Source of the DNA: Folioceros fuciformis
Lineage: Eukaryota
Length of the DNA: 60,872 nt
Direction of reading: 5' to 3'
NCBI GenBank assembly: GCA_049999805.1
Contig: JBNGIO010006333.1
Location: 417,493-478,364 of the forward strand
Both the position numbers and the translations under genes were made by a program. Under the pieces are notes generated by a model, which saw only the letters and a list, made by a program, of their open reading frames with translations, did not search any database and was not told where the DNA came from. Positions 1-60,872 of the stretch are shown one piece after another. How positions within the stretch are numbered: position 1 is the first letter of the stretch; every line of letters starts with the position of its first letter.

Positions 1-128
1 CACTTGCACATGATGAGAACAGGTAAATTCATGATGGGCTGCTACCATTTTCCTAATGGTACTCAATGATCGAGGAACAACTGTCACAGAATAGTACTAG
101 TGCTCCTGGCAGGGCAGGAGAATCTTTT

Positions 129-520
129 CTATGTCGTGTTCCCTTCCCATTTGCTGTATTTCCTGAGCTGGAGCTGGAGGAGTGGCAGTGAGACGTGTCT
201 TGGCAGAAGGTCCACGTACAGGGTGGCCACGTCCAATTTGCGCACACTCTCCAGGATGTTGACGATGGCCCCGATTTCGGTGTGCGTTCCAGCAGGGGAC
301 TTCGTCGCTAAGCGCTTCAGAGTGGAGCCGGTCGGGACCACCAGCAAGCTGAAGAGCAGGTCCACAAAGTCCTTGCCCGCCTCCAAGTACAGCACCCGCT
401 TGGTGCGGCGATCGCGCAGCACCGTGATTTTTACCTTGGAGGACCCGTCGTTTGTCTGCGAGGCGCCGCTCCGGAAGCCCCCTGTCGAGACGCCATTCTC
501 TATTCCGTTCGTCCAAGAAT
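129..520 (-). pseudogene. DUF674 family protein, truncated or decayed
   Basis: Frame reads KVKITVLRDRRTKRVLYLEAGKDFVDLLFSLLVVPTGS, matching the plant DUF674 N-terminal motif (AEAGKDFVDxLFSxLxLP). Candidate acceptor TTTATGCAG at about 521. The ORF stops at 129, earlier than expected for the family. Confidence 0.7.
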
Positions 521-653
521 CTGCATAAAGATCTTCATGTCAGCCCTGTTAAGAAATCGGGTTGAGCCTTTGTTCACAGGAAAACAACACTCATTCCCAA
601 GCTACACAGCATAGGGTAGTGGGCAAACAAACTCACTAAAACACTATGTAGGA

Positions 654-803
654 AGGCACACTAAGCCATCTAAGAAGGCACACTGAGCCATTGAGCCATC
701 TAGGAACGCAAGGCACACTGAGCCATTGAGCCATCTAGGAACGCAAGGCACACTGAGCCATTGAGCGATCTAGGAACGCAAGGCACACTGAGCCATTGAG
801 CCA
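654..803. repeat. 35-bp tandem minisatellite (AGGCACACTGAGCCATTGAGCCATCTAGGAACGCA), about 4 copies
   Basis: Direct tandem copies visible in the sequence. Confidence 0.9.
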
Positions 804-1607
804 GTGAGGTTTGCTCCCCCGCAGCGTGGGTTCCCCGCTGAATTCGATGGCCACAGGCAGGCTGTGCGGCATGGATGCGGCTTGGACGTCAAGCGGCCCC
901 GTGGCTTCAGAGGGTCTGAGGCTCAAAGCCCATCCCCTCTCTCCGGCCGACGGCTGCTGCAGCCGTCAGTCATGGACCTTGGTTTCTGGGCAAAGAGCTT
1001 GGTCACCACTTCCATTGGGTCTGGCGCTCTCTGGTTGCGATCGTGTTTGCAAACTGAGGGCTGAAAAAGCTGGGGATTCACCGCTTCCACTGCACTGAGA
1101 CCGTGTTCCTATGTACGTAGACAGCAGAACACATTCCTCTGCTTTTGCAGTTAGGCTACGTGCGCTTCCGTGCGCTTGTTGTGTTTGCTTTGGTGCACTG
1201 TCTGGTTTGTAAGGATGCCCAAACCGGATGTCGGTAGATATCCCGTGAGAAAACAGTAAAGTATGTAGAGAGAAGGAGTTGTCTTCTTTGGTATGCCAGA
1301 TGGTATTCATCTGTCATCGAGGCGCCACTCCGGAACCTGCAAATCGAAAAGCTTGGAGGTGCCATTCCCTATTCCCCTCGTCCAAGAACCTCCAAACCAA
1401 GATCGCCCGGTCTGCTACCCTACTCTGTGAGCGTTGAAGTATCGACGTCGTACCGCCACCACCGCCGGCAGTAATGATGCAAGCGACTGGACAGTCATCA
1501 CTCCTTCCACTTCCTTACTCTCATGAACTAACTGCTGTACTTGCAGTTACAGTTATGTTCACTTATCGCTCATAACGGTTTCCCCGCGTACTCAATCGAC
1601 CGATGCA

Positions 1608-1671
1608 GCTGCATTACATCGCCGAAAAAGCCAGACCGCTGCATTACATCGCCGAAAAAGCCAGACCGCTG
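1608..1671. repeat. 30-bp tandem duplication
   Basis: GCTGCATTACATCGCCGAAAAAGCCAGACC occurs twice in tandem. Confidence 0.9.
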
Positions 1672-1794
1672 AGGCACGCAGGAGCTATTGGTACACACAA
1701 AGTAATGAGGCACATAACTCGAGGCCGGCGCAAATGGTTTTGCCTTCGGCATCCCATATGTCATGGGGCCATGCCCACTCGCACCACCAGCACA

Positions 1795-1957
1795 CGTTAC
1801 CGTTGGACGGCAACAGCCGGACCCGTTACCGTTGGACGGCAACAGCCGGACCCGTTACCGTTGGACGGCAACAGCCGGACCCGTTACCGTTGGACGGCAA
1901 CAGCCGGACCCGTTACCGTTGGACGGCAACAGCCGGACCCGTTACCGTTGGACGGCA
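1795..1957. repeat. 29-bp tandem array (CGTTACCGTTGGACGGCAACAGCCGGACC) running into an assembly gap
   Basis: About 5.5 exact copies, followed by 100 N. Confidence 0.95.
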
Positions 1958-2057
1958 NNNNNNNNNNNNNNNNNNNNNNNNNNNNNNNNNNNNNNNNNNN
2001 NNNNNNNNNNNNNNNNNNNNNNNNNNNNNNNNNNNNNNNNNNNNNNNNNNNNNNNNN
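1958..2057. other. Assembly gap (100 N)
   Basis: N run. Confidence 1.
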
Positions 2058-2459
2058 GCCAAACTGCATCCCTAAGTTGTGCTAGGGCATAGTTATTCCA
2101 GGAAATAAAAAACGGCAAAACACTTTGGTTTCAAAACACATGTTAATGAAAGCCTCCGGACCTTCCTCGCTCAATTAGTCGAGTGTGTCACACCAAGCTA
2201 GCAATGTGCGTTGCTTGATCACGCTATGGGAAGTGGTATGATGGTCCTTGTAGGTGCAGGAGGCGTGTGCGTACGGGATGTGCTGCGATGGATTGATTAG
2301 GTGTGGGTGGCTTGTAGTTCATCTCGTTAGTAAAGTGTAAGTTTTCAGGTCCTCCGGTTGATTCACAAGAGTTTTGATTGCTTCGTAGACATCATTTAAT
2401 TAGCCTAATCTCGGGTTCGGTTAAGCATTTTGACGTCAGGTGTTATGCTATCTCCGTAG

Positions 2460-2960
2460 ATGGCAAGGTTTCCTTATGAGATCCAGACTCCACTGCCAGG
2501 CATTTTCAACAAAACTAGCGTGGAATGGCTAGACTCCATACATGTAGTTTGTAAAATTATAATGGAGGTGAAGACTTACATTCCGTGGAAAAGGGTTTCA
2601 GACTTCTCGATAGGTGAGAAACAAAATCCAATTTTTCCAAATAGGCTTGTGAAATGCTACGTGTGGTCTGGGGCAAAGGCACGCAAGTATAATGTCCTAT
2701 CACCAACCACACCAAAACAATACATAAAGTACTGTTGTGCGCATGGTTCCAAATCTGACAACCATCTCCAAAGTGATGCACCTTTGGTGAACATGACTAA
2801 CAGGCCAAAGTCTTGATGTGGAAGTCAAAGGAGCAAGTTGGCTTGTGGGGAGAGCAGGAAAGTAGGTTGTGAGTTTGTGGTTGTTATTACTCAATTGGAG
2901 TTGTTTCAAAATATTGTTCAAATCCGTTTTGATCAAGAGCATACGTGAATGCCTTTGGTG
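2460..2960 (+). pseudogene. N-terminal fragment of a SWIM-zinc-finger-family / MULE-related transposase-like protein
   Basis: YIPWKRVSDFSIGE...YCCAHG...ESRKVGCEF resembles the N-terminal domain of Arabidopsis At1g60560-type SWIM proteins (IPYxRVxxFIxGE...YWCSFG...RGCxCHF, recalled from memory). In-frame stop and frameshift present. Confidence 0.55.
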
Positions 2961-3234
2961 ACTTTAAGTAGATAAAGTAGAAATGCCAATCCTTGCCCAT
3001 TGTGCAAAGACTGGCCACGTTTTTTGTCTTTGCATAGTCACTTGCAACGCGATTGTTGGAATTCATCTTACAACCAAAACTCCATTGTTTGAGACGTATC
3101 ATTCTGTAATCCCTGCATAGACCTTCAATTCAAGACACTGGGCACAGAAATATAGGAACTATGCATGCAAAAACCTCCTGCTGCATTCTCGTTTTGGTGC
3201 ATCCGTTTTTCAATGATATTGTAAGCATTTGAAT

Positions 3235-3540
3235 GCCAAACCAAAGTACAGACATATCATTCTGTAGCCCGTGCAGAGCGCTTTGATTCAAGATATCAGC
3301 CAGGGCATTCTGCAAATAGTGCATGAAGCGACCTGGTAAAAAAGTTCTACTGCAATCTTGTTGTTATGCATTCATTTTCAATGATACCGCAAGATGCCAA
3401 ACCAAAGTATAGACATATCATTCTGTAGCCCATGCAGAGAACTTTGATTCCAGATATGGGCTAGGTCATTTTGCAAATAGTGCATGAAGCAATCTGGAAC
3501 AAACGTTCTACTGCAATCTTGTTGTTATGCATCCGTTTTC
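3235..3540. repeat. About 160-bp diverged tandem duplication inside the Mutator-like element
   Basis: CCAAACCAAAGTAYAGACATATCATTCTGTAGCCC... recurs at about 3236 and 3397. Confidence 0.8.
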
Positions 3541-3594
3541 CACCCATTGTTGGGGAGTTTCATGGCTGTTTTTGGCCAGACAAACCCTGAAAGA

Positions 3595-3822
3595 TAAAGC
3601 AGAGCAAGAAGCTAGATTGAGCTATAATAATTGAATTGCTTGAGAACGTTGTACATATAGTGTCTGGGATGCAGTTGTAACCGCGCTACTATCGAGTGCT
3701 AGCGTAACCGACAGAACTAATCTTCAGCAACTAAAACATTTATCTACTTATGCACGAAACGTGCCCTAATAACTCTTGGGTGCTAAAGCCCAATCTGTGG
3801 CGCCAGAGTTTCTACTCCAACA
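3595..3822 (-). repeat. 3' LTR of the Copia element
   Basis: Direct repeat of 10856-11083 with about 18 mismatches in 228 bp by my manual count. Confidence 0.95.
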
Positions 3823-4061
3823 CTCTCCCTCGCTGCGGATTCTAGCTTGCTGTGATGGATTCGATCTCCCACACATGTCTCAACCTCTTCCTCGATCTTC
3901 CAGGTGCAGAGGTGGAAGGTCGAAGTAGCAGAAGTAGGATGCTGGCAGTGGTGGAGCAGAGCCGTGCTGTCGAAACTAAGGAGCTCCCCCTTTCTATGCA
4001 CTAGTAGCTGCGAAGGGAATGCTCAGATAAAATTCTCTGCTCACCAGTCCTAGAACAGCCT

Positions 4062-6345
4062 GTTCTCCTCATAATAAAAGTCTGGTACCTGGGTGAAGCC
4101 ACGGGCTACCAGCCTGGACTTGTATCTCGAAATAGTTCCATCGGGGTTGAGTTTTCTTCTGAAGGTCCATTTGCAAGAGATTGGTTTGCGTCAAGTAGGC
4201 AGGTCGGTGAGCTTGTAGGTATTATTGGCTATTAAGGAGTCGTATTTAGATTGGATAGATGCCTTCCACTCGGGTGTACTAAGGGCTTCTTCTATGCTTG
4301 CAGGTACATCTTGCATTTCAATTGCTGAAAGAGCTTGATGTAGAGCAAGCTCGATTGGGTTTGCATTGGCAGGTTGGGCTCGAGCGTGAACTGGTGCTTC
4401 TATAGGTGGAACGTCTGCTTGACGAGAAAAAGAATCCCTAGGAATGGAAGGTGGATTTTTCCATAGATGGCTTGGTGGTCTATTGCATACGGAATGCCTT
4501 AGAGGAGGGAGGTAAGGTTCTTGCACGGGTGCCTGGACCATTGGGATGTGGTTCATATCTAAGTCTTGGTTATCTATCACATGATGGTGTGGCTGATCTA
4601 GAACTGCTGGTGCAGGTAGTTGTGGAGGAGGTAGTACCTGGGGCTGTACTTAAGCAGCTGGAACATATGGTGGTGCTTGGGCTACTGGAGCAGGGTAAAC
4701 GAGTTGCCGGTTCTCCTCTTGGACTTGGTTGTCGTCGTAGAGTGTGGCCCCCTCAAGAGCAAGAGGGGAATCCATGTCGAGGAAACCTAACATGCTTGGA
4801 GTAGGGAGGGGGGACGATAGAGAGGCTACATAGGAGTTGAGCAGCAAGGATTCATGGAAGTGGACACTTCTGGAGAGTATTACCTCGCGGGTGGAAAGGT
4901 CAAAAAGGCGATATGCCTTGGCCTATCTGAATACCCGACAAAGAGGAGTTTTCTGCCCTTATCGTCCCATTTGCGTCTGCTAACGTCAGGGATGTGAGCA
5001 AATGTTGGACTGCCAAAGATTTTGATATGGGAGATCCGGGGCTTGTTCCTTGTCCAGCGCTCAAAGGGTGTGATGTTGGTTAGCTCTTTTGTGGGTAATT
5101 TGTTCTTCAGATAGTTGGATGTTGCTACGACCTCGGCCCAGTAGCCTCGAGTGAGCCCAAAAAGCTTGAGTATGGATCTGGACATCTCAAGAAGGGAGCG
5201 ATTCAGTCGCTCAGCAAATGCGTTCTGGGCTGGTGTGTGAGGTACTGTGAGTTGGCGGAGAATCCCTTTGGATTTGTAGAAGTCCTCTAAAGCGTGACTT
5301 GTGTACTCTCCTCTGTTGTCAGTGCGGAGTGTGCTGACCTGGAAACCTGTTTGCCTTTCTGCTGCTAGGACAAATTCTTGGAAACATGTGAGTGCTTCGT
5401 CCTTGTGCCTAAGGAAAAAGATATGGCAGTACTTACTCCAATCGTCCAAGAATGTCAAGAAGTAGCTGTGACCACCAAACTGGAGGTGGTCATTGGTCCG
5501 CAAATATCTGAGTGTACGACCTCCAAGAGACGTCGGGCTCGAGTAGGTGAGGATGTAACTTTGAGTACTTGCATATCTTGCAGAAGAAGTCCTTGGGTAC
5601 CTTGATGCTGACAGGATCCTTATACATGTTCGGGTTGGAAAATGTGCTGAGGTACCGGGGATTGATATGCCCTGCTCGACAGTGCTAGAGTCTAGTGATG
5701 TCAAGGTTGCCTGATAAGGAGTTGGCCACGGCTAGTGCTGAAGACGACTGAATATTGAGCAGGTACAGGTCGTTGAAGGGAAGTCCATGTGCTATAGCAG
5801 TTTGAGTCATGTCATCTGAATGATAGATGGAGCAATGGTTGCCTTGGAAGGTAATTATGAGATTGTGCTCCGTTGCTAGCTTGCGGACTGATAGTAAATT
5901 CTTTGTCATTGTAGGAACGTGGAGGGCACCGTTGATGGTGAGAGTTTCTCCATTAGACAACCGTAGCTGTACCTCACCAGTGCCTTCGATTGGTAGGGAA
6001 CTGTCATCTCCAAGGAGGACGTGCTGGTCGAAGTTGACCATATGGTAGGATGTGAACATATCCTTACTGCTGCAGATGTGGGTCCTTGCACCCGAATCTA
6101 AAAACCATCTACAGCTGTCCGTTCTGGTCAGTGTCAAGCAAACGGCTAGAATTGAGCTTGCAGGGGGTGACTTGATTGATATAGTCGCGTTGGACTCATT
6201 TCTGGGTGAGTCTCGTCAAGGTTCTCCTGATTGTTTCTTCCTGCATTCGTGCTCGTAGTGCTCGGGAATGCGGCACCATTTGCATGGGCCCTTCCCGTTC
6301 TTCTTATGAGGTAGGCTGGAGTTGTTGAATCCTCCAACATTGTCT
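4062..6345 (-). pseudogene. Copia zinc knuckle, protease, integrase and start of RT (frameshifted, with stops)
   Basis: CKWCRIPEHYEHEC knuckle; WFLDSGARTH protease; YFLTFLDDWSKY...LRTDNRGEY...QNAFAERLNRSL integrase; CKWTFRRKLNPDGTISRYKSRLVARGFTQ RT start, truncated near 4062. Confidence 0.92.
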
Positions 6346-6856
6346 AACCCAGACGGGCGGATTCCACAAAGCCTGTTTTGCGCATTTCACATTCGTTGTG
6401 ATCCGCGCTCCTTAACTACCTTTGATCTAATACCACAAACAATGACACCACCGACATGTATCCGAATATTCTTTTTGCTGCAAAGGTCAATAAAACCAAA
6501 ATTAATGAAATAAACAGTTTGAGTCTTCTACACGAAACTTGATATTTTGCAACCCTAAACATATGGTGCGTCGCTCAACCAGCGCACAAACTTTTCAAAG
6601 TACTTCAAGTTCAAGTTTATAACGAGCTCAAATTAAGTCAAGTTTATTGTGAAACAAAAATAAGGTCGTCTTGGTTGGCTTCAGAGTCCACAACTACATC
6701 TAAATCTCTCAGTCATTGTGCATCTGTATTGCCAAAGTCATTAGCACCAACTCGTAGCACTGAGAAGTTGGGGTCCTCTGAAGTTTGGGGCGGCAAAGTA
6801 CAATTCTCATCCCAGACAGTGATGGCGTAAAGGTCTTCCGCAGGCCTATCATCAAT

Positions 6857-7738
6857 CTAGGATATGAACTCTCCTTTCTTGCCCAACATATTGAACACCA
6901 TTAGTTTGCAGTCCACGTTCCCATCACCACACACTTCCTTCGCCCAAAACTTTGATGGGCCTCGCGTAAACGACTCTGTCGTAATCTCCTCATCTGCGTC
7001 AGGCAAAGACCCTAGCCCGATAATCCGTTGCATAATATATGAAGTGCACCTGACATCCACATCGATAGCCACCGCATGCCTTCCATGCTGAACTGCACTT
7101 TGGAGAAGAGATCCCGAGCCTGCCCATGCATCAACCACCCAGTCCCCCTCACAAGAAAACATATTAATTAGCATACTCATCAACCCTAATGGTTTTTGGT
7201 GAGGAGAGACGACATGCGCATTTGCTGAATGAAAAAGGTACTTCTTCACCACCGCCCCATGCCTTATAACCCTTGGGAGCAGAAATCCATGATTCACAAA
7301 AAGTGCAGCCTTCGATTCTTGAGCCTCCGTTTGAACTACACTCCCAACAGTGACATATTCAACTATTTCCACTGCTCCTGCGTTTTGGGGTATGTTCGTC
7401 TTCTCCCATACCAGTGTCTGAATGCTCCCCTTCTTGCACCATGGTCGTAGTGCCTCCCTTTCTTCCGAAATCATATATACTCCATGCATTAGAATAACTC
7501 TAAAAATATTGCTCAAAGTGCATTCATTGAACCCTTGGAGCATTTCATCTAACTCGACTACCTTCATCTGCTTGTCATACTCATCCTGTTGTAATCTCCG
7601 AGGCAGGTCTGCAAATAACAGTGTATAGGGGCGTTTGATGAGAAATGCCTTCATTTCCAGTACATTCCTTTCAATAACCTGGTATTTTACTTTTGAGTTA
7701 CTCGCCGGAACCCGAAAATACGATAGCCTTGCATCCAT
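6857..7738 (-). CDS. Beta-class N6-adenine/N4-cytosine DNA methyltransferase (N6_N4_Mtase-like), probably decayed
   Basis: Motif order: LLFADLP (catalytic motif IV-like), LVWEKTN, VEYVTVG, SPHQKPLGLMSMLINMFSCEGDWVVDAWAGSGS (HPxQKP...GDxVxDxFxGSG SAM-binding), GRHAVAIDVD. The frame continues beyond in-frame stops on both sides (about 6645-7870). Confidence 0.88.
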   Translation of the reverse strand: MDARLSYFRVPASNSKVKYQVIERNVLEMKAFLIKRPYTLLFADLPRRLQQDEYDKQMKVVELDEMLQGFNECTLSNIFRVILMHGVYMISEEREALRPWCKKGSIQTLVWEKTNIPQNAGAVEIVEYVTVGSVVQTEAQESKAALFVNHGFLLPRVIRHGAVVKKYLFHSANAHVVSPHQKPLGLMSMLINMFSCEGDWVVDAWAGSGSLLQSAVQHGRHAVAIDVDVRCTSYIMQRIIGLGSLPDADEEITTESFTRGPSKFWAKEVCGDGNVDCKLMVFNMLGKKGEFIS

Positions 7739-7921
7739 ATCGGCTACTGCCAGCTTCTACTTCTCCTCTTCCATCCTTTTCCAGTTTTTTGCCGAATATA
7801 CGAAATCCTGGAATGGCTTTGGCAGTGACTCCAAGTCCGCTATGTCTGAAGGTTTCTGCAACCAGAATTGTACACATTAGTCTGGCTACTGATAAAGCTA
7901 CTTAAACATGAGCAGACATGA

Positions 7922-8154
7922 GTGCGCTGGTAGACCGGCGCACTCATGCGCGCGAAACGTCGACAATGCGCTGGTCTATCGGTGCACTGGAGTCGGCTGA
8001 GGGAAGTGCATCGGCCTACCGACGCATTACTGCCGGTTGGAGCTCCAGTGCACCGGTCTACCAACGCACTTCCCCCCAGCACGGGCTCTAGTGCGCCGAT
8101 AGACCGGCGCATTGCTGTAGGCTGGAGCTCCAGTGTGCCGGTAGACCAGCGCAC
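7922..8154. repeat. Array of six imperfect 22-bp palindromes (consensus GTGCGCCGG-TAGA-CCGGCGCAC) at about 42-bp spacing
   Basis: Copies start at 7922, 7966, 8006, 8048, 8091 and 8133; further copies at 6566, 9069 and 9102. Confidence 0.85.
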
Positions 8155-8178
8155 GAGAGCCCACTCGGATGGAGTAAG

Positions 8179-8929
8179 AAACAAAGGACAGTTCTGGATA
8201 ATGTCGTTGAATATCATCTGGCACAAATCAGATCAAAACTGGAGATGCGATTACGACAACACTTAGGACCAGGCAAGAACTTGTGGTGGGATGAGTTTTG
8301 GGCAGAGCAAGAGGCTATCGTGCATTCTATAAACTCCGGTGTATACAGAGACCTTGATTCTCCTTGGCGGTGGTATAATCGGGAGGCGGCAGAATTATTG
8401 AATGCACCCGTAACTGTACTAGACAAAATCGTTGTTCACAATCCATGCATCCGCGAGATTCCCAAAAGAAACATGTATGTGGGGGCATACCATAGGGAGA
8501 CGGACCTCAATGACGACCGCGAAAGTTTGAACGAGGATATAACCAAAATAGAAAAAGGGCATATGATTGCAGTCCCTTGCGAGACTGACAAAGACAATAA
8601 GGCCGTTTTGGATTGCCAAAGTCTTAGAGGCAGATATTACATGTGAAAAACCATATGTCAAAGTGCACTAGTGGGTAACCAAATGTTTAGATGCTTTTGA
8701 GGGTCATTACCAAGAAGAGATGATTTTACCACATGAAGCTTCGCCAAGAGGGTTACGTGACGGTCGCAGACGTAGGTCAAGCAGAAGACTTCAAAAGCAT
8801 ATAGATACATTATTCATTGAAGATACTTTTATTCTAGCATATGGATTTGACTTGACACACCAAAAACAACTTCCCTCCCGAATGAGGACTCTCATTCGCA
8901 GAAACCTATACGTCCTCAATCGCGACTAG
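8179..8929 (+). pseudogene. C-terminal fragment of a transposon protein with a Tudor/SH3-barrel-like motif
   Basis: ORFs 8245-8646 and 8720-8929 join through one frameshift near 8597 and one stop: KGHMIAV...RPFWIAKVL...YVKVH*W...ILAYGFDLT...LP. The fold assignment is inference. Confidence 0.55.
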
Positions 8930-9515
8930 GATACACTGCCGCCTGAAAATAATGAAAACTTGTTAGACGTTTAGATAAAAGTGTTAAGTACAAATTGGTA
9001 TGATAATTTTTGTATGTAGCGCCAAGCAAGTTTCGTTTTCCACTTGACACACATGTGTCTTTAGCAGTGTGCGCCGATCAACCGGCGCACTTTATTAAAG
9101 AGTGCGCCGGTCTACCGGCACACTCCCGCTTGTTCCGCGTCGGTTCACTGGTGTTCTATTTCGCCACCATTTCTGAAAAATGTAGATAGATATCGACAAG
9201 TGATAATTTTGAGGAACAGGGTCACCTGATATGAGGTATAGCTCAAACACTTATGACTGTGCATGGAATTTGATAACACGTGAATTACGTGATACCCGCC
9301 ATAGTACGAAGTTTTGTCATGTATTTGATTGCAATGACACCTGCAAATTTGCTAGTACTTAGGAAACAATTGATTATTAAGTTTATACTCAACACTCTTT
9401 TAGGCCACATTTCGGGTTCTCCTGACAAAAACACGTGAAAATGCGAATATCTGACATGAGTTTTCAGCGTCAAAATCTCGCGAAGCCTGAAATGGTAGAA
9501 TACGCCCGTCTGGGT

Positions 9516-10351
9516 TAGGCACTGTTCTCCAAGTGATGATTGTTGGTCTGAGGATCTTTTGGCGGAGATTCTCCCCCTGCCTCTGCCTCGTCTTCCTCCT
9601 CGGCCTTGAGAAGTAAAGAGGACGTGATTTGCACCTTGACTTGTGCGTGGATTGCTGGAGCGGCTGGATTCTTCCTCCAAGAGTTTGCCAACGACTTCTA
9701 AGAAAGTGTAAGTTGGCGTGGCTCTAGTTGTAGTTGCCTGAATTGCCTGTCTAAGAACCGAGTTCTGTGAACTGACAAATGTCCTATATGACGAGGGGAG
9801 AGATGTTAGCAACGTTACTGCAGCCTGGAGCTCTATGACAGTTGTGCCACAAGCTGCAACCCTGGCCCGTGAGGACCTGAAGTTGTGTACGTGCTGTTCT
9901 GCACTCTCATTCTCCTTCATTTTCAGCGTGTAGAAATGTCTTGTTGCATGTATAAGGGACATGGAACTTTGGGATTGGAACATGTCTTTGAAAGCCTTCC
10001 AAATCCCGTGGGCTGTGGTCTGCCCATGTGTATGCCGAAGCACGGTTTTATCTAAAGCTGAGATAAGCAAATTTCTGGCCTTCTTATCTTTCTTATGCCA
10101 AGCAGCTATCAGGTCGGGAGTCCCCACAGGGGTTGTTGTAGTAGAGGGTATAGGGAATGTCCCATCGGTATGTCCATGAGATCTTGGTCCTCGAGAAGTG
10201 CAATTATGCGCATTTCCCACACGTCGAAGTCAGTTCCTGTGAAGCGATCACGGTCACGGAACTCGATCTTCGTTGTGTTGATAACCGTACCCGTTGCCGT
10301 TAGTTTCCTGAATTTTTTGAAGTGCGGTTTAAGTGGATCGAAGGCGAGCAT
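9516..10351 (-). pseudogene. Copia gag (UBN2-like), N-terminal part
   Basis: FTGTDFDVWEMRIIALL; WHKKDKKARNLL; TAHGIWKAFKDMF; LLTSLPSSY; RG-rich segment. One frameshift near 10180. Confidence 0.9.
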
Positions 10352-10855
10352 GTACTAACGACTCTAGTGCCTAATGCTAAGATAAATCTTCTCTAATACA
10401 AAGTGGAGTGATTGGATTTGTGAGTCCAACTCTGTGATTTGGTTGATGAGGTCTTCATGGGTGACGACGGCTCTCATTGGAAACAGGTTGGTTGAACGGT
10501 ATCTGTGGAGGCGGTTGGAATCTACAGACATGCGGTTAGCAAAACGTTGTGAAGCCGGAGAGTGGGATCCCATGTGGCTGGTTGGCTGATGGGGACCGAT
10601 GCTGGACGAGACTTGAGGTCGAAGTTGCGGCTCATCTCTTTGATGCAGTCACGGCAAGTAACTTGCCGCACAGGAGGCGCTCTCCCCAAGGGAGAGTAAG
10701 AGGTCGGGGTGCGCCTTCTAGGCATCTTGCTGATTTCATGATCTGCGTGCCGGATTGCCGCTCATCGGCTGTTGTGCCATCGGTGAGCTTGTGATGCCAG
10801 GTGCGTGGCGCGTGAGCGATGCCGAACGACAGTTGGCCCTTTGGCTCTAATACCA

Positions 10856-11083
10856 TAAAGCAGAGCAAGATGCTAGATTGAGCTATAATAATTGAACTGC
10901 TTGAGAACGTTATACATATAGTGTCTAGGATGCGGTTGCAACCGCGCTATTGTCGAGTGCTAGCGTAACTGATAGAACTGCTCTTCAGCAACTAAAACAT
11001 TTACTAACTTATGCACGAAATGTGCCTTAATAACTCTTGGGTGCTAAAGCCCAATCCGTGGCGCCAGAGTTTCTACTCCAACA
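10856..11083 (-). repeat. 5' LTR of the Copia element
   Basis: Adjacent to the PBS; matches 3595-3822. Confidence 0.95.
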
Positions 11084-11949
11084 AAAGATTTGCCTTCAAA
11101 TGAGCTGTGAAACTAGACACCAAACATCAGCCAAGAATTTGACAGAGCAAGCTTTCTCCCCAAAGGGTTAAGGCTGCGTGAAAACGTGGAAAGGCTGCGT
11201 GAATGCATAACCATACACTACCATTGTGCAGGCGCTGCATACTGGATCACACTGCCATTGTGCACGAAACCTACTTTCTGTCTCAGTCCTGGGCTCCTTG
11301 AGTTCATCGGCGGGCGCAAGTGACACCCAAGCACTGAAATGGAAAGTAAGGGTATTTGATGTTTCGAAACAAAACTAATCCCCTTGGCATACGTGTACCC
11401 TGGCAAAACATGGGGACGGTGAGAAAGGGAGCCGACGTCCAAACGGGCGTGGCAAGCTGTTGTCGTTTAACGGTAACGTGTACGGCACGGTGTAGACATG
11501 CTTAGTGGGTGCGAGTGGGCATGGCCCCATGACATATGGGATGCCGAAGGCAAAACCATTTGCGCTGGCCTCGAAGTTATGTGCCTCGTGACCGTAGAGG
11601 CATTCCCAGTCGCTGGCGATGTTCATTGTATACTCTTGATTATCTAAACGTTTTAAAATCTAGTAAAATGAGAACATATTTATTTTGGAAGAAGAAGATG
11701 GAAAAACCAACACGAGGGCTAAGCCCCTCAGCCTAATCACCTAGAACATCATCTACTAAAATCATATAAGAATGGGTTACACATCTCTTCAGTTCTTGCA
11801 CAGTTTGCTGGATGGATTCCCAGCTGGCGGGGAATCAAACAAGCTTCACGACCGTAAGGCACAATCTGTTTGGGTGAACAGATAACATACTTGGGTAGGT
11901 TGTGTGTTCTTTACACTGCGCGGCCTCGAGGGGCACGAAGTGCAGAGTG

Positions 11950-12477
11950 TTAGGAGCGAAGGAAGGCAAGGCTTGAAAGAAAGCAAGGGAGGAAAGGCTT
12001 GAAAGGAAGGAAGGGCTTGAAAGCAAGGAAAGGCTTGATGAAAGGAAAGTCCTGATACCATGAGTGGCAGAGTAGTACTAAGGAAATCTTAGGGGGCTGG
12101 CACCGAGCATAGGGTAGAATGTGTGGCTTGTGTCATCTGTTGGCACGGCTGTAGAGACGGCACCCCATATGGCAGTATGGCCTCTATTGCCGGCCTCGCC
12201 CAAACGTCATTAGGCCTGGGTAGAGTTCAGTGCAAGGCCTGAAGCTCTGAGAATCATGACGTTACTGTACTGGAAGCCATGAAGCATTGCAAATGCCTAG
12301 TTAGTGAGGCATTCATGATCAGCCGGAGATCACAGTTTGAGGGCCTTGTGTACGCAGTGTTTGTCACTGAGCGAAAGCCAGAGTGGTCCAAGAGAAAGAA
12401 CGGAAGCCTGGAGTGAATCCATGGGGCGTGTGCCCTGCCATGGGAGACTCGAGAGTAGTGAGTGTTTGAAGTCAACA
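11950..12477 (-). mobile_element. Probable remnant of a second LTR retroelement (single LTR about 12061-12477, PBS and leader)
   Basis: Minus strand reads TGTTGAC...CCACTCA followed directly by TGGTATCAG (tRNA-Met PBS core) and a pyrimidine-rich repetitive leader. No partner LTR in the window. Confidence 0.5.
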
Positions 12478-12479
12478 CA

Positions 12480-13150
12480 TGTGCAGTGGCATCAGCTCAC
12501 CTAGCTCCACCACATCGGCATCCAACGTCCGCGTTGTGTACGCAAAGTGTGGCAGCCCTGATCATCCTCTAGGCTGCCACAAACTTCGCGTTCATGTCTG
12601 TCTCCCTGAGGCTGCAACCAACAACATCGTAATTCACCTCATGGCTCTGTTCTCACATCTATGCTTGCCAATGGAGCTAGCGTTGTTGGTACCCACACTT
12701 GCAAATGCCTGCAGGCGATGCACAAACATAAAGGCAGCCACATTCTCCAATCTGACCATGAAGCCGTAACTGTTTTCTCCTCTACAAAGCTGGACAAATG
12801 CCTACAAAAGTGTTAATGAGGAGACAGAAACAAATAGCTTTCTTGTTCGCACATAGCTCTGAAAAGATTTAGGATTGACGTGATTGGAGAATGATTCCAG
12901 AAGCTTAGGCCATACTGACCCAACCACATTCCCTACTGGGGAAGACATGCTGTCCAAGCCTCCACACTTTGCATCCATGTTCATCCAAACTTTCTGCTTC
13001 ACACATATCAGCTTCTAGTCCTTGTTCTCTAATCTGTTCATGGAGCCTCTTCCCCTTCTCCAAACTCGGCGCACCCACATCGCACATCATGCCTCCAGGA
13101 GCCACGTACACAGAAATGCCACAGAATCGGGTGCAGCGTTCGCTTGTTAC
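12480..13150 (-). pseudogene. Degenerate PLS-class PPR fragment
   Basis: VGAPSLEKGKRLHEQIREQGLEADM and FVHRLQAFASVG match the repeats at 29-31 kb; many frameshifts. Confidence 0.75.
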
Positions 13151-13230
13151 CAAGGGCATCCCTGGATGCTCCCTTGCTCCCATGCTGCGGGGAGAACCTG
13201 CTGTCCAGGCATCGTACTGGACAGCATCGT

Positions 13231-13963
13231 ATGGCATACCAAAGGGGACACGCCCCCTCTCTATAGATTTTTTTAATAAAAACACGGATTATGCATCCGC
13301 TTTAGCGCGTACGTGAGTTTGAGGGCCAAAACCAAATCGGACATGCTTGCACTTCGCAAGCATGTCTTGCCCAAGCACGGGCGCGCCCCCACCTATGGTT
13401 AAGGGGGGTGTTTGGGCTTTCTTCCCTAAGGCCGCGCAACATCAGCCCAAAACGGGCTGTAACGGTTGAGCCATGTCCCCTTTGGTGCGGCGTTCGGTTT
13501 GGTTGGTTTACAAAAGCCACATGAAAAATATAGGCATCAAAAAGGAATATTCGATTAAATACAAGTGTCCTTTTAAGTACGCAGTGACTAGGCCCTCATG
13601 GATACCCGGATCCTCCACCCAAGAAAACAGGGTTAGAAGTTGCAGTAGTATATGGCATACCAAAGGGGACATTCTCTCACTATACATTTTTTAATGTTTT
13701 TCTATGGGATATTTCTTTTTGATGCACATATTTTTTCTATCCCTTTTTGGTAAACCAACCAAACCGAACGCCGCACCAAAGGAAACATGGCTCAACCGTT
13801 ATAGCCCAAATGCTGGGCGGCCTTAGAGCAGAAAGCCCAAACAACCCCGGTAACCGTAGGTGGGGGCGCGCCCGTGCTTGGGCAAGACATGCTTGCGAAG
13901 CTTGTCCGGTTTGGTTTTGGCCCTCAAACCTAGAGAGAGGGGCGTGTTCCCTTTGGTATGCCA
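13231..13963. mobile_element. Foldback/MITE-like structure
   Basis: Terminal motif TGGCATACCAAAGGG(G/A)ACAC at 13231 and inverted at 13963, with a third copy at 13653. Inverted arms of about 240 bp at 13317-13550 and 13708-13930. A related end lies at about 1260-1298. Confidence 0.7.
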
Positions 13964-15120
13964 CAGCAATACTGTACAGTATGTGTGGCAGTACTGTACA
14001 GTATGTACAGTGGATGCATATAAGCAGAAACAATTACCAGTGTTGTCCTGCTGCGACTGATGTACTTTGTCCTGAGCTGCGATTTAATGCTTAGATTTCA
14101 CCGCCCAGGGTGAAACATACTCGAAGATTCGATTTCTCAAGCTCATGTTTGTAGAGTAAAATGACAGGTCAGATCACATGGTGACATTACCGGGAAACGG
14201 GGTAGATGGGTCCGAATTTCGCAAATATTGAACCTGGGCTGCGGCCGAAGGCCACACAGGCAGGACTCGAGAGGAGCGGGGAAGGATCACGATTGACGAA
14301 AGGAAGGCGAAGCTTTGGAACATAGATTTTCTGAGACTTGGCTATTGCAAAATTTCACGTCTAGAACACCGACATATCTGCTAAAATTCGAAACGCCTTG
14401 ATGCCCGACGTAGCACATCCTGATGGCACCCCAACCCCACAGCTTGTTAGCAGAACCATCCCGAGGACTTCAGCAGTCGGAACAGATCTCAGAACCGTAA
14501 CCAGATGTTCGACAAGTGAGTCCACAGATACTGTAACTTGAGTATCCATGGTGAGGTAGGACCACATTGTCATCTCAATTTTGCACCAAACAACCTTCTC
14601 GCTTTTCCTTGTGCTCATGGTCTCCAGCACACAAGGGGCTATGACGTGCAAATAGATAAAAGCCCAGTTCAGGTTCCTACACCACAGGTAAACAAGTTGC
14701 AAACAGAACTTCAGAGAAGTAGGGATCATACCTGCTGCAAGGTTTTCAGAGGAAGCTCCGTGTATGCAAATATGGGTTTGGAAGCTACAAGTTTGAGACT
14801 ATATTCTATGAGGGACGTGACGACGATCAATGCAGGATCCAAGACAGTGATCAACACCACAGCAAAAATGCCTATTGGCCACTCCAGGCACAGGCACAAG
14901 CACAGAAACTACTATGTACTCAACCAGCAGCTGGATTCAGGCTGGCTGCAACTTGGGCACAGTTCCACATGGTTTTCACAGTAGAACGGAGCATACCAAA
15001 TTCACAAGATTCAAAAGTTTTCATTTCGGATAGGAAACCAGGGGGTTGTATTTGGAGAGAAAAGGAGGGGATTGCGTGCAATTTGAAGAACCAGCACTAT
15101 CTACATACTGGACTGGTGTG

Positions 15121-16259
15121 TCAAACTGGAACCCTTCGTTCTCGATACCGGCCAAATATCTGCCAGATAAGAGAGAGTGCAGAAATCAAATCAGAAAATC
15201 AGAATCGATAGGCACCAGAAGTTGAACCTTTGGGAAGTCACAAGTCCTTCCACACTAGGAGAATGACGACACATAATTCCGTACCGAGACCAGAAAAGGT
15301 TGTTGAAGGATCCAACCAAGGACTGGAACTCTCTGCAAAAACACTGCTACCGTAGGCCAGAATCCGCTGCAACCCCACCAAGCAATAGCGAATGAGAGCC
15401 CATAATTTCTCAGCAACAGGCCGGACTGACTTTATGATTTTCTTGAGGCATTACCTGAAAAGCACAATGAAGCCGTATGCCTCAATGATCATCCCCAGTA
15501 TGGCNNNNNNNNNNNNNNNNNNNNNNNNNNNNNNNNNNNNNNNNNNNNNNNNNNNNNNNNNNNNNNNNNNNNNNNNNNNNNNNNNNNNNNNNNNNNNNNN
15601 NNNNCATCCAATCAACACCAACCCAAAACCGACAAGGAAAGATATCGAACCCTGCCATAACAGCCAAGAGATATTCATGAGAGAGTGTGCGAGTAGCAGT
15701 TGCACTAGACAAACATCTAAACGCATTGGCATCAACACGGTGGTGGGATCTCAGAAACAGCATTCCCTGAACCAGCCTACCTTGTAGTTGCGGGGTTTGA
15801 GGAAGAAAGATACGGTCGACCTTGGACCAATCGTGAGTGTGACACCGGACAAGAAAAGGATCTGCAATGTGAGAGAACGAGCATCATAACAGCTTCCACG
15901 CCACCAAAAAAAAAAAGAACAGGTTTCAGCATAATACGTTGCACTTACATTGCCCATAGCAAGAAGACCCTTGTCGAAGAAGAATACCACTCCCAGAAAT
16001 GAAAACAGCACTCCAAATCCAGTAAGCCCAACGCCAATTTCTGTTGCAAGGCAGAACCGGAGCAGATTAGTCGTAACTACTACTTCAGATCTCACTCAAA
16101 GAACCAGCATGCGCACGGCCAGCTCCATGCAGCCACTAGCAAGCACTCAAGAGCTCCGTCACCGGCGATGGCCAACACACGAAGCAAAGAACCTTAGGGC
16201 ATGAGCATCTTCGTGCTAAAACGCTTACTCTTGCGATCGTTCATCTCGAAGGAAACCAT
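15121..16259 (-). CDS. GOT1: Vesicle transport protein GOT1 (6 coding exons; one interrupted by an N gap)
   Basis: Spliced translation MVSFEMNDRKKIGVGLTGFGVLFSFLGVVFFFDKGLLAMGNILFLSGV...SGFWPTVAVFLQRVPVLGWILQQPF...RRVPV*, with GT-AG introns. Confidence 0.95.
15505..15604. other. Assembly gap (100 N) inside a GOT1 exon
   Basis: N run. Confidence 1.
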
Positions 16260-17398
16260 CCTGACAAGCGTGTAATGGACAGGCCGAAGAGCTCCTCCAC
16301 ACTCCACAGTCTGCACCGAATTGATCACGTTTCCAGCGGCCCGGGGGAGGAAAGCCTTGGGTTACTCCCGAATCGCTGTCGTTGGGAACTCGCTGCAGCA
16401 CTTCAACCTTCGACCTTTTCCATGACGACGTTTTTGGAGAAACACGTTCCAAATTCTATCAGCCCCACTTGAAGCAGCTCGAGGCGTGTCGAGGAAGAAA
16501 CAGGGGTAGCTTTCAGTAGGTAGTCGAACGCGTGTGTAACAACCCTCGTACCAAAAATACGCAGTTACGTTATCATGAAATGCACCCAACTAGGTTGCCT
16601 TGGTTATTGTAGCAACAGGCTGTTGCCCCTGCAGCGGGCACCTCCTGCCTTGGAGGATTGCGCTTGCACCCGACCCTCCGAGCTTGTGCTGTGCCGGAGG
16701 TCGAGCGTCGCTCCCGACAACCCCTTCTGCTTGCAAAGGCAGGTGCGTCCACTCAGCTTTTCGCTCTCAGCGGTGTGGAAGATTGGTCGCAGTTGTGTTG
16801 TACCTCTGGTTTTTTTTTGCTATCCCTGTTGCCACCATGCTTCTTGCGGCTCTCTGAGTGTGGACTGTGCATGTGATTCATTTCGGAGGAGGGGAGGAGG
16901 AAGGGGAAAATGGCACTTGCACTGGCGTTTCCTGGAAACATGTGACCGGCCGGCTGAGACTGTTGTTGCTTGCTGTGGTTGATAGCCGGGATGGAATTTC
17001 CAAAGGCTGCATGTACTGTACCGTGCCAGAGGCAGTTCATGACCTGGCTGGATGAATCTGATTCTCTGCAGTGTAGTCATGCTGGACGGCTCGTTGATGG
17101 CGAGACTGTCTGTGCAGGTTGCGCTGGATAGCTGGTTTCTCAAGAATGTTGAATGAAATCTGAAGCGGTCTTCCTTAGTGTTGCTTTGCTGAGCTCGTCA
17201 TACGGAGTCTCCGGTTGATATGCGATGGAGACTGCAGGTTTTTGGTACAGTCCTTCGTTTTCCCGATCTGTAGTAGGCAGAGGCCAGCCTGTTGTGTGCT
17301 GCATGGTTCGGGGCAGCTGGTGATCCCATCGCGAGGTTGATCGGGGCAATTCAGTGGCTGGCGTGCATTTCACGCCAGTGAAGGCAGTGATCTTTATC

Positions 17399-18151
17399 AT
17401 GGGTGAACTAGAAGCAGGTCGCGAAAGGGACTTAGAAACCTTCTGCAAGAATTATGCGTCAAGCTTGCCAGATGCCCCTGTCGAGGATGAGGAAGAGGAC
17501 GAAGATGAGCTGGAGGTGGAGGTTGAGGAACTGGATGAGGATCTAAATGGTGATGATGAGGAGCTTCAAGAAGCAGAAAGCTATGAGGAGGGCTCAGGGG
17601 ACGAAGATTATGATGAGGTCATAGCAAATTTGGCTGATTTGCAGAGGGAGAAGATAGAGCTGGATCTGAGACTCATGTCACTGTATCACCGTATAGAATC
17701 TATAACACAAGTCCTTACCGTATCCATCAACCACATATCAAGCAGAACATTCCTATCCAGTCAGCAGCTTGCCACAGCAAGGGCATGTTTCCCTCCTTTG
17801 TGGGGAAAGTACAGCTCCCACTTCAAAGAGAAGGTCCGAGCTAAGATTGCTCTGTGCATTTCTGACATTGATAGCTCAAGACACTGGAATGACATAGTAC
17901 GTGATATAGTGAACCAGCCCAGGTTGATGGCCCATCTCGGTTTATCCGAAGCTTCGCTGAGAGTTACGGAGATAGCACATCCAACTGAGGAGAAGGTTCA
18001 AAGAGTCGCTGGGATGAAGGGTCGGAGCAAGAAGGTATTTGCAGCTGTTGCGTGCTGGTGTAGAGACGAGGAGTTGAGAAAATGCTATGTGGAGTTTTTC
18101 CAGTTTTTGTTCGGCAGAGAAGAAGATCCAAATCAGTTTGTGAGTGACTAG
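17399..18151 (+). CDS. Hypothetical protein with an acidic N-terminal tract (250 aa, single coding exon)
   Basis: Long open frame with a D/E-rich segment, then coiled-coil-like and helical sequence. No family recognised. Confidence 0.6.
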   Translation: MGELEAGRERDLETFCKNYASSLPDAPVEDEEEDEDELEVEVEELDEDLNGDDEELQEAESYEEGSGDEDYDEVIANLADLQREKIELDLRLMSLYHRIESITQVLTVSINHISSRTFLSSQQLATARACFPPLWGKYSSHFKEKVRAKIALCISDIDSSRHWNDIVRDIVNQPRLMAHLGLSEASLRVTEIAHPTEEKVQRVAGMKGRSKKVFAAVACWCRDEELRKCYVEFFQFLFGREEDPNQFVSD

Positions 18152-19149
18152 CAGGACTCCTGCTGTTCTCTTTGATCTGGCTTAGTGCAGAATGAGCATC
18201 CATAGTCACTTTTGCAACGCACACCCGCATGCTCCAAGCGAGCCTTTCTATAAAACAGTGCAGGTGTTATCCCTTTGCACAACGCAGATGAAGGGGTGGC
18301 CTGCATCCCGTTACCTACTTTTTGCTTTCTTTGAGGTGGCGAGTGCCATCCTGTGTCGTGTGTAATAGCTTGTCTCGCTAGGCTCTCACCAGTCGTGGTG
18401 AAAGTTGAAAGGTGTTTATATGGTGAAATCTGCAGCCCCTTGAGCGAAGGGGATTTTAGGTTTGAAGGGTGCTGTCCACACTGTGGAGTTGCTTTGACGT
18501 TTAGTCGTCACAAAGCCAGCCAGGTACTGAGATTTTCAAAAATTATAACGTGTAATGGTGGGATGAACGGAATGGAATGGGTGATTTGCGTGTGTTTTCC
18601 CTCTGCGAAAGGGGAGTAGATGCAGATGTTCGGTCCGACTGTCCTTATGCGACTAGCCGGTGAAGAGCGTCGTGAGGGCCCGGATCTAACTCTTCACCGT
18701 GATGGCTCGGATCTAATTGCTCTTAGCAGGAAGAAGCTGTAGCCTGGAAGGACCTCATACTGAAGACTGAAGTATAACATTTGGCGTCGTCATGCAGTTA
18801 CCAAAGGTAGCTTCGGATGCTTCGTATAATCATAGGTCACCTCCATGGAGCTTCAGCAATCCTGAAATCCTATTCTGAAGCCAAAACAGCGACCTAAGAG
18901 AGAATGAGAGAATGTCCTGATCCAGGAACCAGAGCCCAAGCCAATAGATCATGGAACAGACGCGAGGACTAGCGACATGCACTTGTGCAACCGACCTACA
19001 ACGAAAACTTAGCCAACAGAACCGCTAATCACCGCCCTCTTCGTTGATTGCCAACCCGACCATGGGCAAGCGGCCTCTGTTTCTGCAGACCTTGTCCAAG
19101 TTCGCCGCCCTCGACAGTGAGGAGTGGACACAGCAGCGCCAAGCATCAG

Positions 19150-19256
19150 ATGGAAACCTCGCCTATCGCCAGGCTTGACATGGAAACCTGAGCCTATCGG
19201 CGGGCATGAAAATGGAAACCTCGGCCTATCGGCAGGCATGGGAATGGAAATCGCCA
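19150..19256. repeat. About 31-bp diverged tandem repeat x3 upstream of HISN7
   Basis: ATGGAAACCT..GCCTATCG..GGC units. Confidence 0.7.
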
Positions 19257-19495
19257 TGTATCAGCAGGCATACAAGTATTCTATTTGGACTCGCTTAGGG
19301 CTGCCTGAAGTGTGCCAGCCGAAGGAACGGTGGTTCTTTGTCTAGGTCAATCTTAGTGTCAGTTGGCGCATGAAACGTACATGTTTGTACGTAAATGGAA
19401 GACTTTCAAGAGGTGCCACCTTGCTGCGGCTGGGCGACAGCATATTCGGCCCACTTTCCGTTCCGGCCCGGCCTGGCCTGTTACGGCAAGCGACC

Positions 19496-21672
19496 ATGGC
19501 GATGATGGCATCGCCTTCCTCTCCCGCCTTTCTGCAGCCTCCTGGATCTGCCTTCTCGCCTCATTTCTGCGATTCTTTCGAGGTACCTTCAAGCATGAGA
19601 CGTGCTGCGTGTGTGGCTCTGCGGGGCTGGAAGTCGCGGGCTCTGGACCTGAATCTTCTCCCCAGTGCCAGCAGGATTTCCAATTACGCAGATTCTAGAC
19701 AAGTGGGAACTGGCGTCTGCAATTCAATTCTTCCTGCGCCTGTGCAAGGTCTGACTTGTTGGGAAACAGGTTCCTTGACGGGTGGGAGATGGTGGAGGAA
19801 GTCCTCTTCTTTGACTGCTGGCAGCCCATGTGGTTCTGAGCTGCCCGGAATGGGCAGGGTTGCGTCAGGGGTTGCAGCCAGCGGACTTGGTTTGGGAGGC
19901 CATAAGGGACGGTCGGCTTCTGGGTTGCGGGGAATGTCCTCTCTTGGAGTAGTTCGGGCCCAGCCTTTGCCTCTGTCGGACGAGCAGTCGGAGAGAAACG
20001 AAAATAGCCAGGCGTTTGTGGAGCTGGCGAACAAGCTCGCCGATGCCGCTGGCAAGATAATTCTTCAGTACTTTCGCAAAGGCTTCGACATTATTGACAA
20101 AGAGGACCTGAGTACGTTCTGATTCTTGATTGACCTATTGCTGTTTCCGTCTCTGAGTGGTCGTCGATGCTCTTGACAAGCAAATTCTTGGCTTGGAATG
20201 AGGCTTTACCCGTGCTGATGAGATATCGTACAGGTCCTGTCACCGTCGCGGATCGGGCTGCGGAGGAAGCCATGCGCTTGCTCATCGCCAAACATTTTCC
20301 TTCTCATGCAATGTGAGTCATGTCCACTTTTCAAGGAATTTTCGTCCATCTCACTCTAAGGTCATGTCTTGCTGGTTGGAGAGCATCGAGTTGTGGAATA
20401 AGCCCCAGTTATCTAAATGGAATGGCATTTGACAGTTTTGGTGAAGAAGATGGGCTACATATGCCCGACAGGGGTGCAGACTATCTCTGGGTTTTGGATC
20501 CTATAGACGGCACCAAAAGCTTCATAACGGGTGAGCTTCAGGAAACCCAATGGTGTAGCTATGGAGTTGAGTGGTTTGGGCCGCCTCTGCAGTTCTAATA
20601 TGCATCTTTCGCGGCAGGGAAACCAGTTTTTGGAACCCTTATCGCCCTACTGCACAGAGGCGTGCCTGTGAGCTCTTCTTTCCCCTAACTTCAGCACCGT
20701 CATGACCGGCTCATGGTATCCCCTAATTTAGGTTTTGTTCCCTACCAGGTGTTAGGAATCATTGACCAACCTTTTCTGCGGGAACGATGGGTCGGCAGAA
20801 AGGGACAAAGGACAACTTTGAACGGAGAGGAGATCGCATCGCGCTTGTGTTCATCCCTCTCTAGTGCTTACCTGTATGTCCCCTGTTGTTTGGAAAAACT
20901 GAACCGCTGGGTCGAGCTGTTGCAGCCATCCGATGAGTTGCTGGTTGTCTTTGTGCAGGTATACGACAAGTCCACATCTCTTCTCCCCGCAGACAAGCGA
21001 GGGATTTGCTCGTGTCCGTAACAAGGTGAATCTCAGCTTGCATTCACCTACTAAGACGCTTGTTAGGATCAACAGGTGAGCCAGAGAGAATTAGGAAGCC
21101 AGACAGCATGAAGATGTTGGAGGCCGTCCATGTTCTGTTTATTGATTTATGGTCGCCTGCATCTTGACAAATAGGTGAAGATCCCCCTCTATGGGTGCGA
21201 TTGCTACGCGTATGGACTGCTTGCAGCCGGACATGTTGACCTTGTTATCGAATCTGGCCTCAAGGTACTCGAGTGCATGTTGATGTCCTCGTGCAGGTCT
21301 TGTTATCGGTACCAGCGTCTCAAGTTACAACTAAAACACCTTTGTGATTATGTCCTGCAGCCATATGACTATTTGGCACTTATACCAGTCGTTGAGGGTG
21401 CTGGAGGGGTAATGACAGATTGGAATGGACGAAGTCTTACATGGTGGCCAGAGGAAAATCAGCCAGATTCCGGTGCTTGTTGAACCCCTAGCCTTCAAGC
21501 TGGTCCTAGTTCTTTCAGGCTGCTCTCTTGCCGCAGGCTGATTGGTTGGCAGGTTGTGACGTGCTGAATGGGTGTGCATTCTGCGAATGCAGGGGCTCGA
21601 GGCGTGGAAGTGATCGCTTCAGGCTGCAACGATCTGCATGAGGCAGCCCTCAAGGCTCTGGACTGGCACTAG
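19496..21672 (+). CDS. HISN7: Histidinol-phosphate phosphatase / inositol monophosphatase-like 2, plastid-targeted (9 exons)
   Basis: KLADAAGKIILQYFR, DKEDLSPVTVADRAAEEAMR, FGEEDG, WVLDPIDGTKSFITG, YGCDCYAYGLLAAG, LKPYDYLALIPVVEGAGG. Long Ser-rich transit peptide; start codon uncertain. Confidence 0.93.
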
Positions 21673-21872
21673 TCCAAGTGTTGGAGCCTTACTTACAACA
21701 CAAAACCGTTAGGATGGGGACGAGCGGGCCGGGAAAGGTGGAAGAGAACTATAGGGAAGTAGGGCAGATCTCATCGACCCCTTTTAAAGCCGATGTGATA
21801 TTTGTGGGAGATGGGGCACCTTGGGAGTTGTTACGCTGAAGGAAAGCAATATTTTTGGGAATACAACAGGAA

Positions 21873-21907
21873 AGGAGGAGGAGGAGGAGGAGGAGGAGGA
21901 GGAGGAG
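21873..21907. repeat. (GGA)n microsatellite
   Basis: About 11 perfect units. Confidence 0.95.
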
Positions 21908-23069
21908 CTCTGGACTCCTTGTAGCCCTTCATGTAAACATGAAAGGTGAATATAGAAAAAATATATATAATGGGGCCAAGGCTAACCACTCTCTCTGGAA
22001 CCTGTTGTGTGGACTCCCGACTGCACAGAGCTTGTATGGCACGAGCTTGCTGTGTCGGGCTTGGCAGAACTTGCCTTGGCTTACAAAAGGGTGTGTGCAG
22101 TTCGATTCATTCATGTGTCACGTTGGAGTGTGTCCTTCCTTTGCACATCGATGACGATGATCTGACTGTCCAGTGTATGCGAATGTGTGAACAACCAGAG
22201 CTGCTGGGCCCTCACATTCTGTTTGGGATGGGAGCTTTTGCTTTCCCACATTCCAAGCACAGGACCCTCTCAGCGTTGGGCTGAAGACCCTCAAGAAACC
22301 CTCCCCTTTGCCCATGAGAAACATATCAAATGATTCAGGACATTATAAATATTTATCCATATCAAACAAATTTCATGTGCTGTGCACAAGTTGCAAGCGG
22401 AAGCCTGCACACAGGACCCTGCCAATACTGGAATCTGGACGCTCTATCATCGGTTTGGGGCCGCGAAACGAGACAGATACTGTACCTACCTAGCGAATCT
22501 AACAGGAGTTCACTTAGTCTAGGGACTCTGTGAAAGCGAAGTGAGGTCCCCAAAAAACGCTTTACGAATGCAACGGGGGAGAAAGCTTTATTAGCTGGCC
22601 AAAGAAGCAAAGTTTACGCTTAGAGAAACGACACTTGCTAAGGAATTTAACGTCACACCACCTATCTACGTATTTGAGAGAGCACTAGAGGACACAAAAT
22701 CATAAAAAGCGTCGCTGTTCAGCTTGCCAGCACGCAAGTAGAAACCATATCAGCCTTTTAAACTAGATTAAAGCCAGCCTACCTATAGTGCGATTCTTGG
22801 TTCACACCAGGTACCTGTGTACCGTCAAGTCACAAGTTCCTGCGTATCACACGTCTTCAACTTTTGAACCCTCGAAAAGCAGCTTGAGCCACAACATACC
22901 ATTTCCAGCCTGAATACTTGGGTCTTTCGACTGGAACACTCACAAGTTGTTGGACGGTGTCCCAGTTAGGTAGCTGGAGGATCATTCACGAGCTCGGTGG
23001 ATCACCCAAATGCGAGTCTACTCAGAGCGGATAGCTTGCGCCAGCAGCTCGAGGGCTCAAACACCACCT

Positions 23070-24595
23070 CTAACGCTTGGCAGTGTCCTGGTAAACTGCG
23101 GACCTGTCTTCCTTCTCGTTCACCTTCTTCACACCATTCTCAACCGACAAAGGATGCACGTTCTGCTTGCCAACTTCGTGTCCTTTCTCAAGGTCCACAC
23201 TCTTTGCTGGAGGCAGTGAAGGTGGAGCGCCACGGACGGTGTAGTAAGCATAAATCACTAGCTGTAGTACTCCGAGGAAGGTTCCAATGGCGTTCGGGAT
23301 CTGTGCATACGACATGAAAGTGGCAAAAGTTAGCCCGTGAAAATCTGGTGTCCGTTGTAATAGTGATTTTTGGCACATGGAAGGGACAAGTAACTTGTTT
23401 GAAGAACAACAATGTTCAGCTTGTGCGCAAGGAGAGTGCATCGCGTCAGGTTCTTGATGCATGGGCCACTCTGCCTCTGGGAAGAAACTCATGAGGTTGG
23501 AGTCCTACCAGAATGAAGATGTCGTGGGTGAAGAGAGCGTAAGCGGTCCATGTCGCTCCGTTGAAAAAGAGAAACAGGGACAAAGTGAAGGGCATGTATT
23601 CCACGCTGCGTGTTCGGATGACGAGTTTCTGCGGGCAATCTCCAAATGTCAGTTGGCTAGCCTGTGCAGGAAGCGTAGTCAACTTCCATGGCCTGATCGA
23701 AAATGAAACTGGTAGTGCGCATCTTACCATTATGCCCAAAGGCGATGCGTACATGGAAATGGAAATGACAGCGCACAGAGTGCCCACGAACAGCTTCCGA
23801 GTATGTCCCTCGAGCACCAGCAGAGAGATGGCAATCACCACCCCCATGAAAGCGAATACTCCAAGCAGCCCACCTTGAACGGCTGTGAGGCCGAACTGTT
23901 GATCACCGGAATAAAGCAAAAACGGTGCGACGTCACGTGGTTAGAAGATTGTAAGCAACGCAAAGCAGGATTCCACGAAAGTGTGCTTCAGGGAGCGCAG
24001 ATGGACAGTCTACCTTCTTCTTGGTCTTGGGTGCGTAGATCATGTATAAGGAGAGGTAAAGAGTCTCAAAGGCGACGCCAATGACGTTGATGGTGATGAC
24101 GAGCGTTCCATTGGGAATGACGCAGCCGTAGAACACCCACAGCAACACACTGAGCATTGTAGCCACATACGGAAGCGCTTTGAAGTCCTCGGTGGACTTG
24201 TTCTTGAAAATTCGCCAAAATGTAGGTCTGAGTGCAGCAAGAGCATGGGCAGCTGGTGAGACGGTGCGCAGGCGAGCATGCAAGCGGAATTTGCACGGTG
24301 TGTGTGTGTCTAGCAAGGGCTGAGCGACAGAAGCAAAGGAGCAGAGTGTAGGGCGCGTGTGCGGCAGAGAGTTGGAGACTTACAGCGGAGAGGCGAACAT
24401 CATGCAGGCAATAACATTTCCTGCACAGGCAAAGAAGGAGCAAGGTCACGACCTAGAGTGGAAAAATGTTGTTGCTAAGGCTACTCGCCCACATGTGACG
24501 AAAAGCGACGGGCGATCAACACTTGCTGCTCCGCCTGCAAAGCCTGGCCAGCCTCACGTACCTACGATACCGACGATCATGGCGATGAGAGCCAT
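23070..24595 (-). CDS. SWEET: SWEET sugar transporter (resembles the SWEET16/17 clade), 6 coding exons
   Basis: GNVIACMMFASP, PTFWRIFKNKSTEDFKALPY, SMYASPL, TRSVEYMPFTLSLFLFFNG, IPNAIG...QLVIY: two MtN3 repeats. Confidence 0.93.
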
Positions 24596-25707
24596 GGTTG
24601 CAGCTGCGGAACCTGGAATGCGCGGAGACAAGATAAGCTCAAGAGGCTCCCCCCACTCGAAATATGTCCCTACGCTAAGTCACTTTTCAAGGGTACAGAG
24701 TGCCCCCTGGAGGCGTGCTTCAAGACACAAGAATGCAAGGAGCGCAGTATGGCATCGTACGCAAGTGACAAGTGTAGTGTGGCAAGAGGTTGCGGGAGCA
24801 GTACTGCTCGTCGTCAGACAGCCTTGGCACAGCAACTACCGCACCGAATGTCCGTCCTTCCGCAGCGCTTTACGTCAAATCACCAAGTGGACGTCCGGGC
24901 AGAGAGCACACCACGGTTCTTCCGAATCATGCCGACACTGGAGCTGAGCAAATCTCTACGGTGCAAGGCGGAGGCGCAGCATTCAAGAGCTCCCAATTGT
25001 GAGCGCGCTCTGTTCGCATGTTCCGATCACAGGAGCGGCAGCCTGGGCGATCTCGATCTCGTTCCCGGACCAGAATCGCGCGGTACAGAGGGTGATCGTG
25101 GAGCTTGCTCTGGCTGTGGCTCGGGCTGTGGCTGTGGCTGTGCGGCTGCCTCCTCCTCTGCAGAGTAGAGTCTGCTGACGCGCGAAACAGAACCTGATCC
25201 TCGTTCGAAAAGCACACAGTGTCCTTGCCGTCCGGCTTGCGAGCGGACACAGTCCAATCGTGACCAAGGGGGGAAAAAAATACGAGAGGCTGCTGCAAGC
25301 CGCAATGATAAAAATGCTTATGATGATCACGTCGGGCTCACGGGTGCGTTTTATGAGCAGGAGCCCGGCCCAGTTGTTAACCCAAGGTTACGTTGGCCCC
25401 CAAGCTCTCCGTTCGGCCCCCGTTTCGTCTCCGCCTGCCGCACGGGCATATTCTCAGATATTTTCCCGAGCCGGAATATGTTTTTTAATACGTTCGCATG
25501 GGTTCGAACCACAGGTAGCCCCCCGGGCCCCGGGACAAGGCCAAAAGCAGCTAGCTGCCTTCAACTTCCGTCGCCATCCCATACATCCCTCGCCGTCCCG
25601 TAGCTGTCACCCCTGACCAGGGTTCCCACAGCGGTTACCTTCACCCCGTTTCACACAAGCATTTACACGACAGTTACCTTGCCTTACCCTGGCGGATGCC
25701 GGACACG

Positions 25708-25746
25708 GGGCCCGGCCCGGCCCGGCCCGGCCCGGCCCGGCCTGGC
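25708..25746. repeat. (GGCCC)n pentamer run
   Basis: Directly visible. Confidence 0.9.
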
Positions 25747-26026
25747 CATAACGGTACAGCAGGGATTCCGCTAAACTTATCCCGGCCCGGCACGGAAATG
25801 TGAAAGTGTGGGTTTTGAAGCAGATATGCTTTATCCGCAACAGATAACGCCATCATTGTGGAGGCAGGTCGGGACGGCGCACGGTGGGCCGGTACGCCGG
25901 TTACGGAGCGTCACGCTCCGACTCGTGTCCGTGTGACCCTGTCCATGTCAAGTCAACTTGGATTGGATGGGATAGCCGCCACCCCAATCCACCAAACCTC
26001 CGCCAGGCCGGCCCTAAGCGCCTAAC

Positions 26027-26072
26027 AAAGCCAAAGCCAAAGCCAAAGCCAAAGCCAAAGCCAAAGCCAAAG
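26027..26072. repeat. (AAAGCC)n hexamer microsatellite
   Basis: About 7 units. Confidence 0.9.
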
Positions 26073-27186
26073 TAAAAGCAAGCACGCAAGCAAGGCAAAA
26101 CTGAAAAAGCAACGCCACGCCACGCCACAACCCCCATGTGGCGCCCGTTTCGGGCCTGCCACGGGCGCGCGCTGAATCTTTGGCTCTGCGCACCCAGGTT
26201 AACGTATGCCTTGGAGCCTTGTATGGATTCTTGGATTTTTACTACCCGGTTCCTCAATTTTTATTTTTCTAAATTATTTCTCTTTCCGCTTTTCCATTTT
26301 TTTGCCTTCTTGTTGAACGGAACCAAATTCCACTCTCCAAGAATTCTTTGAATATTCAGATATTTGATTCTGGTTAAGGATCTGTCTTGTCCTACCAGTT
26401 AAGTTAAGCAAAGCAAGCATGCTGTTACAAGCAAGGGAATCCCAACCACACGGCCTTGTTTTGATTATCAAATTCCTTTTGGTTCCTAATTGTTTGGAAA
26501 GTTACATCTTAGTCGCTCATCTTTTTTGTTTCTAGCATTGTTATGTTGTTGTCATCGTTTTTGTAATATTTGGGATGATTTGACTCATGATACGCGCACC
26601 TATCTTGTCGCTTCATGTCATATTTTGTTGGTGAGTTTTGATGCCTGCTTGCTTCCATAACGACCTTCAAAGCAGATTTTACATCTCGTATCAAAAATAT
26701 GGGAAGAAAGCTGGTCATTGTCGGCCATTATTCCTTCGAATACTGTTACGAATCTTGCATAGCGTGTTAAATTCTTATTACGAACTTTTTTTTTTAAATA
26801 TTTAAAAAAAAAAGATTTACTAAATATCTATGTTCAAAGATACTTCCTCCTGTAATCAAATTTCCGAATCATTTTTGAAACTTTAAGTGACTTTCACATA
26901 GCATACTAGTACTTAGGATACAAAACATGTCCATGAAATATGCGCCAAGGCACATGAAACAAGTCATGCCCATTCATGACATGATCTTCACTAGGACGAA
27001 CAAAATGAATGCAATATATGCCTAGGTAGAAATGAAAAACATTTTATAAGTAAAATAAATGCTTTCATTTTACTCAAACTGTTGTATGCAGTTTTGAAGA
27101 TTCAAATACTTTGATGAGCTTTGTGGTCTTTAAAATGATATATATGTCATTTGAAAGATCAATTTTTTTAGTATAAGTCTTGTATC

Positions 27187-27286
27187 NNNNNNNNNNNNNN
27201 NNNNNNNNNNNNNNNNNNNNNNNNNNNNNNNNNNNNNNNNNNNNNNNNNNNNNNNNNNNNNNNNNNNNNNNNNNNNNNNNNNNNNN
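27187..27286. other. Assembly gap (100 N) in an AT-rich intergenic block
   Basis: N run. Confidence 1.
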
Positions 27287-28659
27287 TCCATTTTCACACC
27301 TTTAAGATACTACAACTCGTTCCCCCTTGAAAAATACAAATTCTTCAAAGCATTAAACTTGTTCTCTACTTGACAAGATCAAAGATAAGGATCAATGTAT
27401 TCTAATTTTTATTTAAATCATGAATTATTATAGGATGAAATCTAGTGAAATAAACTGTGGACTTTTGATTCAATTTTGTGTACTCAAATAATAATAATAT
27501 TATTGTTCGAACATTACATGATGTATTAATAATATTCAGCATCTTAGTAAGGAAACAAAACAAAACATCTCCAGCTCAATTTTTTGAATGAATATCCAGT
27601 TTAGAAATTAAAAATGCTGAGGAATTTAAGGGGGGAAAGAAAAACTGATAAAACTTATAACTTTGAGACCAGATGAATTTTAAAAGCAACTTTAAAAACT
27701 AACATCTTAGCCTATAAGTATCTAATTTAAAGCTACTTTATCACGGATATTGGCTAGGATGTTGTAAGCAGTGCTTGTACGTACTTGTTTGCAGTCCATG
27801 GAATGCGGCTGAAGAGATGTACAACGAGGAATATTTACCTTATCAGTTGAGAGATGAAGCTGTCGTACTACTTTGCCTTCTTGCCCTTTCCACAGAAAGG
27901 AAAGATCTGTGAACACTATCTAACGAGGATCAGAGGGTTTCCCCGGTAACGTAATCGAAGCGTACGAGTGCGGAACAGATCCTTGAAGAGAGGTGGACAA
28001 TTGGCCGTTAGAATAAAGCAGACGAAGGCATCTGGCCCTGAGAGTCCGTCATGCGGAAGACATGGACGGGCGTGAGTTGCCTGTGACACGAGGTAGGCCG
28101 CGTGCGGGTCATCCTGTCTTGCTCAGCTTCGGAAATGTGCGCGACACAACCATCATGGTAGTTACAGACGAGGCGTGTGGTCTGTCCTCGTCCAGGCACG
28201 AGCATGGCAGTGCAGCTTGCAGGTGCGCACGGGGAGCAGGCAACGAGGATCGGTCTTATTCCTCCTCATGCTTGAATTGCGCACCCCAAAGACATGCAAG
28301 TCGATGTTGTACCTGTCGAATGCAGTGGTCCAACCAACACGGATGGCTTGAGGTGTCGAGGCAATCTGGTGCCCGCTGCCAGAGGACACCGCAGCAGAAA
28401 ATGAAAGACCAAGATTCCGTCTCCTCTCCCGCGTAGCCTGCGTGTTCCATTCGCGTACCAAGCGCCTGTTTGGACGTTCCACCACATCGCGGTCCCGGAC
28501 ACGTGCAACCAAGAGGAGGAGGAGATGGAGTATCCTGTCACCTAGCCATGGGGTTCGCACAGCTTGCCTGCCAACGGTACAGACCTTGCCACTTCCCCAG
28601 AGCTACGTCTTAGAAGTGTGACGGATGAGTCCGCATAGACCTTCTTTTCACGCACATTT

Positions 28660-31600
28660 GCCAGCACCCTCCTTCCGGTGCATCACATAGAGCATGTGAG
28701 AAGGCCAGATCCTTGCTGTGCGTACTCGAATCCGCTTCCTCTCTCTCTGTAGGCGGATACGGCTGCCGGGCCCCGCACATACGCTGCTGCTTGCTTCGTT
28801 TGGAAGCTACTTGCTCCCTCGCCACCCCACCTGGCTTGTTTCTCATGTTGCCCAACCAAAAACCTGTGCACCGGGCCCTTCTCGTCTGTCCACCAACTCT
28901 GTTCCGGAAGCTTCCAAGCCCTGTTTTCCGTTATCTTCGCCTGAATCGTCTGTGCCTGCTCCCCCATCTCGGCACTGGTGTATATTTTCGACAAGAGCAC
29001 GCACGCGGCCGCATCTTTCTCATCGAGCTTTACTGCTTCATCAAAAGCACGGCGTCCCGCCTCCACATTGTTCCACGTCTGACAAGCAGCCATTAGAGTG
29101 TGCCAAACTGCGGCACTAGGCGGTACAGGCATTGCGCTTGCCAAAGCTAGTGCCTCATCCAGTTGTCTTGCGCGACCCAGGAGATCCACCATGCATGTAC
29201 AGTGGTTCTTTGTGGGAGTGATGCCATACTGTCTGCCCATGGCGTCAAAGTACTGCCATCCCTTGTTCACTAGACCTGCATGCTGTTAGCAAACTAAGGA
29301 ACGTGACCCCAGCTGGCTGTATTGTATGCCGCCTCCCTCATTTTCTGGACCAGGTCAAAAACTGCTCCACTGTCCACTCGACAGGTGTAACCCGCAATCA
29401 GCACATTCCAAACGACCACGTCTCTTTCCTGCAATGCATCAAACACCTGCTGCCCATCTACCATGCTCCCTGACTTTGCATACATGTTTATCAAATTCCT
29501 CGCTACAAACAGATCGGTTTCAAGCCCTCGTTCTTCAATCTGCGCATGTAGCTGCTTCCCTAGATGCAAGGCAGCTACATTTGCGCATGCCTGCAGGAGG
29601 CACACAAAAGTCACAGAGATAGGTACAGACATGTTCTCTTCTTGGATGGCATTCTAGATACGAAGGGTTTCCTGGCCCATGGCCTTGCTGGGAAGGCCCT
29701 GCAATTAACCTCCTTTCGACAAAGTACGTCAAAACCTATCTGAGCATCTTCCAAGCTGCCACACTGGGCGTACATGTTCACCAGACTGATGACTTTGATG
29801 CCCCCTTTCCCTGATTTGCACATGAAGCTGCTTCCCCTCCTCCAATGCCAAGGGCCCTTCACTTGCGCATGCCTGCAGGAGGCACACAAATGTCATGGAA
29901 TTGGCTACACAGGTGCCTTCTTCTTGCGTAGGACTGTAGAGATCAAGGGCTTTCTGGGCCATGCCCAGCTGAGCATATCCTGATATCATGGAGTTCCAAG
30001 TCACCACATCCTTTCGACCAAGTCTGTCAAACACTTTCTGAGCATCCTCCAAGCCGCCACACTTTGAATACATGCTCACCAAATTGGTGGCTACGAACAC
30101 AACACCTTCATGTCCCTGTGCTCTAATATGCGCGTGAAGAGGCTTCCCCTTCTCCAGGGCGGGGGTGCCCACGCTTGCACATGCCTGCAGAAGACAAATG
30201 AACGTCTTAGGGCTAGGCACAGCGATATCATGTCATAGACACGAAGGGCTTCGTGGCCCATGCCCTGCTAGGAGTACCCTGCTATCACTGCAGTCCATGT
30301 CACCAGATCTTTTTTCACAAGACCATCGAACACTCTCCTGGCATCTTGCAAACTGCCACACTGTGCAGACATGTTCACCAAACGCCTGCCTACAGAAACG
30401 TCGGCTAGACGTCCTCCTTCTCTAATCTCCGTATGAAATTCCTTCCCCTTCTCTAAGGCTGGCGAGCCAACACTTGCGCATGCCTGCAAGAGGCATACAA
30501 ACGTCACTGAATCAGCTACAGCAATGCCTTCTTCTTGCATAGCACTGTAGAGACGAAGAGCTTCCTGACCCAAGCCCTGCTGGGAGTACCTTGCTATCAT
30601 GGTGTTCCATGTTACCACACCTTTTTGAGCCAGTCTGTCAAATACTCTTTGAGCATCATCCGAGCTCCCACACTTTGCATACATGTTCACCAAACTGCTG
30701 GCTATAGACACATCCGTACATATCCTCGTTCTCCAATTCTGCAGGAAGCCGCTTTCCCTTCTCCAAAGCAGGAGCCCCCACACTTGCACATGCCTGCAGA
30801 AGACACACAAAAGTCACAGAATCAGGTACAGCAATGCCCTGTGCTTGCATTGCACCGAAGAGACGAAGGGCTTCCTGGCCCCTGCCTTGCTGGGAGTAAA
30901 GCTCCTATCATAGAGTTCCATGTCACCACACCCTTTCGACCCAGTCCATTAAACACTTTCTGAGCGTCTTGCAAGCTGCCACACTTTGCATACATGTTGA
31001 CCAAACTGCTGGCTACAAACCAGTCAGCTTGATGTCCACGCTCTCTAGTCTGCGCATGTAGTTGCTTCCCCTTCTCCAAAGCTGATGTGCCCTCACTTGC
31101 ACACGCCTGCAGCAGACACAAAACTGTGACAGAATTAGGTATGGCGATGCCCTCTGCTTGCATGGCACTGTACAGACCAAGGGCTTGGTGACCCATGCCC
31201 TGTTGAGAATACCCTGCAATCAGAGCAGGCCACGCTAGCACATCTGTCAGACCAAGGGTGTCAAAACTCCCTGAGCTTCTTCCAAGCTGCCACACTTTGC
31301 GTCCATGCTCACCAAGGAATTACACACCAACAAATCAGGCTGCACGCGCCACTGGCCAGCACGTCGGCATGCACCTGCTGCCCCGTTTTCAGGTCCGATG
31401 CCCTTGCACAAGCCTGAGGAGCTGCCACAAACACATGCCTATTTGACTCCACACTTGACCTGCGCATCCGATGATAGAACTGTATGGCCTCATTCTCTTG
31501 TCCGTGCTTAAGATGCGCAGAGATCATGGCAGACCAGGTGAAGACATCTGATTCGGTAACCGCTGCAAAAACATGCATTGCGTCTTGCAACCTGACATGA

Positions 31601-31830
31601 GAAGCATCCATTCGGAGCATCTTGAAGCCCTGAACGTGTCTAACTGGATTCCCATTTTCACCATGGGAGCATGTACCCTGCAACCTAGAACCAGATCCTT
31701 CTTGGCTACACATTGCTTCAACACAGCACAGAAGAGAGATTTGGAAATGCAAAGGTCTGTCTGCACCAGTCCTCGTAAAGATTCAACAGCCTCATAAACA
31801 TGGCCCGTATGACATAGCTTACTCGCGGTT
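28660..31830 (-). pseudogene. PLS-class PPR RNA-editing factor with E domains and a degenerate DYW:WW-type domain; multiple frameshifts
   Basis: Repeated SLVNMYAKCGSL.DA..VFD, DVVTWNSMI.GY and VTFVCLLQACASVG motifs; CMVDLLGRA...VWHTLMAAC E region; KLPEQSWWTDEKGPVHRFLVG; HSKDLA in place of HSEKLA. Broken into at least 6 ORFs. Confidence 0.9.
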
Positions 31831-33419
31831 TCAGGAGTTATTACGCCCCGTCGTAACCTGCGGGCCTGCGAGGGTCAGGGTCACCCAGTAACCTCCGGTC
31901 CAAGGCCTCCCCACATATCCAGAGCAGCAAGCTGCGGATCCATCCAACCTGACTTGTGGAAGTTGTTCAACCAGAGGACCTGCCTCACAGACGCGAGGCT
32001 CGTCCTCCTTTGCCTGCAGTCCCCCGGAAGTGCGAGGTCCCGGGAATCTTGTCAACCGCCGGCCACGACACCTGCTGGAAACTCCGTCTCTAGCCACAAA
32101 TCGAATTGGACAGGCCGGCTTTCTCACAAAGCAACTACACCTCCCGACTTGGTTGTGAGCAAACCCAAGCTTCCTTGAGAGGCGTGCAGGAGCCCTTCCC
32201 AGACGACCTTTTAACCCACCTCTACGATGGGTCATCTCTACCCACACTGCAGTCTGCGGCCCTTCGCGTGACTCCAGTGCAACGCCACGGAGAGCCATAG
32301 CTGGCAGGAGGAACCTGCTGGGCTCACCGGGAAAGTCTACACTCTTGCGACAGGGGTGGAGTTAGCTCCCTCCAATCTACCGTTGAGAGCACTTAACTCG
32401 TGGATTTGACTCCCTTGTGGGCCAGAGCATTGCAGTATACAGTACGTACTTTCCTTCCCCCTTTTGCGCTGTTTGCAGTTCTTGGTTCGTCCTCCGTTGC
32501 TACGCTATCCCTGGCACCAATTTGAGTGGTTGGTGGACATGTACGCACACCGTGGCAACTTGCAAGACGCTTGACGACAGTTCGATGGACCTGATCATCT
32601 GTTGAGAACAAGGACAGGGTAACGTAAAATGCTACAATCGCAGGGCATTGGAGAGGAAGCCTTGCTTTCGTCTGCACATGGCGTTATTGCACCTGATTCT
32701 GTTACACATAGATATGTACCTCCCGTCGGCATGCGCATGTTAATGCTGAGTCGTGGGTATTCCTGTCTTGGAACAAGGGATACAGGGTGATTTGTTTGTA
32801 GCAACATATATGGAAACGTGGGAATGGGACAAGAAACCTTCGTCTGTACCGTACGCGTTATGGAGGGTGAAGGCATGGTTGTACCAAAGTGAATGACGTT
32901 TGTGTGCCTTCACAGACATGTGCGAACACGGGAATCCCAGCTCTGGAATCGGTTAACGCGCAAAGCAAGATCAGGGGCAAATTGGAGACCGAGAGACGGA
33001 GGCCACCCAAGGTGAGGCAGGAGTCACGACAGGGAACGCATGCTCTCCACTTGGATGACAGGGTTCCGATCCTCTGGGTGTACATGTACATTACATGTAC
33101 ATGTAGCATGTGTACTGTACATTCCAATGTCCGACATTGTAGTATGTTACACATTCTCGTGCCACGTGTCCTGACAATGCTTCAGTTCGTTATTGGAAGA
33201 TACTTATGTTAGGCGAGTTTGTCGCACATTTTCGAAGTACATGTACGGCAGCAGGGCTTGTGAAAAGCTTTGACGTGGGCGTTGGGAATGACGTCATGTG
33301 CCTTTTTCGCGGATAATATGTTTTCGACACCCCGAAAGACTACGGTACATCGTATTGTACAGGACAATGTGGGCTCATCACGATCCCAACAGCCGGGGGT
33401 GAAAGCAGAAGCCGTCGAG

Positions 33420-35229
33420 TCAGGGTACGGAGGCATTAGGGGGAGCGTCTTTCACTTCGTCCCTGCTTTCTTCTCCTTCCGCGATGAGAATCCGCTTGGC
33501 AATCTCGTAGGCGGCGAAGGAGACGGCGGTGTAAGGGACGGTCTGCATCCATTCCACGGTGATGCCGCGGTACAGGCCTCGGAAGCCTTCCCTTCCCGCG
33601 ATGCACTGCAACGCGTGCATCATATTGGCGTAGCCTACACCCGGCCCGGTGGCGGAACGAGGCAGAGCTCCCATGCTCACCTGCTTGCGTGCCATCTCCA
33701 GAGGGTAAGTCAAGGTGGAGGAAGAGGCGCCGGCGAGCGCGCCAACCACGAGCAACGGAACGAGGGTTAGGTCCTCGTCCCCGGACCCCTGCCGCTCCTT
33801 CCACCTCCGCTTGAGCGCCTCGTAGGTGTAGAAGGCAGCGGCCGAGGCTGGGACCATGCTCAGCAGAGCGGGAGTGATGCCGCGGTAGAGGCCCGCCACG
33901 CCTTCTTCCCGTAGGATTGTGGCCACAGCTCCGGTCATGGACGAGTATACCGCAGGCTGATTTAACATGCACGAGAAGACGTTGGGATCAGCGATGTTGT
34001 GAGTGCAGGAGCTGGCTGGCCCGGATCCGAGTGATATGCCGGCGGAAGGAAGAGTGACAGAGTCGTACCTCCAACACGGTGCGGTCCAGGAGCACGGAGA
34101 AGGGATACGTCACCAAAGTGGACACCACGCCTGCCGCGGCTCCAGCCACAGTGGAGATCGGAATGGCGCGAGGCAGAGGGAGCCAGCGCGGATCATCCTG
34201 CCCCCGCTTCTGCTCTAGTTTCTTGACCGCCTCGTACGTGGCGAACTGGCATGAGTCCACCACAACCACACCACGTGAGTATGTAATGTGAAGCCTCGTT
34301 TGGGAGTGCGCTTGCAATCATCTCATCACCTGGAAGCCTTTGCGCAACGCAGAAGTGACTGTCGCCATCAGCAAGCTGCCTTTGATTAATGTCCGCAATC
34401 CTTCATGTCGAGAAATGTTTTGCAACACCTCCGGGGAGGACTCTCCTCCCTTCTTTGCCACCACACGAGTGCGCCATATTGCGAAGGGCGTGGACGCGAC
34501 TCCTGCGAATCCTCCAGACATGATCCCGCAGATCAACTGCCACAAGGCGCAAGGTCAAGATGTAGAGCAAAGATAGGAGATTGTGACACAGTTTTAAGAT
34601 GGTACATACGGTACCTTACCTGCTTGAGCGTGATGCTTCGAATTTCCCCTAGGCCAGGCACCTTGGTCCGCGCGATAGGAAGGCGCAAGTCCTTTGCCGT
34701 CTCTTTGACCAGGTCCTTTGCCTCCCTCGCAGCATCCTTCACCTCCCCCTTGATTTTCTCAACCTTTTCCTGCAGCCACAGGAGCCGGGGTGTAGTAGGT
34801 CGGTAACAGCCGTGCCACCGAGCTTGCGATTCATTCGCTTTGCACCTCAGGAATTCGTCTGGGACGCACCTTTTTTCTCATGGACGGGTCACCGGCTAGT
34901 CGTGCAAATCCTGGACGGGCGCTCTCGGCTCCGGCCTCGGCAGGCCTCAAGGATTGCTGGCTGCTGTTCCGGCATCCATCTTTGAAATTCTCCAGTCCGA
35001 GCGACGCAAAGCCCAAGGCAGCGGGCTGCCGTCTCCCTCTCCGCGAACTGTCGTTTTCGTTCCTATCCGCCATCCGCCTCTTTGACACCGCTCCATCCTC
35101 GATCGCGCCGCGCTGATTTCGAACAGCGGCGAGCTGTTCCGGGGTCCAGCACGGCTCCTCCCTCCCATGCTTCCACCTGATAGTAGTCTGACGCTTGCCA
35201 GCATCTATGGCGTGACCTCCAGAATTCAT
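33420..35229 (-). CDS. Mitochondrial-carrier-family protein, BT1/adenine nucleotide transporter-like (about 5 exons; 5' end uncertain)
   Basis: VAGAAAGVVSTLVTYPF, ILREEGVAGLYRGITPALLSMVP, GALAGASSSTLTYPLEMARKQ, EGFRGLYRG...YEIAKRIL. Confidence 0.85.
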
Positions 35230-35575
35230 GGGGAGACGGTGCAGCTGTCGGGCGGGGTTGCAATCGGAATCTGGTGGACGATGACATCCTGTTCGATCCG
35301 ATAGAGCTGCTCAGGACGCTCACATACAGCGAGCCGGTGTGTAACACACACTTGGTGTATCACAGTTTTGACACTCGTCTCAGAAGCTACGGCGGTAATA
35401 TAGCCGCAAATGTACTGCCGCGTGCCGATGAGGTCCTCCTCTTTCCTACTCTGTAATCGGGAATCCGAATCCGACCGCACGCTTGAGATGTGGGATGGAG
35501 AGTCAAGCGGGGAGGGAGGGAGGGAGGATAGCTGGAGGGCAGATTCAGGTGCAGCCACGTGAGATAGAGGCCAGC

Positions 35576-35750
35576 ACTAGAAGCCAAATGGGCGGCCCGG
35601 ACTAGAAGCCCAATGGGCGGCCCGGACTAGAAACCAAATGGGCGGCCCGGACTAGAAGCCCAATGGGCGGCCCGGACTAGAAGCCCGATGGGCGGCCCGG
35701 ACTAGACACCAAATGGGCGGCCCGGACGTGAGGCCTAATGGGCGGCCCGA
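35576..35750. repeat. 25-bp tandem minisatellite (ACTAGAAGCCCAATGGGCGGCCCGG), about 7 copies
   Basis: Directly visible. Confidence 0.92.
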
Positions 35751-35788
35751 GGCTGGCCAGTTGGGAGCCCAGGGAAGGTGTCATACCT

Positions 35789-36095
35789 CGATGGAAAGCT
35801 TACAATAAGACGAATGGTGTGAAGCACGCTCGGTTTCAATGAAAGGTGATAGAGATATGAGCAAAGGAAGCCTTTGAAAGGCATGCCATCTATTTCTCTA
35901 CCCGCTTTGTCCAGATGAGTCAAATACTTTCTTATCACACTTCAATGGAAAGCTTACGACAAGATGGACAAAGAAGACGGAGATATGAGCGAAAGATGCC
36001 TTTGAAAGGCAAGTCATCTTTTTGTCTACCCGCTTTCTCCATACGAGTCAAATGCTTTCTTATCAGTCTTCGATGGAAAGCTTACAAAATGACGG
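35789..36095. repeat. About 130-150-bp diverged tandem duplication
   Basis: ATGGAAAGCTTAC recurs at about 35791, 35945 and 36073 with similar intervening sequence. Confidence 0.75.
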
Positions 36096-37149
36096 AACGT
36101 CGGTGTGCAGCAAGCCTGGTTTCGATCAAAGATCAAAGGGTCCCTTTGAATCCTTCTTACAGAAATTTATTGGATGTAGTTTGTTTGCCCTCATACCAGC
36201 TACAAAGTCCACCACTCTGTCCATCAAGATGTGAGCAACACGAATCATCCGCTGATGCCCATGTGCCCATTTCGAATGGCTCTGAGAGGAGCACACCCAC
36301 TCCAAATCTGCAGCTGAGAAGTGTCTAGGTTTAGGCAATTGCACCACGAATGGTATATCCCGAGGCCGCTCCTCAAAACTTTTGCACTTGGTATGATCCA
36401 TGTACACTAAGCTGCCCTTGACAAGTAAGATAATCGGCCTAATCTGAACCCCTTTGGTCAGCGTAAGCGGAAACTTTGAACATAGCAAACCTGAATTTGG
36501 GCAATCGCTTGAATGAACATTAGGGTTAATGGTGGTTGCCACGAAGCTAGGTCTTGTAAGCGTAATTAGTGCATGGCTTATTATCGCGTATGCCCGCGCC
36601 GCCACACCGCGCAGAATAGCCTGTTGGTGTACACATGCCCGCACCGCCACACCGCGCGGAATAGCCTGTTGGTGTACACAACGGGTTCAGCTCACGGACG
36701 GGGAAATGAGAACTGGTAAGGCCGCGTCGTTGGTCGAAACGGAATGGCTTTTGGCACCAGCCGTAAGGCCTGGCACAACCCTATCGCACGGGCTATGGCA
36801 GGCATTAACTTCCAAGGCCGTCCATCAGCCTCGTCGTGTAGTCCAGCCCATAGTTACATGGTATGTAAAATCCGTGGAACGTGCGAAGTATAATACTACG
36901 AATTTTGTGCGTATATTTATTCTCAATACATTATTATACTTAAAATCTTAGAATAGATTAGAAAGTACGTAGTAAAATACTTTATAAATATATCAGCATG
37001 AAAAGATGATACTCAAAATCAGGATGAAAGGCACCAAGCATCATTTCCAGCAAGAATAACCTACCATTCAAGTTCAAGATCCAAGTTTTCACTATCATGC
37101 TCACAATTAGAATCAAGTTTTTCCTTCTTCATGTCCTGCAATCTTCAAC

Positions 37150-37750
37150 AAAGTATTGTGATATTGCCTCCACCTTTGCTAGTAGTCTCAAATTTGTATA
37201 GATATACACCAGCTTCTCAGTTCGTTGAGGTATCAGCCTATTGTGATATTGCCTCTACCTTTGCTAGTAGTCTCATATTTGTATAGATATACACCAGCTT
37301 CTCAGCTTGCTGAGGTATCAGCCTATTCCTTTTCTTTGAGTGAATGAGTTCACATGTGCTTCAGGCCTTTTTACAAGGAGAAGAGGTGAATGAGTTCACA
37401 TGTGCTTCAGGCCTTTTTACAAGGAGAAGAGCTAGAAGGTTGAGACAAGATGCGGATGGCAAGCCTTTGGAGTTGAGGTGATGATGCCCCATAATTCTCC
37501 CACCACATAGTAGGGTTCATAGACTTTGTTGCCCTATCATATTGTGCCTAGCTTGATACAAATAATCCGCACTGGATCTTGTACTTGTTTCTTGGCCATC
37601 CCGTTGATACTTTGGATCCAAGATGTAACTTTGCATCTACTAGCTTTCTTCATGGTAGCTCCCATGCCTTCTCCACTGTAGTTTGCTAAGAACTCGAGGT
37701 GCCAGATTAATGTGTTGATGCAACACCACCTTAGCCTTTGCTCCATTTAA
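37150..37750 (-). mobile_element. hAT transposase C-terminal (dimerisation domain) remnant with internal tandem duplications
   Basis: MNPTMWWENYG / SPQLQRLAIRILSQPSSSSPCKKA*STCELIHSKKRNRL...EKLVYIYTNMRL. About 84-bp and 46-bp tandem duplications. Confidence 0.8.
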
Positions 37751-37999
37751 AATCTTTTCATTCACTACACTCGGCATTGTAAAGCATGCTCGCACTCCAC
37801 CTCCTACACATATAAGATGACATCTTGCTTGTAAAGACTAAGCACAAAATTTGCATATGACCTTCTCCGCTCCAGATGCGCGAGTTTCCAAGATTGTGTG
37901 CGAGAATATGGTGCACGGGAAAACGGAAGTTAAGGGAAGAAACAAAACGGAAGTAGAGTTGGTATGCCAACAAGGATGTAAGTGTAAGAAAAGTTGGCA

Positions 38000-39170
38000 C
38001 ATATTTTATACGTATAAATACGAATGTATTTGCACAAACGTTTGTGTTGCACCCATTCTCTCTTGCTTGCTGATAAAGGAGGAGCAAGACCATGTGAGGG
38101 AGCTGCATCTACTGCTAACAATCCATGGCAAAAGTCCATGGCAAAAGTCACCAGAGGCATTCACGTGATTGGAACTGAACAAAATGGATTTGAACAATAT
38201 CTTGAAACAACTCCAATTAAGTAATGACAACCACAAACTCACAACCTACTTTCCTGCTCTCCCTACCAGCCACCTTGCTCCTTCGACTTCCAAGTCCAGA
38301 CTTTGGCCTGTTAGTCATGTCCACCAAGGGTACATCACTTTGGAGACAGTTGTCAGATTTGGAACCATACGCACAACAATACCTTATGTATTGTTTTGGT
38401 GTGGTTGGTGACAGGACATTATACTTACGTGCCTCTGCCCTAGACCGCGTGTAGCATTTCACAAGCCTAGTTCGAAAAATTGGATTTTTCTCCTCACTAG
38501 TCAAGAAGTTTGAAACCCTTTCCCATGGAATGTAAACAATCTTCACCTCCATTACAATTTTACGAACTACATATATGGTGTCCAGCCATTCCAAGCCATT
38601 TCTGTTGAAAATGCCTGGCAGTAGAGTCTGGATCTCATAAGGAAACCTTGCCGTCTAGGAAACCTTGCAGTCTATAGAGGCAGCATAACACTAGGCCCCG
38701 AGATTAGGCTAATTAAAGGATGTCTACAAAGCAATCACAACTCTTGTGAATCAACCGGAGGAACTAAAAACTTACACTTTACTGACCAACTAGATGAACT
38801 ACAAGCCCCCCACACCTAATCAATCCAGCGCAGCACTTCCGTACGCACACGCCTCCCGCACCTACAAGGACCATCATACCACTTCCCATAGCGTGATCAG
38901 CAACGCACATGCTAGCTTAGTGTGACACACTCGACTAATTAAGCGGGGAAGGTCCAGAGGCTTTCATTAACATGGGTTTTGAAACCAAAGCGTTTTGCCC
39001 GCCCGTTTTCGTTTCCCTGGAATAACTATGCCTGGCACAACTTAAACGGAGTTTGGCAGAGCGGGCGTCTAAACGGGCGCGACAAGCTGTTGCCGTCCAA
39101 CGGCAAAACCATTTGCGCCGGCCTCGAGTTATATGCCTGTTACTTCGAGTGTACCAATAGCTCCTGCGAG
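38000..39170 (-). mobile_element. Second, inverted and truncated copy of the Mutator-like element at 1.7-3 kb
   Basis: Reverse complement aligns by eye with 1677-1745 and 2058-2960. Encodes YIPWERVSNF...YCCAYG...HVNASGDFCHG. Confidence 0.85.
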
Positions 39171-39814
39171 GGATCATGATGTAGGCATTGTTTTTCGTAC
39201 AGCGAAGCGAGTGTACGTAAAACAATGACTGTTTTCCAGGACGTCAGTGGTCCGGTTAGTGCGCCGTAGTTCCTCACTCTCCCTCAGGACCGTGGAACTT
39301 GCGATCTATATAAAAGTGAAAAACTTGTGGCACAAATCTCACGTAAGAAGGACGCCGCGTGGTAACGTATGATGACTGCAACACTTGACACTATACAATG
39401 ACCAAAAGCGACGTCAGCGTAAACATGGTTGCCGCGCCATACGCTCCTTCGTGTTCGTCCCCTTGGCCAGGCCTCCTGTGGAACTCCTTTCACGCGCCAG
39501 TCCGTTTGCGTTTGCCCTTCCAAGGTGTGTGATGAGAGTCCATGTCTTTTGGCCTCCCCCTTTTTTTAATCACGCACGCAATTGCAATCCCACAGCAAGA
39601 TCAGTTTTAGTGCGTGGTCGCCCTTGAAAGTCTCGAGTGCAAAGTTGTGGATGCAATGCTGCGCGCATCGTATATATTCTCAGGGCTGAAGCTCAATCGT
39701 GTACCAGAGAGTCACGACTTCGCCAGGTTCTCAGACCATAGCCCACCGTCGGGAATTCGGGAGCCACGTCCAGTGCAGCGGCAGACTGTTACTAGCTGCA
39801 AGTGAGGGCGCCTG

Positions 39815-42433
39815 ATGTCGACCACGATCAGCCTCCGGCCCGTATTGGGATCCAGGATCGGCTGCGGCCCCAGCTCGGGCTCGCACAGGGGGCGCTTAAG
39901 GTCATCGCGCCCGCGGTGTGAGCGAGTCTCGACTGTGGAAACTGTCAAGACGACTGCAAAGCCTGTGACTGTGACTGTGACTGTACCATGGGAGTTGCTC
40001 CAGCCCGACACCCACGTATGATACGCGATGCTTGTGACTTCTTCCGTGGCTCGCTCCAATTGCTTGTTGGACTCATAGCTTACACAAGTTAGCTTGCTTT
40101 GTTTTACTCCAGCGAACCACTATTATTCCTGGACACGTACAGGATTGGGAAGCCAGTAGCCGCGACCTTCACTTTCGTCCGCCGATATCCGTTGCTGCTG
40201 GTGCGGGCTCGTTTCCTGAGCACGCACACTGGGGTCTGACCGTGTTCAGTGTGATCGAGAAGCTTGTGGACAAAGTATTCAAGAGGCCAGTTCGCAGGTT
40301 GTCAAACGATCCTGAAATCCAGCTTTGTGGGAACTTCGCGCCTGTGAATGAGTGCCCTCCAGTTCGCGGGTTGAAGGTGGTGGGGAGGCTGCCCAAGTGT
40401 TTGGATGGTGGGGTGTACCTTCGGAACGGCCCCAACCCAAGAATTCTTCCTGAATTCGGCTACAACTTCTTCGATGGCGATGGGATGCTGCACGCCGTCA
40501 GTTTCAAGGACGACGGAGCAACATATGCGTGCCGTTTTGTCGAGACAAACAAGTAAGGAGCGACTGACATGCTGGGTGCCCACTCTGCCCAGTGTTGTCA
40601 ACAACTTGAATTTGCATTCCAATTCGTGTGTAGCGCTGCTGCTACAGGCTTCGCCCAGTGAATGCCTTGAACGTTGGACCGTGTCGAGATGCTGTCTTTG
40701 CAAGAACGTTGCCTCGAGTTATAACCGTGGATGCTGGGTTGGGTGCTTTGTGTCACCAGATTTCAACAAGAACATAACGTTGGGCGACCTCTTTTCGTGA
40801 ACCCTTTTGGAGAAGGCCAGGGAATGAGAGGATTTCTCCTCTTGGCTTTCCAGCTTTTAAAGGGCCAGTTGGGTATCTTGGACACATCTCACGGATTTGG
40901 GCCTGCGAATGCCGGATTGGTCTTCCACGATGGCAAGCTTTTAGCCATCTCCGAGATGGATGTGCCTTATTCTGTGAGTTCTCGACGTCTCGTCTCAGGC
41001 TCCACTTGTGCAAACTCTGAGGCATTGGAACTTGAGTGCCATCGTGCAGCGCTTGTGTAATACGCGGCGCTCTGACGGGTACCACTTTCCGATCTCAGGT
41101 GAGGGTCGGAGAAGATGGAGATATCTTCACACTTGGACGCCATACGTTCGACGGCAAGCTGAAGCTGTCCATGACAGCACATCCAAAGATAGATCCTCAA
41201 ACCGGAGAAATGTTTTGCTACACCTACGATCTGCTGATCCCTCCGTACTTGAAGTATTTCTGGGTGTCCGCAGATGGAGTGAAGCAGCCTGACGTTCGCA
41301 TCAAATGTCCGGTATGTGCGGGCCGGGAGAGGGACGGTTACCACGTTTTGCTATGCTTGTTACGGAGAATGACAAATTCGCGGCATAGGGTGTGCAAGTT
41401 CTGTCAGAGACGAAGTCTGATCATGAGTTTGGGGTGTGCTGATCATCAGCCCGGTGACTGTTGCGTTCGTGCAGGGACCTGTGTTAGTTCATGATTTCGC
41501 CATTACCAACAACTACACCATATTCCCTGAGACCGGCATAGGCTTTTCCGTGCTTGAAATGATGAAGGGCAGCCCATGTATTGCTGCAGATGACAACAAG
41601 CTTCCTAGATTCGGGGTTCTGCCGAAGTATGCCAAAGATGATTCTCAGATAAAGTGGTTCTCTCTGCCCAACGCCAATTCCTTTCACTACTACAATGCGT
41701 GGGAAGAAGGGGAGGAAGTAGTCATTTGCGCATCTGTCGTGTTACCAGTTTCAAAGGCCTTCGTTAATCCCGAGGAAGTTATAACAAAACCTTCAGAAAT
41801 ACGTTTGAACATGAGAACAGGAGAGGTGTCCTTGCTCCAGATAACCGACGTCGACTTGGATCTGGGAACCATAAACGAAAAATTCCGGGGAAGGAAGAAC
41901 AGATACGCATATCTTTCAATTGCAGGCAAGTGCACAGTGTCATCCCTTTGGATAAGTTGCTAGGTAGCAGTGCTGTGAGCTGCCATGTTGATGTCGTGCC
42001 ATCCAATTCATGTTAACATTGTTTTACTAATTGTGCGATACTCTTTATGCATCATGCAGGTCCATGGCTCAAGTGTGCAGGGATTGCAAAATTAGATCTT
42101 CAGGCTCCGAAATATTCTCCACCAACCCATCAGCAACAACAAGTGAGCAGCAAACCGTTAGGTGATTCTGCAATCGTCGGTTGGAGGAAGGTTCCCGGGT
42201 GTTTCAACAGTGAGCCCTGGTTTGTGCCAAGGACGACCGATCGTGACGCGGCTGAAGATGACGGCTACGTTTTAGCATTTTCTCACAATGAGATCACCAA
42301 CCAGACGGAGCTTCTTGTTCTAGATGCTCAATCCCCTACCCTACGTCAGGTTGCTAGAGTGAAAATTCCTTCTCGAGTCCCATACGGTTTCCATGGAATC
42401 TTCCTCAGCAAGCAGGAAGTAGCGCAGCTTTGA
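39815..42433 (+). CDS. Carotenoid cleavage dioxygenase (CCD1/CCD4/NCED group) with a predicted plastid transit peptide, 6 exons
   Basis: GNFAPV, YLRNGPNP, FDGDGMLH, and four Fe-ligand His motifs (TAHPK, VHDFAIT, FHYYNAWEE, PYGFHG); EDDGY. Exon 1 is S/R/T-rich and splices in frame. Confidence 0.92.
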
Positions 42434-43367
42434 CTGACGAGTAAAGATACTAACCATGTCATGCCCAGATACATGTACCAAATTCAAATAGTGGAATCTG
42501 TTAGAGTTTCTGCGTGTGAACAAGACTTGCAAAGCACGACGCATCTGTTTGATGTGCCTCTTCAACAGAGATCCTTCCTAGATCTGACTACGGAGTCAAG
42601 CAGCTCAGACGCTTGAACCACCGTGGAAAATGTGAACGCATGCAAGAGGCGAACATCTTGTGGCGGGGCTTGAGCGCAATTCATTCAGAGGCGCAAATCC
42701 ACCAGGAAAAAGTTACACGAGAGACGTTTGTTCCCAAAGCCTGTGAACACGACGGCGTCCGCCAGGAGCTCCTTGCAATGCGCAAGGCGCCGGCGGTAAA
42801 GCAGCTGCTTGCCTGCTCTGTTCTCTGCCGATCCGACAATCCCTGACTGCGGCAGAAGGTCCCGGTACCCCCTGTGCAGTTCCCAACATGTGGCGTGCCT
42901 CGCACACAGTGCATACCAGCACGTGATCACCACTTAACCTAGTACATACAGTTCATGTACCATTTGGTGTAATGTGTCTCGTTCAACGCATCACACGCCA
43001 ATGAAAGCGGTGCGATGTGCCAACTTCTTTCCGGTAACACGTCGTCAACCGAAGTACACAAACAATGCATTTAGACTGCAATGTGGGTCCGGGCTCGGTC
43101 CGGCACTCCAGGACTCCGAATCCCTTCGACCAACCAGAAGCCGTGTAGACTGCTGGAGATGGAAAGAGGAGTGATTCGTGCGTACCCACCTACACCTACA
43201 TAAAGTAAATGGAAATGCTCGTGAATGGACTTTGGCAGTGGCAGCTAGCTATTCGGAGACGAGTCGCCCTGCGTCATCTTACCCTAGACCAGACGACCAG
43301 GACCCTTGATGCTCTGGAGTTCTGGGCTCTGGAGTGAATTCGCTTGTGCTTCCTGTTGCAGGTCACC

Positions 43368-45325
43368 ATGGCGAGGCCGCAGAAGAAGGTCGCCATTGTG
43401 ACGGGGGCTAACACCGGCATCGGGCGGTGAGGAGCCTCCATCTTATGTAGCCTCTGCGCTGGCTGCATGTGCATTTTGTGGGTCTGTTTGTAAGTCGGAT
43501 CGGTACGGGGACAAGTGAAATTCTTACCTAGCTGACTGGTCTGCTGTGCCGCATTCCTCAGGGAAACTGCTTTGGCTTTGGCTAAGGATGGTCATAAGGT
43601 GTTCCTGGCTTGCCGAAGCGAGGGCAAAGCTGGAGAAGCTATGAGCTACATCCGGGAGGTATTCCCTACGGTTTGAACGGAACGGCAGGGCGCCTGATTT
43701 GTCTTCCTTGACTGTTAGGTTTAAAAATCCTCTTGGCTGTGCAGTCTGTTCCAGATGCCGACCTGGAATTTTTGGAGCTGGATTTGAAGACTCTGGAATC
43801 TGTTCATCGGTGTGCAAACCAATTCAAAGCGAAGAACCTGCCGTTGAACGTTCTCGTACGGTTTGTTCGTTGCATCGTTGAAGGTGTTGTGGGTGTTCTG
43901 GCCAGAACCTGTCTTCAGCTTTGCATGTCTCCCTTGATGCAGGTGAACAATGCAGGGGCTGCAATGGGCACTCCTTGGTATACTGCCGAACGTGTTGGTG
44001 GATCAGCTCAGGTACTCTGCTTGCTGGGCTTCGGGTTGTCCTTGCCCGTTGGTGCACTCTAATCAAGGTCCTGATCGTGGCCTCTTACAGGTCAATTTCC
44101 TTGGCCCTTATGTCCTGACCCGGCTTCTGGAGAAGAATTTGTTTGAAGGAATGCCTGCCAGAGTACGGCACCCGATCATGCTATTTTGAAGCAGTGGTGA
44201 AATTAAAACGTGCTCTGGTAACTTAAAGTAGCTGAGCTTTTGTCGTCCTCTTGTCCTTGGTGCAGGTAGTGCTGGTAACATCTATTACTCACAGGCATGC
44301 TAGAATCCGTGATCCCGTAAGTCTGTCGTCGCCTTTGCAACACCTGAGGTTCCTTGTTGTTTGGCAGTTTGCGTAACCTTGTTCTTTGTATGCCAGGAAT
44401 CGTTCTTCCGGGATTTCCGGGCAGGATTGTATGGCCACACAAAGTTGGCGAACGTCCTCTTTACAGCTGAGCTGCAACGGCGTTGGGGCGGTAATGGTCA
44501 AGGAGCTTTAAGTCGTTGGCTGATCATGTCTTTTGATTGAGCTCCACATGTCACTGGATGAAAGGACCTGATGCAACTCGTGTTCTCTTTGGCAGACAAG
44601 GGAGTGGAAGCGATTGCTGCCGATCCAGGTAGGTTACACGTTTGTGCAGGTGTACCAATTGCGGTTTCTGTGTAGGTCATGCCCTTGTCACTCGCCAGTG
44701 CTTCACCTGATGTGCACTCCTGCACACAGGTGCTGTCTCAAGTGATATCTGGAGGAAGAGCAAGTACAACCGTCCTCCGTTCTCCTGGGTTTTGAAAGTA
44801 AGAAGAATCCATGCTTTCTGAAGTTGCACTCCCTGCCACTCCTCTCCTAGGTGGCAAGACGCCGGTCCTTGAAGTGATTTCTCACGAGCTCTTCTGGAAA
44901 TGGGACAGTCACTTTACTCCCCCACCTGGGACGGAGCTAAGGCAGTAATACATGCTGCATCAGGCCCTTTGGACACCAAACCCAAGGACGACAAACCGTT
45001 TCGCTACTTGGCAAGAGGGGCGTTCGCGTGGAATGTGGTACGACAACGACCCACTTCTGATGTTCGCATCCTGACTGAAACTGCCGCTTGTCCCCTACAT
45101 TTCCTGATTCCTTGCGCATTTTTCTTCCTGCAGATCACAGGCCCAAAGCCCATTGGCATTGTCCATCTCCTGGTCTCCTTTTTAGACTGGCCTCTCCGGT
45201 GGACCAGCCGAGGGTACTTGTGCAGTGAAGTGAAGGAGGTTTCCGCTGCTCCCTTGGCATACGACAAGGAACTGGCAGCAAACCTGTGGAGTAAAGCAGC
45301 AGCCATCGCCGGATTCCACGACTGA
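43368..45325 (+). CDS. Short-chain dehydrogenase/reductase, retinol-dehydrogenase-like, many short exons
   Basis: VAIVTGANTGIG, LELDL, VNNAG, VNFLGPYVLT, YGHTKLANVLFTAELQRRW (YxxxK), DPGAVSSDIWR, AYDKELAANLW. Confidence 0.9.
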
Positions 45326-45354
45326 AAAGCAAAGGATGAGAAGCAGCCCCTGAC

Positions 45355-45915
45355 TCATCCCCAACAGCCCTGATATGTTAGGAACTCTCTCTCTCTGTAA
45401 TGCTGGTGCATTCTTTGCAGCTCCAGCGATGTCGTCGTGGTCTCCCCATATTTCTGTATGAACAGCTTACGTCTAGTCAAGACCAGATGGGCTGATGAGA
45501 ACTCCGGGGTGAACTTCCTTTTTGAAGAATTCGACAGTGTGGCGAAAGGAGGGAGGGGAGTGTGGACAAGTCTCAAGAGAGGGACTTTGCCTGGATGGCA
45601 AGTCCGGTAGCAGTCTTCTTTTCCGAAATGGACATAGATGCTCCGTAATGACCTGAGTCTGAACCTTCGAAGCCGGAAATGCTTACGCGCGAAATCCTCC
45701 GTGGCATCTGTGCTTGTGGCTTCCCAATAGCTCGAGTACGGGCTATCTATGTACTTGAATGAAAAGGACATGGACAAATTCTCACTTTTGAAATTCCATA
45801 TTCTGCCAGGCATATGCGGGCGTGTCTGTCTAGTAAGGCAGGAAATAACGTGCGCGCGGTATGGAATACCGTGTGGCTCACGAGCCACACACGCAACGGG
45901 CGAAGACCTTTCCAA
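45355..45915 (-). CDS. Hypothetical ORF, unknown
   Basis: 186-codon open frame convergent with the SDR gene; no motif recognised. Confidence 0.2.
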   Translation of the reverse strand: MERSSPVACVAREPHGIPYRAHVISCLTRQTRPHMPGRIWNFKSENLSMSFSFKYIDSPYSSYWEATSTDATEDFARKHFRLRRFRLRSLRSIYVHFGKEDCYRTCHPGKVPLLRLVHTPLPPFATLSNSSKRKFTPEFSSAHLVLTRRKLFIQKYGETTTTSLELQRMHQHYREREFLTYQGCWG

Positions 45916-46977
45916 CTGGGGAATTCGGACACACTTCTATGCTCAAAATTCAGCTTCCAAGATTCTTGCTGGCAGAAGATGCTGCGCAGCCAAACCTCAA
46001 GCGAAATTGACTTGGGGGCCTGCTCCTGTCATACAGAAGCTGAGCCCCCCATGTAGGGGCACGGCCTTTGTGGATTCATCCTTGCAGCGAGATCAAATGT
46101 GCATCCTCAATCCTCTCGGGAGCCAAAAGCAGTCGTTGTCCTCCCCAAGCTCCGATCTGCTGCCCTTGAGTCGCTCTCAACCAACTTGGGAGGGAGTTGG
46201 GAGTTCCAACCCGATCCCTGCTGCAACTCTTCTTCCCGCTCGTCTCATTCCCTCAGCCCCGAGCTCGATGGTGAAACCCCGCCCGCCCATCTCCTTCGGT
46301 TTTAGGGCAATCCCGCACGGTTCTGAAGAGAAGCGCGAGGCAATTCCGTGATATAATCGGAATCGCGCGCGAAAGGGTGCCATACACAAGCTACAGCACA
46401 TGGCGTGTGTTTCCGAAGGTGACATCCCACCAAGGGGCGTCACATGCCCGAGGCATTTATCACTTCGGACACGGAGTCCCAGGTTGTTCGCAGATAATGC
46501 GGCGTGTGGTTCGTGTGTTTGCGTAGTTCAAAGCCGATTCACCAAATGGAGACGCACTGCACGCAGGCACCATACTCCACACTGTTACCAGAGGTGTTAG
46601 CAGAGGACGTTAGTGCGGTATGGTCTTCGTAGTTCCAGGTCGATTCTGGTGAAGGAAGCATTGGATTTGACGACATGGTCGAGTTAACTTCTAGGGCGAT
46701 TTAGAAATGTCCCTAGACGGTGGTTCGACAGTTAGAGTCTCACACTTCCTTTGCGTGATGAGAGCGGGCGTGTTGAGTCGTCAACAGGCGGAAGTCTATG
46801 CGGGCCCGGTCGCGAGGTCGGACCTCCGGAGACCTGCAGATGCTGTGCTGCTCATGGGCTGAAAGTTCCGTCCGCGTTCAGGAGCATCGGCTCTACTCTG
46901 AACCGAGCTGATCTGAACTGAGACCAGGACGCACCTTGCTTCCCGATCCAATCGCCCACTACCGGTTGACCATCGCA

Positions 46978-49657
46978 ATGCGGCAAGGACCCAGGACCCG
47001 TGGCCTGCGACGCAGACCGCCGCATGATGCGATGCTTCTGCTGCTGCTGCTTGTGGCGGCTGTACCTCCCAGTGACGCACAAGACGCCGACACCGGATCC
47101 GGTTTCACCTTCGGCTATGGAATGGTGCACAGGTTTTCGGAGAAAGGGAGGGAGATGCTGATGCCCAAGGTGGGGGCAGACCCCAGGCACTGGCCTGCAC
47201 ACAACAGCGCGGAATATCACAGATTGTTGTTTCAGCTGGACCAGTCCAGGCACGCCAGAGGCCGCCACTTGCTGGGGGAAGGTGGATACTACAATTTTGG
47301 GGGGGTTAACAGCACTATCCAGTTTGAGTCATCGTTCGTGCCTGGAACCGAGACCTGCTGTGACACATTCGTTGGATGTTGATGCGCTTCTGCCTGCGTT
47401 GGAGCTCATGTGATTTTTGGGTGTCGCAGGCTGCACTATGCATTTTTGGATGTTGGCACGCCCAATGTCACATTTTTTGCAGCTCTGGACACAGGTAGTG
47501 ATACCACCTGGTTCCCATGTGACTGCATACAATGCGCATCTTTGAATGATCCAAGTATCGATCCATCTCTTGTAAGTATGTGTGCCTTCATATATGTTGC
47601 CGGAGAGAACTGCTTGAGCTGTTACTATGCCTGCGGTGATAGGTGGTGAGGTGTATGAGCCGGTGCGAGTGAACTGTGCAGCTTCCTCTGCTTGGGGAAT
47701 ACAGTCCATCGAAGTCCAGTACCAGTGTAATGGTTACATGCAGTGACAAGCTCTGCCAGTCTCAGAGCAACTGCACAAGCCCAGCCGATTCGTGCACTTA
47801 TGAGGTGAACTACTTGTCTGCCAACACGGCCTCCTCTGGAAACCTGGTTCGGGATGTGTTGTATTTGGGGCACGAGCTCTCGCCAGGAGGACCTCTTCAG
47901 ACAGCGGAGTTCGTCTTTGGGTAGGGGTATCTCTTGTGCGTGGGTCTTAGTTAGGTCTTGGTTAGGTCTTTCTTTGATGTGCTTCTCATATCATTTGGTT
48001 TTCATTCTCTTTGCCTTGCAGATGTGGGCGACGTCAAACTGGTGCATTTCTTACTGGTGCTGCCCTAGATGGCCTGGTGGGCTTGGGATATCAAGATATC
48101 TCCCTGCCCAGCGTGCTGGCCAAGCAAGGAGTGATTGCCAACTCGTTCTCCATGTGCATTTCTGATGATGGGTTGGGCAGATTTGTGTTAGGCGATAAGG
48201 GCGTCCCTGGGCAGCCAAGCACTCCCATCGTTCCCACTACGACCAACGTCTAGTACGTCCCGCACCGTCATGCCTTGGCTTCTCAATGTTTACAGTTTGT
48301 GCCCCTCTTTTGTTTGAGGCCTGCCCTACTAATCTGCATGTGCCTGGGGTCTGCAGCATCACGTATGCTATCCAGGCTGAGAGGATAACAGTAGGTGCAA
48401 CCAATATCCCCGGTCAAGGTCGTAATGTGTTCTACTTTGACACGGGAACGTCTTATACATTATTAAGCAGCAACATCTATCAACCAATTCTCAATGCTGT
48501 AAGTTCGGTTAGCTCTTGGATTTGTGGGTCACATGTTTACTCTGTCATCCTTAACCCCCGACATTCCCTGTCCTGGCAGTTCAGTGCTCAGGTGCCGTCC
48601 ACCTACCGCCGTGTTCAAGGCAGCAATTTACCTTTCGATCTATGTTATGCTGGCAGGTTGGCTATGAATAAGTACTAAGCGGACACAAGTCGTAGACCAG
48701 TGAGTGGACCTGACGACATTGCTTGTTTGCAGTCCCAGGAGAAAACCGCCTTACTTTGACTACCCCTCGCTTAATTTTATTTGGTTCCAAGGGCAGACAA
48801 TAGAGGTGGCGGATCCGACCGTTCAGTTGACAGATCTATATGTGAGCACATCTGACAGACTTTTTGACTTGAGTGGTAGGTAGTTTACTTGCGTGTTGCA
48901 TAGGACCTCGCTGAGTCTGCGTCCTGGTGTTTCTCAGGGCAACCTTGCTGGTTTCTGCCTGGCGGTAACGAATGGTGGAAATGTTGCAATCTTCGGACGT
49001 AAGTTTTCGCACACACAGTCGCGATTTGACAATGTCCTTGCTAGTGTTTGGTGTGGCAGGCAATTCAGCTCACCGTCAGTAGTTTTGTGCAGAGAACTTC
49101 ATGACCGGGTACAGGTTCACTTTCGATCGTGAGAAGAACATCTTGGGTTGGACTAAGACATCTTGTAAGCCTCCCCGGGTCTGGTTCTTCGTCATGACAG
49201 CGGGTCGTCGTAGGGACGGATTGGGCCTAATGGTATCTATCAATGCTGTACAGGTTATGCCGAAACTCTAAGTAGTGGGAATGCATCTTCTCCGTCGTCT
49301 TCTCCAACGTCAAGCCCAACTTCAAGTCCAACGTCAAGCCCAACTTCAAGTCCAACGTCAAGCCCAACTTCAAGTCCAACGTCAAGCCCAACTTCAAGTC
49401 CACCGTCAAGTCCATCACCGAGCATAACGTCTGGCGACTTTGCTCCACCTTCACCACCTTCTGGCATTGGACCCCGACCACTCCCACCCCCACCCCAATC
49501 CCAGCAACCTACACCGCGTCCAGGCTCTGAATCTGTGCCTCTCGCCGACGCTTCTCCCCAACTGTCCGCCGCTCCACAAGGCCGGAAACCCTCGGTTCTG
49601 CTTTTCCTTGTATCATCATTATTGCTGGCGTTGAACTCCAGCCTCTTTCTTCCGTAA
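46978..49657 (+). CDS. A1 aspartic protease (aspartic proteinase-like 1 type) with signal peptide, Ser/Pro/Thr tail and probable GPI signal
   Basis: LHYAFLDVGTP...ALDTGSDTTWFPCDCIQCA; FGCG..QTGAFL; FDTGTSYT; NFMTGYRFTFDREKNILGW; hydrophobic N- and C-termini. Confidence 0.92.
49300..49420 (+). repeat. Coding 12/24-bp repeat encoding (SPTS)n
   Basis: AAGTCCAACGTCAAGCCCAACTTC units in the last exon. Confidence 0.9.
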
Positions 49658-49839
49658 TGAAGTGTATTCATTTTATTAAGTGATGAGCAGATCGTTCTGC
49701 GTTCTTTCTTATTTAACCGCAGCACATGTCAACAACGGATACCGGTAAAATCCGTCTTGATGGAACGTCCCGGGTCTCTCCAAATGTAACCAAGGAACAC
49801 AAGGCTTGATGTTCAAGCACTAGTTGAACGTCATGTCGA

Positions 49840-50103
49840 TTACTTGCTAGCAGGCTGTCATGTTGACCGAGTACCATGTCAGTCCCCGGGACCCCCTACC
49901 TGGCTTACTTGCTAGCAGGCTGTCATGTTGACCGAGGACCATCTCAGTCCCCGGGGCCCCCTAGCCTGGCTTACTTGCTAGCAGGCTGTCATTTTGACCG
50001 AGTACTATCTCAGTCTGCGAGACCGCCTAGCCTGGCTTACATGCTAGCAGGCTCTCATTTTGATCGAGTACTATCTCAGTCCCCGAGACTGCCTAGCCTA
50101 GCT
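49840..50103. repeat. 65-66-bp tandem minisatellite x4 followed by a small hairpin
   Basis: TTAC(T/A)TGCTAGCAGGCT starts at 49840, 49905, 49971 and 50037; GCTCGGTC-GCT-GACCGAGC at about 50106-50124. Confidence 0.9.
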
Positions 50104-50559
50104 ATGCTCGGTCGCTGACCGAGCACAGACCGCTTTTTTAGACCTTTGTCATTAAATATAATAAATATTAAATAAATAATTTATAAATAATCATATAAAG
50201 ATAAAAATATAAATTTCTCGTATATCCTATAATGGGGGCTGATCTTTTCAAGCTTTAAAAATACCATTCCAATATATTTCTTTAACGAACCATTGATGAA
50301 TATTCATCAATGCATCAAGGGGTAGAATATTATGATTAGTTCTCATGTTATTCATCACAAAATATTATAATTAGTTTTCATGTTATTTATCACAAAATAT
50401 TATGATGAGTTCTCATGTTTAGATCTCATGTTATTTATATATGATTAGTTCTCATGTTATTCATCACACAGTTTCGTTTAAAAAATCTTCACTCACATAT
50501 AATAGTATTTAGTACAAGAGTATTTAGTAAGTGTTTAGTACAAGAGTATTTAGTACAAG

Positions 50560-52900
50560 AAGACTTCAAGATGGACACAAATGTTAGAACTCAAGGTGAT
50601 ACACCCCATTAACTACAAAAGGTTACAATATTAGTATTTGTATCCAAAAAATTAGTTCTAAACTTTTTTAACAATATCTCTAACAAAGTATTAACTAACT
50701 GTATATACTCGTTTCCATCGTCAAGAAAAAATTTATTAGGATTTAATATATGACAAGTATGCAACACACAAAGATCAAAAAAACTTATTATTCAATGCAT
50801 CAACAACAGGCAAAGCATATTTGTTAGCACTAGTTATGCAAGAACTTAGTTTGCTTTCCGAATAGTTAGATATTAAAAAACTCTCATACACTCCATGCCT
50901 TTTTTTTAAGTTTTTAATGAAAGAGAAAAGGTTTCTACTTCCCATACTCACCTTATTAATTTTATATACACTTTTAACTTGCTCAACAAACGGCGGCCCA
51001 GAACAAGATCCTTCTCGTCTGCACAACTCTTCAGAACAGTGTAAAAGAGGGATTTCAAAATGCTGCAGTCTGTCAGCACTAGAATGCCCAATGCCTCAAC
51101 AGCATTCGGGAGATGGCCCTGACGACACAGGCTGCTCACGGTCCCCCCTTGTAGAATCTATGAGGGGAGCTATGCTAACAGTTAACAAAGCTTGGAAAAC
51201 AATCTTCCCTTGCAAAGAAGGAGAACTACTCGGACCCTTATTGGCTTTTGGTCAATTTAGGCTCTCATCCTCTTGAGAAAATTTAAATAAAATTAGTAAT
51301 AGACAAACTATTATACTCATGGCTTACCCTCTAGATGAACATCATGAATTCTTGACATAATTAAGACTTGTATTTTTAATTGCACTTGCAATTCATGCAA
51401 AGCCATAGTCTTCTTATTTAAATATTGAAGAGCACCGTGCAATTTAATTTCTTGACAATCTTGTCCGCCATCTCAAAGTCGAGAACCTTGGATGTTATCT
51501 TTGCAACTGCAAGCACTGTACTGTGAGCAATACAATGAGTTTCAACAAAATACAAATTTGCATTATGTAAAACCTTCATAACATTGTAATTTCCTTAGCC
51601 TCTGTTCTTACCAGCCTTTATTGATTTTCCATTGCTCCCAAATCCACTCATTTTTTTTATGTCCATATTAAAGAGTTACAATAGCTCAACCAAGGTGTTG
51701 AACATCTTTTTTGCACGCGCACTTGTAACATCGGCTAGCTTCAAAAGCTTCATTCGTACTATCCCATTATGCAAATAATACACATAAATAATTATATGTT
51801 GTACCATCGTTGTTAAGCATGATTGTGTGCTATCACTTAGATGCATGCAAATAGTAATTAGTTAATAATTAAGTGATGCTAATAAATAGTATTAGTAGTA
51901 ATTAATAACTATTTAGTGAATATTATTAGAAAATATAATATAATATAAAGTCAACTAGATAGACACACAACTAGATGTGTGGATGTGGATGCGGCAGGCA
52001 TACAAAACTAGCTCAACAATGTCCGCTGCAGTAATAAGCTTCTAAAAGTAAAGCGTTTGCTTCCTTTAGACACTACAAAATCTCTTCCATTTGCATCCAC
52101 ACTTCTCAGAGCTGTAACTTGGCTTCTCACATCCTCGATCGGGTCACATGATCTTGCACATTGCGCACACGCACACCTTAACCGCATTTGTAACAAGAGA
52201 GTCCACAGAGTTGCAGCACCATTATGCAGTGTTTAATGTGTGTATAATGTGGCGTGGTGAGAGTATTATTAACTAATAAACTATGCATGAGTGTGATGTT
52301 TAGTGGCATAGCACGACATTGTCTTGTTTGTCCCCTTGTCTATGAGTATGCCATACCATGGACTTGCATACAACCTCTTCTTTTATTGGTTACGTAAAAA
52401 TTGGCTATGAAAACCATGTCTTCACCTCTTGAATGCCTTCCACTCCAATATCCCCCATGAACTCACAAACGTCCTTGTACATATAGAAACTCAAATCCTT
52501 CCTAACAATGAAATAGATGAACTTCAACAAGTTGAGAATCTCCTTATCCGTTTTGGAAAAATATATTTTCAAAGTTCGCTACATGGTTGGTTGTTGAGCA
52601 TTAGCTTGGGCTTGCTCCATCTTCAATGACGCTAAATGATATGTACTCCTTGCATGGTCCTCTAATGCACTCTTTTAGAAGCTCTAAATGCCAACTTTCA
52701 TCCGATCTTGAGTTGCAGCCTTAGCTTGTCTCACTACACCATGACCATGTTTTTCATAAACAACATAAAATATTCGATTTTCTTCATTGATTGAGTGCAA
52801 CTCCACCCAACGAAATGACATGTTCCATTCTTTCTTAAAGACTCTTGTCTTTTGCACCTTTTGTCTCTTTTGACTATGTTAGCTTGTTTGGCTATTGTCG
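50560..52900 (-). mobile_element. Highly degenerate hAT transposase remnant (ZNF862/C17orf113-like)
   Basis: SALEDHARSTYH (TTF-type Zn finger), FIYFIVRKDLSFYMYKDVCEF, WYGILIDKGTN (first catalytic Asp region), KMSGFGSNG, THCIAH...LA (CxxH). AT-rich, with many stops. Confidence 0.65.
50990..51140 (-). pseudogene. PPR N-terminal fragment embedded in the hAT remnant
   Basis: SSLCRQGHLPNAVEAL...LKSLFYTVLKSCADEKDLVLGRR parallels ISKSLFCAVLKQCVAKKDLVLGCR at about 31680-31750. Confidence 0.75.
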
Positions 52901-52989
52901 CCACTCCTTGTTTAATCGTCACATGAAACCCCTCCAAAAACAACCAGATATTGAACTTTGAGAAAAATGAGTCATTTATACTTGTAAAG

Positions 52990-53018
<29 letters not shown>
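52990..53018. repeat. (TA)n microsatellite
   Basis: Directly visible. Confidence 0.95.
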
Positions 53019-53020
<2 letters not shown>

Positions 53021-54815
53021 CACAAAGAGCCAAAAAAACAAAAGCTTAAAAAGAGATGAGCTATAGAAAGGAAGATCCCTTACCAAGAAATATCAACAAC
53101 GAGCAAGGAAAAGAATAAGGAGCACACACCACATTGAAGAGAGCAACAACGAGTGATGCTTCAAATACTGTGTTGTAACCTTATACGCACTCTTGACTCT
53201 TGAATAGTGTGTATTCATAGCATGAAAAGGTATTTCTATGATTGAAAAAGAGATGGAAAGTCCCATCTACTCCAAAGATTAATTAAAGGAACAATCCCAT
53301 TAGGGCCAAAGGCAAAAAGATGTACTCTCCCCTACGAATATCATTTTCTAAAACTACCTACTGCTCCCAAAATGTATGATGTGGAATAACAAAAGGCCTA
53401 CCTAAATGTATGATGTGGAATAACAAAAAGCCTACCTACCACCCGTGCCGAGAAGTGATAACATGATAGGATAAGAGTCCTATTTAAATCTACAGTTGAG
53501 ATATCATATTATAGTCCATCTTCATGGATGACCATCCATATCAACAAATTATTGTGTATATTAATAATTACAGTTAAAGTAGATGTATGAGCGGATGGTA
53601 TTAGATAAATAGAGATATAGCCCATGGATCCATGAGGTCAATGACTTTATGACCATACCAATTATAAGATGATCCATGTCTTCATAATAATTATCCTAGG
53701 ATATAAAATTAAATAATTTAAACCAAACATTTTTTGAACCTTTTGTCCCTAAAACCTTAAGTTCTAGGTTTTTTTAATGCATATGGAGATTGAGACCAAA
53801 TTTGGGACAAGGTCAAAATGACACCTTGCTCGCTAGGTACTCCAAGTTTTACAAGCTCAAATACCATTTCAAGAACCTCACGTGCCCTTTAATGGAGAAT
53901 CTGTCCCTTCAATGTAGCTCCTTATAGAAGAATTCCCCCTCTTGTGACAAAGAGTAGTGGTTGTGGGACAATTTTTCTTTTGAGACAAAGGGATAGTGGT
54001 TCTTAGCAAGGCCACAACTACCTCCAAGCATGCACAATTCTCTGGTAGCAAATCTTTGTCATATAAAAAATATGTTACACCCATGTCTTACACTAAGCCA
54101 AAATGTAAGAGTGCTAACCCATAACAATTGAATAAGGGTGCAAAAGACCCTCAGCTCTAGCTCATAACAACCTTGTTAATTTGCCTTTGAAGATAATAAT
54201 GGTTGAAATTATAAAATACTTTGTAAAAGGGGCTTTAGTCCAGGAAGTAATGAGAGCATGGACTACACCCATGTGGTCCTACTTTTCATATTTTCTTTTT
54301 AGTGGCAATATAGTGTTGCAACTAGGAAAATGCGAACCCAATGCGAACCCTATAGCTATGGAGGTTGAGGTGCTAATATGGGAATTTTATGAATTGGTCT
54401 CAAGCGTGAAAATTTAAAATTTTGGTTAATAGAATGCAAAAGGCCCTTGTATGGGTACATGAGGAGAAAATGGGGAACACGGATAAAGAGGAGCCCTTGG
54501 CCCCAATGTAGATGAACAGGATATTTTCAAGAATATGGGAAAAATATATGTACGGCCGGCAGAAGGGTTGCTACATGCCACTATGTGGGAGCACAGGTAA
54601 CCTCGTTAAAGGACGCCCACCTCCCGTGGCGAGCGAAGGAACAAAGACTGTGGGCCCTCACAGTTATGGCATGGTCGATTCGATCGGGCGAGCAGGGTGT
54701 AGTCACGGCCCATATGCTGATCCAATCGTACAGGCTCTTTTGTCACATGTGGTAGACGAGAGAGCGTCAGAGTGCACCACTTTTGACCTCCGAGTATGAT
54801 TGATTGAGTTGGGTG

Positions 54816-55373
54816 ATGGGAACGGGGGAAGTCGTCCCTTTGATCGATGTGAACCACTTCGTTGGGAAGTTGGGGGAACCGTGTGTGGAGGGAGACGCGG
54901 AAGTGGGAGCAGTTGTGAAGCAGCTGGATGAGGCGTGCAGAAGAATTGGGTTTTTCTACGTGAAAGGGCATGGGGTTTCTATGGAGTTGATGCAAAGGGT
55001 TGTGGATTTGAGTAGAGCCTTTTTTGGAATTCCTGAGGAAGACAAGTTTTGTATCAAGATGAGCAGTTCTACCTTTTACAGCCAGGGGGTATCAAAAACT
55101 GGCGGAGAACATCACCAAGAGGCAACCTAAATTTCACGAGGCTGTTGTTTTTTTCAAAGATTTGGTGCCTCACATCTCTACTTCCACACCTCAACATCCT
55201 TGTTACAATTCTAATCATTGGCCAGCCTCATTTCGACCTATCATGGAAGAGTATCTGACTCAACCGAAAGAGTTGGGAAGGAAAATCACACAAGACATAG
55301 CTCTTACACTGAGCAACCCTAAAGACGCATTTGAAGGTGAAAGAGGAGGAGATCCCTTTTGGATCCTAAGGGT
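54816..55373 (+). pseudogene. Intronless, frameshifted, 3'-truncated 2-oxoglutarate/Fe(II) dioxygenase (At3g50210/DIN11-like)
   Basis: VPLIDV...VVKQLDEACRRIGFFYVKGHG, frameshift, RGYQKLAENITK...HEAV, FEGERGGDPFWILRV. Ends before the HxD motif. Confidence 0.85.
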
Positions 55374-57520
55374 GAGTGGCGAGCGAGAGTAGTGAAGAGC
55401 GAGAGTAGGTTACGGCAAGATCAGGTTACGGCTGGCCGTAGGGGCCTGCCGCCGTAGAGGCCTGTAGCCGGGGGCTACAAGGCCCTGCAGGCCCCCATGG
55501 CTCGTGGGCGCTCGGTGGCCTCCCTAGGGCTGGGCTCTTTGTGAGGCCAGTTCGGGCGTGGGATTGGGGCTAGGTTTGGAGACCCTGGGGGGTTTGTCGC
55601 ACTCTAGTTTGCGGCCCTCCGTCCGGGTGGAGTTGGGTTTGGCGGATCTTTCATCCTTTTTGCTATTCTCCTTGTGTTATGGTGTCTTTTGGGATTCGAA
55701 ATTTCCGACTGGGTTGGAGATTTTTGGAGAGCTTTGGTTCTACAGTATTTCTACGTTTCGGTATTTAGGGCTAGAAGCCGGAATTATGCAGGCAGGTTGG
55801 AGTTGGCATGGTGTTTACTGTTGGTCTCTCTACGCCATTCTATTTTGTTCACTTATGGTACCTCATTCTTCCACGCCAGCCAAGAAAACCCCGTTCTTGT
55901 GTGCAATAATTTGTTCAAAGGAGTTATGGGGGTTAGGTGTCACTTGGTTAAAGCACACAAGGACTTTGATCGGACCCTTTGAGAGCTACAAGTCAGGGGT
56001 GCTTCTTTCATTACTGCTACTCCTTCAACTTCTCCTTCGGGTGGGCCCCTTGCTCCCTCGTAGGAATCTTGGTTGTGACTACAGTTGTAGGCTCCCCACG
56101 TTCTGACCCTTTATGAGACCTGCCTTTCGGGGCACGTTTGTTTCGACATCTCCTTAGGCATTTGCATGGTGATGTTCGTCTCGCATACAAGCTGCCATTG
56201 GAGCGCCTTGATTCGGACCCTCGGGATGAGTCAGCATGGACATAGTTCCTCTTTCTTCCCAGGAGGTGCCTTCATTGTTCCAGGGACAGCCTTTCTGGTC
56301 ATAGGGAAGAGGCCTCCTACCTTCGTCGGTTCCAAGTGGGGGATTGGGAGGCTTTACAGGTGGAGGGCAGCTGGGCTGTGAGATCAAGGTTGGAGTCCAA
56401 CAAGTTGGACCAAGTCCATCAGGATCCCGCGAAGGCGCGTCTCAAAAGGCGTCTCTTACTTGGTCGAGTGGAGGAGTTTGCTAGAGCCGCCAAGGCCTTT
56501 TGGCCGAAGCCGCTGGCGTTGCCCTCGAAGGAGACCATCGCCGCCCTCCATGCTTTGCATCCAAGCCTAGGTGATCCCATCCCTCAAGAGGTTCTGCAGC
56601 TTGTGCTCGAGGAGCCTTTTTGCCTTGATCGGGTTGTATTTGATCGAGCTCTCGTCACCGCACCAAGACTTTCTTCTGGTGGCCTATCCGGGACGGTCTA
56701 TGACCACCTCCGGGACTACTGTGCTCCGGAAGACCCTTCTAGTGGTTTCTCTGAGCTTTTTTCCTTAGCAGCTGTTGTGGCGCGGGGTGAAACTCCCCCT
56801 TAGATTGCTCTGGTCTTGGGTGCCAGCAAGGTGCTGGCTTCGGAGAAACCCACCCCATGAGTGCGCCCCATCACGGTGGGCGAGGCATTCTTATGGCTCA
56901 TTAGCCGCAACCATTGCTCTCCAGCTCAGCGAGCAGCTTCAGGCCCACTTCAGTCCCCACCAATTCGGCATTGCTACCCCAGGGGGCTATGAGGCGGTGG
57001 CCTTCAGGGTTAGAGCAATCTTGGACGTGCATCCATATTGGGTTGCCTTGCAGGTTGATGTGGAGGATGCCTTCAACACCGTCTCTATGGTGGCTATTTT
57101 TAACGAGCTGAAGGTTGTTGACAATCATTTGGAGTCTCTTATCCCCTTTGTCCGTTCCTTTTATAGTGCCCCATCTAATCTCTACTTTCAACACAAGCCC
57201 ACAACGGAGGAGGTCTAAGAGCTCAACTCAGCAATAGGTATGCACTATGGGGATCCCATGGGAGGGGCTCTCTTTGCTATGGCTCACTTCAGAGCCCTTT
57301 CAATTACCACTTCTGTGGTAGGGGGTTGTCTCTTCCCATCTGTGTCCCATGACATCCATCTTCTAGGTCCAAGGGATAAGGTTAAGCAAGCCTTTGAGCT
57401 TTTCTCAAAGGAGCTCTTACCCTTGGGCCTAAAAGTCAAGACTTCCAAGTGTAAGATTTGGTCTCCATCTAGTATCACTCCATGTTTACAATTTCCGGAG
57501 GGGAACTTTGATTCTCTATT
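55374..57520 (+). mobile_element. CRE-like (RLE-type) non-LTR retrotransposon, decayed and 3'-truncated
   Basis: FLFLPRRCL...RRFQVGDWEAL; SSGGLSG...DHLRD; VRPITVGEAF; PHQFGIATPGGYEAV; LQVDVEDAFNTVS; GMHYGDPMGGALFA; GLKVKTSKCKIW. The 5' boundary is approximate. Confidence 0.8.
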
Positions 57521-57562
57521 GGTTTAGGATTTAGGATTTAAACCCTAAACCCTAAACCCAAT
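57518..57562. repeat. Head-to-head telomere-like repeat palindrome
   Basis: GGTTTAGGATTTAGGATTT followed directly by AAACCCTAAACCCTAAACCC. Confidence 0.85.
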
Positions 57563-58435
57563 GCGTCGCGGAAAAACCCTATGTGTGCTGGCTAGCCTTC
57601 GGCGTATGGTGTTCTTTGGATGGACGGGGCATAACATGCTCGCTCCACCGGCTACCGGTGTCACATTGGGGTTCATCCACGACTGCACACATGCTTGCAT
57701 TAATAACTTGACTTTAGTTTTAGGAGTCGCCGATCCCGCGCCCCGCATGTGTTTAAAAAATGGGGACCGGAGGCTAGTATTAAGTGTACGAGACCCGAGC
57801 AGTGTACAAGGTAGTACCTTGTACACTGTTCATCCTTTGCACATCACGATGCTTGACTCTGAGAAATCAAACCCCTAAATCGTGGATAAGGGGACGCAAG
57901 GTGATCGTTCTTACACGTCACGTTTCGTTGAAATTAAATATATGTGACTGTATCGCAGACCTAAATGGAAAGGATAGAGCTAGTTGTTACACTCACCGAG
58001 CAAACTCAGCGCGATAATTGAATGAGGATCCTCAAGACATCCATGCATCTTCAAAAGTAGAGTGCAAATGGATGAGCCGTGTGTAAGCTACCCACTTCTG
58101 GGCCATGAAAAAGACAGCTCTCTCAGCCACAACACCGAAGGCCTGACTGCCGGCAATGAATTGCTACTATTATCTAGACCGATTGACCATCCATACATTA
58201 TACGTATACCTCCGCATCTGCACAGCCAACCTTAGACGACCCTGGGCCGTGGACACAATCCCAGTTGCTGGTCAGGCTGCGATCTCCTCTAAAGGCCCTG
58301 CATGGTCAGGGTGTCCACGACACAAAACTCTGCAGTCAGACATAGCATGGCTCAACGCCTTTACTGTCGCAACCACTAGTCCATCCAGCCCGTTATTGTT
58401 ATCTCTGGCAGGTTGGGTGTGAGTTCCCAGCAACA

Positions 58436-60872
58436 TCAGCGCGTCGTCACTCTCCGCTTGACCTTCCTCCTGGCAGGTTGTGGTGGCCTCAGCGGTTGAC
58501 CTGGTGCAGGTTGCCCTGAAGACGCTTGGACTGGGGAAGCTGGACCTGATGACGGTTGTCCTGTGGATTCTTGACTTGACAAAGCTGGACCTGAGGACAA
58601 CTGACTTGTTGCCGTGCTTTCCTTCAACTCCTTGTTTTGCTCTTTCTTGTCACCAAAGAAATCTGAGATGAAACCTGCATTGGGTATAACCCACCCACCG
58701 AAGGATTTTGCTGCCAGAGATGGTCTACGATAAGCCTTCTGTTGTCCCTCAAGCTGTGCGGCAGGAGCGACATCCATGCAAAGCCAGCTCACACGGGATG
58801 AATCCCCGACATAGATGTTCAGAAGCCTGGAGAGTAACATAAATTAGCAACGTGAGAAAAATCACAAAGGCCGGACAACGAGAAACCTCCAACAGGACAG
58901 CAAAGGCAGAATCCGACCTCAAGAGCGAGCTGAAGGCGATCACCACACCCACACTATTGAAACTCTGTTGCATAGCTCTCTCTGCTCCGTAAACAAGTTG
59001 GTAACGTAGGTTGCCAGAGAGTCCCAAGAAGGCTCCGTAAGCAAGGGCACTTGTGCTTGCTGACGGCACTGGGACCGACGGTCTGCAATCGTCCAACCAG
59101 TTGTTAAGTATCAGTATCCAGGAACATGGTAATTCCTGCGCTCGTATGACTTTCGTGCAAGGTGCTTACTTCTCTGTCCGCTTGCTGATGGCGTCTTTTA
59201 CCCTGGAAAGACCAGCTCCAACGGTTCCAGACACCATACCCACAAGACTCAATTCTGCAGCTTTGTAAAAGAAGCTGAACACTCTCTTTCGTGTGTCAAA
59301 CTCCCTCAAAGGATAGCTTTTGTCGAAGACATTGTTTGGCAGCTTCTGGATAGCATTTTGAAATTCGTACTTAAATGTGTTTCCGTATGATCGGCTGGGT
59401 GCAAGAGTCCAGCAGATAGCCATGTTACAGACAGCCATTGTGAGAACATTGGCAGCTGCGAGATCCCATTCCTCCCTTATCCTGGTGAACGACATTTGAA
59501 TCAGAAGTCGTTGTAAAGATACAGCCTTGCTTGAAACGAGTAGCAGAAAAGAAAACAAAATCAGCAAGCTACAAGAATTTCCGTAGCTGACCTCTCTCCT
59601 CGATGCTGGATTTCCCACCAGACGCCATAACCGATCGTAGCAGCCTGTTCAAGAACCAGTTTGGCCATGAACGATGGATCTGCAATTAAGCTGCGCCCCA
59701 GAGCCACAGTGACTTTAGTTCAAATACTTGCACGCTGCATTCAGCTGTACCCTTCACAGTCATGCAAGAAGGCTTAAGATCATTGACACACTTCAAGCAG
59801 TGATGAGGTTTTGTGATTCCACATCAGACCCAAGCGCCAAGTTCCACACTCACCGGCCGATAAAAGCCCTCGATATTGATGATGGCGTGATCCGTGACAC
59901 CGTCCTAGCCATCGTGGGCCTTGAGGTGATGGCCAAAAACCTGACCATTTGAGCCGAACTTATCAAACCCTGTCGACCATGCGCAGAGTTCAGAAGCTGA
60001 TTTGAAAACAGAACACTCAAAGGCATGGCCCGATCTGAAGCGGGTACTGACCATCTCTACAGCTTGACCAATTCCTGCTGGCATGTCGCTGGCTGTCCTG
60101 TACCATTCTTGAAGCACTGCCTCCACCACCTTCCGATCAAACAACTGGCATCGACAACCCCAGGCTTTGATCAGGCATACACATGCACCACCAGGGAAGA
60201 ACCAGAGGAAGCTAATCCCCAGGAGCATCTCATTATCACATTACACATATGTGTAATGCGCCTGGAGAAACGGTCAGGGGAAAGCAAAATCCACACACAA
60301 CACCTGGAAAAATCCTAAAACCCTGGCTAACCCACAAAACCCACCTCGGGAACAGCAACCCGCCGGCCGAAGATTCCACCATCGTCGCCCTCATCTCCAT
60401 CGTCAGCCTCCCCGAAATAGTCATCATCATCCCCGCCATCATCCCCCCCGTCTCCGCCGCCATGATGATTATTCTTCCCAATATCGCCCCCCCCACCACC
60501 ATCCTCCGTCTGTAACCAAAATGCGCCCTATCAGCAGCGACCCAAAACTCCAGACACCGGACACACATACAAAAGCTGACGCGCATACCATGGGCTGGGA
60601 CTTGGCCGTGGACTGCGAAATGTCCAACTTGGCCTTCTCCAGAGTGGCGCCTCCAAACGCCCCATACTTGCTCTTCATCACCGGCGCGATGGAGGAATTA
60701 ACGAGAAGGGCATCCACAATCCCGTCCAGCTGGCTGCCGCAGGTGCTGTCAGAAAAATCTGCAACCTGGCTGCACTCTAGGGGCATCAGGCGGCCCTGCC
60801 GTCCGTTGCCCCGCTTCCTTTCCAACGTCAACCGATGGCGCCTCCCAAGCCCCGCCCGCCATCCCACCTTCC
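58436..60872 (-). CDS. RETICULATA-related DUF3411 plastid envelope protein (At5g24690-like); 5' end probably outside the window
   Basis: YGAFGGATLEKAKLD; Gly/Asp-rich exon; LIADPSFMAKL; APSRSYGNTFKYEFQNAIQKLPNNVFDKSYPLREFD; AFLGLSGNLRYQLVYG. Confidence 0.9.

Follow-up and report, generated by a model that had tools for sequence, protein, structure and literature searches.

A decayed copy of a multi-copy DNA transposon family carrying a PF01555-type methyltransferase-like gene

How does a gene resembling an amino-DNA methyltransferase come to lie within the gag region of a retrotransposon, and what might its product still do? The window, by which we mean the whole 60.9-kb stretch of DNA analysed here, contains on its minus strand a Ty1/copia element recognised in a domain search by its gag, Pol_BBD and rve domains. 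Its gag (Retrotran_gag_2, 9527 to 10220) is interrupted, and the continuation, comprising the gag zinc knuckle, the Pol_BBD protease region and the integrase, lies at 4880 to 6331. No second copia copy was found in the window. The first-pass annotation had described the interrupting DNA as a DNA transposon that carries a bacterial-type methyltransferase cassette and, with it, its own epigenetic writer.

The interrupting element runs from 6336 to 9526 (3191 bp). A repeat search identified 32-nt terminal inverted repeats at 6336 to 6367 on the plus strand and 9495 to 9526 on the minus strand, matching at 28 of 32 positions (88% complementary), and pattern search located a perfect 13-bp inverted core within them, ACCCAGACGGGCG, at 6347 to 6359 and 9503 to 9515. 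The inverted ends are flanked by a direct repeat read off the sequence, CTCC, at 6332 to 6335 and 9527 to 9530, which reads CTCCA if 6332 to 6336 and 9527 to 9531 are compared. The target duplication is therefore 4 bp, possibly 5 bp. Moreover, contigs from an insert-free copia paralogue join 6331 to 9527, skipping 3195 bases with five ambiguous letters, and this empty-site joint reaches a depth of 93.9 in DNA run X1 and 76.9 in X2. As the 3195 skipped bases equal the 3191-bp element plus a 4-bp duplication, the borders are 6336 and 9526, rather than those of a 3169-bp element flanked by TA.

The inverted ends, the duplicated target and the paralogous empty site thus bear out the earlier claim of a transposon. 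The borders first proposed, 6347 and 9515 with TA, have to be moved: the inverted repeat extends 11 nt farther outward on each side, and it is 3195 bases, rather than 3171, that are missing from the empty site. It is correct that the gag frame is kept when the element is removed, but since 3171 and 3195 are both multiples of three, the frame is unable to choose between the two versions of the borders. A Tc1/mariner-type element, as the TA flanks had implied, was rejected on the same grounds, the TA falling inside the 32-nt arms and the empty site lacking 3195 bases. A 4- or 5-bp duplication together with these ends fits none of the superfamilies tested, no transposase domain was found by Pfam in the four ORFs scanned, and an Rfam search gave no match. 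The element inserted into the gag region of the Ty1/copia host. As it encodes no transposase, the copy in the window, and perhaps the family in its entirety, would be mobilised in trans.

No second copy of the element was found within the 60.9-kb window. Contigs matching it at at least 80% identity numbered 1090 in run X1, 1010 in X2 and 846 in X3, the two best runs representing one sample that is possibly the window's own source. Those of X1 fell into identity classes of 109, 262, 413 and 306 contigs over the range 80–100%. All 30 bins of the element were covered, at a summed depth of 200–800 against ~95 in the copia flanks, where summed depth is not equivalent to copy number and the family contigs, at ~300 nt each, are shorter than one whole element copy; in no single contig were both ends seen together with the methyltransferase gene of another copy. 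Depth was comparable over the methyltransferase bins (221–607) and the bins of a second ORF, ORF2 (387–794). With some 1000 contigs per run at 80–100% identity, which extend over all of the element and take in the methyltransferase ORF, these data show that the element is a single, decayed representative of a DNA transposon family with many diverged copies. Coverage of the methyltransferase region is as deep as that of the remainder of the element, which disposes of a one-off capture. The element was absent from RNA runs, and the single presumed RNA run matched two contigs, in the copia flank only.

The methyltransferase-like gene is an intronless ORF of 293 aa at 6857 to 7738 on the minus strand. 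It matches PF01555 (N6_N4_Mtase) with 42 bits (E 1.4e-10), well over the gathering cut-off of 26.7, as the first-pass annotation had anticipated; the match is confined to residues 169–228 (profile positions 159–212 of 221) and so to the AdoMet-binding half only. All NCBIfam scores of the protein lie far under the curated cut-offs. In an AF2 model (pLDDT 77.3, pTM 0.79) a strand at 38–44 is followed by L-P-R and a strand at 200–204 by a G-S-G loop, corresponding to motif IV (D44-L-P-R47-R48) and motif I (D203..G207-S-G209). The order is permuted, with the strand-4 motif N-terminal to the AdoMet-binding motif I. Foldseek searches with this model returned CcrM, RsrI, MboIIA, BceJIV and N4CMT at E values of 1e-14 to 1e-12, with CcrM (6pbd) at 1.2e-14 and CcrM, RsrI and MboIIA together spanning 1e-14 to 3e-13. 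Profile, model and structural search alike thus support the beta-class motif order read from the letters, along with the Rossmann-type amino-methyltransferase fold of that class. CcrM (6pbd), M.RsrI (1eg2), M.MboIIA (1g60) and M.BceJIV (8urk) have both in common with the window protein. By sequence, the AdoMet-binding half is the recognisable part, and the bacterial and phage beta-class enzymes show TM scores (query) of 0.49–0.60 at only 14–20% identity.

The copy in the window is dead, with both of its genes damaged. Upstream of the 293-aa ORF and in the same frame lies a 39-aa remnant (7760 to 7876, containing LPKPFQDFVYSAKNWK), separated from it by an in-frame TAG at 7757 to 7759. The remnant aligns with the N-terminal segment of the relatives P0002, P0011 and P0018, with P19 and F22 invariant (alignment A3). 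Judged from this alignment, the 293-aa ORF is what remains of a longer gene whose conserved N-terminal segment has been cut off by the stop. Comparison with family contigs showed that codon 48 (7595 to 7597, minus strand), AGA (Arg) in the window copy, is GGA (Gly48) in most of them owing to a C at 7597, giving the motif DLPRG. The ORF differs from most family contigs at nine sites, seven residue-changing and two silent, a ratio that reflects drift of the window copy only. ORF2 lies on the opposite strand, at 8161 or, from its ATG, 8245 to 8929, so that the divergent second ORF noted at first sight is there. Its first part (8161 to 8646) loses the frame near 8599 through a 1-bp insertion, and after an in-frame TAG at 8669 to 8671 its last part (8672 to 8929) encodes 85 aa and a stop. 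Four contigs of X1 and five of X2 omit the base at 8599, which brings the downstream part into frame. Since other copies are without this extra base, ORF2 is a real family gene.

The identity of ORF2 bears on two alternative explanations of the element. Searches of ~5.8 billion clustered proteins in two length bands ('longer', 202 candidates; 'near', 13) gave no relative. Against Pfam at E≤10 the only match was LytM_N (0.049, under the cut-off), NCBIfam gave none and the Atlas nothing usable. Lastly, tblastn of 80 metagenome loci holding methyltransferase relatives found neither a match nor an ORF2-like neighbour. A non-autonomous transposon could, in Pack-type fashion, have acquired two genes of its host, one of them methyltransferase-like, and amplified them without function. 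Such a passenger would sit well with an element that lacks a transposase, with the decay of both genes in the window copy and with the intron-bearing, cellular-looking genes of the related clade. We consider it quite improbable, as what is carried is no fragment but a whole intronless gene of ~340 codons, most family contigs retain Gly48 of the conserved motif as well as the ORF2 frame, and ORF2, being without relatives among the clustered proteins, has no visible host source gene. The divergent gene pair around palindromes is also reminiscent of the layout of bacterial restriction-modification systems, and the methyltransferase and ORF2 might by analogy form a modification and nuclease pair with the central palindromes as operators. 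This selfish cassette is the least credible of the explanations, given that ORF2 resembles neither a nuclease nor any other family in Pfam, NCBIfam or the Atlas and that the methyltransferase relatives at the 80 metagenome loci stand without an ORF2-like neighbour.

The palindromes themselves, the third feature claimed in advance, withstood a statistical check: a 22-nt palindrome had seven matches, all within the element, and 0 of 100 shuffles gave any. Six palindromes of 22–27 nt (consensus about AGTGCGCCGGTnnACCGGCGCACT) are spaced at 42–44 nt between the divergent genes (7917 to 8160). A degenerate copy with three mismatches lies ~230 nt from the left end (6565 to 6591) and two further copies lie ~400–460 nt from the right end (9068 to 9127). 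The palindromes contain GCGC and CCGG. Tandem Repeats Finder did not detect the array. The central array bin was poorly covered by family contigs (depth 43, 25 and 0.02), and no other part of the element is shared less; the family contigs bear the identical palindrome with different 20-nt spacers.

To which lineage does the methyltransferase-like gene belong? An exhaustive HMMER search yielded 297 matches at E≤1e-3, 17 of them at E≤1e-10, with named relatives from Chara braunii (GBG86584.1, GBG75370.1, GBG66685.1 and GBG82070.1), Ginkgo biloba (Gb_37443), Adiantum nelumboides (MCO5553878.1, MCO5614432.1, MCO5579754.1 and MCO5559057.1) and Riccia sorocarpa (KAL3677677.1 and KAL3685543.1). These streptophyte proteins are annotated as 'DNA methylase N-4/N-6 domain-containing' and uncharacterised. 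The four sources, Chara, a liverwort, a fern and Ginkgo, all have swimming sperm. A word-indexed protein search gave one weak match among 718 candidates, viral contigs gave one partial match, and phage records gave 287 weak partial matches, none of which (0/287) covered at least 80% of the protein. A tree of 50 rows was built from the window protein and 49 of 157 fetched proteins, picked because both halves are covered in them. A 24-row clade (SH-aLRT 99), separate from the DPPY-type sequences, takes in the window protein together with all the named streptophyte rows, and within it the window protein groups with the DLPR rows at 92. On this tree, the gene can be assigned to a eukaryotic (streptophyte) PF01555 clade and there to a DLPRG subclade. 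The description as a bacterial-type cassette does not hold in the sense of a recent bacterial origin. Recent bacterial contamination or transfer was likewise rejected, because the element is embedded in the gag of a copia retrotransposon and has eukaryotic relatives.

The window protein shares with the streptophyte relatives an N-terminal P..F..H...A segment, the motifs W.K.N, YQKP and DW(V/I)LD..GSG, and a non-canonical D-x-P motif IV. It also departs from them. The relatives read D-x-P-Y/H-G where its subclade reads DLPRG, many of them are 570–1825 aa in length with a long N-terminal region that the window protein lacks, and the metagenome relatives have introns whereas the window ORF is intronless. 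As it has Arg as the fourth residue of the motif and lacks both the long N-terminal region and introns, the window protein is placed in a sister subclade rather than as a typical D-x-P-[YH]-G member. The N-terminal region of the long relatives carries a GG.H..EAR motif, from which we presumed it to be ParB-like; neither Pfam nor a PDB profile search supported such a domain, and a model of the region (pLDDT 51.6) was too poor for use. To our knowledge none of the streptophyte relatives is transposon-borne, and the 13-nt core of the element's ends was absent from the 66 metagenome loci, of the 80, that were looked at.

What the protein does hinges on motif IV. The beta class is defined by the motif [DNSH]PP[YFW] closing strand 4 (PMC4738411), and bacterial and phage members, which form a separate clade in our tree, carry DPPY. 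The window protein reads DLPR and most family contigs DLPRG, so that Leu and Arg occupy the places of the class-defining first proline and aromatic residue. The same DLPR occurs in four of the 157 fetched relatives (P0002, P0003, P0004 and P0077). Given this catalytic motif, the role of an epigenetic writer is doubtful. The DLPRG subclade could have lost catalysis altogether and become an AdoMet-sensing or DNA-binding accessory factor, for example a regulator at the palindromes. Replacement of the base-stacking aromatic by Arg and of the first Pro by Leu in the window protein and the four DLPR proteins points in this direction, and there is a precedent in the DIRS1 methyltransferase domains, cited as probably inactive in the same paper. 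We nevertheless hold this reading to be less likely than the one we favour, since DLPRG is conserved across proteins only ~30% identical, and the family alignment shows that the protein has retained motif I, QKP and the acidic end of strand 2. Moreover, DMPY, DAPY and DLPY occur as small DxPY variants among DPPY-type sequences, from which it follows that the class can do without the first Pro.

Taken together, the reading we favour, with a probability of roughly 0.55, is that the element is a decayed copy of a family with two divergent genes around palindromes, whose intact protein would bind AdoMet and act on DNA. AdoMet binding in intact copies is suggested by the retained motif I and acidic strand-2 end, and action on DNA may be supposed alongside it. 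Our best guess for a target is the element's own palindromes, with their GCGC and CCGG, which lie centrally and close to either end; by marking or occupying them the protein might tune the expression or transposition of the element. This link between protein and palindromes is a guess. For a real methyltransferase in which Arg replaces the stacking aromatic we see a chance slightly short of even, the rest going to a non-catalytic AdoMet and DNA binder. A far bolder version, in which the family encodes an active DLPRG amino-methyltransferase writing 6mA or 4mC on its own palindromes and the D-x-P-Y/H/R-G clade supplies non-5mC DNA methylation across the lineage, in part from transposons, seems improbable to us.

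PF01555-type genes resident in eukaryotic genomes, as the window gene is, include bdelloid N4CMT (PMC8885841) and Marchantia MpDN4MT1a/b. Those are host genes and independent acquisitions, whereas the window gene is transposon cargo. N4CMT has a chromodomain, and its structure (8s9o) matches the window model at E 1.9e-12, while by sequence the match reaches only E 0.5–0.6. The motif of MpDN4MT1 is TSPPY (bioRxiv 10.1101/2021.02.12.428880). By its sequence the window protein is not close to either Marchantia DN4MT1 or rotifer N4CMT. Mobile DNA with a methyltransferase-like gene of its own has a parallel in the DAM-DIRS and DAM-LTR retrotransposons, and Gypsy-DNMT3 and SymbioLINE-DNMT are named too (bioRxiv 10.64898/2026.05.21.726589). 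All of these are retrotransposons whose enzymes are either Dam-type (Asn-Pro-Pro) or C5, in contrast to the carrier described here, which has inverted ends flanked by a target duplication and bears a permuted PF01555-type enzyme. DAM-LTRs are stated in that preprint to be absent from Streptophyta. A literature search found no description of an element such as ours, and supplementary files could list further families.

In summary, methyltransferase-carrying transposons are already known, so far as retrotransposons with C5 or Dam-type enzymes. An inverted-end element with a permuted PF01555-type gene, present in many copies, would extend this theme to a further class of transposon and of enzyme. 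Since the window copy itself is dead, it is the family and not the locus that gives the case its value. Moreover, the unstudied eukaryotic clade with its altered catalytic motif makes a concrete candidate wherever Chara, liverworts, ferns or Ginkgo are examined for 6mA or 4mC.

The insert at 6336-9526 is a member of an inverted-end transposon family that carries an orphan gene alongside an intronless gene of methyltransferase fold. It lies within the gag of a Ty1/copia retrotransposon whose minus-strand flanks encode Retrotran_gag_2 (9285-10220), Pol_BBD (5685-6137) and rve plus SH3_retrovirus (4880-5704). In the window, a pattern search gave just two placements of the 13-nt core ACCCAGACGGGCG, inverted relative to each other (6347-6359 and 9503-9515). 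With ≤2 mismatches, 19 of 100 shuffles also gave at least 2 matches, so the pattern test alone is weak. Stronger evidence comes from the repeat search, which extends the core to arms of 32 nt each (6336-6367 and 9495-9526, 88% complementarity), running 11 nt beyond the ends set in the first-pass annotation (6347 and 9515) on both sides. Each arm is bordered on its outer side by one copy of a direct repeat, CTCC(A) (6332-6336; 9527-9531). Moreover, an insert-free contig sharing ~91% identity with the copia flanks runs straight from 6331 to 9527 in DNA sequencing runs X1 and X2, with 3195 bases absent and 5 letters at the joint compatible with either side. This length fits an element of 3191 bp with a 4-bp duplication (or 3190 with 5) but not 3169 plus 2. 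Therefore, the TA previously taken to flank each end sits within the arms, and the earlier borders are replaced. It had also been noted that removal restores the host frame; this is true, but it does not discriminate between border models, since 3171 and 3195 are both multiples of three and the gag and zinc-knuckle frames agree with either. The host copia family (window 6203-6331 and 9527-9950) is itself repeated, the insert-free contig having a depth of 93.9 (X1) and 76.9 (X2) versus 10.8 and 5.2 for window-identical contigs. Three 100-N runs (1958-2057, 15505-15604 and 27187-27286) are scaffold gaps.

Contigs from runs X1-X3, all from one sample that may be the window's own source, were aligned to 5900-9950 at ≥80% identity in 30 bins. 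In total 1090 (X1), 1010 (X2) and 846 (X3) contigs aligned, with coverage in 30/30 bins; those of X1 comprised 109 at ≥99% identity, 262 at 95-99%, 413 at 90-95% and 306 below 90%. Summed depth was 200-800 within the element, compared with ~95 across the flanking copia sequence. The methyltransferase ORF (6857-7738, minus strand; 221-607) was covered comparably to the second, divergent gene, ORF2 (387-794), and the end bins (240-290). The gene is thus not a one-off capture, which the first-pass annotation had named as a result that would refute its reading. With contigs identical to the window at a depth of 10.8 (X1) and 5.2 (X2), we cautiously put the copies in the tens, although summed depth is not copy number; as contigs are ~300 nt, no record spans a whole second copy. 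Some contigs carry internal deletions in the methyltransferase gene (7115 to 7617, 7448 to 7821). A less probable rival explanation is that this gene is a functionless passenger. Among the differences in run X3, G>A (227) and C>T (148) were strongly over-represented, and only 21/846 contigs reached ≥99% identity. This pattern would fit a converted, bisulfite-like library, in which case X3 contains 5mC information on the transposon family.

The proposed beta-class methyltransferase motif order was borne out. PF01555 matched above the Pfam cut-off (42 bits vs 26.7), but only over the AdoMet-binding half. NCBIfam scores were far under curated cut-offs. An AlphaFold2 model built from a 19-row family alignment (pLDDT 77.3, pTM 0.79) matched CcrM, M.RsrI, M.MboIIA, M.BceJIV and rotifer N4CMT in Foldseek (E 1e-14 to 2e-12). 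The model has the permuted order, with D44-L-P-R47 after strand 38-44 and D203..G207-S-G209 after strand 200-204. However, the defining feature of the class is [DNSH]PP[YFW] at the catalytic motif IV position (PMC4738411), whereas the window protein has Leu for the first proline and Arg for the stacking aromatic residue. Most family contigs encode Gly for the window's Arg48, so the family motif is DLPRG, as in distant relatives. Catalysis is uncertain because of this motif, and the protein may alternatively be a non-catalytic binder.

A word-indexed protein search returned next to no matches, and an exhaustive HMMER search returned 297 proteins (E≤1e-3), of which 17 reached E≤1e-10, led by P0002 (34% identity across residues 19-254). 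Named relatives are hypothetical proteins from Chara braunii, Ginkgo biloba, Adiantum nelumboides and Riccia sorocarpa, every one with D-x-P-Y/H-G; among 157 fetched proteins, DLPR was shared with P0002, P0003, P0004 and P0077. In a 50-row tree of the window protein and 49 of the 157, picked for covering both domain halves, the window protein clustered with the DLPR rows (SH-aLRT 92), inside a 24-row clade with all named streptophyte rows (SH-aLRT 99) and apart from 26 DPPY-type rows. The kin are eukaryotic; the label "bacterial-type" therefore holds for the fold only. MpDN4MT1 carries TSPPY (bioRxiv 10.1101/2021.02.12.428880) and is no close relative, nor is bdelloid rotifer N4CMT (PMC8885841) close by sequence (E 0.5-0.6). 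A metagenome scan gave 137 relatives, with 80 loci kept, in which motif IV read DIPYG (16), DIPHG (13), DIPAG (1) or DLPRG (0). Introns and an extended N-terminal region characterise these genes, some of which contain stops. At locus L004 (1629-4647; also L001-L013, L023, L024 and L033), a 468-aa first exon (..YYVIGGSHSAEARRQL..) precedes DIPYG-type methyltransferase exons. The gene belongs to a multi-copy family of eukaryotes, and in-frame stops interrupt several of its paralogues (L008, L048). A ParB-like N-terminal domain guessed for the long DIPYG-type relatives was not confirmed. In the 720-aa gene model P0156 (Adiantum nelumboides MCO5614432.1), the methyltransferase domain is fused to an N-terminus resembling a retroelement integrase, a hint that clade members in ferns are located in repeat-rich DNA.

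The window copy is dead. Upstream of the methyltransferase ATG, a 39-codon remnant in the same frame (7760-7876, minus) aligns with the relatives' conserved N-terminal segment (..LP..F..H/F...AK.WK..); an in-frame TAG (7757-7759, minus) separates the two, and no start codon is left upstream. At nine ORF sites the window deviates from nearly all family contigs, 7 of them residue-changing and 2 not. ORF2 (8161/8245-8929, plus) loses its frame near 8599 and has an in-frame TAG at 8669-8671 (plus). One base at 8599 is absent from 4 contigs in X1 and 5 in X2, whereupon both parts share one frame; ORF2 is thus a genuine family gene, broken here. Protein searches, Pfam, NCBIfam, Atlas and the metagenome loci yielded no relatives or family for ORF2, and a Pfam scan of four ORFs found no transposase. 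Another, improbable rival would have ORF2 and the methyltransferase-like gene form a restriction-modification-like pair.

The element also contains a palindrome of approximately AGTGCGCCGGTnnACCGGCGCACT, with 7 copies by pattern search and 8 in each of two families by repeat search. Combined, the searches place 1 degenerate copy 230 nt from the left end, 6 between the two divergent genes and 2 at 400-460 nt from the right end, with none elsewhere in the window or in 100 shuffles. This distribution suggests that the palindromes are candidate protein-binding sites. The central array is the part least common to family contigs (bin 7940-8075, depth 43 / 25 / 0.02). In several contigs the palindrome is unchanged but its 20-nt spacers differ, and others bridge copies over 1150-1156 bases (7944 to 9101 and neighbours, within 7944-9125). 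The palindrome-spacer arrays differ from copy to copy and may undergo recombination.

In bacteria, IS10 and Tn5 are under Dam control, which may offer a functional analogy for how such a family might work. Intact copies would encode an AdoMet-binding protein acting on DNA, whose target, as a best guess, would be the element's own palindromes, thereby affecting expression or movement of the element. Transposons with their own DNA methyltransferases are already known: Dam-type enzymes are carried by retrotransposons and are stated to be absent from Streptophyta (bioRxiv 10.64898/2026.05.21.726589). The literature covered, supplementary lists aside, described no element combining inverted ends with a PF01555-type gene. 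We rate an inverted-end carrier of such a gene as an apparently new version of this theme.
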